From positions 62,001-126,000 of IMG/VR virus record IMGVR_UViG_3300043418_000114: 64,000 nt of DNA. One strand, 5' to 3'. Position numbers and translations under genes: made by a program. The notes beneath the pieces were generated by a model. That model saw only the letters and a list, made by a program, of their open reading frames with translations, had not been told where the DNA came from and did not search any database. Of this stretch, positions 1-64,000 are shown piece by piece (the first letter of the stretch is position 1; every line of letters begins with the position of its first letter).

Positions 1-5
1 TGCCA

Positions 6-623
6 ATGGGTGAACTAGTTGACAAAAACAACTCACAGCACAAAGTATACGTAGACTATCTCGCCTCTAGGAAGATAGATAGTAGTGATTATCCCTTCTT
101 AATCACCCCGAATGAGCGGGGCAGAATGAATTCACGTGTCGTCATCCCTTATACATACAAGGGAAAGATTGTAGGACACACATCTAGATTCTTAGACAAC
201 AAAGTACCAAAGTATATCAACGAACAACAGCCTGGCTATGTCTTTAACATTGACATGCAAAAGGATGAATGGCAAGTTTGCATACTCACCGAGGGTATTT
301 TTGATGCATTGGCAATCGACGGTGTTGCAGTCATGCACGACGACATAAGCAATGAACAAGCCGAATTACTATCAACCTTAAATCGTCAAATCATCGTAGT
401 ACCAGATCGAGACAAAACTGGCATGAAGATGATAGACAGAGCGTTGGCGCTGGGATATCAAGTTAGTCTGCCTGATTGGGATGCAGGAGTCAAAGACGTT
501 AATGATGCAGTGGTCAAGTACGGCAAGATCCAGACCATTTTGAGTATCTTGCAGACAGCTACAAATAGTAAAATAAAGATAGAATTACAGAGGAAGAAAA
601 TTGGCAAACAAAACGGCTTCTAA
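6..623 (+). CDS. DNA primase, TOPRIM domain (T4 gp61/DnaG-like); probably 5'-truncated by window edge
   Basis: TOPRIM motifs ILTEGIFDAL and VVPDRDKTG, KDVNDA; directly upstream of helicase. Confidence 0.85.
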   Translation: MGELVDKNNSQHKVYVDYLASRKIDSSDYPFLITPNERGRMNSRVVIPYTYKGKIVGHTSRFLDNKVPKYINEQQPGYVFNIDMQKDEWQVCILTEGIFDALAIDGVAVMHDDISNEQAELLSTLNRQIIVVPDRDKTGMKMIDRALALGYQVSLPDWDAGVKDVNDAVVKYGKIQTILSILQTATNSKIKIELQRKKIGKQNGF

Positions 624-2064
624 GCAACAAATTGATTATAACAAACCAGAGATTCAAAAATTATTTTTAGAAATGATGCTATCTAACGCGGAATTATATA
701 CCCGTGTTATGAACATCATGAACAGTGAAAACTTCGACAAGACCTTACGTCCTGTCGCAGAAATGTTCAAGTCTCATACTGACAAATATAACGTATTGCC
801 TGATCCAGTGCAGATCAAAGCAATGACTGGCGTTGAAGTTAATCCAGTGCCTGGCATGAATGAAGGACACGACGAGTGGTTTCTTGATGCGTTTGAAGCA
901 TTCACCAAGCGACAAGAATTAGAACGTGCGATCCTTAAAGCCGCTGATATGCTTGAGAAAGGTGACTATGATCCAGTTGAGAAACTAATCAAAGACGCAG
1001 TTCAAATCAGTCTACAGAAAGACATGGGTACCGATTATTTCGCTGACCCACAGGCTCGTATCAACAAATACTTTAACGCTGGTGGCCAAGTCTCTACCGG
1101 CTGGCCACAGATGGATAAGATTCTCTATGGTGGCATGTCACGTGGTGAATTGAATATCTTTGCAGGTGGCTCGGGTTCAGGTAAGTCACTGGTTATGATG
1201 AACTTAGCCCTAAACTGGTTAGGCGTAGGCATGAGCGGTGTGTATATCTCACTTGAATTGAGTGAAGAATTAACATCCCTGCGTACCGATGCGATGGCGA
1301 CAAGCATGGGCACTAAAGAGATTCGCAAGAATATCGACGATGCTCACTTGAAAGTCAAGATGCTTGCTAAGAAGTCTGGCCAGTATCGTGTTAAGGCGTT
1401 GCCTGCTCAATCGACAGTTAACGACATTCGTTCATACTTGAAAGAAGTTCAAATTCAAACTGGTATTCGTGTTGACTTTGTGATGGTCGACTACCTTGAC
1501 TTGGTGATGCCAGTATCTGTTAAAGTTAACCCTAACGATCAGTTTATCAAAGACAAGTATGTTGCGGAAGAATTGCGTAACTTGGCCAAAGAGATGGGAA
1601 TCTTGTTAGTCACTGCATCACAGTTGAACCGTAGTGCTGTTGATGAACTTGAGTTTGATCACAGTCACATTGCTGGTGGTATCTCAAAGATTAACACAGC
1701 GGATAACGTGTTTGGTATCTTTACTAACCGAAGTATGCGTGAACGTGGCAAATACCAGATACAATGTATGAAGTCTCGTAGTTCGACTGGTGTAGGTCAG
1801 AAGATTGACCTAGATTATAATATCGAAACTATGCGTATTACAGATGAAGATCCTGATGGATATGCTGACCAACAAGCAAAGTATAGACCAGCGTCAAGTC
1901 CTAATGATATAATGAGCAAATTCAAGACTCAATCTACTGTGACTGCCACTGAACCTATCATTGATCAGTCTACGGGTGAAATTTTAGAACCAGTTCAAAA
2001 GAAAGTTGTAGCGGATGTGCAGGGTTCCAAGCTAAAAGGCTTGTTGAACTCATTGAAGAAATAA
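601..2064 (+). CDS. Replicative DNA helicase (DnaB/T4 gp41-like)
   Basis: Walker A GGSGSGKS, ISLELSE, Walker B VMVDYLDL, TASQLNR; TTG start overlapping primase end. Confidence 0.92.
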   Translation: MANKTASKQQIDYNKPEIQKLFLEMMLSNAELYTRVMNIMNSENFDKTLRPVAEMFKSHTDKYNVLPDPVQIKAMTGVEVNPVPGMNEGHDEWFLDAFEAFTKRQELERAILKAADMLEKGDYDPVEKLIKDAVQISLQKDMGTDYFADPQARINKYFNAGGQVSTGWPQMDKILYGGMSRGELNIFAGGSGSGKSLVMMNLALNWLGVGMSGVYISLELSEELTSLRTDAMATSMGTKEIRKNIDDAHLKVKMLAKKSGQYRVKALPAQSTVNDIRSYLKEVQIQTGIRVDFVMVDYLDLVMPVSVKVNPNDQFIKDKYVAEELRNLAKEMGILLVTASQLNRSAVDELEFDHSHIAGGISKINTADNVFGIFTNRSMRERGKYQIQCMKSRSSTGVGQKIDLDYNIETMRITDEDPDGYADQQAKYRPASSPNDIMSKFKTQSTVTATEPIIDQSTGEILEPVQKKVVADVQGSKLKGLLNSLKK

Positions 2065-2077
2065 ATCAATTTACTGA

Positions 2078-2083
2078 TAAATA
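2078..2083 (+). promoter_or_regulatory. T4-late-like promoter box TAAATA (first of more than 20 intergenic copies; others at 3518, 4000, 4950, 7557, 10195, 15830, 20046, 22742, 26389, 27055, 28266, 29084, 29581, 32433, 36602, 37672, 43080, 48746, 50558, 51507, 51629, 53974, 58573, 63027 on +; 15808, 22684, 42114, 42964, 63045 on -)
   Basis: (GA/C/G/TA)TAAATA recurs just upstream of structural/late genes in the correct orientation; resembles T4 gp55 consensus TATAAATA. Confidence 0.8.
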
Positions 2084-2103
2084 CACATAGGATAATTAAT
2101 TAT

Positions 2104-2346
2104 ATGCAAAGAAAAACACGCTCACTTTTGCAAGAACTAGAAGAACTCGGCAGTAACCGTGATGCAAGTCATGTCATTGAAAGCCGAGCAAGTAACATTA
2201 TTACTAGTGCAATCCATTTATTGGAAATGATTCAAAAACATTATCCAGAAGAACAAGCTCAGATTCTAGAGCGAAAGCTACTTAGCTCAATCAAGAGTCG
2301 TGATAAGGATAGATTCGCAAAATCTATCAAAAAGAATAGAGACTAA
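2104..2346 (+). CDS. Hypothetical phage protein
   Basis: 80-aa ORF with TAAATA box and AGGA RBS upstream. Confidence 0.7.
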   Translation: MQRKTRSLLQELEELGSNRDASHVIESRASNIITSAIHLLEMIQKHYPEEQAQILERKLLSSIKSRDKDRFAKSIKKNRD

Positions 2347-2348
2347 TT

Positions 2349-3488
2349 GTGACCGTTAGCCTGACTGCGCTCGTTGAAGCGATTGATACATTATCTCGTC
2401 CTAAAAAAGGTCATTTGGATCATCCAGAAGACCTGATTTTTCTCGACGGGATAGCTGGCGCAAATAGCGCAATCAAGGCACTAGTCGCTACAGCTAAAAA
2501 TCCAAACTCAGTTTCCATTAAGTGGGATGGTTACCCAGCATTGATCTTTGGTCATGGCCGAGATGGTAAGTTTTCCATCATGGACAAGCACATGTTCAAC
2601 AAGAAAGATGGCACAGGTCGTCTTGTCTATAGTCCAGAAGATTTCGTGGCATACGATGCTGAACGTGGAGTTGCTAGAGATAGTTTACATAAAATCATCC
2701 ATTCAATTTGGCAGGGACTAGCCGATGCTACTCATGGTGGCATGGGATATTACTGGGGCGATTTGCTTTTCGGTCATCCACTGAAAGAAAAGAACGGCAC
2801 TTATACGTTCAAAGCTAATCCTCATGGGATTACGTATCAAGTTGCCGCTGATAGTGATATTGGCAAGTTAATTGGTGGCAAAACGGCAGGTATCGCCGTT
2901 CATCAATTCTTGTCTCCAGAGGCTGCCAGCACGGATATGGCGCAGTCACTAAATGGTACAATTGGCAAGCTCAAAAACAATGGCGATGTGGCTATTGTTT
3001 CAAGTAAGATGCCTGCTATTCCTAGAATCAACCTTGATGCGGCTCTAGTGAAGAATGCACAAGATGCTGTGGCTAAATTTGGGCCAAGTGTAGAAGAATT
3101 CTTTAATAATGCACCACAATCTCGTGGCAGTTTTGGTCAGTTGTTTACGGTATATATCAACAAAAAGATCATGTCTGGTAATCTAAATGACCTACAAGCT
3201 GGGTTTATGGATTTCATTGCATCACGTAAACTATCAGATAGCATGAGAGCAAAAATCACGGAATATTTAAATAATAATCCTGAGGCAGTCACTGGTGCGT
3301 TTACAATCTGGGCTGAGATTTACAAGCTAAAAATGGACCTGGTTAACCAGTTAAACTCTGCTACTGATGCTAGTCCAGTTAAAGGATATTTGCAAGATGG
3401 CACTGAATCACATGAGGGATTCGTTGCAAATAGCATTAAATTGATCGATAGACTAGGATTTAGTCGCCAAAATCTCTCAGGAAGATAG
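2349..3488 (+). CDS. DUF6267-like protein, ligase-type nucleotidyltransferase fold
   Basis: HLDHPED, motif-I-like SIKWDGYPA, motif-IV-like HEGFV, following IKL. Confidence 0.6.
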   Translation: MTVSLTALVEAIDTLSRPKKGHLDHPEDLIFLDGIAGANSAIKALVATAKNPNSVSIKWDGYPALIFGHGRDGKFSIMDKHMFNKKDGTGRLVYSPEDFVAYDAERGVARDSLHKIIHSIWQGLADATHGGMGYYWGDLLFGHPLKEKNGTYTFKANPHGITYQVAADSDIGKLIGGKTAGIAVHQFLSPEAASTDMAQSLNGTIGKLKNNGDVAIVSSKMPAIPRINLDAALVKNAQDAVAKFGPSVEEFFNNAPQSRGSFGQLFTVYINKKIMSGNLNDLQAGFMDFIASRKLSDSMRAKITEYLNNNPEAVTGAFTIWAEIYKLKMDLVNQLNSATDASPVKGYLQDGTESHEGFVANSIKLIDRLGFSRQNLSGR

Positions 3489-3568
3489 TCTAAAGGGCTG
3501 TTTTTTATTCCAAATGATAAATATTAATATGAATCAGTAGGATTCAACACATTTAAAGGAATATTAAA

Positions 3569-3937
3569 ATGGCACAATTTACACGCACCCATGGTGACTA
3601 TCAACCAGTAATGAACTTCGACGCTCCAGCTTATACAGTTGGTGCAGTTAACGCCGTAACTTCAGGCGCAGTTGTTCAACCTCAAGGTCCTAAGCTAGAC
3701 TACTTCACAGCAACAGCAACTGGCGCTTTCTCAACAGCACAAGTTAACACTCTAATCCAGACAATCCAACAATTGGCAACTGTCTATATCTATGAGTACA
3801 CTGATGCATCTAACGATACATTGGCATTCGCAGTATACCCAACTGCGGCTTGGACTGCTTCTGCACTAGACACTGCTTTCACAGCGGCTGGTGTTACAGG
3901 CACTACAACTGCGGCTGGCGCAACATTCGGTGCTTAA
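3569..3937 (+). CDS. Small Ala/Thr-rich virion structural protein
   Basis: Late box, strong RBS, highly biased codons, followed by terminator. Confidence 0.6.
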   Translation: MAQFTRTHGDYQPVMNFDAPAYTVGAVNAVTSGAVVQPQGPKLDYFTATATGAFSTAQVNTLIQTIQQLATVYIYEYTDASNDTLAFAVYPTAAWTASALDTAFTAAGVTGTTTAAGATFGA

Positions 3938-3961
3938 TCACTGAGTTGTAATTCAACCTCT

Positions 3962-3991
3962 AAAAAACCCGAGATTTTCTCGGGTTTTTTT
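3962..3991 (+). terminator. Rho-independent terminator
   Basis: AAAAAACCCGAGA-TTT-TCTCGGGTTTTTTT inverted repeat with U tract. Confidence 0.85.
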
Positions 3992-4010
3992 ATTCCTGTT
4001 AAATAATAGC

Positions 4011-4472
4011 ATGAGTTATATGATTACATGCTACACACTATTTGATATCACATCGACGAATGTGTTGAGCCGCCATCGTCCAGAAGTAGGCCAGGACGAA
4101 AATGAATGGCGTTATAAACGAAACACTCAGTGCAATTTTGATACTATCCTACAAGCTATTTCCCTACGTTCTCAGCCAGACATTCTATCAAAGCCAGTAA
4201 AGAATCAAATCAGATTCGACGAATTTACTGATTTTGGATTCTTGTTCGAACAACAAGAAAGCGAAACATATCCTTGCTGGTCATTCAACTTCGAAATTCA
4301 TCATCTTAGTGTTTTTGATGACGGAATTTCAGAGTTAGGAGCCCTATATGGTGATTGCCATGGAGTGCCAATGATTAAATGTGGCACAGAGTGGGACAAG
4401 TTGCCAGTGGCACTGGACAGCACAGACGAGTTACGGAATATATATTTTAAGGTGTCAACACATGAAGTTTGA
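4011..4472 (+). CDS. Hypothetical protein
   Basis: 153-aa ORF; TAAATA 5 nt before ATG. Confidence 0.7.
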   Translation: MSYMITCYTLFDITSTNVLSRHRPEVGQDENEWRYKRNTQCNFDTILQAISLRSQPDILSKPVKNQIRFDEFTDFGFLFEQQESETYPCWSFNFEIHHLSVFDDGISELGALYGDCHGVPMIKCGTEWDKLPVALDSTDELRNIYFKVSTHEV

Positions 4473-4932
4473 AAAACTGATTAAAAAGATAGAACGTGTT
4501 ATTCCCAGTGATCAGATAAGATCACTCCAGGACATAATAGTATATCAGGATCCAGATGGTAAATATCAACTATTTGAAACATATTCCATTGAGAAGGTCG
4601 ATGATTTATTCATCGTATCAGGTATTAGACTTGCCAAGAATTTGACATTTTCTGTTCTAAAGAATGCAGTTACTTGGTGCACTTATGATAAGCGTAATCG
4701 AATTCAGGAATCCAACGAGATTTTGACTTTAGATCACAAATTGAACAGAATAAACTCGGATATTAGTATTCGTCAATTGATGGCCAAAAAAGCCAAGAAT
4801 CCAGACGATAAATTAATATATATTGCCAAGATAGGCGAGGACAAAATCAAGCGCAAACAGATGACAGAACGACTAGATGGCTACATTAGAGAGTCTAGGA
4901 ACTGGCAGATTAAGCGATTAAGCAAAAGCTAA
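4462..4932 (+). CDS. Hypothetical protein (start moved to ATG 4462, MKFEKL)
   Basis: ORF track 4381..4932; internal ATG gives a short overlap with the upstream gene. Confidence 0.65.
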   Translation: MKFEKLIKKIERVIPSDQIRSLQDIIVYQDPDGKYQLFETYSIEKVDDLFIVSGIRLAKNLTFSVLKNAVTWCTYDKRNRIQESNEILTLDHKLNRINSDISIRQLMAKKAKNPDDKLIYIAKIGEDKIKRKQMTERLDGYIRESRNWQIKRLSKS

Positions 4933-4983
4933 ACCTTAGCACAAAATGATAAATACTTTATACATTTGTTTGGAATGGAAACT

Positions 4984-5712
4984 ATGAAACTAACAGAATT
5001 TGACAACAACACCGTAACTAATGCATCACGTGCATTAAAAGAACACTATGAGCTACCTTTCAATGTGGACAGCATGAATATGCCATCTACTGCGAAGATG
5101 CTAAACAAAGTTCGCGGTTTAATCAAGGAATCAAAGCAAGGCGCTGATTTCTACAAGAACCAAGCTACACCAGCTTACATGAAACTAGTGTTCATGGAAC
5201 AAGCGTTAGCATCACGTTTCAGCTATCTACAGACACTACCACAAGCTCGTATCGTGGTAGAAAACGAAGAAGTTGAGAAGTCACAAGTCGTTTTAGCGGC
5301 ACAAGACCTAGTCGATTCAGTACAAAAAATGCTTGAAGAAGTTGGTCAAATGCAAGTTAAAGAATTGCCAGCACTAGTCTCTAGCATCGAATCTGAAATC
5401 GGTGTGCAAGAGAGCCAGCAATATGACCAAGAAGTATCACAGCAATTAGATCAACTAAGTGCCGCACTAAAAGAAGCGTTCACTGGTCTAAAAGGCGCAT
5501 TGGGTACAGTTACTGGTCAAGGTGGTGCAGGATTTGACGATGGCATGGGTGCAATGGATCAAATGGATGCAGGCATGGACGACATGGAAGCCGGTGCCGC
5601 TGAAATGGGCGATGACATGACTGATATGGGCATGGACGTTGCAGAACCAGCACCAGCTCCTGCAGAAGAACCAGATGCAGAACTAAGTGCTGTAGGTCGC
5701 GCAAAGCGTTAA
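4984..5712 (+). CDS. Acidic coiled-coil protein, possible prohead core/scaffold component
   Basis: Late box; MKLTEF start; helical acidic sequence with Met/Asp/Gly-rich tail. Confidence 0.5.
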   Translation: MKLTEFDNNTVTNASRALKEHYELPFNVDSMNMPSTAKMLNKVRGLIKESKQGADFYKNQATPAYMKLVFMEQALASRFSYLQTLPQARIVVENEEVEKSQVVLAAQDLVDSVQKMLEEVGQMQVKELPALVSSIESEIGVQESQQYDQEVSQQLDQLSAALKEAFTGLKGALGTVTGQGGAGFDDGMGAMDQMDAGMDDMEAGAAEMGDDMTDMGMDVAEPAPAPAEEPDAELSAVGRAKR

Positions 5713-5714
5713 TC

Positions 5715-6047
5715 ATGCGTTTATACGAGTTTGCTAACTCAGATCCGCAAGTTACATCCTTGATCGCTATCAGTAATCAATTAAAAGATGACATTGATAG
5801 CGGGCGAGCCGATTCTAACTGGACGGTAGATGAATTGCTCCAGTATTTTCACGAATACGGCATCAATCTATCTCCTAGTGACTTGAGAAGTATGATCACA
5901 CACCCACCATTGAAGAATGTTATCAGTAACATTCAAGGTGATCAGGTTGTTTTTGCTGGACAGGACACTGGAACTGGCGAAGAAGACGATGAAACACAAA
6001 ATCAAGAAGTCGTTGCACAAATGGCAAAGAGCGCAATGCCAAGCTAA
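5715..6047 (+). CDS. Hypothetical acidic protein (MRLYEF N-terminus)
   Basis: 110-aa ORF in operon. Confidence 0.65.
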   Translation: MRLYEFANSDPQVTSLIAISNQLKDDIDSGRADSNWTVDELLQYFHEYGINLSPSDLRSMITHPPLKNVISNIQGDQVVFAGQDTGTGEEDDETQNQEVVAQMAKSAMPS

Positions 6048-6059
6048 AACGAGGTACAC

Positions 6060-6830
6060 TTGGAAGTTACTCACTTAGTGACAAACGGATGTAGTTTTAC
6101 ATTCGGCGATGAATTAGATGATCCAAAAACGCAAGCCTGGCCTGCTTTGTTAGCAAAGCGACTAGGCTTACCTATTGTAAACTTAGCATTACCTGGTTCA
6201 GGTAATGATTGTATCCTACGCAGAACAACAGAATACCTATATAAAGGCTTACCTAAAGATAGTAAGCCTTTAGTCGTTATTGCTTGGTCACAAGATTGGC
6301 GTAGAGAAGAATGGTTCACGGATTATTATGGCTGTAAGGGTCACAACAACTACGGTATAGTATGCTTGCCACATGGCAGTCCATGCAATGATTATGAGCG
6401 GGTGATGCTTGATAATTGGTCCGAAGAAGATATCTATCGAAAGACCATAATGCGTAAACTAGCAATGAAACATTTATTGACCACACTTAATATACCTCAT
6501 GTTTCAACTGCATTTGCATATTCTGAATATGATTTTGAAAAATTGCCACTATTGAGGCAACGATTCAACTATATGGATAAACATATTGAGAATGATCCAT
6601 ATAGAATAGAAGATATGTTTCGGGTTGTTCCTGACAGTTATCCTAAGATGCCAATGGGTCATTATGGATACGAAGCACAACATTTTACTAGCGATTATAT
6701 GTATGATGCTATAATCAAACGACATGGAGACATTACTCCAGTTTCTGGAGATTATCTAAGTCTAGTAGATTACGTGCGTGACGATGATTTTATCTGGGGC
6801 AAATGGCTTCATTGGACAGATGCAAATTGA
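6060..6830 (+). CDS. SGNH/GDSL-hydrolase-like protein
   Basis: Block I LVTNGCSFTFG, block II NLALPGSGN, C-terminal GH. Confidence 0.6.
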   Translation: MEVTHLVTNGCSFTFGDELDDPKTQAWPALLAKRLGLPIVNLALPGSGNDCILRRTTEYLYKGLPKDSKPLVVIAWSQDWRREEWFTDYYGCKGHNNYGIVCLPHGSPCNDYERVMLDNWSEEDIYRKTIMRKLAMKHLLTTLNIPHVSTAFAYSEYDFEKLPLLRQRFNYMDKHIENDPYRIEDMFRVVPDSYPKMPMGHYGYEAQHFTSDYMYDAIIKRHGDITPVSGDYLSLVDYVRDDDFIWGKWLHWTDAN

Positions 6831-6854
6831 TATTTTCCTATAATCTGTTATAAT
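6827..6854 (+). promoter_or_regulatory. sigma70-like promoter (extended -10), leaderless mRNA predicted
   Basis: TTGATA-N16-TATAAT with TG extension; ATG 6 nt downstream. Confidence 0.65.
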
Positions 6855-6860
6855 ACTTTA

Positions 6861-7547
6861 ATGTACATACCAGATAAATTTAACTACGTCCCAATGAGTA
6901 GAGTTGAAATCGATGGGAAACGTAGATATGCCACTCCAGATGGTGAGAAACTACCTAGCGTTACCACGATTCTCTCTGCAACAACTCCCAAAGAAAAAAT
7001 AGAAGCTCTCAATGAGTGGCGACAGCGAATGGGTCCAAAGCGGGCACAAGAGATCACCACAGAGGCTGCCAATCGTGGCACAAGAATGCACAAGTTCTTG
7101 GAAGATTATGTAAAAACAGGAGCAATCAGTGAGTCCGGAAGCAATCCATACAGCAAGCAAAGCCATCGCATGGCAGAGTCTATCATTCAACAAGGTCTTG
7201 TTAACTGCACTGAGTTCTGGGGTACCGAAGTTCCTCTCTATTTTCCTAAAGTATATGCCGGCACAACTGACTTGGTTGGCGTACATGACGGTAGCCCTGC
7301 TATCATGGACCACAAACAGTCTAACAAGCTAAAGAAAAAAGAGTGGATCGATGATTACTTCATTCAGTTGGCGGCATATGCCAATGCACATAATGAAGTA
7401 CATGGCACAAATATTCGCAAGGGCGTGATTTTTATGTGTACTCAAGACTTTGTATATCAAGAGTTCATAGTAGAGGGTACCGAATTCGATCATTGGACCA
7501 CTGAATGGTTCAAGCGGGTCGAACAATACTACATGCAGTTCATCTAG
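6861..7547 (+). CDS. PD-(D/E)XK exonuclease (Cas4/RecB-like fold)
   Basis: LPSVTTIL, RGTRMH, AGTTDLV, DHKQS, QLAAYA motifs. Confidence 0.85.
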   Translation: MYIPDKFNYVPMSRVEIDGKRRYATPDGEKLPSVTTILSATTPKEKIEALNEWRQRMGPKRAQEITTEAANRGTRMHKFLEDYVKTGAISESGSNPYSKQSHRMAESIIQQGLVNCTEFWGTEVPLYFPKVYAGTTDLVGVHDGSPAIMDHKQSNKLKKKEWIDDYFIQLAAYANAHNEVHGTNIRKGVIFMCTQDFVYQEFIVEGTEFDHWTTEWFKRVEQYYMQFI

Positions 7548-7591
7548 GATTTTTGATAAATAAGTGTAAATCTCTTTAAAAGAATACACTT

Positions 7592-9880
7592 ATGGCAATC
7601 ATACAAATCTCTAAAATCCAACAACGTACCGGAAATCTCGTAGACTTACCTCAACTAGACGATGGTGAATTTGGATGGGCGACAGACTCTAAGCGACTAT
7701 TCATTGGTAAGACTACACCTAATGAAAACATTGAGGTCTTAACCACATATTCTAACATCAGCTTTAGTCAGTTAGATGGTGCTGTCGGTAATTTAAACAT
7801 GGATTCTGTCACAAATGGACAGATTCTAACTTATGTTGCTAGTACTAATACCTGGGAAAACTATACTGGTTCAACACAATTGAACGGTGGCAAGCTACAA
7901 CTAGGTGATGTTGCAAATATATCAATGACCGGTGCCGCTGGCATTGGTTATGTATTATCCACAGACGGCGTTGGCAATCTTTCATGGACACCTAAGGGCA
8001 CGATACAGACTAATATCAAAGCTCTGTCAAACGCCAATCCTATTATCATGACAGTACCCAATACTGTCCCGTTCACGAACGGAGCTCAGTTGACTATTAC
8101 TGGCGTACAAGGCGCAAACGCCAATACTATCGTTAACGGTCAAAGTTTCTACATCACTTTATCCAATGATTATAACACATCTGGCAACGTCAAATTATAC
8201 ACTGACGTAGGCCGTACTTCTGGTGCAAACGGTTTCTACTTGACTGCAACAGCAAACACCGGCGTAGCTACTTCTGTTATTTCTGGTGGTGGAGGTGGTG
8301 GAAGTGTTGGTGGTGCAAATACCAGCGTACAATTCAACGATCAAAACATCAGTAATGGCGTAGCTGGCTTTACGTTTGACAAAGTAACTACCACTCTAAC
8401 GGTAGCTGGACCAATAGGTGGCACTGCACTCACTGCCAGTACATCAATAACTAGTCCAGTTCTAGTATCAAATATTGCTACTGGAACAGCCCCATTGACT
8501 GTAACAAGTACTACTCGTGTTGCAAACTTGGATGTAGCTAAAGCTGGAGTTGCCAATACAGTCAATGATGCTAATCAATCGAACATTACAGCAGTTGGCA
8601 CACTTGCATCGTTATCTGTATCAGGTAATGCCAACGTAGGTAACATCGGTACTGGTGGATTAATCACTGCTACTGGCAACGTAACAGGAGGCAACTTAGT
8701 AACAGGAGGCGTGTTGAGCGTTACTGGTAATGCAAACATTGGTAATATCGGTACAGCTGGATTAATCACTGCAACCGGCAACATCGGCGGCGGCAATTTA
8801 AACACGGGTGGACTAGTAAGTGCAACTGGCAATGGTACATTTGGAAATGTAATAGCCACTTTGCACGTTGGTAATCTATCTGGCACGGGCAACAGTAACG
8901 TTGGTAACTTGGGTACTGCTGGATTGATTACCGCTAGCGGCAACTTGAATGCTGGTAATTTAATCACTGGTGGACTAGTAAGTGCAACCGGCAATGGTAC
9001 ATTCGGTAATGTATCAGCAACCCTATATGTTGGTAATCTATCTGGCACTGGCAACAGTAACGTTGGTAACTTGGGCGCAACTGGTGTATTTGCAACAACT
9101 TTGAGTGCAAGTGGCAACGCTAACGTAGGCAATCTAGGCACAACTGGTGTATTTGCTACCACGTTAAGTGTAACAGCTAACGCTAACGTAGGTAACTTGG
9201 GTACTGCTGGTATTATCGTATCAAGTATCGCCACTGGCACTGCTCCATTCACAGTTACATCCACTACTCAAGTAGCTAACTTGAATGTGGCGACTGCAGG
9301 CTCAGCCGGTAGTGCAACCACAGCGGGTACCGTCACTACTGCCGCACAACCTAACATCACAAGTGTCAGTTCATCATTTACAGATTTAACATTCGCTAAT
9401 GCTCAAGTGATCAGTGGCAATAACATGACACTAACAACCGGTGCAAACACCAATGCAGGTACTATTACTGGTAACTGGTCATTGAGTGCTGGTTCTAAAT
9501 TACAAGCAACATACGCTGACTTGGCAGAATATTACGAGGCAGATCAACCGTATGAGCCAGGCACAGTGTTGCAGTTTGGTGGTTCAAAAGAAGTCACGCT
9601 AGCAGAAGATGGCACAACTCGTGTCGCTGGTGTAGTTTCAACTGACCCAGCATATGTAATGAATTCTGGTTGTGACGGCGATGCAGTTGCATTAGCTCTG
9701 CAAGGTCGTGTACCAACTAAAGTACGTGGCACAATTCGTAAAGGTGACATGATGATTTCAGGTGGCAATGGATTTGCTAGACCTGCAATCTCTCCTGTAG
9801 TAGGAACAGTCATCGGCAAAGCACTGCAAGATTTTGATGGCATTGAAGGCATCATCGAAGTTGCAGTTGGAAGATTATAA
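7592..9880 (+). CDS. Tail fibre-like protein with Gly/Asn/Thr repeats and C-terminal chaperone-like domain
   Basis: N-terminal LPQLDDGEFGWATD fibre anchor, repeated (S/T)GNANVGN(L/I)G units, C-terminal ATYADLAEYY...GRVPTKV domain. Confidence 0.75.
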   Translation: MAIIQISKIQQRTGNLVDLPQLDDGEFGWATDSKRLFIGKTTPNENIEVLTTYSNISFSQLDGAVGNLNMDSVTNGQILTYVASTNTWENYTGSTQLNGGKLQLGDVANISMTGAAGIGYVLSTDGVGNLSWTPKGTIQTNIKALSNANPIIMTVPNTVPFTNGAQLTITGVQGANANTIVNGQSFYITLSNDYNTSGNVKLYTDVGRTSGANGFYLTATANTGVATSVISGGGGGGSVGGANTSVQFNDQNISNGVAGFTFDKVTTTLTVAGPIGGTALTASTSITSPVLVSNIATGTAPLTVTSTTRVANLDVAKAGVANTVNDANQSNITAVGTLASLSVSGNANVGNIGTGGLITATGNVTGGNLVTGGVLSVTGNANIGNIGTAGLITATGNIGGGNLNTGGLVSATGNGTFGNVIATLHVGNLSGTGNSNVGNLGTAGLITASGNLNAGNLITGGLVSATGNGTFGNVSATLYVGNLSGTGNSNVGNLGATGVFATTLSASGNANVGNLGTTGVFATTLSVTANANVGNLGTAGIIVSSIATGTAPFTVTSTTQVANLNVATAGSAGSATTAGTVTTAAQPNITSVSSSFTDLTFANAQVISGNNMTLTTGANTNAGTITGNWSLSAGSKLQATYADLAEYYEADQPYEPGTVLQFGGSKEVTLAEDGTTRVAGVVSTDPAYVMNSGCDGDAVALALQGRVPTKVRGTIRKGDMMISGGNGFARPAISPVVGTVIGKALQDFDGIEGIIEVAVGRL
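8807..9075 (+). repeat. Imperfect in-frame direct repeat, 162-nt period (54 aa), within tail fibre gene
   Basis: 8807-8913 closely matches 8969-9075 (GGTGGACTAGTAAGTGCAAC...AACGTTGGTAACTTGGG). Confidence 0.85.
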
Positions 9881-9892
9881 TAGGAAAACAAA

Positions 9893-10180
9893 ATGGCATC
9901 AGTAATTTACACAGCAAACGGTACAAGTCAACTAACAGCGGCATCGACCACTGATAAAGTTCGTATTGCTACAACAACATCAGCAATCGCATTTGCAACA
10001 GGTAACTCTAGCGTAACAGCTAACTTAACAGCATGTGCAATCATTCCAGCTAACACAGTAAACAACGATGTTTACGTTGGCCAAGGAAACTACATTGCTT
10101 ATATCAACGTGGCTGGCACTGCGGGTGCATTCAGTATCACCAACCTAGGTGCTAATCACGCCAACACTGGCACTGAATAA
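9893..10180 (+). CDS. Small beta-rich virion protein
   Basis: 95-aa Ala/Thr-rich ORF with RBS in structural cluster. Confidence 0.6.
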   Translation: MASVIYTANGTSQLTAASTTDKVRIATTTSAIAFATGNSSVTANLTACAIIPANTVNNDVYVGQGNYIAYINVAGTAGAFSITNLGANHANTGTE

Positions 10181-10208
10181 TTTCACGTAATAGATAAATA
10201 TAACATAT

Positions 10209-10260
10209 ATCTCATAGGGAGATTTATGCAGTACCCACTGCGTAGCGGCTAGAACCCGCA
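10209..10260 (+). promoter_or_regulatory. Structured 5' leader (three consecutive hairpins)
   Basis: ATCTC/GAGAT, TATGCAGT/ACTGCGTA, GCGG/CCGC between late box 10195 and RBS of gene 10282. Confidence 0.55.
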
Positions 10261-10281
10261 ACTCATTTCAAAGGAAAACAA

Positions 10282-11661
10282 ATGGGACGTCCTCTAAAAA
10301 TTTCGAAAGCTGTCTTGTTAACAATGACAGGCACAGCATCAGCAACTGGTTTAGTAACTGTATCTGAAAACTTAAACACATTGAATATTATCGCTGGTAT
10401 GCCATTCACACCAAACGTTAATCGTGGTGGTTTAGTTGCTGGTACTACTTACTATGTTCTACAAGTTGTTTCTGCAAATACATTCACTGTTTCTGCAACC
10501 CAACTAAGTGCTAACCCTGACTCTACACCAGTAACGTTAACAAACTCATCAACATCAACTGTATTGACTGTTGGTTTCACTGACACTGGTTTCAACAACC
10601 CAGACAACTCTAACACAGCCGCACCTAGTGGTTCTAACGCATCATTCGGTGTCGTTGGTGGTAACACTGGTATCTATGGCAAGCAAGTTCTAGCGAACGT
10701 TGCATTCGGCGTTGAAGGTCAAGGTCGTGTAATCGCTGATACCGGTAGCAATATTGTTGTTGGTTATGGTACTGACTTTGCAAACATTGCAACAGGTACA
10801 CACTTGTATGCACACTGGGGAGATGATCCTGCAGTTCAACAATTGCTAGGAACCACAACTTCTACAGCAGGCGATGTGACTGTTGCAGTTGCTAACACAA
10901 ATGCTACTGGCAACGTTATCCGCACAACAGGCAATGCTCAAACACTAGTATTGAATGGTCCTGTTAATTTCAGTGCTAACTTAGGTGGTCTAATCACTGG
11001 TACAACTTACTGGGTTAAGTCTATTGCTAACGCAAGTGCTTTCACAGTTTCTGCAACACCATCAGGTGCAACATTCGGTCTATCAAGTGCGACTGGTACA
11101 CCAGATGCCACACAACAGCAAATCGTATTGGCAGCCGTATCAGCGAACAACGCAACTGGTACAAACGGCACAGGCGATACATTCGTTCAAGCTCTTCCAG
11201 AAGCAGGCTACATCTTGCGTCAAAAGGGTAAGACAAAGTATTTGGTACAAGGTACTGTAACTGGTATCGTTGGTGCTGCCTACACAGCTAACGTTGCTAA
11301 CACAGCGTTGACGCCAAACACAATGTCAATTATCTCCACAAATGCCGCATCTGGTACTAACTACATTTCTTCATTGAATGACTATCAATCTGAAACATTC
11401 CCAGCGCAAGTTGCGGCAGGTTCATTGTCAGCTGGCACTCAGTATGTAATCTATAATACAGGTACAACAGATTGGACAGCAGTTGGTGCACCATCTAATA
11501 TCACTGGTGTAACATTCACTGCTACAGCAACTGGTTCTGGTACAGGTACTGCAATCTTGACTACAGCTAACCCAGATGTAATCGCTACATTCGTAACAGC
11601 GTATGCGGCAAATACATATGGTGGCCAAACAACTCCAGTCGTAGTTATTAACAACGCTTAA
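10282..11661 (+). CDS. Virion structural protein with repeated beta-barrel modules
   Basis: MGRPLK N-terminus, YILRQKGKTKYLV core, two GGL(V/I)xGTTY(Y/W)V modules; biased codons. Confidence 0.65.
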   Translation: MGRPLKISKAVLLTMTGTASATGLVTVSENLNTLNIIAGMPFTPNVNRGGLVAGTTYYVLQVVSANTFTVSATQLSANPDSTPVTLTNSSTSTVLTVGFTDTGFNNPDNSNTAAPSGSNASFGVVGGNTGIYGKQVLANVAFGVEGQGRVIADTGSNIVVGYGTDFANIATGTHLYAHWGDDPAVQQLLGTTTSTAGDVTVAVANTNATGNVIRTTGNAQTLVLNGPVNFSANLGGLITGTTYWVKSIANASAFTVSATPSGATFGLSSATGTPDATQQQIVLAAVSANNATGTNGTGDTFVQALPEAGYILRQKGKTKYLVQGTVTGIVGAAYTANVANTALTPNTMSIISTNAASGTNYISSLNDYQSETFPAQVAAGSLSAGTQYVIYNTGTTDWTAVGAPSNITGVTFTATATGSGTGTAILTTANPDVIATFVTAYAANTYGGQTTPVVVINNA

Positions 11662-11670
11662 TACTAAGAA

Positions 11671-11994
11671 ATGAGTTTAAAGATGCCAGCCGCAAGAGCC
11701 ATCAAATCAACCCAAACAGCAACGGACGTTGCTGTTCTTCAGGTTCAAGTTCAGAACATCGAAGACAAAGTTGGCGAGATTAAAGAAGATGTGAAAGACC
11801 TTCGTCGAACTATTGAGAATCACGCTGAGGAAAATCAGAAGACACTCAAAGAGATGAAGGAAGCTAGCTCTACCGCTCACAAAGGCATGAACGACAAAAT
11901 TATCTCATTAGAGAAATGGCGTTGGATGATGATGGGAGCAGGTATAGCACTCGGTGCACTAGGACATAATTTTCTAGGAACACTGCTAAAATAA
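11671..11994 (+). CDS. Coiled-coil protein with C-terminal transmembrane helix
   Basis: Heptad region followed by WRWMMMGAGIALGALG. Confidence 0.6.
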   Translation: MSLKMPAARAIKSTQTATDVAVLQVQVQNIEDKVGEIKEDVKDLRRTIENHAEENQKTLKEMKEASSTAHKGMNDKIISLEKWRWMMMGAGIALGALGHNFLGTLLK

Positions 11995-11995
11995 G

Positions 11996-12023
11996 AAAAA
12001 GGGAACATTAAGTTCCCTTTTTT
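11996..12023. terminator. Bidirectional terminator between convergent genes
   Basis: AAAAAGGGAAC-ATTAA-GTTCCCTTTTTT. Confidence 0.8.
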
Positions 12024-12424
12024 GTTAGTGCTTTTAATTTCTCTTGAACTACATCAAAGTTCACTGTACTGAATAAGCCTGGATGCAGAGGCTTAGGATA
12101 TTGATTCAATCCCACCCATGCATACCCACAATGTTCATCGTTTAACGTAGGTATAAATTCATCTTGTACTTCACAAAAGAATGTGTTATATGTAAAATTG
12201 TTATTGACGAACTTTTGAATAGGCACTAGCTTGCCATCTTTAGGAAAGAAACCTAATTCTTCCTCACATTCTCTACTCAACCCTTCTAGTAGAGTTTCGT
12301 CATTTTCTATTTTACCACCAGGAATACCCCAGTTACCAGGATTCTTAGCATCTGTTCTTAGGAGATAAAGAAATCGTTCAGTACTGTTAGCGTAAAAGAA
12401 TATTCCTGCGGATATAGTTTTCAT
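12008..12424 (-). CDS. NUDIX hydrolase
   Basis: Nudix box WGIPGGKIENDETLLEGLSRECEEELG. Confidence 0.9.
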   Translation of the reverse strand: MKTISAGIFFYANSTERFLYLLRTDAKNPGNWGIPGGKIENDETLLEGLSRECEEELGFFPKDGKLVPIQKFVNNNFTYNTFFCEVQDEFIPTLNDEHCGYAWVGLNQYPKPLHPGLFSTVNFDVVQEKLKALTKKGT

Positions 12425-12430
12425 CTATAA

Positions 12431-12459
12431 AGTATAGCATAATATCAATTAAATGACAA
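12431..12459 (-). promoter_or_regulatory. sigma70-like promoter, leaderless mRNA predicted
   Basis: Minus strand TTGTCA-N17-TATACT with TG extension; ATG 6 nt downstream. Confidence 0.65.
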
Positions 12460-13819
12460 TGCTATAATCACCTTGATCGTACCAGCCTTCATATGACTTC
12501 ATCCAATAACCATCTGCCCAACGATATTGAATACCAGTGGTGATGTTTAGTACGTATTGAACGGCTGTGTCTTCTACGCTATTGAAACTAACAAACCATT
12601 GACCTGTTCCAGAATCATATTCAATGATATCATTTGCATTGGCAACTACGGTACCCCATGCTTCGGTAGAGTCGCCTTGATTGCCCATGTTTTCGACGAT
12701 TAGATATCGGCGACCATTCACGGGTGCTGGTAATCCTGCACCAGGACCAGTTGTCAATGGATTGATAACACTATCAACTGGATCAAGTGTGTTTTGTGGT
12801 AATGTATCTGGGTCGATATTGAATATCAACAAGCGATCATCAACTGGATCAGGCACAATTGTACCTACAATCTCAGTACTCATGAATGGATTCTGTAACC
12901 AAATCTGACTGATGCCTGGACGAACAGTACCGTACACGTTCAATAGACTTGACCAGTACAGTGAAGTGTTTGGGTTAGGTGGCAAATCCAAATCAACGTT
13001 CGGTGGATAGAAGTCTTGATTGGCAGGTAGAAGTTGTAAACTGTTGCCAATTAATAGTAGTTTATATCCATACGGTGTGATTTTTTGACGAGTGCCGAGT
13101 AGCAAATCATCATCTTGAATATCTTGTAATGCAGTACCTTGGTGAATACTTGCAATGATTTTCTCAATAACACCCATCTTTTTCAACTTACTTGCAGTTG
13201 AGATCCAGATAGGCATATAGAACTTCCATGTCATCACATCAATTGGATTACCAGTACCCTGCGGAATACTACGACTAGTAAATGTCAAGCCATCTTGAAA
13301 GACTGCACTAAGTGAAGTCCAGTCAATGAAGTTGTCAGTGCTTTGAATTTCCAACGCAGGATTGAATAAGGTGCCTAACTGTTCAATCAACTGCATCTTT
13401 TGATTATAGTTAGTTGTCCAGAAGTCAACGGTGATACGTAGGGTATATGGCGCAGGCATTAGTCGTTCAATAGTGAATGCTTGACCTTGTGTCTGTTCAT
13501 ATTGTTGAGTGTCAGGGTTGAATGTACGCTGACGAACGTTTACTTTATCAACGAATGTAGGATCCTGTAGCCACTTTTGATTATACTCTAAGCCACTGAT
13601 ATAATACGTGATCAGAGGTGCGCTAGGCAAGTTACTTGCTGAGTTGTTAGCAATAATTGTTGCGGCCTGTCTTGAGCTATCACCATACATGATAGGCACA
13701 CGAACGATGATATCATTGCCTGCAGGATCTTTACCCTTAGTAACTTCCCAGTTACTAAAGATTTTTGCAAACTGAATTAAGAATCTGCGTATTTGATTGT
13801 CGTAAAAAAATTGTGCCAT
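12449..13819 (-). CDS. Tail terminator / sheath stabiliser (T4 gp15-like) with C-terminal extension
   Basis: FFYDNQIRRFLIQFAKIFSN, VPIMYG, MPAPY, QLIEQLGTLFNP motifs. Confidence 0.75.
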   Translation of the reverse strand: MAQFFYDNQIRRFLIQFAKIFSNWEVTKGKDPAGNDIIVRVPIMYGDSSRQAATIIANNSASNLPSAPLITYYISGLEYNQKWLQDPTFVDKVNVRQRTFNPDTQQYEQTQGQAFTIERLMPAPYTLRITVDFWTTNYNQKMQLIEQLGTLFNPALEIQSTDNFIDWTSLSAVFQDGLTFTSRSIPQGTGNPIDVMTWKFYMPIWISTASKLKKMGVIEKIIASIHQGTALQDIQDDDLLLGTRQKITPYGYKLLLIGNSLQLLPANQDFYPPNVDLDLPPNPNTSLYWSSLLNVYGTVRPGISQIWLQNPFMSTEIVGTIVPDPVDDRLLIFNIDPDTLPQNTLDPVDSVINPLTTGPGAGLPAPVNGRRYLIVENMGNQGDSTEAWGTVVANANDIIEYDSGTGQWFVSFNSVEDTAVQYVLNITTGIQYRWADGYWMKSYEGWYDQGDYSIVI

Positions 13820-13822
13820 GTG

Positions 13823-15787
13823 TTATGCTACCGGTGGTAAGTTGTCTGGTGCCAATTGCAGAATGCTTGATAGCGCCTGCTTTTGCGGTACGTATGTACC
13901 ATCTGTAAGTTTTGTTTGTTGATCGTTACTGATGAATCCAGCTTTCTGAGACTCACTACCAAGACCGAATCCAGTTTCAGTTCTAACTTTAGTAGAGATA
14001 CGAACCCATAACTGTCCATCCCAACGGAACAACAATTGAGGGAAGTAGTCGATACGTAAGAAGTAATCTCCAACTTGTGGATTCTGTGGGAATGCAATAC
14101 CAGCACCCGTTGGGAATCCGTTAGGTGCTTCGCCAGTGCCATCTAGATAGCCAGTAGTGTAGCCAAAGCTACGTGGGCTACTACGTGCAATGTATTGATA
14201 TGCTGGGTCACAGTCGGCTCTAAAGTCCATTTGTGGACTGACTGTACCAGTAAAGTTACTAGCTACTGTTACGACTGTTCCAGCTGGAATAGTCATTGTA
14301 GTTGTTACAGGATCACCATTGCCATCAACAATAGTAAATGTTTTCAATATCTTGTCAACTGTACCAGTGAATGTATTTGGTGGGAATGGATTACCTGAAC
14401 CACTTGCTGTTAGAATAGTGGCAGTGATCATTAAGCCAGGCACGATATCATTGAAGTTTGCAGTATCAACAAATGAAATAACACTACTAACAGGTGGAAT
14501 AGTCAATGCAGTTAGTTCAATACTTGGGAATTGATCAGCAGTTGAATATGTGTTGTCAGATGTACCATATGGTCCAGTAATTTGTCCCATTGAGTAAACT
14601 GACATGGCTTTATCGCCACTGACACGCCCTGAACCTGTATCAGTTTGTGTTTTTGATAGAGTAATCTGTTCGATGTTGACTGTGTTCTTAACATTCAACT
14701 TTGCACTGACTTGGTCAGCAGTCATGTCCCAAATCGACTTTACTGCCGCTTTTGGAATTCTAACGACTGGACTTGGGTTTTTGTATTTAGGACTACGCAT
14801 CATCGCCACAACACCAGTTGGTATTGGTGCACCACCAGAAGTAGTGATGATGTTGATAGGAGGTGCAGGCTGATTATACTTGCCAGATAGGGTATTGTTC
14901 GTTCCGAACTCACCATACGTAGGCACAATGTATAGCTTGCTTCTATCGTAACCTGCCTTAGGCAACAATCTTGCCGCCTCTTGTAGTGCCGCATCATTGA
15001 TTGCAATGTTTTTGTTGTATGTACTCAATATGTCTGCTAGGTTATCGGCAGTATCTAGTTGCCAGTATGTGTCATTTGGAGGTGTTATGCCAGCTGGAAC
15101 ATCTATTTTTGCAACATAATTCTTGTCGCCAAATGTCATGACATACCCAGCTGGATAGGTCTTGGTTTTATCCCAGATGCCTAGATATGTATCTTGATTT
15201 ACTGGTGCAGAAAGAATTTGACTGAATTCTTCACTATTGACCAACGGTTCACACTTGATACGCCATAGATGTGGATACCATGTCTGTGAAAAACCCTCGC
15301 TGGCATAGTTACCATCTGTGATTTGATAGAATCGTTTCAACGCTGTTGGCAACTTTTCATCTAGTGGGTTATAGTCTAGTAAGTGTGGTAGCTCAATAAC
15401 GTCACCTACCATCAATTTACGACCAACCAAGTCGATCATGTCATTATAGTGAATGGTTATAAAAAGAATGTCATTATTTAAGAACAGACCGAATTGTGAT
15501 AAATCAAAGTCTAAGTTCTGAACATTGTAATGTCCACGTAAGCGGAAAATGTTAGGATCATAAGCTCTGTCTCTGTTTTCTAAAAAGAGCAAATCTTGAA
15601 TATTTGTTGGACTTAGAGTAGCATATTCTGGTTGCGTTGCGTCCGCACTTGGACCCTGGTTCTGAGGACCTAGGTATTTGTGAACATATAAATCGGTACC
15701 GCCAACTGTCATTTGCTCAGACACAGTTCTATCCATGAATCTGTAGTCGTTTTGCTTATTTGGGCGGTAAAGTGATAATCTTGGCAT
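13823..15787 (-). CDS. Neck / head-tail connector protein (T4 gp14-like) with inserted carbohydrate-binding-like module
   Basis: DLSQFGLFL, GDVIELPHL motifs; WDKTKTYPAG...YWQL module; adjacent to gp15-like gene. Confidence 0.65.
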   Translation of the reverse strand: MPRLSLYRPNKQNDYRFMDRTVSEQMTVGGTDLYVHKYLGPQNQGPSADATQPEYATLSPTNIQDLLFLENRDRAYDPNIFRLRGHYNVQNLDFDLSQFGLFLNNDILFITIHYNDMIDLVGRKLMVGDVIELPHLLDYNPLDEKLPTALKRFYQITDGNYASEGFSQTWYPHLWRIKCEPLVNSEEFSQILSAPVNQDTYLGIWDKTKTYPAGYVMTFGDKNYVAKIDVPAGITPPNDTYWQLDTADNLADILSTYNKNIAINDAALQEAARLLPKAGYDRSKLYIVPTYGEFGTNNTLSGKYNQPAPPINIITTSGGAPIPTGVVAMMRSPKYKNPSPVVRIPKAAVKSIWDMTADQVSAKLNVKNTVNIEQITLSKTQTDTGSGRVSGDKAMSVYSMGQITGPYGTSDNTYSTADQFPSIELTALTIPPVSSVISFVDTANFNDIVPGLMITATILTASGSGNPFPPNTFTGTVDKILKTFTIVDGNGDPVTTTMTIPAGTVVTVASNFTGTVSPQMDFRADCDPAYQYIARSSPRSFGYTTGYLDGTGEAPNGFPTGAGIAFPQNPQVGDYFLRIDYFPQLLFRWDGQLWVRISTKVRTETGFGLGSESQKAGFISNDQQTKLTDGTYVPQKQALSSILQLAPDNLPPVA

Positions 15788-15840
15788 GGGTAATGTACCT
15801 TATAGCTTATTTATCGCAAACTCAGCCTATAAATATTGTC

Positions 15841-16539
15841 ATGAACTATCTAGATTTTAAAAATATATTTGTGGTTTTTCCGATGGGCACTGGTGGAAAT
15901 CATCTAGCAAACCTTCTAAGTTTACACCACGATATGGAACCTAGATTTAATATACCGGCGCACAATTATCAAGATGTAATGAAGTATAGATACGTCACCT
16001 ATCTATCAAATATAAACATCGACGATGGCTATGGCGAAGCAACAGTCCACTACACTAACTTAGAGAACCTACGACAAGATACATGGAAAGTACACGCTGA
16101 CTCGGTAGTTAATAGTGAAAAAATCTACGTTTTGTGTGCCCATTCCGATGAATATGTGTTCACAAACACATTAGGCATACTAGATCAACTCGACAATAGA
16201 TTAATCATATTATTCACATATCCAAAAGTTGGATCATATGCACATAAACGACATGCAGATGGTCACTGGTATAGACCAGAAGAAACTCCATACACGACAG
16301 ATGAATTTGTTGCAAAAATAAACTCTCATGGAAAGTTATATGCCACTCACGGCCCATATCGCAAACCAGACACGGATCATGTAATCACTATTGATACCGA
16401 TCTGTTTGTATCTGATACAGGATTCGACTACATTAAACAAATATTGGACGAAAAGATAGGATTAGAACTTCCAGAATCTGGAAGAGAACTACATTCCCTA
16501 TGGTTCAACGCAGTAAAATTGATATCCGTCGAATCTTGA
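15841..16539 (+). CDS. Hypothetical protein (start moved to ATG 15841), possible P-loop/sulfotransferase-like
   Basis: TATAAATA 5 nt before ATG; FPMGTGGNHL N-terminal loop. Confidence 0.55.
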   Translation: MNYLDFKNIFVVFPMGTGGNHLANLLSLHHDMEPRFNIPAHNYQDVMKYRYVTYLSNINIDDGYGEATVHYTNLENLRQDTWKVHADSVVNSEKIYVLCAHSDEYVFTNTLGILDQLDNRLIILFTYPKVGSYAHKRHADGHWYRPEETPYTTDEFVAKINSHGKLYATHGPYRKPDTDHVITIDTDLFVSDTGFDYIKQILDEKIGLELPESGRELHSLWFNAVKLISVES

Positions 16540-16564
16540 CAATATTTTAGATACCTGTTACCAT
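16536..16564 (+). promoter_or_regulatory. sigma70-like early promoter
   Basis: TTGACA-N17-TACCAT with TG extension, upstream of AAGGAG RBS. Confidence 0.7.
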
Positions 16565-16594
16565 CACTAAATCATTGTAAAGGAGTAGCCGTAG

Positions 16595-17743
16595 ATGGCG
16601 ACACGCAAACGAAATTCCGAAGATCATTCTCAAGTAAAAGCACTTAATCCTAGAAGCCCAGAGACCAAATACACTGGTGATGAACCATTGTTCGTTCTCC
16701 AGCCAGAGAATCGCATGGTGGCTTTAATGAGTAGCTTTACTTGGTACAATACATTCTATGGCAAAAAAGATGCCAAAGAACTAATGTGTCAGTACCTAGA
16801 CTTTAGTGGTCGAACCAATGAAGCAAAAACAATTCGCAAAGTACAAGATAACGAATTCAACAATACATTCTGCTGGCTAGCACGAATGCGCCTACGCGGT
16901 CTAGAACTCAATGAGCAGGAAGAAGCTCGTTTTGAGAAAGAGATTGATAGATTAATGAGTGCGCTACAAAAGCCAGAAGAAGTTAAAACAGAATCTGATG
17001 GTCCAACTCGCCCGAATATTCAAGAAATCATGCGAGAGAAGGCACACGATGCCGCTGGCGAACTTGAAGGATCATTTGATGACTTCATCACAACCGGCAA
17101 AGCTCCCAAGACAATGGACGTTGTTGCAAAATTCAATGTGATGCCACAGCATATCTCCATTATCACTGATATCTGGAAGAAAAAGCAAAGTGAATTTGCT
17201 GAACTCCAGAAGGGCGACGACAAGCAACTAGTCGAAGGCTACTCACATCTTAGTAAGATTCAGGTAAGAAATGTTGTAAAGTATATTGACCAAGTTCTCA
17301 CTGACCTGAATTCATATATCTCTGTCAAGAAAGCAAGCAAAGCTCCTAGGGCACGTAAAGCCGTACCAGTTGAAAAGCAAGTCGCCAAGTTGAAATACTT
17401 GAAGACTTTCAAAGATGCCGCTACGAAGCTAGACCTGGTCAGTATTAGTCCAGTGAAGCTACATGGTGCATCGGAAGCATGGGTCTACGACACTGCCAAA
17501 CGAAAACTGCATCACTATATCGCAGATGAATACTCCAAGAGTTTCACAGTCAAGGGTAATACTATTCTTGGCTTTGATAAAACAAAGAGTGAAATCAAGA
17601 CTCTACGCAAACCAGCAGAGCAAATTAAAGAAATCATGGGTAGCAAGCCTGCCGCTAGAAAGTACTTTGATGGTATCAAGGCAGTTGCAACGTCACCTAA
17701 TGGTCGCTTTAATGAAGCACTCGTTATTTTGAAGGCATTCTAA
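16595..17743 (+). CDS. Basic phage protein of unknown function
   Basis: 382-aa Lys-rich ORF, strong RBS, first gene of an early operon. Confidence 0.75.
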   Translation: MATRKRNSEDHSQVKALNPRSPETKYTGDEPLFVLQPENRMVALMSSFTWYNTFYGKKDAKELMCQYLDFSGRTNEAKTIRKVQDNEFNNTFCWLARMRLRGLELNEQEEARFEKEIDRLMSALQKPEEVKTESDGPTRPNIQEIMREKAHDAAGELEGSFDDFITTGKAPKTMDVVAKFNVMPQHISIITDIWKKKQSEFAELQKGDDKQLVEGYSHLSKIQVRNVVKYIDQVLTDLNSYISVKKASKAPRARKAVPVEKQVAKLKYLKTFKDAATKLDLVSISPVKLHGASEAWVYDTAKRKLHHYIADEYSKSFTVKGNTILGFDKTKSEIKTLRKPAEQIKEIMGSKPAARKYFDGIKAVATSPNGRFNEALVILKAF

Positions 17744-17907
17744 TGACACGTGATACCGGATATGCGATTCTGTTAGGGTTCGTAATTTGTACCATCGTTC
17801 ATACTCTGCCGTTTACTGATTCAGAACAGTACCGCAGAGCCATCAAAGAATGTGAAAGAACTCTACCAAGAGATAAACATTGTAAAGTTATTGGAGTACC
17901 AGAATGA
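17743..17907 (+). CDS. Small membrane-anchored protein (54 aa; below ORF-track cutoff)
   Basis: MTRDTGYAILLGFVICTIVHTLPF...; start and stop overlap both neighbours and fill the gap exactly. Confidence 0.7.
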   Translation: MTRDTGYAILLGFVICTIVHTLPFTDSEQYRRAIKECERTLPRDKHCKVIGVPE

Positions 17908-18221
17908 AAATGTATATTTGTATTAAAGACGATATCCCAGTGGGCATCGCAATGAACTCTGCGGCACATGGTAGTCTAATGTGTCATCTAAAATACTACG
18001 ATTGTAATGATCGTACAAATTACCATACTTGGCTCAAAAAGAGTTTCAAGAAAGTAACTTGCATGGTTACGCCTGCAGAATTTGCTATGCTAAAAGAAGT
18101 ATCAGATAGCATTGTTGTGACTGAAAGCCGTCTAGATGGCAAAGAAGTTGCAGTTGTTCTTTGTCCTCGACCAGATACTGACTGGCCCGAGTTTGTCAAT
18201 CTATTGAAGATGTGGAAATGA
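17904..18221 (+). CDS. Peptidyl-tRNA hydrolase, PTH2 family
   Basis: KMYICIKDDIPVGIAMNSAAH, WLKKSFKKV pattern of PTH2. Confidence 0.7.
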   Translation: MKMYICIKDDIPVGIAMNSAAHGSLMCHLKYYDCNDRTNYHTWLKKSFKKVTCMVTPAEFAMLKEVSDSIVVTESRLDGKEVAVVLCPRPDTDWPEFVNLLKMWK

Positions 18222-18781
18222 AAACTAAAGTTGTTAATTTATACGGTGGGCCTGGAACAGGCAAAAGCACTACTGCCGCTGGATTATTCAGTGAATTGAA
18301 ACAGCGTGGCGTCAATTGCGAATACGTACAAGAGTACGCAAAAGACAAAGCATGGGAGTTTGGCACTAGTCACATGGGTGTCCCTAAGGTCTTTCAAGCA
18401 CAAGAATACATCTTCGGCAAGCAACATTTTCGTATGCGTAGATGCGCTCAGGATGTTGATGTGATTATCACTGATTGTCCATTGTTTCTAGGACTGATAT
18501 ACATGCCAGAAGACTTTGAAATTCCAAGTCTGCGGCCAGCAATCCGTGAAGCATACGACATTTACGATAACCTAGACGTATTCTTAGTCAGGCACAAGGA
18601 ATACAACCCCAAGGGACGTTTTCAAACAGAAGACAAAGCGAAAGAGCTAGATACCACTATACGTGACATGCTAGTATCGCAAAATGTAAACTACGAAGTC
18701 GTTGATAGCGACCGTGATGCAGTCACCAATATCATCATTAAGATGAAAGAACGTGGCTGGGCACAAGATATTACTATATAA
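18218..18781 (+). CDS. P-loop NTPase/kinase (NadR/AAA_28-like)
   Basis: NLYGGPGTGKST, EYAK, IITDCPL, YNPKGRFQ. Confidence 0.75.
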   Translation: MKTKVVNLYGGPGTGKSTTAAGLFSELKQRGVNCEYVQEYAKDKAWEFGTSHMGVPKVFQAQEYIFGKQHFRMRRCAQDVDVIITDCPLFLGLIYMPEDFEIPSLRPAIREAYDIYDNLDVFLVRHKEYNPKGRFQTEDKAKELDTTIRDMLVSQNVNYEVVDSDRDAVTNIIIKMKERGWAQDITI

Positions 18782-18789
18782 GGAAAATT

Positions 18790-19203
18790 ATGACACAAAA
18801 TATCGATTTGAATAAATACACTAAATTCGTTGACGCTGTAACTAGCAAAGAATCAAACAACTTTGATCACATGTTACCACGAGTCAATGAACTCCGCAAC
18901 ACAACCAACGTAAACGTCAGTCTATTACTGACTGCATGTTTGGGACTCCCTGCTGAAACAGGCGAATTCGTTGAAATTCCTAAAAAGATTTTCTTCCAAG
19001 GCAAGCCACTCACTGATGCAGAAATCTTCCATATGAAACGTGAACTAGGCGATATCATGTGGTATTGGATTCAAGCATGTCGTGCCCTGAATCTTGATCC
19101 TAATGATGTTATCGACGAGAACGTTAGAAAACTAGAAGCACGTTATCCAGGCGGCTCCTTTGATGCTCACTACAGTGAGAATCGCCAAGAACACGATATC
19201 TGA
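18790..19203 (+). CDS. mazG: MazG-like nucleotide pyrophosphohydrolase
   Basis: GLPAETGEF, RELGDIMWY, NVRKLEARYP. Confidence 0.85.
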   Translation: MTQNIDLNKYTKFVDAVTSKESNNFDHMLPRVNELRNTTNVNVSLLLTACLGLPAETGEFVEIPKKIFFQGKPLTDAEIFHMKRELGDIMWYWIQACRALNLDPNDVIDENVRKLEARYPGGSFDAHYSENRQEHDI

Positions 19204-19204
19204 T

Positions 19205-19429
19205 ATGGCTCCTTGGAACGAAGAAGGTCTTTACCTATTCACTGTCGAGGAGTATAATCAACTCCCCGACGGCATCGAATTAACGTGTATCATGGACGAT
19301 GAAAAAGCTATCAAAGGCAAAGACTGCATCGACCTAGATACACGATTCGGACACATCGCTTACGGTGTCTATCATCCATGGGAACATGAGTTGAAAGACC
19401 TGTTCTTGGTTTTCAAACTCAAAGAATGA
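19205..19429 (+). CDS. Hypothetical protein (start moved to ATG 19205)
   Basis: ORF immediately after mazG stop. Confidence 0.6.
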   Translation: MAPWNEEGLYLFTVEEYNQLPDGIELTCIMDDEKAIKGKDCIDLDTRFGHIAYGVYHPWEHELKDLFLVFKLKE

Positions 19430-19644
19430 GAAGTCCTGTTTCTGATAAGGAATGGAATGACTTTATTGCTAGAAAAATGACAGTTTCACCTTGGCAAGAG
19501 TTTTATGCATGGAGACCTGTCAAAGTACACGGCAAGTGGGTTTGGTTAGAAACAGTATACCGACGTTGCATTAACACATATGTTGATATGGATAATTGGA
19601 AACGGTACGAGTACGGCACAATCTTTGATGTGCTAACAAATTAA
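19426..19644 (+). CDS. Hypothetical Trp-rich protein
   Basis: ATGA overlap; WQEFYAWRPV...WVWLE. Confidence 0.65.
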   Translation: MRSPVSDKEWNDFIARKMTVSPWQEFYAWRPVKVHGKWVWLETVYRRCINTYVDMDNWKRYEYGTIFDVLTN

Positions 19645-19659
19645 TATTATTGACTAATA

Positions 19660-20020
19660 GGTATCCGCTACCTCGAAATGCGGCGAAACTCCGTCCTCAT
19701 CGTGCAGTGGCGGTAGATTGCATGGTCAATGCAGATTTATGGGACTACCATTTGATGCTTAAACGTCTACCCCCTGTGTAGAAACGTTTCCCATATCTTA
19801 ATAGTTGATGTTGCCAGGTCATAGTAATTGCGATAGAGGGCCTGGGCTGTGTGTAGAATCCCGATGAATTTATCTACACTTAACAGCGAAAACGGAAAAG
19901 CCCCATTTGGGTCGGTGAGACATAGACAATCCTCCACTGTAATCTTTTAATTCATCGTCGCCTCGACCCCTCAAGAATGTCGAAATGGTGCGTAGATTCA
20001 TATCTACTCGCCATTTCCTA
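19660..20020 (+). ncRNA. Candidate large structured non-coding RNA, family unknown
   Basis: No ORF in track over ~400 nt; at least 7 helices, G-U pairs on plus strand, 9-nt loop-to-distal complement. Confidence 0.7.
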
Positions 20021-20076
20021 AGAATATCGAATTCAATTAGGTGACTAAATACATGTATTATAGGACACTTAATTCC

Positions 20077-20862
20077 ATGGCAACAACACTTTTATCAACA
20101 CCTAATGGTTTAACATTAGATGAACTTAAGCAAACAGTATTTAAAAACATACGATTACGTCTTGGTGATGGTATTATTGACCTTGAGTTGGACCCTGAAC
20201 ATTACGAAGCGGCATATAACTACGCCATTAAGATATATCGTCAAAGAGCGCAGAATTCCACGGCGGAATCCTACATTTTAATGACTGTAGAAAAGAACGT
20301 AGACATTTACACCCTTCCACAAGAAATCATTAACGTTCGTTCCTTATTCCGTAGAAACATCGGCATGGAGACAGGCCCTGGCGGTAGCGCATTTGATCCA
20401 TTCAGCTCCGCTATCTTAAACACATACCTATTAAATTATAACTATGCGGGCGGTATGGCAACCTATGACTTCTATGCAGGTTATGTTGAGTTGGCGGCAC
20501 GTATGTTTGGTGGCTATGTTATCTATACATTCGATCCTGTTACCAAGGCCTTACGCATTGTACGTGATCCTAAAGCCACTGGTGAGCATGTGCTTATCTG
20601 GGCTGACGTTCAACGCACGGAGGAAGTACTCTTACAAGACCCAGGAGCAGGCGTTTGGATCACTGACTGGATCTATGCTACCCTTAAGGGAACAATCGGC
20701 GAAGCACGTGAGAAGTTCGGTACGATTGCGGGTCCTGGCGGTGGCACAACATTGAATGGTACTGCCATGAAGGCTGAATCTAAAGCAATGCAAGAAGCAT
20801 TGATTGACGAATTGAAACGTTATGTGGATTTCAGTCAGCCACTAACTTGGATCCAGGGATAA
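20077..20862 (+). CDS. Neck protein (T4 gp13-like)
   Basis: LRLGDGIIDLELDPEH, EAREKFGTIAGPGGGTTLNG; late box and RBS. Confidence 0.75.
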   Translation: MATTLLSTPNGLTLDELKQTVFKNIRLRLGDGIIDLELDPEHYEAAYNYAIKIYRQRAQNSTAESYILMTVEKNVDIYTLPQEIINVRSLFRRNIGMETGPGGSAFDPFSSAILNTYLLNYNYAGGMATYDFYAGYVELAARMFGGYVIYTFDPVTKALRIVRDPKATGEHVLIWADVQRTEEVLLQDPGAGVWITDWIYATLKGTIGEAREKFGTIAGPGGGTTLNGTAMKAESKAMQEALIDELKRYVDFSQPLTWIQG

Positions 20863-21653
20863 TGAGAGCAAAAGAATTTATTTACGAACATGCGGCCCAG
20901 GATTATTCCGAGTACAGCAAGGAATTCAACGGCCTAGATATGTCTGTTCAACTCAACAACAGAACTGGCAATTTAACAATCATGGCTTATGACGATGGTC
21001 AGCTACTAGGACAAGTTCTATTCAAATTACACGGCGGTACCAAACTATATCCATGGCAATTAGAAGTACAACCTCAATTTCGTGGAAAAGGCATCGCAAA
21101 GACAATGTATGATTTTGTAAAGGGCGAAGGCTTTACGATTCAACGTAGTGTACATCAAACTGATGCGGGTTCCGGATTCTGGGACAAGCATCGCGGTAAA
21201 TCATCAACTGTTTGGGAAGATACTGAATCCAGAGATACTAATTTCAAACAGTGGTTCGGTAATAGCAAAGTGGTGAATGTCCAAGGTAAGCCATTGGTAG
21301 TTTATCATGGCACAGACAAAGATTTCTCACATTTTGAGTCAGCATCTGGTGTTTACTACTTTACACCGGATGCGGAGTACGCAGGTACAGGCAGTCATTC
21401 TGCTCGTGGTGACCGTCAACTAATGCCAGTGTACTTGAGCATTCAAAATCCAGCCGTTATAGATTCTAGAGAACAATTAACTGCCAAGACAGTTAATAGA
21501 TTACGTCAGAAAGGATATGACGGCGCAATCGGAAAGATCAACGACTATATTTTTGAGTACATAGCATTTTACCCAACTCAAATAAAATCTGCAATCGGCA
21601 ATATTGGTAAATTTGATTCAAATAATGCTGATATAACTGCTGAATCTTTATAA
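20862..21653 (+). CDS. Two-domain effector: GNAT acetyltransferase + ADP-ribosyltransferase-like (polyvalent-protein type)
   Basis: MRAKEFIYE start; VQPQFRGKGIAKTMY (GNAT motif A); FKQWFGNSKVV...VYHGT...YFT...QIKSAIGN. Confidence 0.75.
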   Translation: MRAKEFIYEHAAQDYSEYSKEFNGLDMSVQLNNRTGNLTIMAYDDGQLLGQVLFKLHGGTKLYPWQLEVQPQFRGKGIAKTMYDFVKGEGFTIQRSVHQTDAGSGFWDKHRGKSSTVWEDTESRDTNFKQWFGNSKVVNVQGKPLVVYHGTDKDFSHFESASGVYYFTPDAEYAGTGSHSARGDRQLMPVYLSIQNPAVIDSREQLTAKTVNRLRQKGYDGAIGKINDYIFEYIAFYPTQIKSAIGNIGKFDSNNADITAESL

Positions 21654-21718
21654 CCTAAACGCTTTCTTTTGTACTACTCCTATCATAGAATAAGTATCTC
21701 TGATAGGAGTTTTTCTTT

Positions 21719-22351
21719 ATGATTATAGGCGTAACAGGCTTTATTGGTAGTGGCAAAGATACAGTTGCTGATTATCTGACAACCTTTCACGGGTTTAAAC
21801 GTGTAAGTTTTGCGGCTTCTCTAAAAGACGCAGTTTCAGCGGTGTTTGGCTGGGACAGAGAGTTACTAGAAGGCTCTACAAAAACAAGTAGAGAATGGCG
21901 AGAGCAAAAGGACGTTTGGTGGAGTGAACGTTTGGGTATGGAAATTACACCTCGTTGGGTACTACAATACTGGGGTACCGATGTATTGAGAAATCATTTT
22001 CATACTGATATTTGGGTTGCTAGCGTAGAGAATAAACTACGTCAAAGCAAAGACAATATCGTTATCACAGATTGTCGTTTCGCTAATGAAGTGAATGCCA
22101 TCAAGAATGTCGGTGGTATCACAATGCGAGTCAATCGTGGCCAACCACCAGAGTGGTACGATGCGGCAGTATCTTACAACAAAGGCGAGTGGGGCAACAT
22201 GTCTTGGGCACTGAGTCGTGGTAAATTAGAAAGACATGGAGTACATGCAAGTGAGTATTCAAGTGTGGGTATTGAATATGATCACTACATTGACAACAAT
22301 GGTTCAATCGATGATTTGCATCACCAACTTCAATCAGTAATCAACCTTTAA
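21719..22351 (+). CDS. Deoxynucleoside monophosphate kinase (T4 gp1-like)
   Basis: IIGVTGFIGSGKDT, SFAASLKD, TPRWVLQYWGTD, ITDCRFANE. Confidence 0.9.
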   Translation: MIIGVTGFIGSGKDTVADYLTTFHGFKRVSFAASLKDAVSAVFGWDRELLEGSTKTSREWREQKDVWWSERLGMEITPRWVLQYWGTDVLRNHFHTDIWVASVENKLRQSKDNIVITDCRFANEVNAIKNVGGITMRVNRGQPPEWYDAAVSYNKGEWGNMSWALSRGKLERHGVHASEYSSVGIEYDHYIDNNGSIDDLHHQLQSVINL

Positions 22352-22678
22352 GTCGCCACGTTTCCAAGTGACTTCTTTCTTTTTAACTACCTCAACACAG
22401 TTAAGACAGATAGAACGTAGATTAGTTAGATTGATATTCTCTAGATCACCGTCGATATGAAAGACTGTAATCTGACTTGAGAATAAACTTTTAAAGCCAC
22501 ATAAATCACATGTGGCTTTTTTCTTGTACCCACTTTTTGTCCAATTAGGCTTGCCAGGCTTTTTCTTTTCACGCTTCATCCTACACTCATTGCATAGGCT
22601 TCTGTAATGAGTAATGTCATTCTTTATGTAATTGATTGCTCTGTAATTTTTATTACAGGTTTCGCATATGGGTCTCAT
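22334..22678 (-). CDS. Small Zn-binding HNH-like protein
   Basis: CxxC pairs, HIDGDLENINLTNLRSICLNC. Confidence 0.65.
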   Translation of the reverse strand: MRPICETCNKNYRAINYIKNDITHYRSLCNECRMKREKKKPGKPNWTKSGYKKKATCDLCGFKSLFSSQITVFHIDGDLENINLTNLRSICLNCVEVVKKKEVTWKRGDLKVDY

Positions 22679-22801
22679 GCTTTTATTTAGTATGAAATGG
22701 CTTCGAAGCCATGCATAACCAGTCTTTTTTAGGTTTTCAACTAAATAATAGTATGCATTTTAGGTGGTAAACCTCATAATTTTACATAAAGGAAAAACAA
22801 A

Positions 22802-25800
22802 ATGGCATTAACATCTCCAGGCGTACAAGTAACCGTAACGGACGAAAGTCAGTATTTACCTGCGCCAACAAACTCAGTTCCTCTTGTTGTTCTAGCTACA
22901 GCACAAAATAAAGCAGACCCTACAGGTACTGGTGTTGCTCAAGCTACTACAGCGGCGAACGCGGGTAAACTATATCAAGTAACAAGCCAGAGAGATTTGG
23001 TATCTTTGTATGGTACCCCATTCTTCTATACAACTTCAAATGGTACACCAATTCAAGGTTACGAATTGAACGAATACGGTCTACTAGCGGCATATAGCTT
23101 GCTAGGTGTTACAAACCGTTGTTACGTTCTACGTGCTGACATTGACTTGGCTAGCTTGGTAGGCCAAACAGGTCGCCCAACTGGTGCACCTGCAGACGGC
23201 ACATGGTGGTTAGATACTACAAACTCAACATGGGGTATCTTCTCTTTCAACCAAACAACTGGTCAATTCACTTCTCAAAATCCTATCGTTATTACTGATT
23301 TACAGTATCTAACTGGTGGCGTAGCGACAGGTGTTCCAGTAGCTAGTTTGGGTAACGTTGGTCAGTATGCAGTTGTTGCAATTCAACCAACTACGTTGAA
23401 TCCTGTAAGCGCAAGTACATATTACTACAAGACCACGGCAAATGAGTGGGTAGTAGCAGGTTCAGTTGATTGGTTAGGTGATATTCCTACCGTTACTGGT
23501 ACTGCAAGCAACCCAACACTAACAGCTGGTAACCAATTCGGTATCGGTGTAGATGGTTACTTCTCTGCAACCATCACTGTTCCAAACAGTCCAAACAACA
23601 CTATTGCTGGTGTTGCGAACGCAATCAATGCTTTAGGATATGCAGATATCAAAGCGGCAGTACGTTCTGGCAAGTTGTGCATTTTCTCTGAACAAACAGA
23701 AAATAGCCCAGTAGCTAGCGATTATATCGTGATTAGTCAAATAAGTGCGTACACTGTATTGACTGATATGGGTATCTCAGCTGGTACATATCGTCAACCT
23801 GCTTTATCATACGGCACTTCTGCACAGATGCCATTGTGGCAAGCAAGCCAAGCACAACCACGTCCTACTGGTTCAGTATGGATCAAAGTTGGCGCATCTG
23901 GCAACGGTTTAAACCCAGTAGTATCTCAGTATTCAAGTGCAACTGCTTCATGGAAAGCAAAATCTGTAGCACTAGGCACTTCTGACTGGGAAGTTAACTC
24001 TACATTAGACAGCACTGGTGGCAAGATGATTCCAGCAGGCACCGTCTATGCTCAGTACTTCTATGACAACTACTACAACTTGGCTCCAATATATCTATGG
24101 GAGCGTATCGCTACAGGTCCAACTGTAGTAACAGGTACAGAAACAACAGTTTCAACACCAGGTGGTGATGTTTTCGTAACTGTAAGTTTACCAGGTGAGC
24201 CAACAATTAACAATGGCGGTTATACTGTCTCTGTTACAGCAAGTGGCGATGCAACTGATTTCGTAACTGCATGGACTAGCGCAAACATTCCATACACAAC
24301 TGCTACAGTAACAACAAGCGGTGCAGTTCAAATTACCCATACCGCAGGTGGTGCAATCCAACTTACCGATTTTAGTGATAACTTGGGTGCCCTAGGTTTA
24401 GTGGCAGGTGTTACAACTGGTGTAAAGTATGGTGAAGGTATCTCCATTCCATATCGTGTTACTCAAACTTCTACAACTGGTAGCGGTACAGGCGCACATA
24501 TCAGTTTGACTTCATTGTACGGTGAGTACTATCTAGATGGCGACGGCATTGCTTCAGGTGACGGTGGTTCAGGCTACGCAGTTGGTGATAGCATCACTAT
24601 CGCTGGTACATCATTAGGTGGCACAACTCCAGCAAATGACTTAATTGTGAAAGTTGCATCAGTTAGTGGTGGCGCAATCACATCAGTTACATTCGTATCT
24701 GGCACAGCACAAGTTTACTTGACAACAGTATTCAGTAACTGGGTATCATTTGATTACACAGCTAACGAAGGTGCACCAGTAGCGATTCCAGCTAACAATA
24801 CAAACTGGTTCTTCTCAGTTGTTGATCAAGTTGATATCATGGTTAACTATGGTGGAAACTGGAAAGGCTATCGCAACCAACAGTATGACTTGAACGGTTT
24901 CCCTATGACTGGTTCAGGCAATACTGATCCTAACGGTCCTATCGTATCTCCAAGTGAGCCAACAACACAAAGTGATGGCACTGCATTGGTATATGGTGAC
25001 TTGTGGATCAACACAACCGATCTAGAAAACTATCCAGTAATCAACCGTTGGCAATCTGTCAACAACGTTGATCAATGGGTAACTCTAAACAACGCTGACC
25101 AAACAAGTTCAACTGGTGTATTGTTTGCCGATGCACGTTGGGCAACAACTGGTGACGTTAACCCAGCGAATGATCCAATTCCATCTATCACTAGTTTGCT
25201 AACAAGCAACTACTTAGACATTGATGCTCCAAGCTCAAGTTTGTATCCAAACGGTATGTTGATTTTCAACACACGCCGTAGTGGTTATAACGTCAAGCGT
25301 TATGCAGTTAACTACTTCAATAGCGCAAGTTTCCCTAACGATGATATCCCTGCTCAAACTGATGCATGGGTTTCTGAGAGTGGTCTACAAGCTAACGGTG
25401 CACCATACATGGGTCGTAAAGCACAACGTAACATGGTCGTCAAGGCTCTACGTTCTGTAATCGACACAAACACTGATATCCGTGACGAAGATAACTTCTT
25501 CAACTTGATGGCTACACCTAACTATCCAGAACTACAACCTAACATGGTTGTGTTGAACGCAGATCGTGGCGAAACAGGCTACATCATTGGTGATACACCA
25601 ATGCGTCTATCTGATAGTGCAACTGATATCCAAGCATGGGCAACTAACGCCGCCGGCGCAGAAGCTACAGGTGAAGATGGTCTAGTTACACGTAACACTT
25701 ACTTGGGTCTATTCTATCCAAGTGGTATTACAAGCGACTTGTCAGGTAACTTAGTTGCCGTTCCAGCATCACACATGATGCTACGTACATTCCTACGTAA

Positions 25801-26350
25801 CGACACTATTAGCTATCCATGGCTAGCGGCCGCCGGTACTCGTCGTGGTACTATCGACAACGCTACAAACATCGGTTATATCGATAGCACAACAGGTGAA
25901 TTCATCACTATCAAGACTCGTCTTGGCATTCGTGATGTATTGTATATCAATGAAATCAACCCATTGGTATTCTTCACTGGTATCGGCTTGTTGAACTATG
26001 GTAACAAGAATAGCTTCAATAGCTCAAGTGCATTGGATAGAACTAACGTATCTCGCTTGGTTGCTTATATCCGTAGACAACTAACACTAGCAGGTCGTCC
26101 ATTCGTGTTCGAACCTAACGATCAGTTGACTCGTCAACAGTTCACTGGTGTTGTTCAATCCTTGATGGTTGACTTGGTTGCTAAACGTGGTCTATACGAC
26201 TATCTAGTTGTATGTGATGACTCTAATAACACTCCTGCTCGTATCGACAGAAACGAATTGTGGTGTGACGTTGCAATTGAACCTGTTAAGGCCGCTGAAT
26301 TCATCTATATCCCAGTTCGTATTTTGAACACAGGGGCATCATTGAAGTAA
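22802..26350 (+). CDS. Contractile tail sheath protein with large insertions
   Basis: MALTSPGVQV N-terminus; PWLAAAGTRRG, INPLV, FVFEPND, AIEPVKAAEFIYI C-terminus. Confidence 0.95.
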   Translation: MALTSPGVQVTVTDESQYLPAPTNSVPLVVLATAQNKADPTGTGVAQATTAANAGKLYQVTSQRDLVSLYGTPFFYTTSNGTPIQGYELNEYGLLAAYSLLGVTNRCYVLRADIDLASLVGQTGRPTGAPADGTWWLDTTNSTWGIFSFNQTTGQFTSQNPIVITDLQYLTGGVATGVPVASLGNVGQYAVVAIQPTTLNPVSASTYYYKTTANEWVVAGSVDWLGDIPTVTGTASNPTLTAGNQFGIGVDGYFSATITVPNSPNNTIAGVANAINALGYADIKAAVRSGKLCIFSEQTENSPVASDYIVISQISAYTVLTDMGISAGTYRQPALSYGTSAQMPLWQASQAQPRPTGSVWIKVGASGNGLNPVVSQYSSATASWKAKSVALGTSDWEVNSTLDSTGGKMIPAGTVYAQYFYDNYYNLAPIYLWERIATGPTVVTGTETTVSTPGGDVFVTVSLPGEPTINNGGYTVSVTASGDATDFVTAWTSANIPYTTATVTTSGAVQITHTAGGAIQLTDFSDNLGALGLVAGVTTGVKYGEGISIPYRVTQTSTTGSGTGAHISLTSLYGEYYLDGDGIASGDGGSGYAVGDSITIAGTSLGGTTPANDLIVKVASVSGGAITSVTFVSGTAQVYLTTVFSNWVSFDYTANEGAPVAIPANNTNWFFSVVDQVDIMVNYGGNWKGYRNQQYDLNGFPMTGSGNTDPNGPIVSPSEPTTQSDGTALVYGDLWINTTDLENYPVINRWQSVNNVDQWVTLNNADQTSSTGVLFADARWATTGDVNPANDPIPSITSLLTSNYLDIDAPSSSLYPNGMLIFNTRRSGYNVKRYAVNYFNSASFPNDDIPAQTDAWVSESGLQANGAPYMGRKAQRNMVVKALRSVIDTNTDIRDEDNFFNLMATPNYPELQPNMVVLNADRGETGYIIGDTPMRLSDSATDIQAWATNAAGAEATGEDGLVTRNTYLGLFYPSGITSDLSGNLVAVPASHMMLRTFLRNDTISYPWLAAAGTRRGTIDNATNIGYIDSTTGEFITIKTRLGIRDVLYINEINPLVFFTGIGLLNYGNKNSFNSSSALDRTNVSRLVAYIRRQLTLAGRPFVFEPNDQLTRQQFTGVVQSLMVDLVAKRGLYDYLVVCDDSNNTPARIDRNELWCDVAIEPVKAAEFIYIPVRILNTGASLK

Positions 26351-26359
26351 GCTAAATGA

Positions 26360-26381
26360 GAGGGTGCCGAGAGGCACTCTC
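26360..26381 (+). other. GNRA-capped hairpin between sheath and tube genes (stabiliser or weak terminator)
   Basis: GAGGGTGCC-GAGA-GGCACTCTC, no U tract. Confidence 0.5.
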
Positions 26382-26415
26382 CCAATGATAAATATACATA
26401 ACAGGAGAATTAAAA

Positions 26416-27051
26416 ATGGCAACAGCCTCACAATCATTGTTTAACATGACAGTAGCATCCGATAACGCTGGTGGTAACCAGGGTCTATTGATGCCTAAAC
26501 TACAGTTCCGTTTCAGAGTTAACTTCTTGAACTTCGGTACAAATACTAGCACTGTTGAGTTGACAAAACAAGTTATTGACTGCGCCCGTCCGCAAGTTCA
26601 ATTCCAAGAAATCACATTGCCAGTTTACAACTCAACATTGTATCTAGCTGGTAAGCACCAGTGGCAAACTCTATCAGTTAACATCCGTGATGATGCATCT
26701 GGTTCAGTTTCTAAATTGGTTGGTCAGCAACTACAAAAGCAAATGGACTTTGTTGAGCAGGCATCTGCGGCAACAGGTCAAGACTATAAGTTCCAAATGA
26801 ACATCGAAATCTTAGATGGTGGTAACGGTACATCCGCACCAGTTGTCTTAGAGACATGGGAACTATATGGTTGCTTCTTACAGACAGCTAACTACAACAC
26901 ATTGAACTACGGCACAAACGAAGCTGTAACAATTTCATTGACAGTACGTTTCGACAACGCAATTCAGGGACCATTGGGTTCTGGTGTTGGTACAAGTGTT
27001 GGTCGTGCGTTAGGTGGAGCAACAGTTACCGGTATTGGCTCTGGCCAATAA
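26416..27051 (+). CDS. Tail tube protein (T4 gp19-like)
   Basis: Follows sheath; FRFRVNF, AGKHQWQT, WELYGCF, TVRFDNA. Confidence 0.88.
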   Translation: MATASQSLFNMTVASDNAGGNQGLLMPKLQFRFRVNFLNFGTNTSTVELTKQVIDCARPQVQFQEITLPVYNSTLYLAGKHQWQTLSVNIRDDASGSVSKLVGQQLQKQMDFVEQASAATGQDYKFQMNIEILDGGNGTSAPVVLETWELYGCFLQTANYNTLNYGTNEAVTISLTVRFDNAIQGPLGSGVGTSVGRALGGATVTGIGSGQ

Positions 27052-27081
27052 GCATAAATAAATCTAGACATTTAAACTATT

Positions 27082-28272
27082 ATGGCTGGATTTATTCAAA
27101 ACTTACTACAAGACGCTACCGGAGCATTCTTCGGTAGCGATTACTTGCGTGATTATACTCATGCTAGTAAAACATTTAGGACTAACTCTTATCAGTACGC
27201 TCCTAAATTAAAATTTCTATTCCACGTTGTTTTCGAAACCAACACCGAAGCATATCCAGCTGGTGGTGCAGGTCAAAACTTTGGTTTAGCTGTAAAGACA
27301 ATCAAGTTGCCTGACTTCTCTATCGAAACTCAGACAATGAATCAGTACAATAGAAAACGCATTGTACAATCTAAAATCAAATACGAACCAATCAACGTTT
27401 CATTCCACGATGACAATGGCAACATGATTCGTAATTTGTGGCAAGGTTATTATAATTACTACTATAAAGATGGTAGACAATCCGAAGTAATGTTCGCCGG
27501 TACAAAGGGTTCCAAGCAACCAACTGTACTTAATCCAGGCGGTGGCCAATCATCTGCGACATTAACAAACTATAACGCAAAAACAACTTATGCACCTGAT
27601 ATTTCAGGTAATGCAGATTGGGGCTATGTAGGTGAATCTACTACGGGCAGTGATGTTAAAGTTCCATTCTTTAAACAAATTACGATCTTTGGTCTAAATC
27701 AGCACCAATGGTCATCATATACACTGATTAATCCAGTGATTACTCGCTTCTCCCACGATACATATAACTATGCAGAGGGTGGTGGTACAATGGAAAATCA
27801 AATGACAATCGACTATGAGACAGTTGTATATGACTCTGGTGCACTTGATGGTAGCAAACCAGACAACATCTTAACAGGATTTGGCGATAACGCAACTTAT
27901 GATAGAACAGTAAGTCCTATTGCTCGTCCAGGTTCTAACGCTACTATTTTAGGTCAAGGTGGCCTAATCGATGGTGCTGGTGGTGTAGTACAAGGTCTAC
28001 TACAGGGTGATTTGAATGGTCTATTGAAGGCCGCACAGTCTGCTGGTACTACCTATAATACATTCAAAAATCAAAACGTCAGTCAACTTGCAAAACAAGA
28101 AGTCGTGTCAGGTATTACTAACGCAATTCAACAGACACCAAACCGCAACATAAATAGCATTATACCAATGTTTGGATCTACTCCACAAACATCAGGCACT
28201 GCTGGTCAGACTCAAGGTCAAGCCGCACCTGTGAATATAGGCAGTACTCCAACTTCTGGCACTAGTAAATAA
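27082..28272 (+). CDS. Tail tube-like / tube initiator protein
   Basis: KTIKLPDF, NQYNRKRIVQ, YEPINVSFHDD, MTIDYE tube-fold motifs. Confidence 0.7.
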   Translation: MAGFIQNLLQDATGAFFGSDYLRDYTHASKTFRTNSYQYAPKLKFLFHVVFETNTEAYPAGGAGQNFGLAVKTIKLPDFSIETQTMNQYNRKRIVQSKIKYEPINVSFHDDNGNMIRNLWQGYYNYYYKDGRQSEVMFAGTKGSKQPTVLNPGGGQSSATLTNYNAKTTYAPDISGNADWGYVGESTTGSDVKVPFFKQITIFGLNQHQWSSYTLINPVITRFSHDTYNYAEGGGTMENQMTIDYETVVYDSGALDGSKPDNILTGFGDNATYDRTVSPIARPGSNATILGQGGLIDGAGGVVQGLLQGDLNGLLKAAQSAGTTYNTFKNQNVSQLAKQEVVSGITNAIQQTPNRNINSIIPMFGSTPQTSGTAGQTQGQAAPVNIGSTPTSGTSK

Positions 28273-28283
28273 TAGGACAAATA

Positions 28284-28643
28284 ATGCCTCAAATCTTAGA
28301 CACTCGCAATTCATTAGATAACACAGTAAAGATTTTCGATAGCTTTTATGCTTTCGATTTAAATGTAAATGCAGACCAATATGATATTGTTCATGGCTAT
28401 TTTACATCAGTGTGTGATACAAAAAACATTGCAGACAACTTCACTGCCGTATTCTTTAGAATTGCACAAGAAACTGGCATCAATGTACTAGATTTGCTAG
28501 ATCAAATCAAGGGTACAAAAAAGATGGAAATGAATCAAGTGATGGCATATTACTTGAATAGTTTCAAATCTAGAACAAGTTTATATGGCATTGCAGTAGA
28601 GCCAAAATCTAATCAGCCAGTAGCACGTAACATCGTTCAGTAA
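28284..28643 (+). CDS. Hypothetical virion-associated protein
   Basis: Late box, RBS, tail cluster. Confidence 0.6.
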   Translation: MPQILDTRNSLDNTVKIFDSFYAFDLNVNADQYDIVHGYFTSVCDTKNIADNFTAVFFRIAQETGINVLDLLDQIKGTKKMEMNQVMAYYLNSFKSRTSLYGIAVEPKSNQPVARNIVQ

Positions 28644-28644
28644 C

Positions 28645-29082
28645 ATGGCTAATTGGGCACAAGGAATATACACTCCTAAGAATCCTGAGAAATATGTAGG
28701 CAAACATGCGCCTAAATATCGTTCAGGATGGGAAATGACATTCATGACATTCTGTGATTCAAACAAGAATGTATTATATTGGGCAAGTGAAGCTATAAAG
28801 ATTCCATATCGTAGCCCACTTGATGGCAAAATACACCAATATATCCCTGATTTCTTTGTAGTATATCAAAATAAAAATGGTCAAAAGATTGCAGAAATGG
28901 TTGAAATCAAACCAAAGAAGCAAAGTCTAATTGAAAGTAGAAAAGCCAGTGCTAAGGATCGTGCTATTGTGGCAGTGAATCATGCAAAATGGGCAAGCGC
29001 AATGGCATATTGTAAAGCTCAAGGTTACACATTCAGAGTCATCACCGAAGATGACCTTTTCTATAATGGTTCAAGAAAGTAA
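28645..29082 (+). CDS. Head completion nuclease (T4 gp4-like, TnsA-type)
   Basis: PKNPEKYVG, YRSGWE, WASE, YIPDF, EIKP, AKW, FRVITE. Confidence 0.9.
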   Translation: MANWAQGIYTPKNPEKYVGKHAPKYRSGWEMTFMTFCDSNKNVLYWASEAIKIPYRSPLDGKIHQYIPDFFVVYQNKNGQKIAEMVEIKPKKQSLIESRKASAKDRAIVAVNHAKWASAMAYCKAQGYTFRVITEDDLFYNGSRK

Positions 29083-29094
29083 ATAAATACTTTC

Positions 29095-29580
29095 ATGACC
29101 AAAAAACTCAACGAATTATTTGATCTTCCTGAAGACGACAACGATATGGGATTAACTATTCCCATTCCTGTCAATGCTCAGGAAGTCACTACTGATGCAA
29201 TGGACAATCTAGAAAAGATTGAAAGTGCATTGCCAGCAGTTAAAGGACTCGAAGCCGCAGACGGTGAAATGGACGAGTTAGCGGCACTAGCAACTAACAG
29301 CTACAAAGACTTAGTAGACTTGGGAATGCAAGTTGACAGTCGATTTGCTAGTGAAATTTTCAATGCCGCAAGCAGTATGTTAGGACACGCAATCACTGCC
29401 AAGACTGCAAAGATCAATAAAAAGCTCAAGATGTTGGATCTACAATTGAAGAAAGCTCAATTGGATCAAAAGGTGGCATCCAAAGTCGAAGAAGTCGAGA
29501 ATACCCCAGTTGGAGAAGGTAAAGCATTAGATCGTAATGAACTACTACGAATGCTTGCCGACAAAACTGAGGAACAATGA
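29095..29580 (+). CDS. Helical protein, possible terminase small subunit
   Basis: Size, helical acidic-to-basic pattern, C-terminal DRNELL, position after gp4-like gene. Confidence 0.45.
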   Translation: MTKKLNELFDLPEDDNDMGLTIPIPVNAQEVTTDAMDNLEKIESALPAVKGLEAADGEMDELAALATNSYKDLVDLGMQVDSRFASEIFNAASSMLGHAITAKTAKINKKLKMLDLQLKKAQLDQKVASKVEEVENTPVGEGKALDRNELLRMLADKTEEQ

Positions 29581-29605
29581 TAAATATATAATACAGGATT
29601 TTAAA

Positions 29606-30229
29606 ATGCGAAGCCTAAAACAATACATAATGGAAAGTGTAAAAACATACAATTACACTATCAAAATCGCCGGTGAAGTCGATAAAAACTGGGTAGACAT
29701 GTTCAAGCACAACTTGACCAAGTTTGACCCTGTGAAAATATCTGACCCAATCAGCACACCTATTCAAAAAGATCCATACGGATTTCCTAACGTATCTAAT
29801 CAGCCAGTGACTATCATTAAAGCTGAGTTTAGATATCCAGCAACTGAGCCAATGATTCAACAAATTGCACAGTTGTTAGGTTATAACCTAAACATGGTTC
29901 GAGTTATCGGCGCACAGTTCGACGATAGTATCAACAGTGAATCAGACGCATATGCAAATGAAATGAAGCATAGCCCAGTCCTAACTCATGAAGAATTAGA
30001 AGAACAACCTGGTGCTAAAGAAGCCAATAAAGCATACGCTGGATCATACTTGCAATCTATTAAAGATCAAATGCAAGGTTCAAAGATTGATATTCCATAT
30101 GCGGGTAACAAAACTCCAGATGCGTTTGATCCATTCAAGCCATATCTAGATGACAAGGCACAGGGTGACAATAGTCCTATGACTAAGATTACTCGTCCTC
30201 CAAAGCCACAAACTGGCGCTAATAAATAA
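29606..30229 (+). CDS. Hypothetical head-associated protein (start ATG 29606, MRSLKQYIME)
   Basis: Late box 29581, AGGA RBS. Confidence 0.6.
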   Translation: MRSLKQYIMESVKTYNYTIKIAGEVDKNWVDMFKHNLTKFDPVKISDPISTPIQKDPYGFPNVSNQPVTIIKAEFRYPATEPMIQQIAQLLGYNLNMVRVIGAQFDDSINSESDAYANEMKHSPVLTHEELEEQPGAKEANKAYAGSYLQSIKDQMQGSKIDIPYAGNKTPDAFDPFKPYLDDKAQGDNSPMTKITRPPKPQTGANK

Positions 30230-30247
30230 TTCAAAGGAATAATTGAA

Positions 30248-32371
30248 ATGAATTTCAAAGACATGCTAGCAAAAATGAGCCAGTTGAGCGAGGCTACTAA
30301 AGAAGTCAAGGGTGGCAAGATTCACACCGCTGACGCAGGTGGATATGGTCGTAAAGTCGATGCTTCAGGCGATGACGACGAGCCAAAGAAGAAACGTGGT
30401 GGTCAAGAGAAAGACTCTGGTCCTAAGTTCGATGCACCTACAAAGGGTGATATCTTCGGTCGTACTTCTGGAGAAGCTCCAAAAGGTAAAGAAGGTAGAA
30501 AAGTTACGCCTATCAAAGACGGCGATAGCAAAGATGATGGTACAGGTGACGAGCCAAAAGCTAAAAAAGGATTGAAAGAGTATTTCGATTCTCTAGATAA
30601 AGCGTTGAATGAAGCTGACCAGATTCAAATCAAACCAGCATCACAAATGCCTAAGCAACCAGGTCAAACCTCATTAGGCGCTAAACCAGTTCAACCAGGT
30701 CAACCACAACAAGTTGCTGGTCAACCACAAAAGAATACTCAAGTTATCGCACAAGGTAACAAGACATTAGGTACAGTTGATAACCCACAATTAGCACAAC
30801 AGATTAAGCAATCTATTGGCAAGGGTGAAATGACATTGATGCCAGGCGAAGCAATGGCAGAAGGTGAAGACGAAGGTAAACCAGGTAAGAACTTTGCAAA
30901 GATTGCCAAGTCTGCCGCAAAACACTATGGATCAAAAGCCGCAGGTGAACGTGTAGCTGGCGCAGTTCGTGCTAAGTTAATGAAGGCAGGCAAGATCAAA
31001 GAAGCTGAAATCCCATCACATGATGGCGATGAAGGTGCTAACTTAGGTGCCGGCCGCAGTGATGCATTCTTAGAAAGTGCTAAACCAGACTTCTTGGATA
31101 TGGACAAAGACGGCAACAAGAAAGAATCTTTCAAGAAAGCAGTTGCTGATAAAAAGAAAGTTAAAGAAAGTATGGACAATAGATTAAAGGCGGCACATCA
31201 CGAAGGTCGTGCCCATGGTCTAACTGGTAAGCCACACTGTGGTAAGAACTATGATGACATGGAAGAAGCACGTATGTATCACGAAGGATACAAACAAGGA
31301 TTGGACGAATGTCACGGTCAGATGCCTATCCAAGGTTATGTTGGCGAGAACAACACAGAAGTTGACGATATGGCAAGTTTCGGCGCTCATACTCCAGCTA
31401 TGGAAGATGAATTCGACGAAGGCAATGCTTTCACTCGTAAGCTAGCTACTACACCAGCTGGTGGTTCATTCAAACTAGGTGGCAAGTCATTCACTGATAA
31501 CTCTGGCTATGACGCTAAAGTGTTTGAATCATGGGATAATCAATTGAATTCTCTATTGACTGAGTATAACACAATTCAAGAAGGTTTGAGTGTTTCTATT
31601 TCTAAAGGTCAAGAAGGTGCACCTGATTCAGTATCAGTAACAGCACAAGATGGCGAAGCAGAACAATTACTACAGTTCATTAAACAAGCTGGCCTAGGTA
31701 TCTTCGGTGGTGAAGAACAAGCTCAAGTTGGCACATCAAGTCCAATGTCCGTGGCTACTGATGGTGAACCAGCTCAAACTGGCGCCAATGGTATCGAACT
31801 AGATGTTGTTGATGATCATGATGGCATGATGGATTTGATCAAGAAAGTAACTGGCGGTCAAGCACAATCAGGTCCTGCACAAGGCTTTGGTGACTCTGGC
31901 GAAGATGAACACGATCATGATCACGAACACACTGACGAAGAAACATGCAACGAATGTGGCATGATGGAATGCGAATGTGAAGCTGACGACAAAGAGCAAG
32001 TTGATGAAGTTGAATCAGAAGACCAAATGGAATATGAAGTAGCAGAAGACAATGCTCCTGATTCTGGTGCAACTGATACTAACTTAGAAGATCAAGATGA
32101 CCAAGAAGCGAACGCATCGGCTGCCGCATATGATCAAGCTCAAGATGAAGAACAAGTTGAAGAATCATTTGCCAATAGTGCAGACGACACATTCGAATCT
32201 GATATTGACTTTATGACTAAGGTTATCTCAGGTGGCTTGAACAAGCAGAAGTCTACAGGTCAGACAACAATTCCAGTTGTTGCTAGTCAATTAAATCGTA
32301 CTGTATCAGAATCAAAGATGATTAATGAATCAGTATCTGATTGGAAGAAACTAGCTGGCATTAAATCATAA
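30248..32371 (+). CDS. Large acidic low-complexity modular protein, probable internal head/core protein
   Basis: Many (L/I/V/F)-x-E junctions, EF-hand-like DMDKDGNKKE, His/Cys acidic tract, C-terminal WKKLAGIK. Confidence 0.55.
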   Translation: MNFKDMLAKMSQLSEATKEVKGGKIHTADAGGYGRKVDASGDDDEPKKKRGGQEKDSGPKFDAPTKGDIFGRTSGEAPKGKEGRKVTPIKDGDSKDDGTGDEPKAKKGLKEYFDSLDKALNEADQIQIKPASQMPKQPGQTSLGAKPVQPGQPQQVAGQPQKNTQVIAQGNKTLGTVDNPQLAQQIKQSIGKGEMTLMPGEAMAEGEDEGKPGKNFAKIAKSAAKHYGSKAAGERVAGAVRAKLMKAGKIKEAEIPSHDGDEGANLGAGRSDAFLESAKPDFLDMDKDGNKKESFKKAVADKKKVKESMDNRLKAAHHEGRAHGLTGKPHCGKNYDDMEEARMYHEGYKQGLDECHGQMPIQGYVGENNTEVDDMASFGAHTPAMEDEFDEGNAFTRKLATTPAGGSFKLGGKSFTDNSGYDAKVFESWDNQLNSLLTEYNTIQEGLSVSISKGQEGAPDSVSVTAQDGEAEQLLQFIKQAGLGIFGGEEQAQVGTSSPMSVATDGEPAQTGANGIELDVVDDHDGMMDLIKKVTGGQAQSGPAQGFGDSGEDEHDHDHEHTDEETCNECGMMECECEADDKEQVDEVESEDQMEYEVAEDNAPDSGATDTNLEDQDDQEANASAAAYDQAQDEEQVEESFANSADDTFESDIDFMTKVISGGLNKQKSTGQTTIPVVASQLNRTVSESKMINESVSDWKKLAGIKS

Positions 32372-32388
32372 TTAAAGCCTAGCTCACT

Positions 32389-32418
32389 AAATACCCGACT
32401 TCGGTCGGGTATTTTTTT
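32389..32418 (+). terminator. Rho-independent terminator with UUCG loop
   Basis: AAATACCCGAC-TTCG-GTCGGGTATTTTTTT. Confidence 0.9.
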
Positions 32419-32458
32419 GATTGGGAAAATGATAAATACGTCATAAGGTTATTATATC

Positions 32459-33310
32459 ATGTCCCAACAAAACATTGACTTTGGATCATTTCCAAACGAT
32501 CCATCAGCGGATTCTATCCAGACTGCATTTCAGAAAGCAAACACGAACTTTACACAGTTGTTTGCCGCCAGTACAAGCACAGCAGTTACATCGATCAACC
32601 GAACCCCAGGCGCAGGCATTACTGTAAATCAGTCAACTGGCAACGTTGTGCTATCTGCGAGTATTGCATGTGTTCAGGTAGCTACCAGCTCATTAAGCAT
32701 AGGTCGCAATGGCAACGGAGGCACTAGTGCTTCTATTACACAATCTAGCAGTCAAACACTGGTTATTGACATTAACCCAGATTTAGTTCAATCAAATAGC
32801 TTTGCCGCAGTAGGTGGAGGATTAGCTGGGTTCAACGGAACACTTAGTGCCGCATCTAGCGCACAACCAAACGTTACTAGTCTTGGTAATTTATTAGTCG
32901 CCAACGTTACTGGCAACTTGATTGCAGGCAATATCACTGCGAATGCGAATATCGACGCTAACGTTGTTACAGCAAACTACATTACTTCTAATAGTTTTGT
33001 TATCAAGTCAGTTGGAACAACAATTACTGCAACTGGCACAGTGCAATCGGATGCTACTCCATTAACTAAATCTATCAACGTTGTTTCATCAGCCGCAGTT
33101 GGTACAGGAGTTGTCTTGCCAACAGCTACTGCTGGTATGACTATTTACATTACCAACACTAGTGCTAATACGATCAACGTTTATCCAGCAGTCGGTGCAT
33201 CTATTAACACAGGCGCATCTAACGCATCAGTGAGTTTGAGTTCGAACGTAACTACTCAGTTCATCGCTCCATCTGCAACACAGTGGTTCACTGTGGCAAA
33301 TCTATCTTAA
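32459..33310 (+). CDS. Baseplate/fibre-associated structural protein
   Basis: IDFGSFPNDPSADSIQTAFQKANTNFTQL resembles gp9/gp10-type N-termini; Ser/Thr-rich. Confidence 0.6.
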   Translation: MSQQNIDFGSFPNDPSADSIQTAFQKANTNFTQLFAASTSTAVTSINRTPGAGITVNQSTGNVVLSASIACVQVATSSLSIGRNGNGGTSASITQSSSQTLVIDINPDLVQSNSFAAVGGGLAGFNGTLSAASSAQPNVTSLGNLLVANVTGNLIAGNITANANIDANVVTANYITSNSFVIKSVGTTITATGTVQSDATPLTKSINVVSSAAVGTGVVLPTATAGMTIYITNTSANTINVYPAVGASINTGASNASVSLSSNVTTQFIAPSATQWFTVANLS

Positions 33311-33318
33311 GGAAAATC

Positions 33319-33942
33319 ATGCAAGTTACATTAGACTTATTACAGCACATGTGTCCACGAACAAAGACTTCTATACTAGAATCTTATGTTGAACCATTAA
33401 ACACAGTGGCAGAATATTATGAAATGACTGCCAACCCAGCAAGATTAGCAGGATTTTTAGCTCAAGTAGCACATGAGTCAGGTGGATTCGTGGCAGTTAA
33501 AGAAAACCTAAACTATAGTGCCAAAGGATTGATGGGAATCTTTAAGAAGTATTTTCCAGACGAAGCAACAGCTAAAGCATACGAACGTCAACCAGAAAAG
33601 ATTGCAAACAAAGTATATGCCAATCGAATGAACAATGGCGATGAAGCAAGTGGCGATGGCTATCGTTTCTGTGGTCGTGGTTTGATCCAATTAACAGGTC
33701 GTGCCAACTATACAAAGTTTGCCGCTGACCTAGGCATGAGTATCGAAGACACAGTTGCCTACTTAGAAACACCTAACGGTGCAGTAGCTAGTGCTGGCTG
33801 GTTCTGGGACAATAATAACTTGAATCAATATTGCGATGCCAATGATTTCGTGACGCTAACTAAGCGTATAAATGGTGGAACTATCGGCATAGAAGATAGA
33901 AAACATCATTTCGATATCGCAATGCACTACTTACAGGGTTAA
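33319..33942 (+). CDS. Glycoside hydrolase family 19 endolysin
   Basis: FLAQVAHESGGF, ENLNYS, GRGLIQLTG, TKRINGG. Confidence 0.92.
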   Translation: MQVTLDLLQHMCPRTKTSILESYVEPLNTVAEYYEMTANPARLAGFLAQVAHESGGFVAVKENLNYSAKGLMGIFKKYFPDEATAKAYERQPEKIANKVYANRMNNGDEASGDGYRFCGRGLIQLTGRANYTKFAADLGMSIEDTVAYLETPNGAVASAGWFWDNNNLNQYCDANDFVTLTKRINGGTIGIEDRKHHFDIAMHYLQG

Positions 33943-33943
33943 T

Positions 33944-36604
33944 ATGGCACAACCAATCTGGAATACACCCGCTGGAGCGTTAGGAACATACCCATATGGT
34001 GTTCCTATGTCTATACAATTATCTGTCACACCAGTGTCTCCTGGTGTGTTTATAACATATGCTCTCATCAGTGGATCATTGCCAGCTGGCGTGACATTAA
34101 CTGCAAATGGATTAATATCAGGTACTCCAAGTTTAGTAACTGAATCAATTACCAGTTTCTTTACAATTCGTGCCACTGACGACTTGGGTAATATCAGAGA
34201 TAGAACATTCACAATGGTGATAAGTGGTTCAGCAGTGCCTAAATTTGCCACACCAGAGGGTAGCATTCTAAGCACACAAGATAGCATTTGGGTACAGTAC
34301 AATGTACTTGTAAATAATCCATTTTCTGCTAACGAAGTTATCATTGAACTACGTGAAGGATTGTTGCCGCCAGGATTAGAAATCACCTTAGATGGTGTGA
34401 TCAGAGGCTATGCAAATCCACCTACAATCAACGTAACATTGCCAACTATTATAACGACTGGCAGTGTTACTAGTGCATCTGACAATTCAATAACGTGTTT
34501 GAGTACAAACAATTTTACTGTTGGTCGCGCAATCGTCTTTACAGATTCTTTTGGCAATATTACAGACGGTGTAACATACTATATTAAAAACATTTTAACT
34601 AGTACAACATTCACCATTTCAGCTACACAGGATGGCCCAGTATATCCTATGATAGATGGCTCTGGCATCATGACTATTACTTTGCCAGCAACATCAGTGG
34701 GTGAGCCAACGATTCGTACTTATTCATTTACATTGCAGTTATCTAGTCCTCTTGGCAATGACACTGCAACATATTCGATAACTGTCATTAATCAAAACAC
34801 ACCTGTGGCACAGGGAGGACCTGGTAAGCCACCTAATACACGTGTGCCAGTGTTATTAAACACTAGACCAAAGACGATTGTAATACCAAGTACTGATCCA
34901 TATTATGGCTATTACGTATTACCACCAGTTGCACCAGCTCAAACCGCATCATTTGGTATGATTGAGTCTGGTGACACATTTGCAATCAAATTGATAGGAA
35001 ATGATTTTGACAGTGATGTTGTAAAATACTCTTATGGTGATTTGCCTGCTGGCGTTATTGGAGATCCAGATACGGGATGGATTTCTGGAATGATCACACT
35101 ATCATCACCGAGTGTAAGTAAATATGACTTCACTGCGGCAGTTTATAAGAAAGATAATCCATCTATTATCAGTCAGTATTATAACTATGCATTTACCATT
35201 TACTATAATGATCCTGTAGTTAGAGGTATCATCACTTGGATTACCAACAGTAATCTAGGAACTGTGAATAATGGTTCAGTTAGTACAATTAGTATAGTTG
35301 CAGAATCTGATACAGCCCTGCAATATCGAATTGTCAATGGTAATTTGCCTCCTAACTTGACATTGAGTAGTACTGGTGACATTTTAGGTAAAGTAGCCAT
35401 TCAACCTACGGCTGAATTATTAAGTCAAGGCGACTCATCCACCTTTACTTTTACAGTAGAAGCATACTCGCCGCAGTTTGGCGTTGTAACTTCCACAAAA
35501 ACGTTTACGTTGGAAGTGCTACAGCAATATAGCCAGCCTACTGATATATTGTATATGAAAGCGACTCCTAGTATTGCAGATAGACTATTGCTTGATTCAT
35601 TGCTAAACAACGATGCTTTAATTCCACCATCGGTAATCTATCGACCAGATGATATTTACTTTGGAAAAGCATCAAGTGTTATATACGAACATGCTTATGG
35701 CATTCATGCTAGTGATATTGATGAATACATTGCCGCAGTGACTAAAAATCACTATTGGAGAAATATTACTCTAGGTGAGTTAAAGACCGCAGTGGCTAGA
35801 GATAGCTCAGGTAATGTGATATATGAAGTTGTGTATAGTTCGATTGTTGATAATTTGGTAAGTCCAACTTATTCTAATTTCTCAGCAACCAGTATGGTCG
35901 CAGGTAAGACATACACTATTATCAATATTGGTACTACTGACTTTACCTTAGCAGGATCTCCAGATAATAAGCCTGGCACCATTTTTACAGCTACTGGTCC
36001 TACACTAGGCACGGGTACGGTCAGTACCATCGTTAAGACGACAAGTATAAGTGAAGAAATTTACTGGGATAGATTAATTGATTTGAATTTAGGCCCATGG
36101 TATGACAGTATGGAAAACATCTATACTAGTTTTGAAAAAGAGCCTCCTATTCTAGGTCAAGAATATTATACCAGCCTGACACCAGGTTATGCTCGTTTAC
36201 TATATCCAAACAGTTTACCTAACATGCGTCAACGTGTTTCTCAGGTATTAGGTCAAGAATACGATAGTAAACTATTGCCATTGTGGATGACTAGTCAACA
36301 ACGAGATGGCTCGACTCTTGGATATACCCAAGCATGGGTAATCTGCTACACAAAGCCAAATTATGCAGAGACTGTAAAGAATAACATTGAAACTAATTGG
36401 CCAGGTAAACTAAACATGATTAACTTCCAATTGGATAGATTCTCAGTGGACAAGAGCGATACATATGACTACGACAAGAATTTAAGTCCGCCAGCATGGA
36501 CTGGATTGCCAAGTGCAACTCCAACTCCTACGCCACTTGATAGTAAAGACTTCTATGTGTTATTCCCACGACAAACTATTTTGCCTGACGAGACACAATA
36601 CTAA
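33944..36604 (+). CDS. Large virion protein with repeated putative Ig-like domains (baseplate region)
   Basis: Repeated GSLPAGVTL...GLISGTP / GLLPPGL / GNLPPNLTL...G units. Confidence 0.7.
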   Translation: MAQPIWNTPAGALGTYPYGVPMSIQLSVTPVSPGVFITYALISGSLPAGVTLTANGLISGTPSLVTESITSFFTIRATDDLGNIRDRTFTMVISGSAVPKFATPEGSILSTQDSIWVQYNVLVNNPFSANEVIIELREGLLPPGLEITLDGVIRGYANPPTINVTLPTIITTGSVTSASDNSITCLSTNNFTVGRAIVFTDSFGNITDGVTYYIKNILTSTTFTISATQDGPVYPMIDGSGIMTITLPATSVGEPTIRTYSFTLQLSSPLGNDTATYSITVINQNTPVAQGGPGKPPNTRVPVLLNTRPKTIVIPSTDPYYGYYVLPPVAPAQTASFGMIESGDTFAIKLIGNDFDSDVVKYSYGDLPAGVIGDPDTGWISGMITLSSPSVSKYDFTAAVYKKDNPSIISQYYNYAFTIYYNDPVVRGIITWITNSNLGTVNNGSVSTISIVAESDTALQYRIVNGNLPPNLTLSSTGDILGKVAIQPTAELLSQGDSSTFTFTVEAYSPQFGVVTSTKTFTLEVLQQYSQPTDILYMKATPSIADRLLLDSLLNNDALIPPSVIYRPDDIYFGKASSVIYEHAYGIHASDIDEYIAAVTKNHYWRNITLGELKTAVARDSSGNVIYEVVYSSIVDNLVSPTYSNFSATSMVAGKTYTIINIGTTDFTLAGSPDNKPGTIFTATGPTLGTGTVSTIVKTTSISEEIYWDRLIDLNLGPWYDSMENIYTSFEKEPPILGQEYYTSLTPGYARLLYPNSLPNMRQRVSQVLGQEYDSKLLPLWMTSQQRDGSTLGYTQAWVICYTKPNYAETVKNNIETNWPGKLNMINFQLDRFSVDKSDTYDYDKNLSPPAWTGLPSATPTPTPLDSKDFYVLFPRQTILPDETQY

Positions 36605-36630
36605 ATATAACATTAACGGACATTAAAAAG

Positions 36631-37671
36631 ATGAGTACAATCAACACAAACGGCATTAACGTAAATTATCCAGTGCCTGGCGTCAATAACAATAGTCAAG
36701 GTTTCAGAGACAATTTTGCCTCTATCAAGACTAATTTGGACCAAGCGGCAACTGAAATTACCGACCTACAGAACAATGTAGTCGTTAAAAATGCATTAAC
36801 GAACACTGTTGTCAATAATGACATGGGCAATACGCTAATTAGCAATGCGGCAACTCGTGGATTCAGGGCTACTACCTACAATCTAGGCAATGATATTAGC
36901 GGCACATTGTCGATTGACGTTTCATTAGGTGACGTACAATATGGAACAATTGCTGGCAATACCGTTCTACAATTTAGATCATGGGCACCAACTGGAACAC
37001 AATCTAATGTTCAGCTACTATTGAGTGTTTCAAATTCTAGCGCCGCAATTAGTTTCCCAACCGCATTGCCAATTTCCAGCGATTCGGGTGCAACAACTCT
37101 AGAGAATTTTAGCAACGTAGGCGGAATTCCAACTGTAACAGTGCCATATGGTGTTACTGAATTGGATTATAGAATCAGTACTATCGATTGTGGAACAACT
37201 CTGTCAATTGAGCCAATCAATCGTCCTACTCAGTCTACTCAAATTCAAGTTCGTACACCAGCTAGTACTGGTTTCTTAGGCGATGTGCAAGGTGACGTTT
37301 GCGTGGATGCCAATTACTTGTATGTTGCCACTGGAAACTTTAATTCAGCAGTGGTAGGACCAAAGACTAGTGTAAGTTCATCGTCTGTTACTAATGAACT
37401 AGTGCTGAACAACCTTACCAGCCTTGTAGCAAACGCACCGATTGTATTCACTGGCACTCCATTTGGTGGATTAGTGGCGAATCAAGTATATTATATCAAG
37501 TCAATCGTTGGCGGCAATACTAGTATCACTTTGAGTGCAACCCGTAGTTCTGGCACAGCTGGATCAACTCTTGCATTAACTACTGCCACACCTGCTATTG
37601 GAACCAATATGTACGCAACTAGTTACAATGGCACTGATATCTGGAAAAGAATTGCACTGACTAGCTTCTAA
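36631..37671 (+). CDS. Baseplate/tail fibre structural protein
   Basis: YPVPGVNNNSQGFRDNF N-terminus, WKRIALTSF C-terminus. Confidence 0.65.
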   Translation: MSTINTNGINVNYPVPGVNNNSQGFRDNFASIKTNLDQAATEITDLQNNVVVKNALTNTVVNNDMGNTLISNAATRGFRATTYNLGNDISGTLSIDVSLGDVQYGTIAGNTVLQFRSWAPTGTQSNVQLLLSVSNSSAAISFPTALPISSDSGATTLENFSNVGGIPTVTVPYGVTELDYRISTIDCGTTLSIEPINRPTQSTQIQVRTPASTGFLGDVQGDVCVDANYLYVATGNFNSAVVGPKTSVSSSSVTNELVLNNLTSLVANAPIVFTGTPFGGLVANQVYYIKSIVGGNTSITLSATRSSGTAGSTLALTTATPAIGTNMYATSYNGTDIWKRIALTSF

Positions 37672-37682
37672 TAAATAGACTC

Positions 37683-37907
37683 ATGGAACATCCTTTTTTA
37701 CCTGATCTATCCGAAAAGACTGTAGAAGAACTACAGACTACCATGACTGATTTAACTAGCAAACTAACCTTTGCTTATAGAATGCAGAATCAGCCGTTAG
37801 TTCACCAACTTCAAATGGTTATTGAGGGTTATAAAAAGGAATATTCCAAAAAGATGAACGAGATATTCGACAAACAGAATATCCAAAATAAAATTAACAT
37901 CAAATAA
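37683..37907 (+). CDS. Hypothetical protein
   Basis: 74-aa ORF, TAAATA 5 nt before ATG. Confidence 0.65.
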   Translation: MEHPFLPDLSEKTVEELQTTMTDLTSKLTFAYRMQNQPLVHQLQMVIEGYKKEYSKKMNEIFDKQNIQNKINIK

Positions 37908-37908
37908 C

Positions 37909-38499
37909 ATGACTTCTATTGAACGTGAATTTGACCTACGTGCATGTGTGCATTTTGAAGATAAATTTCTAATAAACTATTATTCATTAGTTTGTTCAAT
38001 GAACGTTGAGACAGAATCTATCAAAGAGCAAAACATTGCGATGGATAGAATTAAATGCTTACTGGAAGAATGCCTGGCAAATGGAGTCTTTATTCAAGAT
38101 TCCGAAAAGAAAGCCATTGAAAAGTACACGACTGCTGGAATGAAAGTATGTACTTTGCCAGAAGAACCATACGATCAGATTACAGCATTGATGTTATTCC
38201 ACAAACTCAATGCAATCACAGAAGGTAGACTAGACGTTACTTCTCTTGCCCTAGATTCTGTGTTGGGTGATGGCGTTAGATTTATATATGATGCAGAAAA
38301 TGCAGAGCATCCATATAAGTCAGGATGGTGGAACGAATCAGGCCCATCCATTACTACAACAGTGTCTAATAAAAAAGACAAAATCGTTAAGCTAGTAAAA
38401 CAAGCTGATTGGTCAGCATATGAGCTAGATTGGAAACAACAACCAGTCAAGTCATCAGAAATTATTTTTGCACAGGATTTGGACAAAGGACAACCGTAA
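37909..38499 (+). CDS. Hypothetical protein
   Basis: 196-aa ORF in operon. Confidence 0.7.
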   Translation: MTSIEREFDLRACVHFEDKFLINYYSLVCSMNVETESIKEQNIAMDRIKCLLEECLANGVFIQDSEKKAIEKYTTAGMKVCTLPEEPYDQITALMLFHKLNAITEGRLDVTSLALDSVLGDGVRFIYDAENAEHPYKSGWWNESGPSITTTVSNKKDKIVKLVKQADWSAYELDWKQQPVKSSEIIFAQDLDKGQP

Positions 38500-38503
38500 A
38501 CAC

Positions 38504-38532
38504 TTGAATCTTAGTACTTTTTGTGACAAAAT
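38504..38532 (+). promoter_or_regulatory. Weak sigma70-like promoter, leaderless mRNA predicted
   Basis: TTGAAT-N17-CAAAAT with TG extension; ATG 6 nt downstream. Confidence 0.45.
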
Positions 38533-38538
38533 AGCACA

Positions 38539-39048
38539 ATGCGTACTGATATTTACGGACAACCTATCTTAAATGAAAATGACTTGTGTGACCTGTTCCT
38601 ACAGGATCCTACACGCATAATCAAACATGCATACGTCGAAGACAGTATTAACTTTGACGATTCGATTATTAATACAGAGAATCTCCCTCGTCTTGAGAAA
38701 TACATGGATATTGGAATATCCGTAACAGAATTCGACCAAATCAATCAATCTAACTGGCATATGCCAGAATCATATAAAACATTTGATATTGCCAAATACG
38801 TTTTAGATAAGTGTACAACAGAAGAAGAACTCCAGCGCACTGGCGATGAACTACTTAAATTCCAAGAACGTGATATGTTTGTACTACTCAGATATCTTAA
38901 GTTTTTGGTAGACACCATGCGTGAGAATAATGTCGTGTGGGGTGTTGGACGAGGTAGTAGCGTTTCCAGTTATGTATTGTATTTGCTGGAAGTACACAGG
39001 ATAAATAGTCTCTACTATCAATTATCAATTGATGAGTTTTTAAAATAA
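38539..39048 (+). CDS. dnaE: Stand-alone fragment of family C DNA polymerase (Pol III alpha, palm GRGS segment)
   Basis: VVWGVGRGSSVSSYVLYLLEVHRINSLYYQL matches DnaE GPGRGS..GSLVAY.LGIT.IDP. Confidence 0.85.
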   Translation: MRTDIYGQPILNENDLCDLFLQDPTRIIKHAYVEDSINFDDSIINTENLPRLEKYMDIGISVTEFDQINQSNWHMPESYKTFDIAKYVLDKCTTEEELQRTGDELLKFQERDMFVLLRYLKFLVDTMRENNVVWGVGRGSSVSSYVLYLLEVHRINSLYYQLSIDEFLK

Positions 39049-39057
39049 GGAAACAAA

Positions 39058-39456
39058 ATGGGTATACATCGCACAGCAATGGGCAGAGCAGTGGACATGA
39101 GTGCTTTGCAAGCAAAAAATGAAAAAGTTCGAGCAGTCGGTAACATGGGCGTGAACGCACGTGGCGACACAATTGATGGCAACGGTAAAGTAATTGTTCC
39201 AGTCACTAATAAAGTGAATAACAATTATGCACAGACTGTAGGCAATCGTGGTGCAAATCAAACTCGTGGCGTGGTTAGAGTGCCGCTACAACCTGATGCA
39301 CAAAAAGCACCGCCACCTCCTGTAGTTGTACCAGAAGAACCAATGGAACTAACAGAGGCAGAAATGGCAATGGAAGCTGAATTCGATGACGATGAATTGA
39401 CTGAACAGATCAAGAAAATGGAAATCGAACAGCAACAGAAAAAAGGAAAGAAATGA
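39058..39456 (+). CDS. Hypothetical protein
   Basis: RAVGNMGVNARGD core; RBS. Confidence 0.7.
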   Translation: MGIHRTAMGRAVDMSALQAKNEKVRAVGNMGVNARGDTIDGNGKVIVPVTNKVNNNYAQTVGNRGANQTRGVVRVPLQPDAQKAPPPPVVVPEEPMELTEAEMAMEAEFDDDELTEQIKKMEIEQQQKKGKK

Positions 39457-39830
39457 TCGAACACGTTAAACCAGCATTTAGTCCTACTAAAGTAGATAAA
39501 CTAACATTCATGCGTGACCACATTATTGTGTCAGACATGAAGTTTGAAGACCGCATTACTAAAGGTGGCATCATCTTGATGAATGACGATAAAAAGTCAG
39601 CGGGTATTCGTCCACGTTGGGCAAAAGTATATGGTTTAGGACCAGACTATAAAGAAGATTTGATTCAAATCGGCAAATGGATTCTTATCAGTCATGGTCG
39701 TTGGACACGCGGTATCACAGTTGATACTCCTTTGGGTGAAGTCACGTTGCGTAAAGTAGATCCTAAAGATATACTACTTGTGTCGGATACGCCGATGGAT
39801 GATGAAACAATGAGTACACAGGTATATTAA
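39453..39830 (+). CDS. groES: Co-chaperonin GroES-like
   Basis: RITKGGIIL mobile loop, AKVYGLGP, KDILLV. Confidence 0.8.
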   Translation: MIEHVKPAFSPTKVDKLTFMRDHIIVSDMKFEDRITKGGIILMNDDKKSAGIRPRWAKVYGLGPDYKEDLIQIGKWILISHGRWTRGITVDTPLGEVTLRKVDPKDILLVSDTPMDDETMSTQVY

Positions 39831-40183
39831 TGTTTAAATGGTTTGATAATTGGTTTGCTAAAAAGTGCAAACAAGCATGGGAAGATTCTCAAAATTCTGA
39901 AAAAGAATATGCAGAAGATCGTCCACTAGTTCCTCGACTTGGCCCTCCTCGCAATCGCAATCGTGTAGGCCTAGCCACAGCGGGCTCAATGGATAGCATG
40001 GAGTTGCAATCCCATAGTACTACGTTTAAAATGTATCAAGCAAACGGTGGCACTGTTATTGAATTGCGTCATTTTGACGATCATAAAGAACAGTGGGATT
40101 CGTCATTGCACATTATCCCTAGCGGCGAAGACTTTGGCAAAGCTATCGAACACATTATTACATATGAGGCACTAAAACGATGA
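39830..40183 (+). CDS. Hypothetical protein
   Basis: 117-aa ORF, overlapping start/stop with neighbours. Confidence 0.7.
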   Translation: MFKWFDNWFAKKCKQAWEDSQNSEKEYAEDRPLVPRLGPPRNRNRVGLATAGSMDSMELQSHSTTFKMYQANGGTVIELRHFDDHKEQWDSSLHIIPSGEDFGKAIEHIITYEALKR

Positions 40184-41106
40184 AATCGCAACTCTGGGTA
40201 GAAAAGTATCGCCCAAACTCTGTCAACGATTACGTATTCACTGACGACCGATTGAAGAAACAAGTAGAAGGTTGGATCGCCGACGGCATCATTCCTCATC
40301 TATTGTTATCTGGTGATCCAGGCACAGGTAAGACTACACTAGCCAAAGTTCTTATTCATGAACTTGGTGTAGAAGAATATGATATCATGGAGATTAACGC
40401 ATCACGTGAAAATGGTGTTGCAATCGTTAAAGACAAGATTAACACGTTCGCACAGACTATGCCGTTTGGCAAGTTCAAAGTCATTTTACTTGACGAGGCA
40501 GACTATACTTCTACTGAATTCCAGGCGGCACTTCGCAACGACATGGAAGCATATGCCAGCACAGTGCGTTTTATCTTGACTTGTAACTATGAACACAAGA
40601 TTATTCCAGCACTACGTGAGTCACGTTGCCACAAAATTCACATTGCCAAGCCAGATCGTACTGAATACACAGCACGTGCCGCAACTGTACTGGTAACTGA
40701 AGGCATCGACTTTGATTTAGATGTGTTAGATAGCTACGTTCGGGTTGCATATCCTGATTTACGTAAGTGTTTGAATCAATTGCAAGTGAATAGTAGCACT
40801 GGTAAGCTATTGCCACCACAAGCACAAGGTTCTAGTGAGCATGAATTACTTGTCGAAGCTACCCAATTGTTCAAAGCGGGCAAAATCCTTGAAGGAAGAC
40901 AGCAGTTAATGCAATATATCGCACTTTACCCTACACGAGTAGAAGACACTTACAAGTGGATGTATGACAATCTCGATTTGTGGGGCAAAGATCAAGAAAA
41001 GAAAGACGCTAGCATCCTTATCATTCGAAATGGTCTAGCACAACTGCCATTGGTTGGAATCCCTGAGATTTCAATGGCCGCAACCTTAGTGGAACTAACA
41101 TCATGA
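40180..41106 (+). CDS. Clamp loader AAA+ subunit (T4 gp44/RFC-like)
   Basis: WVEKYRP, GDPGTGKT, EINAS, LLDEAD, FILTCN, SRC. Confidence 0.93.
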   Translation: MKSQLWVEKYRPNSVNDYVFTDDRLKKQVEGWIADGIIPHLLLSGDPGTGKTTLAKVLIHELGVEEYDIMEINASRENGVAIVKDKINTFAQTMPFGKFKVILLDEADYTSTEFQAALRNDMEAYASTVRFILTCNYEHKIIPALRESRCHKIHIAKPDRTEYTARAATVLVTEGIDFDLDVLDSYVRVAYPDLRKCLNQLQVNSSTGKLLPPQAQGSSEHELLVEATQLFKAGKILEGRQQLMQYIALYPTRVEDTYKWMYDNLDLWGKDQEKKDASILIIRNGLAQLPLVGIPEISMAATLVELTS

Positions 41107-41369
41107 GATATTTACTAATTACATATTTAAGAAAACCAAACGGTCAGATTGACGAACAAGTTGCAGTGGGCAAAAAGGTCAAATCTACTGACATTCAAAT
41201 GTGCAACGTCATCATTGACTATGCAAAGAAGAAAGTTGAAAAGTGCGTTATCGAGGGAAACAGAGTCGAAACAGATTTTGAAAAGATGAACGAGTATTAC
41301 AAGCGAATCTATCCATCACTGGTAGCACAACTCGAAAAAGAAGCTGAGATTACAGCTAAAGAAAAGTAA
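41103..41369 (+). CDS. Hypothetical protein
   Basis: 88-aa ORF, ATGA overlap. Confidence 0.7.
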   Translation: MRYLLITYLRKPNGQIDEQVAVGKKVKSTDIQMCNVIIDYAKKKVEKCVIEGNRVETDFEKMNEYYKRIYPSLVAQLEKEAEITAKEK

Positions 41370-41394
41370 AAAGAGGGCTTACGCCCTCTTTTTT
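41368..41394. terminator. Bidirectional terminator
   Basis: AAAAAGAGGGC-TTAC-GCCCTCTTTTTT between convergent genes. Confidence 0.85.
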
Positions 41395-42055
41395 ATTTAA
41401 TGGATTTGCAGTTCTCGCCATGCCATCTATTATAATTTCCTTTATCTACTAGTTTTTGGCAATGCGGACATGTGATGCTAGATTTGAACATGCCTTCTCT
41501 TATTTTTGATCTTCCCTCATCAGTCCAGTGTTTACCAAACATATGATGATCTGTCCCAAACTTTTTACTTTCATCACTGCGAGTTTTTCCATACATTGGA
41601 TTGTTATGATCACTAAAGTTCGGTCGATTAGCCTTCATCTTTTCAATAGATTCAAATGAATGCTTTTTACCGAACATCCCATTTAATTCACCTTCTAATT
41701 TTTTACCGAACATCCCGTTCTTTTTCCCGAAACTAGCTTTCCTTCTTCTAGTCTCAACTGAATCATTACTAGCACCCTCGCCACCATCAGTTTTATTTCT
41801 CAAAATTCCTGTATGTAGGTCTTGTCTACCATACCATTGTATCATTCTTCTTTCGATAGCAAAGGCACCGAGTTCAGTTAAGTTTTGTTCTAGAATTACT
41901 ATTTTTGAATGGTCTTTGGGCACACTAACAGTATGTCTTTCTACTGCTCTTTTGTTTTTACCCTTGCCGATATAATATGGCGTATTGTCTGATTGTCTAA
42001 TATATGCGTAGACATAAAATCCAGCTGGTGGATTATGTTTGTTATAAATATTCAT
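41393..42055 (-). mobile_element. Free-standing GIY-YIG homing endonuclease with NUMOD3 repeats
   Basis: FYVYAY...[16 protein letters not shown], repeated NGMFGKK/NPMYGKT/HMFGKH, C-terminal CPHC. Confidence 0.85.
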
Positions 42056-42110
42056 GCTGGTGCTCCTGTAAGCATTAGAGTGAGTGGGTATTATCAGTAC
42101 CGCGACTCAC
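42056..42110 (-). promoter_or_regulatory. Structured leader of homing endonuclease with RBS-occluding hairpin
   Basis: Minus strand GTGAGT-CGC-GGTA-CTGATAA-TACC-C-ACTCAC, then TGCT-TACAGG-AGCA covering AGGAG. Confidence 0.55.
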
Positions 42111-42124
42111 CCTTATTTATCTAA

Positions 42125-42913
42125 TTAGTCATACATTTTAAGTATTGGGCCAATTAGTCTATGACGTTGAACATCTTTCAGTTCGAACGTACACACTTGT
42201 ATACCAGGAATCACCTCCTTCCCCAACCTAATTTGTAGATCCATTAGCCCGTTGTCGGCTGTTTTTCTATCGGTCTGTTCTACATCACCGCCGATAATCA
42301 TTTTACTACCGGCACCGATTCTAGTCATAATCATTTTAAGTTGACTAGGAGTTGCATTTTGCGCCTCGTCTAATACTATCCAGCTATTTTTAAAGTTTCG
42401 ACCTCGACAGAATGCTAGGGGCGCAATTTCAACTATCTGTTCTTCTAGCATGTGGGCGATTTCCGCGGCTGTGTAATACTCACGCAATACGTCTAATAAT
42501 GGTCTTGTCCAAGGTTCCATCTTTTGATTTAGGTCACCTGGCAAGAAGCCATGTTTCTCGTCATCCACGCCAACTGCTGGGCGAGTCAAGATGATGCGGT
42601 CGCATTCACCTGCTCTCATTGCTTTAATGGCGGCTTGCATTGCTAAGTAGGTCTTGCCCGTACCGGCTGGTCCGCCGACGACTACAATATCTATATTTTC
42701 ATTTAGCAGTGCTAGGATGTATTTTTCTTGATTAAGGGATTTGGGGATAAGTTGAACAGGTCGTTTATTAACCTTCAACTCTTTTTGTGCTTGTGCAAAA
42801 TCGATAGTTTTTGACTCTTTCATGTAATATGTTTGGTTGTCATGTTTTTTGCCGTGTGAGAAACGTGTGTCTTGTTGTTGGGTGCGTAATGCGCTGGTTT
42901 TTCTCTTGCTCAA
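42125..42913 (-). CDS. phoH: PhoH-like ATPase (likely TTG start at 42913)
   Basis: GPAGTGKT, LTRPAV, GFLPG, RGRNF, DEAQN, GDVEQTD; AAGGAG RBS before TTG. Confidence 0.93.
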   Translation of the reverse strand: MSKRKTSALRTQQQDTRFSHGKKHDNQTYYMKESKTIDFAQAQKELKVNKRPVQLIPKSLNQEKYILALLNENIDIVVVGGPAGTGKTYLAMQAAIKAMRAGECDRIILTRPAVGVDDEKHGFLPGDLNQKMEPWTRPLLDVLREYYTAAEIAHMLEEQIVEIAPLAFCRGRNFKNSWIVLDEAQNATPSQLKMIMTRIGAGSKMIIGGDVEQTDRKTADNGLMDLQIRLGKEVIPGIQVCTFELKDVQRHRLIGPILKMYD

Positions 42914-43090
42914 AGTAAATTCTCCTTTTTGTCGAGCTAATGAGTTCTCATAAAACTCAGTAATATTTACAGTGAGTTGATCCATGGCAAGTAGTGTACT
43001 TTATACACAATTTTCCAGACTAAATATTAAGCTGTGCCCATGCCAGTCCATCAATTTAGTGCTAATCGTTCGTAAAAGATAAATACAACT

Positions 43091-43702
43091 ATGAATAAGC
43101 ACATGACAGCCGATAATTTTTTTGACAGCGTTGATTACGTAAGTATTATCGATACCGTAAAAGGAATCTATACTAGCGACGGGTCAATGAATACCTTACT
43201 AGACTATGAACGAGTCCTAGATGAGGCAGACATATACGCATTTAAGAACTGGGACCTAGGTGAATTAGTCCAAGGACCTATTGCAAAGCGTTACTCAGTA
43301 TCTTGTATTTTCATGTGGCCATATAAATTAATGCCTGACCCACGTGCAGTTAAGCGCCTATTGAGTATTGGATGCGATGTTCAATATGCAAGTTCTTCTA
43401 TTGAAGTTCCAGTAGAAGTCGAAGACTATGACGACTTTGTGCCAGGCACGAGATATCCAAAGATGAAGAAACGCAAGATTTGGTTCGTCAATATCGTTAT
43501 TCCACGTGATTTAATGGACGATATCAAAGAAGGTTCTATCGACTTGTCAGATCAAACCATCGACTTGGAAGAAATCGATGATGCATACGATGAAGATTTA
43601 GATCAACAAGATACACAAGAAGGCCAAGGCAGTGATGGCATGGGCACCGATGGTGCAGGCCAAGAAGCGCAACCAGGTCAAGCTCCAACACCGGCGATAT
43701 AA
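43091..43702 (+). CDS. Hypothetical acidic protein
   Basis: 203-aa ORF with late box. Confidence 0.7.
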   Translation: MNKHMTADNFFDSVDYVSIIDTVKGIYTSDGSMNTLLDYERVLDEADIYAFKNWDLGELVQGPIAKRYSVSCIFMWPYKLMPDPRAVKRLLSIGCDVQYASSSIEVPVEVEDYDDFVPGTRYPKMKKRKIWFVNIVIPRDLMDDIKEGSIDLSDQTIDLEEIDDAYDEDLDQQDTQEGQGSDGMGTDGAGQEAQPGQAPTPAI

Positions 43703-43703
43703 T

Positions 43704-44252
43704 ATGACAAGAATTCTTAATGAAGGTTTAGATTATCACGATTTAGTAGGACAGTTAGAGCCTACTGTTTCAGTCGATGAATACAAAGCCAAGATGGGCA
43801 AAGATAGTGATGTTGTCACTCTAGCATTTTACATTAAAAGTGAAGCCGCCGGTGACGACTTAGTTAATTGGTTCGAGCGCGGTTATGAATATGTTTTGGA
43901 TGCCAGCATAAGTGAAGGTCCATTGGACAATGGCAAGTACTTAGTGTTTGTTGAATTGAAACGTAGAAACGCAGTTCCAGAGCGAATCATCGAAATGATC
44001 GAGGACATGGTTACGTTGACTGACTTACCATTGGTAGATTGGACAATCGTCGTTGACGGCGAAGACTATGAAGCTGAGGAAGATATTCTAAAGCAAGTGA
44101 TTACCACTAGCCCACATGAATACAGAGAAAAGTTCGAAAAAGAAGACGAAGACATTAACGAAATGCGTCAACGTGCAGGTTTAGATACAAAGAAGAATCT
44201 ACCAGAACAAGACTCAGAAATCAAATCATTTAAATCAATGGCAGGACTATAA
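43704..44252 (+). CDS. Hypothetical acidic protein (start ATG 43704, MTRILNE)
   Basis: ATG just after upstream stop; ends RQRAGL...KSMAGL. Confidence 0.7.
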   Translation: MTRILNEGLDYHDLVGQLEPTVSVDEYKAKMGKDSDVVTLAFYIKSEAAGDDLVNWFERGYEYVLDASISEGPLDNGKYLVFVELKRRNAVPERIIEMIEDMVTLTDLPLVDWTIVVDGEDYEAEEDILKQVITTSPHEYREKFEKEDEDINEMRQRAGLDTKKNLPEQDSEIKSFKSMAGL

Positions 44253-44253
44253 C

Positions 44254-44937
44254 ATGGCAACAATACTAGCAAAAAAATCAGGTCCAACTGACAATGCCAT
44301 CGCTACTGACGATGAACATCACGAAGCATTAGCCGCTGATCCTACTATTAATGCTTTCCCACAGGGTAGCACGTTTGGAGACACAAATGCATTCCCAGCA
44401 ACAACAGCGACTTTCGGTTCACCAGCAACAAGCACAACAAGCGGTTTCGGATCTACAGCATCAGGAGGAGGTTTTGGATCTCCATCGACAGGCTCAAGTT
44501 TTGGAGCACCAGCAACGAGCGGCTTTGGGTCAAGTCCAGCAGTTGGAGGCAGTTCGTTTGGGGCAAGTCCAATGGGTGCAGGACAACCAGGATCAGTGCA
44601 AGTAGTACAGAATCAAGGTGAATCACTTAAGAACACTGGCGGCGCTATGCAAGAGGGTGCAGAGAATCTAGTTAAGCTAGATAAAGATGCAACTGATTGG
44701 ATCAACAAGAAATGGCGTCCAGTCATGGGTTGGGTTTATATGTTAACATGTACATGTGACTTTGTGTTATTCCCAATCATGTGGTCATTGTTACAAGCAT
44801 TAACACACGGTAACGTTACATCACAGTGGCAACCTCTAACATTACAAGGCGCAGGATTGTACCATATTGCAATGGGTGCAGTTCTAGGTATCGCCGCATA
44901 TGGTCGAACAAAAGAAAAGGTCGCAGGAGCGGCTTGA
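44254..44937 (+). CDS. Holin-like membrane protein (GTA 3TM holin-like) with N-terminal FG-repeat region
   Basis: WRPVMGWVY and GAVLGIAAYGRTKEK hydrophobic segments; seven FG dipeptides in Ser/Thr/Gly-rich tract. Confidence 0.65.
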   Translation: MATILAKKSGPTDNAIATDDEHHEALAADPTINAFPQGSTFGDTNAFPATTATFGSPATSTTSGFGSTASGGGFGSPSTGSSFGAPATSGFGSSPAVGGSSFGASPMGAGQPGSVQVVQNQGESLKNTGGAMQEGAENLVKLDKDATDWINKKWRPVMGWVYMLTCTCDFVLFPIMWSLLQALTHGNVTSQWQPLTLQGAGLYHIAMGAVLGIAAYGRTKEKVAGAA

Positions 44938-44962
44938 CAAACGCTAAATTAGGTGTTACACT
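44934..44962 (+). promoter_or_regulatory. sigma70-like promoter, leaderless dnaJ mRNA predicted
   Basis: TTGACA-N17-TACACT with TG extension; ATG 6 nt downstream, no SD. Confidence 0.75.
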
Positions 44963-44968
44963 CACTTA

Positions 44969-45778
44969 ATGGATCATTATCAAACTCTCGGAGTGGCTAA
45001 AACAGCCACTGCCGACGAAATCAAAAAAGCATATCGCAAACTTGCAAGTCAACACCACCCAGACAAGGGTGGTGATACTGCTAAATTCCAAGAAATTCAA
45101 ACAGCATACGATACTCTTTCTGACCCAAACAAGCGTCAAGAGTATGATAATCCGCGACCACAGTTTCAAGACTTTGGTGGTGGATTCCCAGGTGGCTTTA
45201 GTTTCCATCAGGGTGGTGGATTTGAAGACTTGTTTGAAATGTTCAATAGACACAACAATCAACAACGTAGACAACAACAAGTCTTTAGAACGGCAGTTCA
45301 AGTTAGTTTGTTTCAGGCATATCATGGTGGCGAACAAGCTATTAAATTGCAGACACATACTGGAATACACGGCGTGAATATCACTGTGCCCGTTGGTGTT
45401 AATAATGGTGATCAAGTTCGCATTGATAATGTAATCGATGGAGCATCATTATTGATTGAGTTCAGAATTCAGCCAGATTTGCGTTTTGAACGCAGAGGTC
45501 ATGATTTAATTGCAACTCAACAAGTGTCAGTTCTGGACCTTATCGTTGGAGGTTCATTTGAATTTACGTCATTAGCTGGCAAAACATTCGAAGTGAATAT
45601 TAAGCCAAAAACACAACCGTATGTTCAGTTGCGTATTCCTGGTCAAGGCATGCCAATAGGGAATTCTGGAAAATTTGGTGACCAAATTATATTGATTAAG
45701 CCCTTTATCCCTGATATGATCGATGAACAAGTTATTAATAGCATTAAGCAACAACAACTTAACTCTGGAGTAAAATGA
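44969..45778 (+). CDS. dnaJ: DnaJ-class co-chaperone (J-domain, G/F region, C-terminal domain, no Zn finger)
   Basis: HYQTLGV...[18 protein letters not shown]. Confidence 0.93.
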
Positions 45779-48039
45779 TTAATTCACCTGAAATTGAAAG
45801 CATTATCGAGAATGCGATTGAACTTGCGAAAACTCGTAAGCATCAATACTGTACCCTAGAACACTTGCTTCTAGCACTTGTCAGCCATCAACCATTCAAG
45901 AAATGTGTTGGTGGATTTGGCGCTGACGTTGACTCGTTGATTGCTGAACTGGGAACCTATCTAGATAGTCTTCACGCTATCGAAAGTAAAGACCCTGACG
46001 TTAACCCTCGCAAGACTAACGCACTTGAACGTGCCATTAATCGCAGTGTTACTCAAGTATTGTTTACTGGTCGTCGCCAAGTAACCACCATCGACTTTTA
46101 TTTGTCTATTGCCGCAGAAGGCAACAGTCACGCACATTACTTCCTGTTGAAGTATGGCATCAACAAGAATGAGTTCGTTGCTTACTGGCAAAAGAACTAT
46201 AAAGGCCAAGAGTTCACTAGCTCATTGACCGAAAATCAAGCTGATGAAATCCTTGAAGAATACACCACTAATTTGAGTCAACTTGCCAAAGCAGGCAAAC
46301 TTGAGCCTCTGATTGGTCGAAGCAAAGAATTGGATGATATCGTTAACGTTCTCGCTAAACGATTCAAAGCTAACGTGTTGATGGTTGGCGATCCTGGTGT
46401 TGGTAAGACTGCAATCGCAGAAGGTCTAGCTAACATGATTCAAGAAGGCAATGCTCCTGAGTTCCTAACTGACCACGAAGTATATTCACTTGAAGTTGGC
46501 GCATTGCTTGCTGGTAGTAAGTATCGTGGTGACTTTGAAGAAAAGGTCAAAGCTGTCCTTGATGCTCTGAACACCAAGAAGAAAGCTATCTTGTTCATTG
46601 ACGAAGCTCATACTATGAGTGGCGCAGGCTCAAGTAACAATGGTGGTCCTGACTTTGCTAACATGATCAAGCCTGCAATCACTAAGGGTACACTGAAAGT
46701 TATTGCAAGCACAACATGGGAAGAGTTCTACGAATCATTTGAGAAGGATCGTGCCTTGATGCGCCGATTCTATCGTGTTGCAATTGACGAGCCTAGTCAA
46801 GAATCTACCGTTCGCATTCTGTCTGGTTTGTCTACTCGCCTAAACGACTTCCACAAAGTCAACATCACAGAAGAAGCGATCAAGGCGGCAGTCGAAAGCT
46901 CTGCCCGATATATCCATGATCGTAAGAACCCTGATAAGTCGATTGACTTGTTAGATGCCGCATGTGCTAAACAACGTGTAGCGAACAACGAAGGTGCAAC
47001 CATCACCAAAGAATTGGTGTTTGAACAAGTTGAGAAGTTCACTGGCGTACCAGCCGATAAACTCAGTGGCGACAACTACGATATGATTAGTAACCTAGAT
47101 GTGAACGTCAAAGGCAAGTTGTATGGCCAAGATGAAACAGTTGACCAAGTTCTAGAACGTGTGTATGTTTCATTCGCTGGTATCAACAATGATACTAAGC
47201 CAACTGCAAGTTTCTTATTCTTGGGCCCAACTGGTACAGGTAAAACTGAACTAGCTAAGTTGCTGTCTAAGAATCTTGACATGCCGTTGCTCAAGTATGA
47301 TATGTCTGAATACGGTGAGAAACATTCAGTCTCTAGTTTGATTGGACCTCCTCCAGGCTATGTTGGCTTCGGCGACAGTCAAGTTGGTGGCGGTCGATTG
47401 ATTAGCGACTTGAGTAAGAACCCGCACTCAATCATGTTGTTTGACGAAGTTGAAAAAGCTCACCCTGATATTTTCAACATCTTCCTGCAAATGCTTGATG
47501 AAGGTACTATTACAGGCTCGAACGGCAAGAAGGTTAGTTGCAAAAACTCTATCATTATCTTGACTTCCAACTTGGGTAGTGCTGATGGTGAACGCAATCA
47601 GATCGGCTTCGGTAGTCAAGAAAAGACTGGCGAAGATGATAAAGCATTGAAAGACTTCTTTAAGCCAGAGTTCCGTAATCGTCTTGATCTTGTATGTAAG
47701 TTCAACAAGCTCGATGGTCTTGCAATCAAGAAAATCGTTGTTAAGTTTACCGAAGACTTAAAGAAACAGTTGCTCGATAAGCACAACATTACATTCAATC
47801 TAAGCGAAGGCGCCATTGAATATCTAGCAGAACAAGGCTATGATAAGAAGATGGGCGCACGACCACTAGCACGTAAAATTGACGAACTAGTGCGAGTTCC
47901 ACTATCGAAAAAGATTCTGTTTGAGCGTATCAAAAACGCAAACATCACCGCAGTGATGGGCACAGACGGTATCGAATTCAACGTAGTGAACACCACAACG
48001 GCACGAGTAGGCGAAGATGGCATTATTGAAGTCAATTGA
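45775..48039 (+). CDS. clpA: ATP-dependent Clp protease ATPase subunit, ClpA-like
   Basis: Clp N-domain, two AAA+ modules ([16 protein letters not shown]), IGF ClpP-docking loop, GARPL. Confidence 0.93.
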
Positions 48040-48739
48040 TAACGTACCAGGAATTGATTACTACGATTACCGCGACCAAGATTACTACGGTAAATATGTA
48101 TACAGGGTGAGAGTAAAACTCCCCTGTGTCAGGTATACGTGGTCAGTTAAAACTCCTGAAGAACTTGATGATAAATTAAAATCCAAAAAGAATACGTACG
48201 GTTCAGTTCGAAAGCATGATAGAATAGCGTTTACCGATAATTTGCCAGCACTTAAAGAGTTTGTTACCTATCGCAACAAACTCAAAGAGAGTAAACTAGG
48301 AATGATTCGTATCGAATCTGATACAGTAGCAATTTTCAGCAATGATCTGGCACTACTTAAAGAAATTGAACAAATCGATCCTAGTCTTAGCTACGATTAC
48401 ACGGAGTGCCAGAAGTCTGACTACGCTGGAATTAAACAGTTTGTGAATGAGCCTAAACATAAGTTTAGAATCTATCTCAAATCTAAGCGTATTTCCGATA
48501 CTTTTCCAACCGAGTTGAGAGAGTTATTGGAGAGAATGACTACACTGCATCCTAGTAATTCACTAGACATATGGCTGAAAGATGCCCATCAGTCACGAGG
48601 ACATTGGAAGTATCGATATTCTAGTCCCAGTCATTTTATTGACTATGACGACGAAAGTACTCTAAGCTATCTAATGTTGCTTCACGGCGGAATATTCGGT
48701 AAACGATATAAGTTAGAAAAGCGACCAGATAACGTTTGA
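48017..48739 (+). CDS. Hypothetical protein
   Basis: 240-aa ORF. Confidence 0.7.
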   Translation: MALLKSIDNVPGIDYYDYRDQDYYGKYVYRVRVKLPCVRYTWSVKTPEELDDKLKSKKNTYGSVRKHDRIAFTDNLPALKEFVTYRNKLKESKLGMIRIESDTVAIFSNDLALLKEIEQIDPSLSYDYTECQKSDYAGIKQFVNEPKHKFRIYLKSKRISDTFPTELRELLERMTTLHPSNSLDIWLKDAHQSRGHWKYRYSSPSHFIDYDDESTLSYLMLLHGGIFGKRYKLEKRPDNV

Positions 48740-48775
48740 CTGTGATAAATACTCTATTATAATGGAGTATTTACC

Positions 48776-48943
48776 ATGGCAAAGATTGTCGAAACCGTAT
48801 TTGTAGTTAAACTAAGTCAATTAGTAAGAGATAACCCGATAGAATGTGATTCTACTGGGTTTGATGACCTTCCAAAGACGATTGAAGAAGTAGTACAGCA
48901 ACTAGTAGCTAGTGACGTTTTAGTTGAAGTGGAACGTGCATAA
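48776..48943 (+). CDS. Small hypothetical protein (55 aa; below ORF-track cutoff)
   Basis: MAKIVETVFVVKLSQLVR...VEVERA; late box, GGAG RBS, stop overlaps next ATG. Confidence 0.75.
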   Translation: MAKIVETVFVVKLSQLVRDNPIECDSTGFDDLPKTIEEVVQQLVASDVLVEVERA

Positions 48944-49332
48944 TGAGCCAATCAACTACACTAATTCTGTTGCCTCAAACATCATTTGTTAATCCAGGCA
49001 ACGGCACACCATACACAGTCGTAGGCAATAGTCAGCCTGCGGCAGCCTATTATTTGGGCAACAAAGACCTACAAACGGTAAATATCAGTTGCCAAGAAGT
49101 GACAGGCAACATTATAATCGAAGCTAGCCTAGCATCACAACCAAACTTAGATTCAGATTGGTTCAACGTTTATACGTTTGAAGCTAACGCTAATGCTACG
49201 CCTAATAGTGTACCACAACTCAATAGCAATGCCGCGGTGTATACAAACGTCGATGGTAACTTTGTCTATATGAGAGCAAAGATTGAAGACTTTGCTGGTG
49301 GTGTTGTTAACTTTGTTAAATTGAGTTATTAA
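48943..49332 (+). CDS. Hypothetical beta-rich (likely virion) protein
   Basis: 129-aa ORF in late operon. Confidence 0.6.
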   Translation: MSQSTTLILLPQTSFVNPGNGTPYTVVGNSQPAAAYYLGNKDLQTVNISCQEVTGNIIIEASLASQPNLDSDWFNVYTFEANANATPNSVPQLNSNAAVYTNVDGNFVYMRAKIEDFAGGVVNFVKLSY

Positions 49333-49333
49333 A

Positions 49334-50536
49334 ATGTCTACTATCGTCATTATGCCAGGTGGCTTTCATCCGTTTCATGCAGGTCATAAAAACTTGCATG
49401 AATCTGCAACGGCAGCCTTCCCTGATGCAAGTATCTATATTGCCGCAACTGACGACACAAAGACTCGACCATTCCCATTTGCAGTCAAGGAGAAATTAGC
49501 CAAAGTATCTGGCATTCCTTCTGGCCAATTCGTTCAAGTAAAGAGTCCCTTTCAGCCACGTGAAATCACAAGTCAATTCGATCCTAATGCGGATGTGTTG
49601 ATCTTTGTCCGTAGTGAGAAAGATAAAAACGAAAGCCCTACTCCGGGTGGTACCAAGAAAGATGGAAGTCCTAACTACTTTCAGCCTTATACAAAAGGTC
49701 AACTACAACCTTTTGCTAAACACGCATACATGGCATATCTACCTACTGTAGAGTTTGGCCCTGGCCTAACAAGTGCAACAGAAATTCGTGATGCATGGGC
49801 TACATTAGATGAAAGACGCAAAACAGCGTTAGTCATGAGTTTGTACCCAGCTACTCAAAAGAACAAACGATTGGCTGATGTAGTTGTTAAACTACTAAAC
49901 TCCGCACTTGGAGGCACTACTCAAATGAACGAAGAACAAAGCATGATACAAGTGCCTAACAACATCGCAAATACTGTTGCTGAATTACTCAATCACAAGA
50001 AACCAGACCTGTTCACTAGATATGGCCCTGAATACGTAATGAATATTGTTCAGGATGTATGTGCAGATGCACCTACTAAGTCAATTCATGAATTGGCAAT
50101 CGAGACACTACTGCGCCTAAAGGCAAAGGTTAAAAAGAAAGCCAAGTCATTGAGTGAAAACATGGTGATTGGATGCTGTCCTAACGAAAGTCAGGGATTG
50201 CCTATGCCAGGTACTTACGAACAGGAATATGACATGTACAAAACACATGGTCCTAAGCGTATTACCGCACTCACCACCGAAGATTCTGATGCAGGTGATA
50301 GGGAAGTACAGGCGATGCTAAGATTCGCTCAACAGCATTATCCTGAAGCGTCCAAGCAGGAAGCATTCATGAAGTTCGTACTACATGCATTAAAGCATTC
50401 CGAACAAGATGATAATCGTCAAGATCAGGCGATCCAGTCATTGGATCATGACGTTGACCAAATTGAGCATGAAGTTGATAGTCTAGAACATAAGCCTAAT
50501 ATTGCCGAAAATAGGGATTATCTCGAAGAAAAATAA
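49334..50536 (+). CDS. Cytidylyltransferase-like (HxGH) nucleotidyltransferase with appended C-terminal modules
   Basis: MPGGFHPFHAGH, SATEIR; junctions MNEE, LSEN, TTED, IAEN. Confidence 0.75.
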   Translation: MSTIVIMPGGFHPFHAGHKNLHESATAAFPDASIYIAATDDTKTRPFPFAVKEKLAKVSGIPSGQFVQVKSPFQPREITSQFDPNADVLIFVRSEKDKNESPTPGGTKKDGSPNYFQPYTKGQLQPFAKHAYMAYLPTVEFGPGLTSATEIRDAWATLDERRKTALVMSLYPATQKNKRLADVVVKLLNSALGGTTQMNEEQSMIQVPNNIANTVAELLNHKKPDLFTRYGPEYVMNIVQDVCADAPTKSIHELAIETLLRLKAKVKKKAKSLSENMVIGCCPNESQGLPMPGTYEQEYDMYKTHGPKRITALTTEDSDAGDREVQAMLRFAQQHYPEASKQEAFMKFVLHALKHSEQDDNRQDQAIQSLDHDVDQIEHEVDSLEHKPNIAENRDYLEEK

Positions 50537-50585
50537 TTCGAGCACCTCTTTAAAGAGTAAATATTTTCATCTTTAAGAGGACCTT

Positions 50586-51470
50586 ATGGCAAAGAAACAA
50601 AAAACAGAAGAAAAAACAGTTCCAGTAGAAAAAGTACTGGAGATCGCTGAACAAGCCGCACAAGAACAAAAACCTGCAGAGGGTCAAGTTCAAGTTAACG
50701 TAGACTTCCTACGTACAACTCGCGTACACATCGCAATGCCTTGCTACGGCGGCATGTTGACTGAATCTACATTCATGTCTTTTATCAAGTGGGCAAATAC
50801 CGCTCGTCAATTGGGCATCGATTGGACATTGGAAACAATGGTCAATGAATCATTGATTAGCCGCGCTCGTAATACCCTAACTGCTAAGTTCTTGGATATG
50901 GATGATGCCACTCACTTGTTCTTTGTTGACGCTGATATTGGCTGGGAACCATGGCACTTGCTAGTGTTGTTGAATCGTGACGTTGACGTTGCGGCTGGCC
51001 TATACCCAATGAAGACAATGCCAATCAAGTGGGTTGTTAACGGCTTCGAAGGTGCAGAAGAAGGACCAGACGGATTCCAGGAAGTATCTAAAGCGGGTAC
51101 AGGCTTCTTGTTGATCAAGAAACACGTTTTCGAGAAGATGAATTCTCACCCTGCCGTCAAGCAATACAAGAATGATATTGGCTTAGATCCAAAGTTCGAC
51201 AAGTACTTAAAGACTTACTTCGACACCGCAGTTCGTCAGAATCGTTACTACAGTGAAGACTGGACATTCTGTGAAAACTGGCGCGATCTAGGTGGTAAAA
51301 TCTGGGTTGATAAGCGCATCTTGTTGCGTCACAGTGGTTCATATGTATTCTGCATGGAAAACCAGCAACACTTGATGAACACAATCGGACCAATGTATGT
51401 TGAAGAAAAGAAACAACAAGGTCTAAGACTAGTTGATAAAGACGGAAACGAAGTCAATATTCAACAGTAA
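50586..51470 (+). CDS. Glycosyltransferase-like protein (GT-A fold)
   Basis: IAMPCYGG, ESLISRARN, LFFVDADI, GTGFLLI, YSEDWTFC. Confidence 0.8.
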   Translation: MAKKQKTEEKTVPVEKVLEIAEQAAQEQKPAEGQVQVNVDFLRTTRVHIAMPCYGGMLTESTFMSFIKWANTARQLGIDWTLETMVNESLISRARNTLTAKFLDMDDATHLFFVDADIGWEPWHLLVLLNRDVDVAAGLYPMKTMPIKWVVNGFEGAEEGPDGFQEVSKAGTGFLLIKKHVFEKMNSHPAVKQYKNDIGLDPKFDKYLKTYFDTAVRQNRYYSEDWTFCENWRDLGGKIWVDKRILLRHSGSYVFCMENQQHLMNTIGPMYVEEKKQQGLRLVDKDGNEVNIQQ

Positions 51471-51472
51471 TC

Positions 51473-51496
51473 AAAAGCCCCTTCGGGGGCTTTTTT
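51473..51496 (+). terminator. Rho-independent terminator with UUCG loop
   Basis: AAAAGCCCC-TTCG-GGGGCTTTTTT. Confidence 0.9.
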
Positions 51497-51517
51497 GTTA
51501 TGGGTATAAATAGATTT

Positions 51518-51622
51518 ATGAGTTGGTTCAGAAGAATTCCACCAAAACACCCTCCCTACAGAACAGTACCTGTTCAGCCTGTAATACCTATCCCTGAAAA
51601 TAAAGACCCTAAGCGAAAGTAA
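51518..51622 (+). CDS. 34-aa proline-rich cationic peptide (below ORF-track cutoff)
   Basis: MSWFRRIPPKHPPYRTVPVQPVIPIPENKDPKRK; TATAAATA box 5 nt before ATG. Confidence 0.55.
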   Translation: MSWFRRIPPKHPPYRTVPVQPVIPIPENKDPKRK

Positions 51623-51641
51623 TAGTGATAAATACATTACT

Positions 51642-53957
51642 ATGAATTTGCGTGAATTAGACTCTTTTAAATTAGCGGATGCCGTCACTTTCCATGACGA
51701 ACTTAATCCAAAACTGTGGCACAACAATCAGTTGCGTCCCGAGGTGAAGGAACAGCTAATCCTAATCACAGAAGACTTCCTATCAGAATTAGGTATACCA
51801 GACGTTGATGTTGATGATATCACCGTATCAGGGTCAAATGCCGCATTCAGCTACACACCACACTCAGACTTGGATCTACACTTGCTTGTTGATATGAGCA
51901 GGTACGATGATGACATTTACAAAGAATTTTTCAACGCCAAAAAAGCATTATATAACGAAGCACACGATATTAAAATTCATGGGGTACCAGTAGAAGTATA
52001 CGTACAAGATTCCAGAGAACCCGTCGTAAGTCTAGGTGAGTACAGTGTATTGCAGGATAAATGGCTTAGAATCCCAACTAAGCGCAGAGCAAACTTTGAT
52101 CAAACAACCACTCAAGCAAAATATAACACACTTAAAGAACTAATTGAATTAGCCCTAAAGAGTAAGAATCTCAAAAAAGTAGAAAAAATCACACGCAAGA
52201 TTAAACAGTATCGACAAGCAGGACTAGACAAAGGGGGCGAGTTTGGTCCTGAAAACTTAGCATATAAAGCATTACGCAGTCAGGGTTATATCACCAAGCT
52301 ATATGATTTGCGTGATAAACTACACAGTGAAATCTTGACCATTGAAACGATGTATCAAGATCCAACTCAAATGATTGAGGAAGAAGATGAACAAAAGTTG
52401 CCACCAAAAGTGTATCATGTTACACCTGCTAGCAACTTAGACAGTATCATGAAAGCTGGATTACGTCCACAAGTTGGTGCACGTTCCAGTCAGATACCTG
52501 GCGAACAATCAGCTATATACTGCTTCCCTGACAAAACTTCACTAGAAGATGCCATGATGAATTGGCTTGGTGATGAATTCGATGAAGACGAAGAATTAGC
52601 TTTGTTGGAAATTGACACCTCTAACTTAACAGGCGAGTATACTCCAAATGCTGAGTTTGAGATTGCAATCACTTCCCTAATTCCACCCAATCGTATCAAA
52701 GTATTGTCTAGCAATCTAGCTACAATCACCGAATCGGATGTTAACATTACTCCTGTTGAAAAGACACTGCCTGTTACGCCATACGGCAACAAAGAAAGAC
52801 AGTTTCGTGGTTCAATAGCAGAGGGTTTCGATCAACCATACCCACTTACATGGGAAAAGAGCGAATACGGTGACGTTGACGCACTAGCTAAATTACCAGA
52901 TGGTACTCCATTGAGCATCATGTTTAACGACGAAGGTGATGGCACTGTACAGGTTGAGTTCTATAGAAACAATAGCCAAGAAGTCACAGGCGAAGGCGAT
53001 GCAATGCGAGTATTCGCTACTGTATTAACTGCTATTCAACATTACGTTCAGGAATATGAACCTGAGAAATTAAAGTTTTCAGCAAGCAAAGATAACTGGG
53101 CAAAACAGCAACAAAACAGCGAAAGCCGTGCTAGTCTATATGATAAATTGGTTCAGCGTTATAGCAAATCATGGGGCTATGGTGCATCTAGATCCGACAA
53201 AGGGGACTTTGTTTTGTACCAATTGACTAGAATAAAAAAAAAGTTAGCGACCACTGAATCTTGGGAATTTGCTCCTGCTAAAATCGATAGTTCTCTTTTA
53301 CAAGAATCAATCGAAGAATATTTCAAAAAAGATGGAAAATATTTTCCACATAGAATTCACGGTGCCCATCAACTAATACGTCATTACGATAAAATCGTTG
53401 AATCAGTGGAAACTGATGTAAAAGATTTCTGGCATCAGATGGCTAGCTTGGACAAGCGCAAGGAAGTAAATTTAAAACCTGGCAATAGTGTGAGTGTGAT
53501 CCAATGCTGGACTCATCTTTATGATTCTATTTTTGAGTTGAAGGGCAACTTGACACCCAAAGAAATCGTTAATGTAGAATATGATGATGACGGAAAGGTT
53601 CAATATATCGAATTCAAAGACGGATCATCGTTTCCAGATAAGGCATTTATTGATAGAAACCAAGGTGGCAATTTAGATGGCATTGTCACTACTTTCTTCC
53701 CGACCAAACAAACAGCAAGTCATGCAATTACTGTATTGCATTTATGTGTTCCTGCAGGCTGGGAGTTAAGCAGAAAGAATCTCTCGGAAGCATCTGGCTA
53801 CATTCCATCTGAAAAAGAGAAAAATGACCCTCGTTTCAAGACTGCCCTAACAGTAGATGTTAAGCCTGATGCAGTTAAAAAGAACGCTAAATCCTTCAAC
53901 TGGAAGACCACCAGAGCAGGTATTCCTCCAACAGCGAACCCTAATGGCAAATTCTGA
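51642..53957 (+). CDS. Multidomain effector: Pol-beta-like nucleotidyltransferase + ART/Tpt1-like domain + further modules
   Basis: VSGSNAAFSYTPHSDLDLH (GS...DxD); VYHVTPASNLDSIMKAGL; EVTGEGDAMRVFATV; junctions IEE, ITES, IAEG, LQES, LSEA. Confidence 0.75.
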   Translation: MNLRELDSFKLADAVTFHDELNPKLWHNNQLRPEVKEQLILITEDFLSELGIPDVDVDDITVSGSNAAFSYTPHSDLDLHLLVDMSRYDDDIYKEFFNAKKALYNEAHDIKIHGVPVEVYVQDSREPVVSLGEYSVLQDKWLRIPTKRRANFDQTTTQAKYNTLKELIELALKSKNLKKVEKITRKIKQYRQAGLDKGGEFGPENLAYKALRSQGYITKLYDLRDKLHSEILTIETMYQDPTQMIEEEDEQKLPPKVYHVTPASNLDSIMKAGLRPQVGARSSQIPGEQSAIYCFPDKTSLEDAMMNWLGDEFDEDEELALLEIDTSNLTGEYTPNAEFEIAITSLIPPNRIKVLSSNLATITESDVNITPVEKTLPVTPYGNKERQFRGSIAEGFDQPYPLTWEKSEYGDVDALAKLPDGTPLSIMFNDEGDGTVQVEFYRNNSQEVTGEGDAMRVFATVLTAIQHYVQEYEPEKLKFSASKDNWAKQQQNSESRASLYDKLVQRYSKSWGYGASRSDKGDFVLYQLTRIKKKLATTESWEFAPAKIDSSLLQESIEEYFKKDGKYFPHRIHGAHQLIRHYDKIVESVETDVKDFWHQMASLDKRKEVNLKPGNSVSVIQCWTHLYDSIFELKGNLTPKEIVNVEYDDDGKVQYIEFKDGSSFPDKAFIDRNQGGNLDGIVTTFFPTKQTASHAITVLHLCVPAGWELSRKNLSEASGYIPSEKEKNDPRFKTALTVDVKPDAVKKNAKSFNWKTTRAGIPPTANPNGKF

Positions 53958-54000
53958 TTGCGTAGTATTTTGATAAATACTATATCAACTCGGAATTCCC

Positions 54001-55098
54001 ATGAAAATCAATCAAATTATCGTTGAAACATCAACAACATCTGGTTCAATCTCCACTGTAGCACAACCTCTAGGCGAAGTTCAAGCTCGTTCAGTTAGTG
54101 GACTAGAGCCAGCAGAAAAAGTAATGAAGGGCAAAGCCAAAAAGAAGGGCCCTTATGCCAACTCTATTAGTGAAAGCAAGAAAAAAATCAAAGAAGCTGA
54201 ACTATCTGAGGAAGATGTAATTTTAGTTCCAGGTCAAGGTCGTCAATTCAAGCCTGGATTTCACAAGATTGACCCAGATAGAGCAGAACGCGAAGGCGAA
54301 ACCCTAAAGAACAGCCTACACACTATCATTCGTGTTGCTACTGCATTAGACGAAGAATTATCAACCAGAGATAACTTTCCAGAGTGGGTATCAGAGAAAA
54401 TTGGTGCCACTAAAGGCATGCTAGTGTCGATTGCAGACTACTTGATCAGTGCAGACGAAATGCAACATGATCCAGATGCAATGGAAGACATTACTGGAGC
54501 TGGCGTAATCGCTGGTGGCGCTCAATACGAAGGTAAGAACGTAGATCGCATGGTCAAACACATTACCAAGTCAGAAGAAAAAGCTGGCAAGTCACATGAT
54601 GAGGCAGAAGACATTGCATGGGCAACTGCTAACAAGCGTGGCATGTTAGATAATAAGAATAAAAAGAAACGTGCAGACGAAGGCGTTATGGACGTACTTA
54701 AGAATAAGTTCGGCAAGAAGCCAGCACCAGCGGCTCAGCCACGTGTTGAGCCAACACTTAATGCACCACAGCAATCAAAGCAACGTGTTCGTAAGCCAGC
54801 GGCATCAAGTAATCCATTTGGTAACATGATATCACAAATCACTCAGCCAGAAAAGCCTACGTTCAAGCCAACTAGCACAGGCTCAGTTGCACAGACTAGC
54901 ACAGGCATGATTCATGCTCCTAAAGCTAGCAATCCAAATTTAAAAGCACAATCAGCAGGAGCTGGACAACAGGTTCCAGTGAAGCAAAAATTAGATCCAA
55001 ACAGAATCATGAATGGTATTATGACATTGAACGACAATGAGTTCAAGCAAGTAGTAGATTTCGTGCGTAATCAAATCAGAAAAGGCCGCCCAGCATGA
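54001..55098 (+). CDS. Modular low-complexity putative internal head protein
   Basis: MKINQIIVE start; junctions ISES, IKEAE, LSEE, ADEG. Confidence 0.55.
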   Translation: MKINQIIVETSTTSGSISTVAQPLGEVQARSVSGLEPAEKVMKGKAKKKGPYANSISESKKKIKEAELSEEDVILVPGQGRQFKPGFHKIDPDRAEREGETLKNSLHTIIRVATALDEELSTRDNFPEWVSEKIGATKGMLVSIADYLISADEMQHDPDAMEDITGAGVIAGGAQYEGKNVDRMVKHITKSEEKAGKSHDEAEDIAWATANKRGMLDNKNKKKRADEGVMDVLKNKFGKKPAPAAQPRVEPTLNAPQQSKQRVRKPAASSNPFGNMISQITQPEKPTFKPTSTGSVAQTSTGMIHAPKASNPNLKAQSAGAGQQVPVKQKLDPNRIMNGIMTLNDNEFKQVVDFVRNQIRKGRPA

Positions 55099-58000
55099 GC
55101 AACATTTTTAAAGGTATTAAGCAGTTAAACGAGGTCGATCCTCGTAACTTTGACAGTGACATTGACTACTACGATGCACTGAATAGAAAGCCACGTGGTC
55201 GTAGCGAAGACGATTATGTAGATCCATCAGAAAAATATGATGAACCTATCGCCGCGCAAAAGAAGATCACTCGTCCTGAATATTCTATCAGTGATGATGA
55301 AGACAGAAAAGCTGGTTATAACATGACTCTAACTGTTAAGGCACCAACTACTCAGGCGGCTGAATGGGCAGCCAGTAGTTATGTTGATAGCAACTGGGGC
55401 GCCAAGAAACAAATTGGCAAGATTACTCCAATCGCTGATGGCGTTGTTCAAGTTCACATGGTTGACAATCACAAGTATGGTATGTGGAAGCCTTGGAAAG
55501 ACGAAGCTCCAACCCAAAAGCCTATTAGTTTCAATGAAGAACAACTAGATGAACTAAGCCCAGATACATTAGCTAGCTATAAAAAGAAAGCTGGAGCACA
55601 CGCTAGTGAACTAGACAAAGCCGCTTGGGGTGGTGCACCTGATGCACAACAAAAGATCAACAAAGCGAACAAGCGTTTCAGTGGTATCATTCGTGCTACT
55701 AAGAAAGAACTTGACAATGACGTTAAGGGCATTAAAGAAAACGCAGAAGAATTGAATATGGGTGATCCAGTTGTTGTAACTGGTGACGTTCAATTTAATG
55801 GAACTACTGGTGATATCGTTGGTTTTAGCAATGACAAACACTTTGTTATCGTTGACCTATACAATCATGGTAAGCGTAGTTTTCATTCAAGTGATGTAAG
55901 TTTCAATGACTATGCAGACAGTGACGATGAACATGAACATATCAATCGTGTTGCGGAAGACGAACAACAGTCTCCAAACACTGATTCAATCTTAGAATAT
56001 TTAACTAAAGCCGCTCGTAGTTTGCAACAGAATAAAGATATGTTCTCGCCAGAAGGCTGGGAAAGAATCAAGCGTAGTTATGAATTCTTACGTAGCTATT
56101 TGAAAGATGGCGACTATGAAGGTTTCCTATCAGCATACAATGAAATCTTGCGTAGTTATCCAGATTCAACTGGTCTATTGATTGACGAAATGTTTGCTAT
56201 GGCTGGTCTAGATGAAAACGCTACAATCGAAGATTTCTTAGCTAAAACATCTGAACTTGATGAAGGTCGAGTAAAAGATATCGCCGTTCAACGTCTTGAT
56301 TGGGAAGACATGAGTCCTCAACAATTCAATGGTCAATATGGCAGAACTAAGAATGACTGGGAAGGTCAATTCTCTAGACTGATGAACCCAAAGAAAGCTA
56401 AGGCTAAAAAGACAAGTGCACCAAAATCAACACGCGAGTTGGACTACTGCCCAACATGCCAACGTGGTGATAATCGTTGCGTATGTGAAGATCAGTCTAT
56501 ACAAAAAGGTACTCCTATCACAGTAACGTCAATCAAAGGTACAGTGTATAAAGGTACATTTGAACATGAGAATGAAAATTCAGTTGTTATGAAGACAACT
56601 GGTCGTGGTGGTAATCCACACACTAGCGCAATCGTTCCAGAAACTCATGTAGTTGCAATTAAGAAGTCACACATCAAGTCAATGACTCCTGAGTTGGCAG
56701 AAGATTTACCTCCACCAGAGAACGCACGTAAGACACAAATCGCAGGCACTCTACCTACATACAAGAAAGCCGCTGATATCTTGAACAAGACTGGCGTACA
56801 AGGTAAAGCACTTGACTTTGGTGCTGGTTTAGGTATGGGTACTGGTGAATTGGGTCCTGATGCACATAGCTATGAACCATTCCCTGGCGAAAAGTTCAAG
56901 CCACACTTTGTTGATGTAACAAAGATTCCAGATAACAGCTATCACAAGATTGTTAACTTGAACGTTCTAAACGTTGTACCTAATACAGGTGAACACAAGA
57001 TTCGTGATTCTATTGTTAAGAACATCGGTCGTGTATTGGCACCAGGTGGTGTTGCACTAATCACTACTCGTGGTAAAGATGTGTTAACAATCAAAGGCAC
57101 TCCTGGCGAAGAGCCAACTAGCATGATCAGTAAGATTGGTACATATCAAAAAGGCTTTACACAAAAAGAATTGTTGCAATACATTCAGCAAACATTGGGT
57201 AAAGGTTTCGAAGTATCTAGTATCAAACTAGGCCCAGCTGGCGTAATGATCAAGAAATTGGATCATCAAGGTGTGGCGGAAGGCTCTGAAAATATTCTTC
57301 CAAGAGGAACATCCGTAACAGTCCTACATAAAGGCAAGCAAGTACCTGGTAAAATTGTTAGATATGATGCTGGCAAAAATGGTTATTCAAATGCCTATGT
57401 AGTTGATGTTGGTGGATATGAATCTATATTTGTGCCAGCCAGTAAAATCCAAACGCAAGGTGTGGCGGAAGATACCGGCGACAACAAGTTTGACGCTATG
57501 ATGTCCAACGTTACTTCTAAGAAGTCACTACATGCTAGAGAAGCACTAGGCTTAATGAATGAATTAATTTATCAAGGTGGCGCATCATATAAAGAAGCAC
57601 TAGACCAAGCAAGCACAAGTTTTGAAATCGATCCAGCTAAGTTACATCAGCTATATCAACAAGACATTCGTGCATTAGATGAAGCTGAGTCTAAGCCAGT
57701 CAACATGAAGCGTTGGTTGCGTGACTTCGAACGTAGAGAAGACAATAACTTCCATACTGAAAACGTATTGGCGATGGCACAATTAGTTGGCACACCAGAA
57801 GATGTTGCAACTATGAAAAGTTTGGTAAAGCAACACAGAGGTTTTGGTCTATCTGAGAAACAGTTTGAGATTCGTCATGCAATCGCAGATAGATTGCGTC
57901 CACTAGTCAAGCAAAAGATTCAAGATAGTCAAGCACAAGAAATGGAAGAAGGTAAAACTGGACCAGGTCTATGGGCAAACATCCATGCAAAGCGTGAGCG

Positions 58001-58517
58001 TATCAAGCATGGTTCTGGTGAGAAGATGCGTAAGCCAGGTAGCAAAGGTGCACCAACTGCCGATAACTTTAAATCTGCACAAGCTGGTACCAACGAAGAC
58101 GTAGTTGATGAAGATTGGAAAAAAGTCAATCAACACGATAAGACTGATGGCATGAGCAAGAAAGCAGTCAAGGCTTATCGTAATGAGCATCCAGGTTCTA
58201 AACTACAAACAGCAGTTACTAAGAAGCCAAGTGAATTGAAGGCAGGTAGCAAAGATGCTAAACGCCGTAAATCTTTCTGTGCCAGAATGAGTGGCATGAA
58301 GGGTCCAATGAAGGATGAACATGGTAAGCAAACTCCAAAAGCTAAAGCATTAGCACGTTGGAACTGTGAGTCTATTGAACAGATGGAAGAGTTAGCAATG
58401 ATTGCCGAACAGAAGATTCAGGAAGCAAAAAATGCTAAACAACAAGCCGCAATTGCTATTGCAAAGAAAGAGAAAAAAGTCTCTGAAAGCAATATCATGA
58501 AGGGCATTAAAAAATGA
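55095..58517 (+). CDS. 1140-aa modular polyprotein incl. class I SAM methyltransferase, SH3/KOW-like modules and a DUF6321-like basic domain
   Basis: ALDFGAGLG...NLNVLNVV; RRKSFCARMSG...ARWNC; modules bounded by LNE, LDE, IKE, VAE, LAE, MEE, VDE. Confidence 0.7.
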   Translation: MSNIFKGIKQLNEVDPRNFDSDIDYYDALNRKPRGRSEDDYVDPSEKYDEPIAAQKKITRPEYSISDDEDRKAGYNMTLTVKAPTTQAAEWAASSYVDSNWGAKKQIGKITPIADGVVQVHMVDNHKYGMWKPWKDEAPTQKPISFNEEQLDELSPDTLASYKKKAGAHASELDKAAWGGAPDAQQKINKANKRFSGIIRATKKELDNDVKGIKENAEELNMGDPVVVTGDVQFNGTTGDIVGFSNDKHFVIVDLYNHGKRSFHSSDVSFNDYADSDDEHEHINRVAEDEQQSPNTDSILEYLTKAARSLQQNKDMFSPEGWERIKRSYEFLRSYLKDGDYEGFLSAYNEILRSYPDSTGLLIDEMFAMAGLDENATIEDFLAKTSELDEGRVKDIAVQRLDWEDMSPQQFNGQYGRTKNDWEGQFSRLMNPKKAKAKKTSAPKSTRELDYCPTCQRGDNRCVCEDQSIQKGTPITVTSIKGTVYKGTFEHENENSVVMKTTGRGGNPHTSAIVPETHVVAIKKSHIKSMTPELAEDLPPPENARKTQIAGTLPTYKKAADILNKTGVQGKALDFGAGLGMGTGELGPDAHSYEPFPGEKFKPHFVDVTKIPDNSYHKIVNLNVLNVVPNTGEHKIRDSIVKNIGRVLAPGGVALITTRGKDVLTIKGTPGEEPTSMISKIGTYQKGFTQKELLQYIQQTLGKGFEVSSIKLGPAGVMIKKLDHQGVAEGSENILPRGTSVTVLHKGKQVPGKIVRYDAGKNGYSNAYVVDVGGYESIFVPASKIQTQGVAEDTGDNKFDAMMSNVTSKKSLHAREALGLMNELIYQGGASYKEALDQASTSFEIDPAKLHQLYQQDIRALDEAESKPVNMKRWLRDFERREDNNFHTENVLAMAQLVGTPEDVATMKSLVKQHRGFGLSEKQFEIRHAIADRLRPLVKQKIQDSQAQEMEEGKTGPGLWANIHAKRERIKHGSGEKMRKPGSKGAPTADNFKSAQAGTNEDVVDEDWKKVNQHDKTDGMSKKAVKAYRNEHPGSKLQTAVTKKPSELKAGSKDAKRRKSFCARMSGMKGPMKDEHGKQTPKAKALARWNCESIEQMEELAMIAEQKIQEAKNAKQQAAIAIAKKEKKVSESNIMKGIKK
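57267..57471 (+). repeat. Perfect 16-bp in-frame direct repeat CAAGGTGTGGCGGAAG (57267-57282, 57456-57471)
   Basis: Read directly; 189-nt period; both copies encode QGVAE. Confidence 0.9.
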
Positions 58518-58583
58518 ACCAGGACACCTTTGAATTCTACTGGAATCGCAAAGGTGCCCCTCCAGTAAAGAGTAAATAGAACT

Positions 58584-59024
58584 ATGTTATCAGATAATTT
58601 AAAAGTATTACTAGCAAGCACTCAGTCGTTTGCTATCAAATCTCAGAACTTTCATTGGAATATTGAAGGGTCTGACTTCCCACAATATCATGCATTCTAT
58701 GATACTCTTTACGGAGATGTAGCAGAAACTATTGACAAAATCGCTGAGTATATCAGAATTTTGGGACACTACACGCCTGGCAGTCTATCACGCTACAGTG
58801 AATTGTCAATCATCCAAGATCAAACAAAGATTCCACGTGCTGAATTGATGTTTCAAGAATCACTACACGATACTCAAGTAATGATTGAATTGGTTCAAGC
58901 TATGTTTGATGAAGCTACCCAAGAGCGTCAACAAGGCATTGCCAACTACATGGCTGAATTACAAGACCTATATGCCAAGAAAGCATGGTTCATTCGTTCT
59001 ATCTTAAAGAAAGACCGTGAGTAA
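58584..59024 (+). CDS. dps: Dps / ferritin-like DNA protection protein
   Basis: FHWNIEGSDFPQYH, IDKIAEYIRILG, KKAWFIRS. Confidence 0.9.
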   Translation: MLSDNLKVLLASTQSFAIKSQNFHWNIEGSDFPQYHAFYDTLYGDVAETIDKIAEYIRILGHYTPGSLSRYSELSIIQDQTKIPRAELMFQESLHDTQVMIELVQAMFDEATQERQQGIANYMAELQDLYAKKAWFIRSILKKDRE

Positions 59025-59704
59025 TGAGAGCGTTTGAGTTTTTAGGAGAACAAATTGTTGATGAAATGCCGCTACCGGCAGATTGGGATGCATCCCAAAT
59101 GCGTCAACAAAGTACTACATTCAAATCTCGCTTGGCATACGCATTAGAACGCGCCAAGAAGCTAGGAACAGGTTCTAGTCGTGTTGCCACCGTGATCGAA
59201 TATCAGGGTCGTCCTACAGTGCTTAAAATCGCTAAGAACGCCAAGGGTCTAGCACAGAATAGTGTAGAGGCAGATATTCTCAGTGATGGTTATGGCAGTC
59301 AACTTGGCATTCTTATCCCTATCATTGACTATGATGAACAGAATCGTGAACCAAGTTGGATTCACACTGAAATGGCACAGAAGGCTACTGACAAGCAATT
59401 AAGCACCATCATGAAATGTGGTGATCTGTCCATGCTAGTTCATGCCGCCAACTCAATCGCAGGTAAAAAAAGTTTCTACTCGTATGATAGCGTGGTGAAA
59501 TATTTAAGAGAACATGGTTCTAGTGACAGTGATATCGAAACATTTACTGACTATGCAAACGTTCTAGCTGACCTTGCAAACTCATTTGATGTTGAATTGG
59601 CTGATATGGCACGTGCCGCGAACTGGGGATTATATCACGGTAAACCGGTTATTGTTGATGTTGGTTTCAACAGCAACGTTATGAATCAATATTACAAAAA
59701 ATGA
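59024..59704 (+). CDS. Protein-kinase-like fold protein
   Basis: MRAFEFLGE start; LGTGSSRVA Gly loop, VLKIAK, QNSVE, DMARAANWG, IVDVG. Confidence 0.65.
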   Translation: MRAFEFLGEQIVDEMPLPADWDASQMRQQSTTFKSRLAYALERAKKLGTGSSRVATVIEYQGRPTVLKIAKNAKGLAQNSVEADILSDGYGSQLGILIPIIDYDEQNREPSWIHTEMAQKATDKQLSTIMKCGDLSMLVHAANSIAGKKSFYSYDSVVKYLREHGSSDSDIETFTDYANVLADLANSFDVELADMARAANWGLYHGKPVIVDVGFNSNVMNQYYKK

Positions 59705-60252
59705 GAGCAGAAGAATTCCTATTTGAGTTTGAATTACCAAAGAACAAATGGGAATTGGTAGTATCTAATGGTGATAAAGAAGAATTAGGTTCTGATTTAG
59801 TTTCTCTAGTTAGACATGCTTATAGTAATACTCCACACGGTAGTTTTGTAAACAGTATAAAAGATGTCATTCCAAGTGATTGGAATGTCATTGATTGGGA
59901 CCAAGATCCAGACGTTGATAGTTGTGTGTTCTATCGCAGTAATAGACCTACTGAAAATTGGACAGGATACAAGATTCAAGGAATCGGACATGATGGCTCA
60001 CGTACTAGTAAAGATAAAGCAATAAATAAAGTACAAGAGCTACTGAGTAGACCAGGCGTTTGGATTGAATCAAGTGACGCAATGCGCCATTTATTGAAAA
60101 AATTAAATGTCCAGTCAATCAATGATGAGCAATTTTTACAACATCTATTTAATGATCCCAATCTAAAAATGGTCAGTGACGACACATACACAAGAGCATT
60201 AAGTGGTGGTAATGTAACAGAGACAGTATTTGGATATCCTAAATTAAAATGA
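59701..60252 (+). CDS. Hypothetical protein, possibly GNAT-like
   Basis: MRAEEFLFE start; ATGA overlaps. Confidence 0.6.
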   Translation: MRAEEFLFEFELPKNKWELVVSNGDKEELGSDLVSLVRHAYSNTPHGSFVNSIKDVIPSDWNVIDWDQDPDVDSCVFYRSNRPTENWTGYKIQGIGHDGSRTSKDKAINKVQELLSRPGVWIESSDAMRHLLKKLNVQSINDEQFLQHLFNDPNLKMVSDDTYTRALSGGNVTETVFGYPKLK

Positions 60253-61442
60253 GAGCTACAGAATTTATCACAGAACGTAACAACGGCACTCGCTGGACAG
60301 GCGATGAAATCTATCGTCAAATTGGTGATGAATGTCTCACTGAACTTTTCGAGCCAGGTAAGCCATTTGAATGGGATTTTCGTGGCAGTGAGGAGGCACA
60401 TGCATCATTTACGATAGGCAATGTGCCATATAGATTTACTGCACATACCAACGGTGGTAATCAGTGGGAAATAGAATTCAAAGTAGATAAGAATACATCT
60501 GATAAGAACGCCAAGTATGGACGTACTGGCACTGGCAACTCAGCAGAAGTAATGTCAACAGTCACTGATATCATGCGCGACTTTCTGGGCATGTACAAGG
60601 ACAAAATTAAATATTTGACCTTCAGCGCGGAGGAAGAATCTAGAAAATCATTGTACATGAAAATGGCAAAGCGATTACTTCCTACATGGCGTCTCGGCAG
60701 TAACGATAAAATATATTGGTTAGCTAATCCAGATCATTTAGACGAAGGCGTAGTTGACTGGGCCAAGAAGGGTGCCGCGGCAGGTGCAATTGCACTCGGT
60801 GCATTAGGAGCTGGTGGTGCTGGAGCAAAGCAAATGCCACAACAAGTTCAAAAGCCTGCAGTTATTCAGCCTGCTAAAAAAGTTCAACCACAAGCACAGC
60901 AACAAACAAAAGCACCTGAGCAATTCAATGTGTTAAGTAACAACATTAACAACGAGATTACTCTACAAAGAGCCGCCAGAAAAGCAGGCATTAAGGGGCA
61001 AGAGTTAGCACAGTTTATGGCGCAAATGAAACACGAAAGCTGGGATTTTGAGCGCATGAAAGAGAAAGCACAACCAGGTGTAAAAGACTATTATGCCAAA
61101 CGTTACGACTTAAAGTATTCACCAAAGACAGCGAAGATTTTAGGCAATAAACATGCGGGTGATGGCGCAAGATATCATGGTCGTGGTTTCGTTCAACTAA
61201 CTGGCAGAGACAACTACAGAATGGCAAGTGATGCGTTGGGTATTGATCTATTGAATCACCCTGAACTAGCTAGTAAGCCAGATGTTGCCGCAAAAATAGC
61301 AGTATGGTATTGGAATACAAGAGTTAAGCCTAGTGTTCAAAACTTTGCAGATACTGTAGCAGTGACTAAGAAGATTAACCCAGCGGCAAGAGGTCTAGAG
61401 AATAGACACGAGAATTTTAAAGACTACATGAAAATAATATGA
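60249..61442 (+). CDS. Modular protein with C-terminal GH19 lysozyme domain
   Basis: MRATEFITE start; RTGTGNSAEVMSTV domain; LDEG junction; FMAQMKHES, YHGRGFVQLTG, VTKKINP. Confidence 0.8.
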   Translation: MRATEFITERNNGTRWTGDEIYRQIGDECLTELFEPGKPFEWDFRGSEEAHASFTIGNVPYRFTAHTNGGNQWEIEFKVDKNTSDKNAKYGRTGTGNSAEVMSTVTDIMRDFLGMYKDKIKYLTFSAEEESRKSLYMKMAKRLLPTWRLGSNDKIYWLANPDHLDEGVVDWAKKGAAAGAIALGALGAGGAGAKQMPQQVQKPAVIQPAKKVQPQAQQQTKAPEQFNVLSNNINNEITLQRAARKAGIKGQELAQFMAQMKHESWDFERMKEKAQPGVKDYYAKRYDLKYSPKTAKILGNKHAGDGARYHGRGFVQLTGRDNYRMASDALGIDLLNHPELASKPDVAAKIAVWYWNTRVKPSVQNFADTVAVTKKINPAARGLENRHENFKDYMKII

Positions 61443-62260
61443 TAAAAATTATAACAACAGCATTATTACTACTTGCTTCAACCCAAACATTTGCATGGAC
61501 ACAGCGTCAACCGCTACCTGTTCAACAATGTCAAGTACACGCACCGTATGGATTTCCTAATACACAGGGTGTACAACCTCTATGCCAACAAGCATATCTA
61601 GTAGGATATGATGCGGCAGCCAAACTACCAAAATTTGTTACTTATGAATTACTTCCTCAAAACGCACTGGGATGTGTTGCTCGTACTAATGCTTTTGTCG
61701 CTAACCAGTTTGTGCCTGGTGGAGCTAGACCAGATGACTACACAGCGACTGGCTTTGACAAAGGCCATGCCGCACCAGACGGTGACTTGTCATGGGACCA
61801 ACAAGTAGAATATGAATCATTCTTGATGACTAACATGTATCCACAAAAGGGTTCATTGAATCGTGGTATTTGGAAATTATTAGAAACTAGTGTACGTGGT
61901 TGGACAGTACAGCGCAATCAAAGCTATACAATTTATGTTGGTGGAATATACAATACAGCTACTGATAAGAAGATCGGCCAAGGTGTAGTTGTGCCAACAG
62001 CATTCTATAAGATCGTTATCAATAATCAAACTAAAGAGATTGCTGGTTGGGGATTCCCTCACGTTGAGCCATATCCTAACTTAGGTAATGACTTAACTAA
62101 GTTCCGTGTTCCAGTTGCGACCCTAATGCAACAGGCCGGAGTTCAATATGCATTCCCACAAGGAGCAATCGAACTACAGCCTGGCAAAGAGTGGGCAGTT
62201 GACTTTGGCGCACTCACTAAAGCAAAACGCACCAAATGTGGCGCGAATGCAGAAGATTAA
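61439..62260 (+). CDS. Secreted DNA/RNA non-specific endonuclease (NucA/EndoG family)
   Basis: Signal peptide; FDKGHAAP, FLMTNMYPQ, LNRGIWKLLE, VPTAFYKI. Confidence 0.9.
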   Translation: MIKIITTALLLLASTQTFAWTQRQPLPVQQCQVHAPYGFPNTQGVQPLCQQAYLVGYDAAAKLPKFVTYELLPQNALGCVARTNAFVANQFVPGGARPDDYTATGFDKGHAAPDGDLSWDQQVEYESFLMTNMYPQKGSLNRGIWKLLETSVRGWTVQRNQSYTIYVGGIYNTATDKKIGQGVVVPTAFYKIVINNQTKEIAGWGFPHVEPYPNLGNDLTKFRVPVATLMQQAGVQYAFPQGAIELQPGKEWAVDFGALTKAKRTKCGANAED

Positions 62261-62985
62261 TTCTTAGTATAAACGAAGTACAATCTATCGTTGGCATCTT
62301 TCTTGAAGGTGTCTAGCGTAAGATTGTACTTTTCAGCAAACTCATTCACGACTTCAAAACTCCAAGGGAAGATATCAACGTAGGGACCTGTCTTATGTGA
62401 GATGCCTGGATTAGCACGTAGATAAAACTTGCCACCCTTCTTTAAGAGATTGACACAATGCTCAAATCGTGCTTCAATCTCATCCTTGCTATTAAAGTTA
62501 ATTGATCCAAGAGCCAGAATTACATCATGTGATTCTGGTTTTACTTTATACTCAAGAATATCAACTTCATAGTCGGCTTGATTGTTATATGGGTCGATAC
62601 CAATTAAGTTTTGAATGCGGCCCTTGAATGGGTGATAGCCACAGCCAACATCAAGTACCTTCTCTGGGTTTAGTTTGTTAACTTCATCAGCAAGCTCCCA
62701 CCCTGTATGCTCATAGTCACCTGTGCGTGGCTTCCAAATCTCTCCAAAGAAGCGCAGGATATATCGTTCGCTCAAATCATCGACGATATCTTTCAATGTA
62801 CCTACGTATTCGCATGGCAAGCTCAATTCGGCCTCTACAGCGTCTTTGAATTTGCGATAACGTGCAGGTGTCCATGGTAAGTCTTGCACAACGGTGTTTT
62901 CGTCAATGGAAATCTTTGCATACTTTGGTAAATTAAACGCAAGTTTCAAATTTTCGCTAACTAGTTTAAAAATTTTAGTGTTCAT
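62257..62985 (-). CDS. Class I SAM-dependent methyltransferase with N-terminal carrier-protein-like domain (start moved to ATG 62985)
   Basis: VLDVGCG, GIDPY, DVILALGSINF; the longer track ORF overlaps the divergent tctC-like gene. Confidence 0.75.
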   Translation of the reverse strand: MNTKIFKLVSENLKLAFNLPKYAKISIDENTVVQDLPWTPARYRKFKDAVEAELSLPCEYVGTLKDIVDDLSERYILRFFGEIWKPRTGDYEHTGWELADEVNKLNPEKVLDVGCGYHPFKGRIQNLIGIDPYNNQADYEVDILEYKVKPESHDVILALGSINFNSKDEIEARFEHCVNLLKKGGKFYLRANPGISHKTGPYVDIFPWSFEVVNEFAEKYNLTLDTFKKDANDRLYFVYTKN

Positions 62986-63064
62986 AGTAATTTTTTCTAA
63001 AAAATATAAATTTCTTGGAAATTGTATAAATATTCTTGTCGTCATATTTATATTAGGAGGAACG

Positions 63065-64000
63065 ATGAAAAAACTTTTAGCAACACTCACACTAGTTATA
63101 TTACCTTTGTTCGCATTCGCATGGGAACCATCTAAGCCGGTGACTGTTATTGTGGGTAACACACCTGGAGCAGGCAACGAAATCGCATTTAGGAAACTAG
63201 CAGAGATTGTGCAGAAACAAAACCCAAAGTTTGTTTATGTCGTACAAAACATTCCAGGTGCTGATTCTGTGGTAGCAAATAATAAGGTACTAGATGCTCC
63301 GACTGACGGCTATACAATCAATTTGCCAAGTCATATGAGTTCATACGTGACTAATGATATTTGGGAAAAGAAAGTTAAAAAGTATCAATGGGATAGTTTC
63401 ATCGACGTACTTACAATGGGTAAGAGTCCTCTGGTATTGGTCGCTAGTACAAAAAGTAATGTTAACACGCCAATCGACTTCATTAGATATCTGCATACTT
63501 CTACAAAGCCGATTAATATCGCAGTAGGTGGTGGAGCACACAGAACAGCATATGAGTATTTGATGGAATCTGCACATGGTGACAAGAATCTAATCACCCA
63601 CGTGAAGTTCAATGGTCCGATGCCAGCAGTGTCGAGCGTAGCACAATATGATGGTAAGACGGGTACAGAGTTCGGTATCATACCAATTGCAGTTGCTCGT
63701 TCGTTGATTGATGCAGGTAAAGTTAAACCTATCGGATTCACTGGCACAAGACACATGCCGCAATACCCAGATGTTCCGTTATTGAACACAGTAGCACCTG
63801 GGATTAACGTGTATGCCGCATGGTCAATTCAACTGCCACCTAACACTAACAAAGAGATTGTAGATTGGTATCAAAAAGCATTTAGTACCGCAGTACGTAG
63901 TAAAGAATATGCAGAATGGTGCAAATTAAATGTAGTGTTCTATTCAGAAGACGAATTGACTCCGGTTGGTCTAAAGAAACACATGCAAGAATTACGCACA
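63065..64000 (+). CDS. tctC: Tripartite tricarboxylate transporter substrate-binding protein (Bug/TctC), runs off window end
   Basis: GGAGG RBS; signal peptide MKKLLATL...AFA; KPVTVIVGNTPGAG, NIPGA, PTDGYTI, YPDVP; absent from ORF track because no stop in window. Confidence 0.85.
   Translation, partial: MKKLLATLTLVILPLFAFAWEPSKPVTVIVGNTPGAGNEIAFRKLAEIVQKQNPKFVYVVQNIPGADSVVANNKVLDAPTDGYTINLPSHMSSYVTNDIWEKKVKKYQWDSFIDVLTMGKSPLVLVASTKSNVNTPIDFIRYLHTSTKPINIAVGGGAHRTAYEYLMESAHGDKNLITHVKFNGPMPAVSSVAQYDGKTGTEFGIIPIAVARSLIDAGKVKPIGFTGTRHMPQYPDVPLLNTVAPGINVYAAWSIQLPPNTNKEIVDWYQKAFSTAVRSKEYAEWCKLNVVFYSEDELTPVGLKKHMQELRT

What the first reader, a model, noticed from the sequence alone, without database searches (positions are those of the whole stretch)
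57267..57471. In-frame gene cassette flanked by a perfect 16-bp repeat that also encodes the predicted cleavage site
Seen: CAAGGTGTGGCGGAAG occurs twice, 189 nt apart, bracketing one small SH3-like module (LPRGTSVTVLHKGKQVPGKIVRYD...). Both copies read QGVAE and use identical GTG-GCG codons, although by eye this genome prefers A/T-ending Val and Ala codons. A partial match (GTGTTGCGGAAG, RVAED) lies at another junction near 55948. Inference: the sequence may be constrained as DNA, acting as a recombination/insertion site that adds or removes effector modules while preserving frame and a protease site. That would be an integron-like domain-shuffling mechanism inside one ORF.
Basis: partly seen in the sequence, partly recalled or inferred. 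Interest (0 to 1): 0.8.

Follow-up and report, generated by a model that had tools for sequence, protein, structure and literature searches.

The report
Standard DNA connector for swapping protein modules
The 16-base repeat is two copies of a 21-base "connector" that many uncultured phages keep nearly letter-for-letter between the modules of large multi-module proteins likely packed into the virion, and small in-frame protein cassettes are gained, lost and swapped between genomes exactly at it.

Summary
CAAGGTGTGGCGGAAG occurs twice, 189 nt apart, in one 1140-aa ORF (55095-58517). It brackets a 63-aa Tudor/SH3-like barrel, and both copies read QGVAE.

It is one case of a lineage-wide feature. 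(E)QGVAE|G marks module boundaries in hundreds of mosaic phage proteins. Its synonymous positions are almost fixed, with consensus GAGCAAGGTGTGGCGGAAGGC. The exact 21-mer fills 40% of 98 independent sites, against 0.045% expected from codon usage. A second junction peptide, KEEVELDE, from other phages shows little such constraint.

Syntenic orthologues have this slot empty with one junction copy, or filled by different modules. A 207-nt cassette (57267-57473) is 100% identical in an otherwise unrelated contig, and identity stops at the outer edges of the two repeats. Of 266 homology breakpoints between contigs, 44% lie within 15 nt of a connector, against 1-2.5% expected.

Best reading: a standard in-frame connector used for short-homology recombination. 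It probably also encodes a T4-type prohead-protease site (hydrophobic-x-Glu|), which is inferred, not shown. No integrase or attC-like hairpin was found, so it resembles an integron in outcome only. I found no published description.

The parts
55095..58517 (+). 1140-aa modular (polyvalent-type) protein gene, intact. It consists of modules separated by x-x-Glu| junctions.
   Evidence: ORF list and translation. Different modules match different phages. Orthologues are syntenic but mosaic.
57264..57284 (+). Left connector CAT CAA GGT GTG GCG GAA GGC (H-Q-G-V-A-E|G). The 16-mer repeat copy 1 is 57267-57282. Predicted cleavage lies between E729 and G730.
   Evidence: It matches the lineage consensus GAGCAAGGTGTGGCGGAAGGC.
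57282..57470 (+). 63-aa cassette module (G730-E792), a Tudor/SH3-like beta-barrel of unknown function.
   Evidence: AlphaFold2 pLDDT 83.5 and Foldseek hits to Tudor/chromo domains. There are 159 homologous clusters at varied positions in varied proteins.
57453..57473 (+). Right connector CAA ACG CAA GGT GTG GCG GAA GAT (Q-T-Q-G-V-A-E|D). The 16-mer repeat copy 2 is 57456-57471. Predicted cleavage lies between E792 and D793.
57267..57473 (+). The mobile unit as seen by comparison: connector + module + connector, 207 nt.
   Evidence: It is 100% identical in L256/L260, 97% in L257, 96% in L261 and 88% in L258. Each copy sits in a different gene, and flanks fall to 19-36% identity at the repeat edges in the three contigs aligned base by base.
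56712..57260 (+). SAM-dependent methyltransferase module upstream of the slot (aa about 540-722).
   Evidence: PF13489 match is below Pfam's cut-off. It is 59% identical to a Roseobacter phage CRP-3 ORF. It is near-identical in protein and about 90% identical in DNA in six orthologues.
56490..56702 (+). A second inserted small barrel-like module (D466-E536), between CVCE|D and ELAE|D.
   Evidence: It is absent in P0002/4/5/6, which read CVCEDMPPPE, and is replaced by an unrelated module ending QGVAE|D in P0003. Homologues occur in other mosaics.
55947..55961 (+). It is a junction-like site that is not in connector form.
   Evidence: Orthologues use GTT GCA here, so synonymous change is allowed. 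P0005 has a deletion starting at this point.
57471..57959 (+). Helical domain downstream of the slot (DTGDNKFDAMM...).
   Evidence: It is only 63-75% identical in DNA to the five orthologues compared, against about 90% left of the slot. The slot is therefore a mosaic breakpoint. In L262 another module precedes it.
58134..58361 (+). C-terminal DUF6321 module.
   Evidence: PF19846 at E 2.5e-14. It is shared with pelagiphage and cyanophage proteins.
59024..61442 (+). Three downstream genes (59024-59704, 59701-60252, 60249-61442). Their products start MRAFEFLGE, MRAEEFLFE and MRATEFITE, resembling the T4 capsid targeting sequence MKTYQEFIAE.
   Evidence: for the N-termini. PMC8442874 for the T4 sequence. 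The third gene carries a GH19 lysozyme-like domain.

Best explanation
The two 16-mers are copies of a standard in-frame connector. The nucleotide consensus is GAG CAA GGT GTG GCG GAA GGC, and the peptide is (E)QGVAE|G/D/A. A broad group of uncultured, low-GC phages places it between the modules of large mosaic ('polyvalent'-type) proteins.

At the DNA level, the 13-22 bp of identity at every junction serves as the homology through which modules are exchanged. Exchange occurs by short-homology recombination or template switching, between polyprotein genes of co-infecting phages or within one genome.
- Recombination between the two flanking copies deletes a module in frame and leaves one copy.
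- Crossovers in the connectors on either side insert or replace a module.

The connector stays uniform because only cassettes carrying the common version can move. This is a transmission bias, possibly reinforced by selection for a shufflable arsenal.

At the protein level, the connector is a flexible linker with Val at P3 and Glu at P1. It is probably cut by a T4-type prohead protease after the polyprotein is packed into the prohead, releasing the modules.

Shown here: the nucleotide constraint, the presence/absence/replacement alleles, and identical cassettes in unrelated contexts with breakpoints at connectors. Inferred: the recombination pathway, packaging, and cleavage.
For: Nucleotide constraint:
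- 98 dereplicated EQGVAEG sites found with a fully degenerate pattern carry 6.2 bits of synonymous information.
- The exact 21-mer fills 39 of 98 sites, against 0.045% expected (892-fold, P about 1e-103). Flanks carry about 0.1 bit per nt.
- 99 further xxGVAEG sites not selected by the pattern show the same bias.
- The bias holds across GC3 of 0.22-0.55 and includes common codons (GGT, GAA, GGC), so it is a specific string and not codon rarity.
- Control: the junction KEEVELDE of other lineages carries only 0.96 bits.

Units of exchange:
- In six syntenic orthologues the slot after the methyltransferase is empty with one junction (P0002, P0006), or holds this module (window), or another module between perfect GGTGTGGCGGAAGGC repeats (P0003), or two other modules (P0004, P0005).
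- L262 adds a further allele.
- The 207-nt cassette 57267-57473 is 100% identical in L256/L260. That contig otherwise shares only 67% identity with the window, over a single 200-nt stretch. Copies of 88-97% identity lie in three more contexts.
- Of 266 internal ends of alignments at 90% identity or more between contigs, 116 (44%) lie within 15 nt of a connector, against 1-2.5% expected.
- 107 adjacent connector pairs form perfect 13-22 bp direct repeats around modules with a median of 77 aa.
- All 177 copies of the 14-mer are in the GVAEG frame of long ORFs.

Protease reading:
- The motif sits only at module boundaries. GVAE occurs 103 times in the 120 homologues, against 3.8 expected.
- It matches the hydrophobic-x-Glu| logic of T4 gp21 (L/I-x-E) and SPN3US (A-x-E) (PMC9026906 and PMC10052503).
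- Decayed junctions keep V-x-E-G with free codons, for example GAC GTT GAA GAA GGT and CCA GTA TCA GAA GGT.
- Neighbouring genes carry T4 CTS-like leaders.
- The junction residues are the low-confidence end of the structure model.
Against: - No recombination event was observed directly. The evidence is comparative and comes from assembled metagenomic contigs.
- The predicted precise-excision allele of this very gene was not found in viral or metagenome contigs.
- Homology breakpoints are also enriched at the control junction, which lacks strong nucleotide conservation: 22% against 1.6% expected. Nucleotide identity is therefore not strictly needed for exchange at module boundaries. It could be a consequence of frequent exchange rather than its cause.
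- Other module boundaries in the same gene (CVCE|D, RV|AED) changed without a long repeat.
- Cleavage, packaging and the protease gene were not seen. The head genes lie outside the window.
- Second-order selection for evolvability is generally weak, so what maintains the connector remains an argument, not a measurement.
Confidence: 0.65

Rival explanations
1. The 21-nt string is conserved for an RNA- or translation-level role. Examples are a programmed ribosome pause at module boundaries to aid folding, an mRNA processing site, or a binding site for a phage factor. Recombination at it would then be a by-product of the repeated sequence.
For: - Three of the seven consensus codons are rare in these genomes: GAG, GTG and GCG.
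- Every copy of the motif is on the coding strand and in frame.
- Exchange at module boundaries also occurs where nucleotides are not conserved.
Against: - Common codons are fixed just as strongly: GGT 93% against 42% background, GAA 91% against 77%, GGC 73% against 33%. The same string is used across GC3 of 0.22-0.55, which points to a specific sequence rather than slow decoding.
- Polyproteins of other lineages built from the same modules show no such codon constraint at their junction.
- There is no conserved flank or secondary structure.
Confidence: 0.12
2. A dedicated sequence-specific enzyme targets the connector and drives cassette insertion and excision. This would be a programmed integron-like or homing-like system for protein domains. 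Candidates are a homing-type endonuclease or a site-specific recombinase encoded by these phages.
For: - The conserved length of about 12-21 nt, the asymmetry and the very sharp edges resemble a nuclease or recombinase recognition site.
- Cassettes are bounded by identical copies, like a duplicated core site.
- The window encodes a homing-endonuclease-like ORF at 41393-42055.
Against: - No integrase or recombinase was found among the window ORFs scanned.
- There are no inverted repeats, no hairpin (z-scores -1.25 to +0.2) and no conserved arms next to the core.
- The motif never occurs outside the coding frame.
- Ordinary short-homology recombination in T4-type phages is sufficient to explain the pattern.
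Confidence: 0.12
3. Only the peptide QGVAE is constrained, as a linker or protease site. The identical codons in the window would then be chance or recent duplication, with no DNA-level meaning.
For: With five codons, identical encoding of two QGVAE copies has a prior probability of about 1.5%. That is small but not negligible for a single pair.
Against: - About 200 sites with unrelated flanks share the same rare codons.
- Orthologues differ at about 10% of bases in the adjacent methyltransferase, with near-identical protein, yet keep the junction codons.
- The control junction shows that peptide conservation alone does not fix codons.
Confidence: 0.03

Closest known systems
Polyvalent proteins of phages and conjugative elements (Iyer, Burroughs, Anand, de Souza, Aravind 2017; PMC5512222)
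   Same: Large phage proteins that string together many unrelated domains, such as methyltransferase, ART-PolyVal, ParB, cytidylyltransferase-like and lysozyme domains. They show extreme mosaicism and are thought to be packaged and delivered with the DNA. Homologues here carry PF18760, PF02195, PF01467 and PF22028.
   Different: That paper describes no common linker motif, no nucleotide-level connector and no precise cassette boundaries. The terms 'linker' and 'shuffl' do not occur in it. It proposes processing by built-in zincin-like peptidase domains, not by a prohead protease.
T4 internal proteins, capsid targeting sequence and gp21 prohead protease (PMC9026906, PMC8442874); giant-phage equivalents phiKZ gp175 and SPN3US gp245 (PMC10052503)
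   Same: Proteins are packed in the prohead and cut after Glu in a three-residue motif: L/I-x-E in T4 and A-x-E in SPN3US. Here the motif is V-A-E at every junction. Neighbouring genes start with MRxxEF(I/L)xE, like the T4 MKTYQEFIAE. The phage has T4-type clamp loader, sheath and neck genes.
   Different: In T4 the cut removes a short leader or degrades scaffold. Here the sites would divide one long polyprotein into many modules. The site is also fixed at the codon level, which is not reported for T4-type sites. Cleavage is untested here.
Motif-mediated modular shuffling in T4-type phages: PeSL cassettes (PMC2839356, PMC4122927) and conserved glycine-rich motifs / His boxes in tail-fibre adhesins (PMC3157838; Tetart et al. 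1998 as cited there)
   Same: Short conserved sequences that recur within a genome and between phages act as the homology for inserting, deleting and swapping the segments between them.
   Different: PeSLs are intergenic promoter plus stem-loop units that move whole genes. Glycine-rich motifs are structural core elements of one protein family. The connector here is a coding, in-frame linker used across many unrelated modules and proteins, with a probable second role as a protease site.
Polymorphic toxin systems (CdiA VENN, Rhs DPxGL/PxxxxDPxGL demarcation motifs; own knowledge, also alluded to in PMC5512222)
   Same: A short conserved motif marks the border of a variable module. It is conserved in DNA so that stored cassettes can recombine in. 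In Rhs it is also the site of proteolytic release.
   Different: Those systems swap only the C-terminal toxin, together with an immunity gene, from orphan cassettes in a bacterial genome. Here internal modules at many positions are swapped. No immunity genes or orphan cassettes were seen: all 177 copies of the 14-mer lie in long ORFs.
Integron gene cassettes
   Same: Units bounded by a recurring site are captured, lost and reordered at a defined place.
   Different: Integrons move promoterless whole genes using IntI and folded attC hairpins. None of these features is present here.

Membership tests
Polyvalent proteins (Iyer et al. 2017) | One phage or plasmid polypeptide combining several unrelated domains in variable architectures | tested here: met
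   At least seven modules, each matching different phages. Orthologues and homologues show shuffled orders and contents.
Polyvalent proteins (Iyer et al. 2017) | Presence of the characteristic domain families (methylases, ART-PolyVal, ParB, peptidases and others) | tested here: met
   The window protein has a methyltransferase module (PF13489, below cut-off). Sources name homologues as SAM-dependent methyltransferase. Homologues carry PF18760, PF02195, PF01467 and PF22028.
Polyvalent proteins (Iyer et al. 2017) | Packaged in the virion and delivered into the host with the DNA | not testable with these tools
   Context only: the gene cluster has CTS-like leaders and lysozyme-like genes.
Substrates of T4-type prohead protease (gp21 family) | Cleavage motif of hydrophobic or small residue at P3, any residue at P2, and Glu at P1 | tested here: met
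   V-A-E at both junctions and at about 200 junctions elsewhere. The motif definition is from PMC9026906 and PMC10052503. This is sequence agreement only.
Substrates of T4-type prohead protease (gp21 family) | A gp21-like protease encoded by the same genome, and cleavage actually occurring | not tested
   The head morphogenesis genes are not in the 64-kb window, and no proteomic data exist.
Substrates of T4-type prohead protease (gp21 family) | Short N-terminal capsid targeting sequence ending in the cleavage motif | tested here: inconclusive
   Three neighbours start MRxxEF(I/L)xE, like the T4 MKTYQEFIAE. The 1140-aa protein itself starts MSNIFKGIKQLNE, which ends in L-N-E but otherwise differs.
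Integron | IntI tyrosine recombinase with attI next to the cassette array | tested here: not met
   No integrase or recombinase was found among the window ORFs scanned against PHROGs and Pfam. Not every window ORF was scanned, and the rest of the 364-kb genome was not seen.
Integron | attC sites: imperfect inverted repeats that fold as hairpins | tested here: not met
   Junction regions fold no better than shuffles, with z-scores of -1.25 to +0.2. The flanks are not conserved, and there are no nearby inverted repeats.
Integron | Cassettes are whole promoterless genes | tested here: not met
   The cassettes are in-frame protein modules of about 50-230 aa inside one ORF.
PeSL mobile regulatory cassettes of T4-type phages | Intergenic early promoter plus stem-loop repeated on both sides of variable genes | tested here: not met
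   The repeat is coding and in frame, and has no stem-loop.
Polymorphic toxin cassette systems (CDI/Rhs) | Conserved demarcation motif followed by a variable C-terminal toxin, with a cognate immunity gene and orphan cassettes | tested here: not met
   The conserved demarcation motif is present by analogy. However, the modules are internal, no immunity gene pattern was seen, and no orphan cassettes occur outside long ORFs.

The most novel reading that the evidence does not exclude
The 21-nt connector is the recognition site of a dedicated phage-encoded DNA enzyme, either a homing-type nuclease or a recombinase. On this reading these phages run a programmed, site-specific system that captures, excises and reshuffles protein-domain cassettes inside the genes of their packaged arsenal. 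It would be the protein-domain counterpart of an integron, and the same site would double as the protease cut that later frees each domain.
Probability: 0.13. Interest if true: 0.95.

Novelty: new variant of a known kind. Interest (0 to 1): 0.8.

Why it matters
Phages carry large, fast-changing multi-domain proteins thought to be injected to disarm host defences. How their domain sets are reshuffled so freely has been described only as "mosaicism".

This finding points to a concrete mechanism: a fixed nucleotide connector that keeps the reading frame, probably supplies the protease site that separates the parts, and marks the exact units of lateral exchange. One 207-nt cassette is identical in otherwise unrelated contigs.

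The finding has three uses:
- It gives a simple rule for cutting thousands of unannotated phage proteins into their modules.
- It gives a measurable model for selection, or transmission bias, acting on synonymous sites to maintain exchangeability.
- It gives an easily testable system: recode the connector and measure module loss, gain and cleavage.

It is also a natural analogue of the standard junctions used in synthetic biology.

Tried and rejected
- Nucleotide search of the gene against 50,697 isolate phage records found no match.
- A search with the junction itself gave only chance-level partial hits. No cultured phage in that collection carries the connector.
- Literature: QGVAE is found only in alpha-synuclein papers. 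GVAEG together with 'phage' gave no paper. The polyvalent-protein paper has no linker motif.
- The 21-mer in 185,579 bacterial and archaeal genomes gave two hits. One is a mis-binned phage contig (L135). The other is a 66%-GC IS-like ORF that looks like chance (L134).
- Integron-like features (hairpin, conserved arms, integrase) were not found (and the PHROG/Pfam scans).
- The rare-codon pause idea was weighed and downgraded, because common codons are fixed too and the control junction lacks the effect.
- The predicted precise-deletion allele of this gene (methyltransferase end + one connector + DTGDNK) has no match in viral or metagenome contigs.
One Pfam call failed on a frame slip and was corrected.
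- Pfam gives no family for the three small barrel modules.
Full report
**1. The observation**

The 16-mer CAAGGTGTGGCGGAAG is present exactly twice in the window, at 57267-57282 and 57456-57471, 189 nt apart on the + strand. It is the only perfect direct repeat of 16 nt or more in its gene.

Both copies lie in frame in one intact ORF, 55095-58517 (1140 aa), and read Q-G-V-A-E. In ORFs of the window GTG is 13.5% of Val codons and GCG is 10% of Ala codons. Two independent encodings of QGVAE would be identical with P about 0.015.

The partial match RVAED (CGT GTT GCG GAA GAC) is at 55947-55961.

The 63 residues between the repeats have 159 homologous clusters in a 1.8-billion-protein library. They fold with good confidence (pLDDT 83.5) as a small beta-barrel. 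Its best PDB matches are Tudor/chromo domains, that is, SH3-like barrels.

**2. Context**

The window comes from a 364-kb viral contig, IMGVR_UViG_3300043418_000114. It is a jumbo myovirus. It has a T4-type clamp loader, sheath, tube and neck genes, a DnaB-like helicase, PhoH and a homing-endonuclease-like ORF. Its sheath is closest (46% identity) to Sinorhizobium phage Phosso and Pseudomonas phage PA5oct.

The 1140-aa protein is a chain of modules:
- three small barrel-like modules;
- a helical module;
- a SAM methyltransferase;
- another helical domain;
- a C-terminal DUF6321.

Each module matches different phages. Homologues combine these modules with ART-PolyVal, ParB, cytidylyltransferase-like, DUF6934 and acetyltransferase domains. 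This places the protein in the class of 'polyvalent proteins' described by Iyer et al. 2017 (PMC5512222).

Three genes just downstream begin MRAFEFLGE, MRAEEFLFE and MRATEFITE. These closely resemble the T4 capsid targeting sequence MKTYQEFIAE, which directs internal proteins into the prohead and is removed by gp21 (PMC8442874; PMC9026906).

**3. The junction is family-wide**

Among 120 homologues, GVAE occurs 103 times where 3.8 are expected from composition. It is usually found as (E/K/Q)(Q/E/K)GVAE followed by G, A or D, with up to five copies per protein, and always between modules.

**4. The junction is constrained as nucleotides**

In the syntenic orthologues the swapping junctions are nearly always GGT GTG GCG GAA GGC. 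Non-swapping x-A-E sites use ordinary codons, GTT GCA or TTG GCA.

After removing sites with similar flanks, 98 sites remained, with these frequencies:

| Codon | Observed | Background in the same ORFs |
|---|---|---|
| GAG | 79% | 23% |
| CAA | 88% | 71% |
| GGT | 93% | 42% |
| GTG | 88% | 21% |
| GCG | 87% | 12% |
| GAA | 91% | 77% |
| GGC | 73% | 33% |

Further results from these sites:
- The flanks carry about 0.1 bit per position.
- The exact 21-mer GAGCAAGGTGTGGCGGAAGGC fills 39 of 98 sites, against 0.045% expected.
- Ninety-nine other xxGVAEG sites in the same ORFs, which the pattern did not select, give the same figures.
- The bias is the same across GC3 of 0.22-0.55.
- All 177 copies of the 14-mer core lie in the GVAEG frame of the coding strand of long ORFs.

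As a control, more distant relatives of the same barrel module are flanked by a different junction, EEVELDE or EEVEQIDE. The same kind of scan for KEEVELDE shows near-background codon use: 0.96 bits against 6.2 bits. Conservation of a junction peptide therefore does not by itself fix codons.

**5. Modules are gained, lost and replaced exactly at the junction**

Six orthologues share the neighbouring genes. Their methyltransferase is about 90% identical in DNA and near-identical in protein. Between it and the next conserved domain they differ as follows:

| Orthologue | Content of the slot |
|---|---|
| Window | The Tudor-like module between two connectors |
| P0002 | Nothing; a single GAT GTG GCG GAA GGC |
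| P0006 | Nothing; a decayed single junction GAC GTT GAA GAA GGT |
| P0003 | An unrelated 58-aa module between two perfect copies of GGTGTGGCGGAAGGC |
| P0004 | Two other modules |
| P0005 | Two other modules |

L262 adds one more allele. DNA identity to the right of the slot falls to 63-75% for the window against the others, so the slot is also a mosaic breakpoint.

A second slot, after CVCE|D, behaves the same way. The window's module there (56490-56702) is absent from four orthologues and replaced in a fifth.

**6. The cassette moves between genomes**

The 207 nt from 57267 to 57473 (connector, module, connector) are 100% identical in contig 3300022743_000112 (L256/L260). There they lie in a different 510-aa protein.

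Identity drops to 26-36% exactly at the outer edges of the two repeats. The only other similarity between that locus and the whole window is one 200-nt stretch at 67%.

Copies at 97%, 96% and 88% identity lie in three further unrelated genes: L257, L261 and L258. The L258 gene lies next to a terminase. More diverged copies sit directly upstream of DUF6321 in P0095 and L118.

Taken systematically, 116 of 266 internal ends of alignments at 90% identity or more between connector-bearing loci lie within 15 nt of a connector core. Random positions give 1-2.5%.

Adjacent connectors in one ORF form perfect direct repeats of 13-22 bp (median 17) around modules with a median of 77 aa. The window's 16 bp and 63 aa are therefore typical.

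**7. Mechanism**

The simplest account is short-homology recombination or template switching at a standard connector. T4-type phages recombine intensely, and deletion between short direct repeats a few hundred bases apart is well known in phages and bacteria (own knowledge).

Uniformity of the connector would be kept by transmission bias: only cassettes with the common version can be copied into new contexts.

Two cautions apply:
- Breakpoints are also enriched, though less (22% against 1.6%), at the control junction, which lacks strong nucleotide conservation. Selection for intact modules alone produces part of the pattern. The nucleotide identity could be a consequence of frequent exchange as much as its cause.
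- The exact deletion allele predicted for this gene was not found in assembled contigs.

An RNA- or translation-level role cannot be excluded. It fits poorly, however, with the fixation of common codons and with the absence of the effect in the control lineage. A dedicated enzyme is possible, but the site has no hairpin, no conserved arms and no nearby integrase.

**8. The protease-site reading**

V-A-E| fits the hydrophobic-x-Glu rule of T4 gp21 and the A-x-E rule of SPN3US gp245. Decayed junctions keep V-x-E-G while their codons drift. The junction residues are the low-confidence tail of the structure model. Neighbouring genes carry T4-like targeting leaders. Together this makes cleavage in the prohead likely, but neither the protease gene nor any cleavage product was seen.

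**9. Comparison and novelty**

The nearest known things are:
- polyvalent proteins, which share the architecture but have no described connector;
- T4 internal proteins and gp21, which share the likely processing;
- PeSL cassettes and tail-fibre glycine-rich motifs, which show motif-mediated shuffling but are intergenic or structural;
- polymorphic-toxin demarcation motifs, where a border motif also doubles as recombination homology and cleavage site, but only for C-terminal toxins with immunity genes.

Integron membership fails on every defining feature tested. I found no paper describing this motif, no isolate phage carrying it, and essentially no bacterial genome carrying it.

I rate it a new variant of a known kind (motif-mediated modular exchange) with unusually clean evidence, and of high interest.

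The gene is intact and belongs to a phage of environmental bacteria.

Noticed in passing
window 55098-55121, 55715-55739, 58488-58514: The peptide SNIxKGIK occurs at the N-terminus (MSNIFKGIKQ), internally (NDVKGIKEN) and as the last nine residues after VSE| (SNIMKGIKK*) of the 1140-aa protein. The orthologues P0003, P0005 and L262 end in KSNILKGLM*. It may be a second boundary or targeting signal, or a relic of fusion of neighbouring genes that each began with it.
   Followed up: partly
window 59024-59704, 59701-60252, 60249-61442 (also 54001-55098): The downstream genes begin MRAFEFLGE, MRAEEFLFE and MRATEFITE, much like the T4 capsid targeting sequence MKTYQEFIAE. ORF 54001 begins MKINQIIVE. 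The whole 49-62 kb block looks like a cluster of packaged internal or ejected proteins, including a ferritin/Dps-like protein, a GH19 lysozyme-like protein and a nuclease.
   Followed up: partly
loci L136-L255 (other phage lineages): The same Tudor-like module is flanked in other phages by a different junction peptide (KEEVELDE, EEVEQIDE or SRLAEA) with near-background codon usage. Homology breakpoints are still enriched there (22% within 15 nt).
   Followed up: yes
L134 7041-7061 (OZ219786.1, alphaproteobacterial MAG, 66% GC): The exact 21-mer consensus occurs once in a GC-rich bacterial chromosome, inside a small IS/transposase-like ORF (…GKEQGVAEGKED…). It is probably chance (about 0.3 expected), but it is odd.
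   Followed up: partly
window 41393-42055 (-): A homing-endonuclease-like ORF (PHROG 314/655, E about 1e-10) lies next to a PhoH-like gene. It is the only candidate sequence-specific nuclease seen in the window.
   Followed up: no
window 44969-45778 and 45775-48039: A J-domain (DnaJ-like) protein is followed immediately by a 754-aa Clp/Lon-type AAA+ 'ATP-dependent protease' homologue. This would be a phage-encoded chaperone/unfoldase pair just upstream of the internal-protein cluster.
   Followed up: no
window 33283-33942 and 60249-61442: There are two separate GH19 (chitinase-like lysozyme) domains. One is in the tail/baseplate region. The other is in the CTS-like internal-protein cluster, fused to an N-terminal module.
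   Followed up: no
L258 374-5051: A 1016-aa connector-bearing mosaic protein (P0125) lies directly after a large terminase gene. This is the usual place of a portal gene, on a contig that is only 7 kb long. Connector-linked modules are therefore not confined to jumbo phages.
   Followed up: no
window 55947-56260 versus P0005: P0005 lacks the roughly 110-aa helical module after RVAED. The deletion runs from ...INRV to ...EG|RVKD, between two short RV-coding stretches and not between connectors.
   Followed up: no
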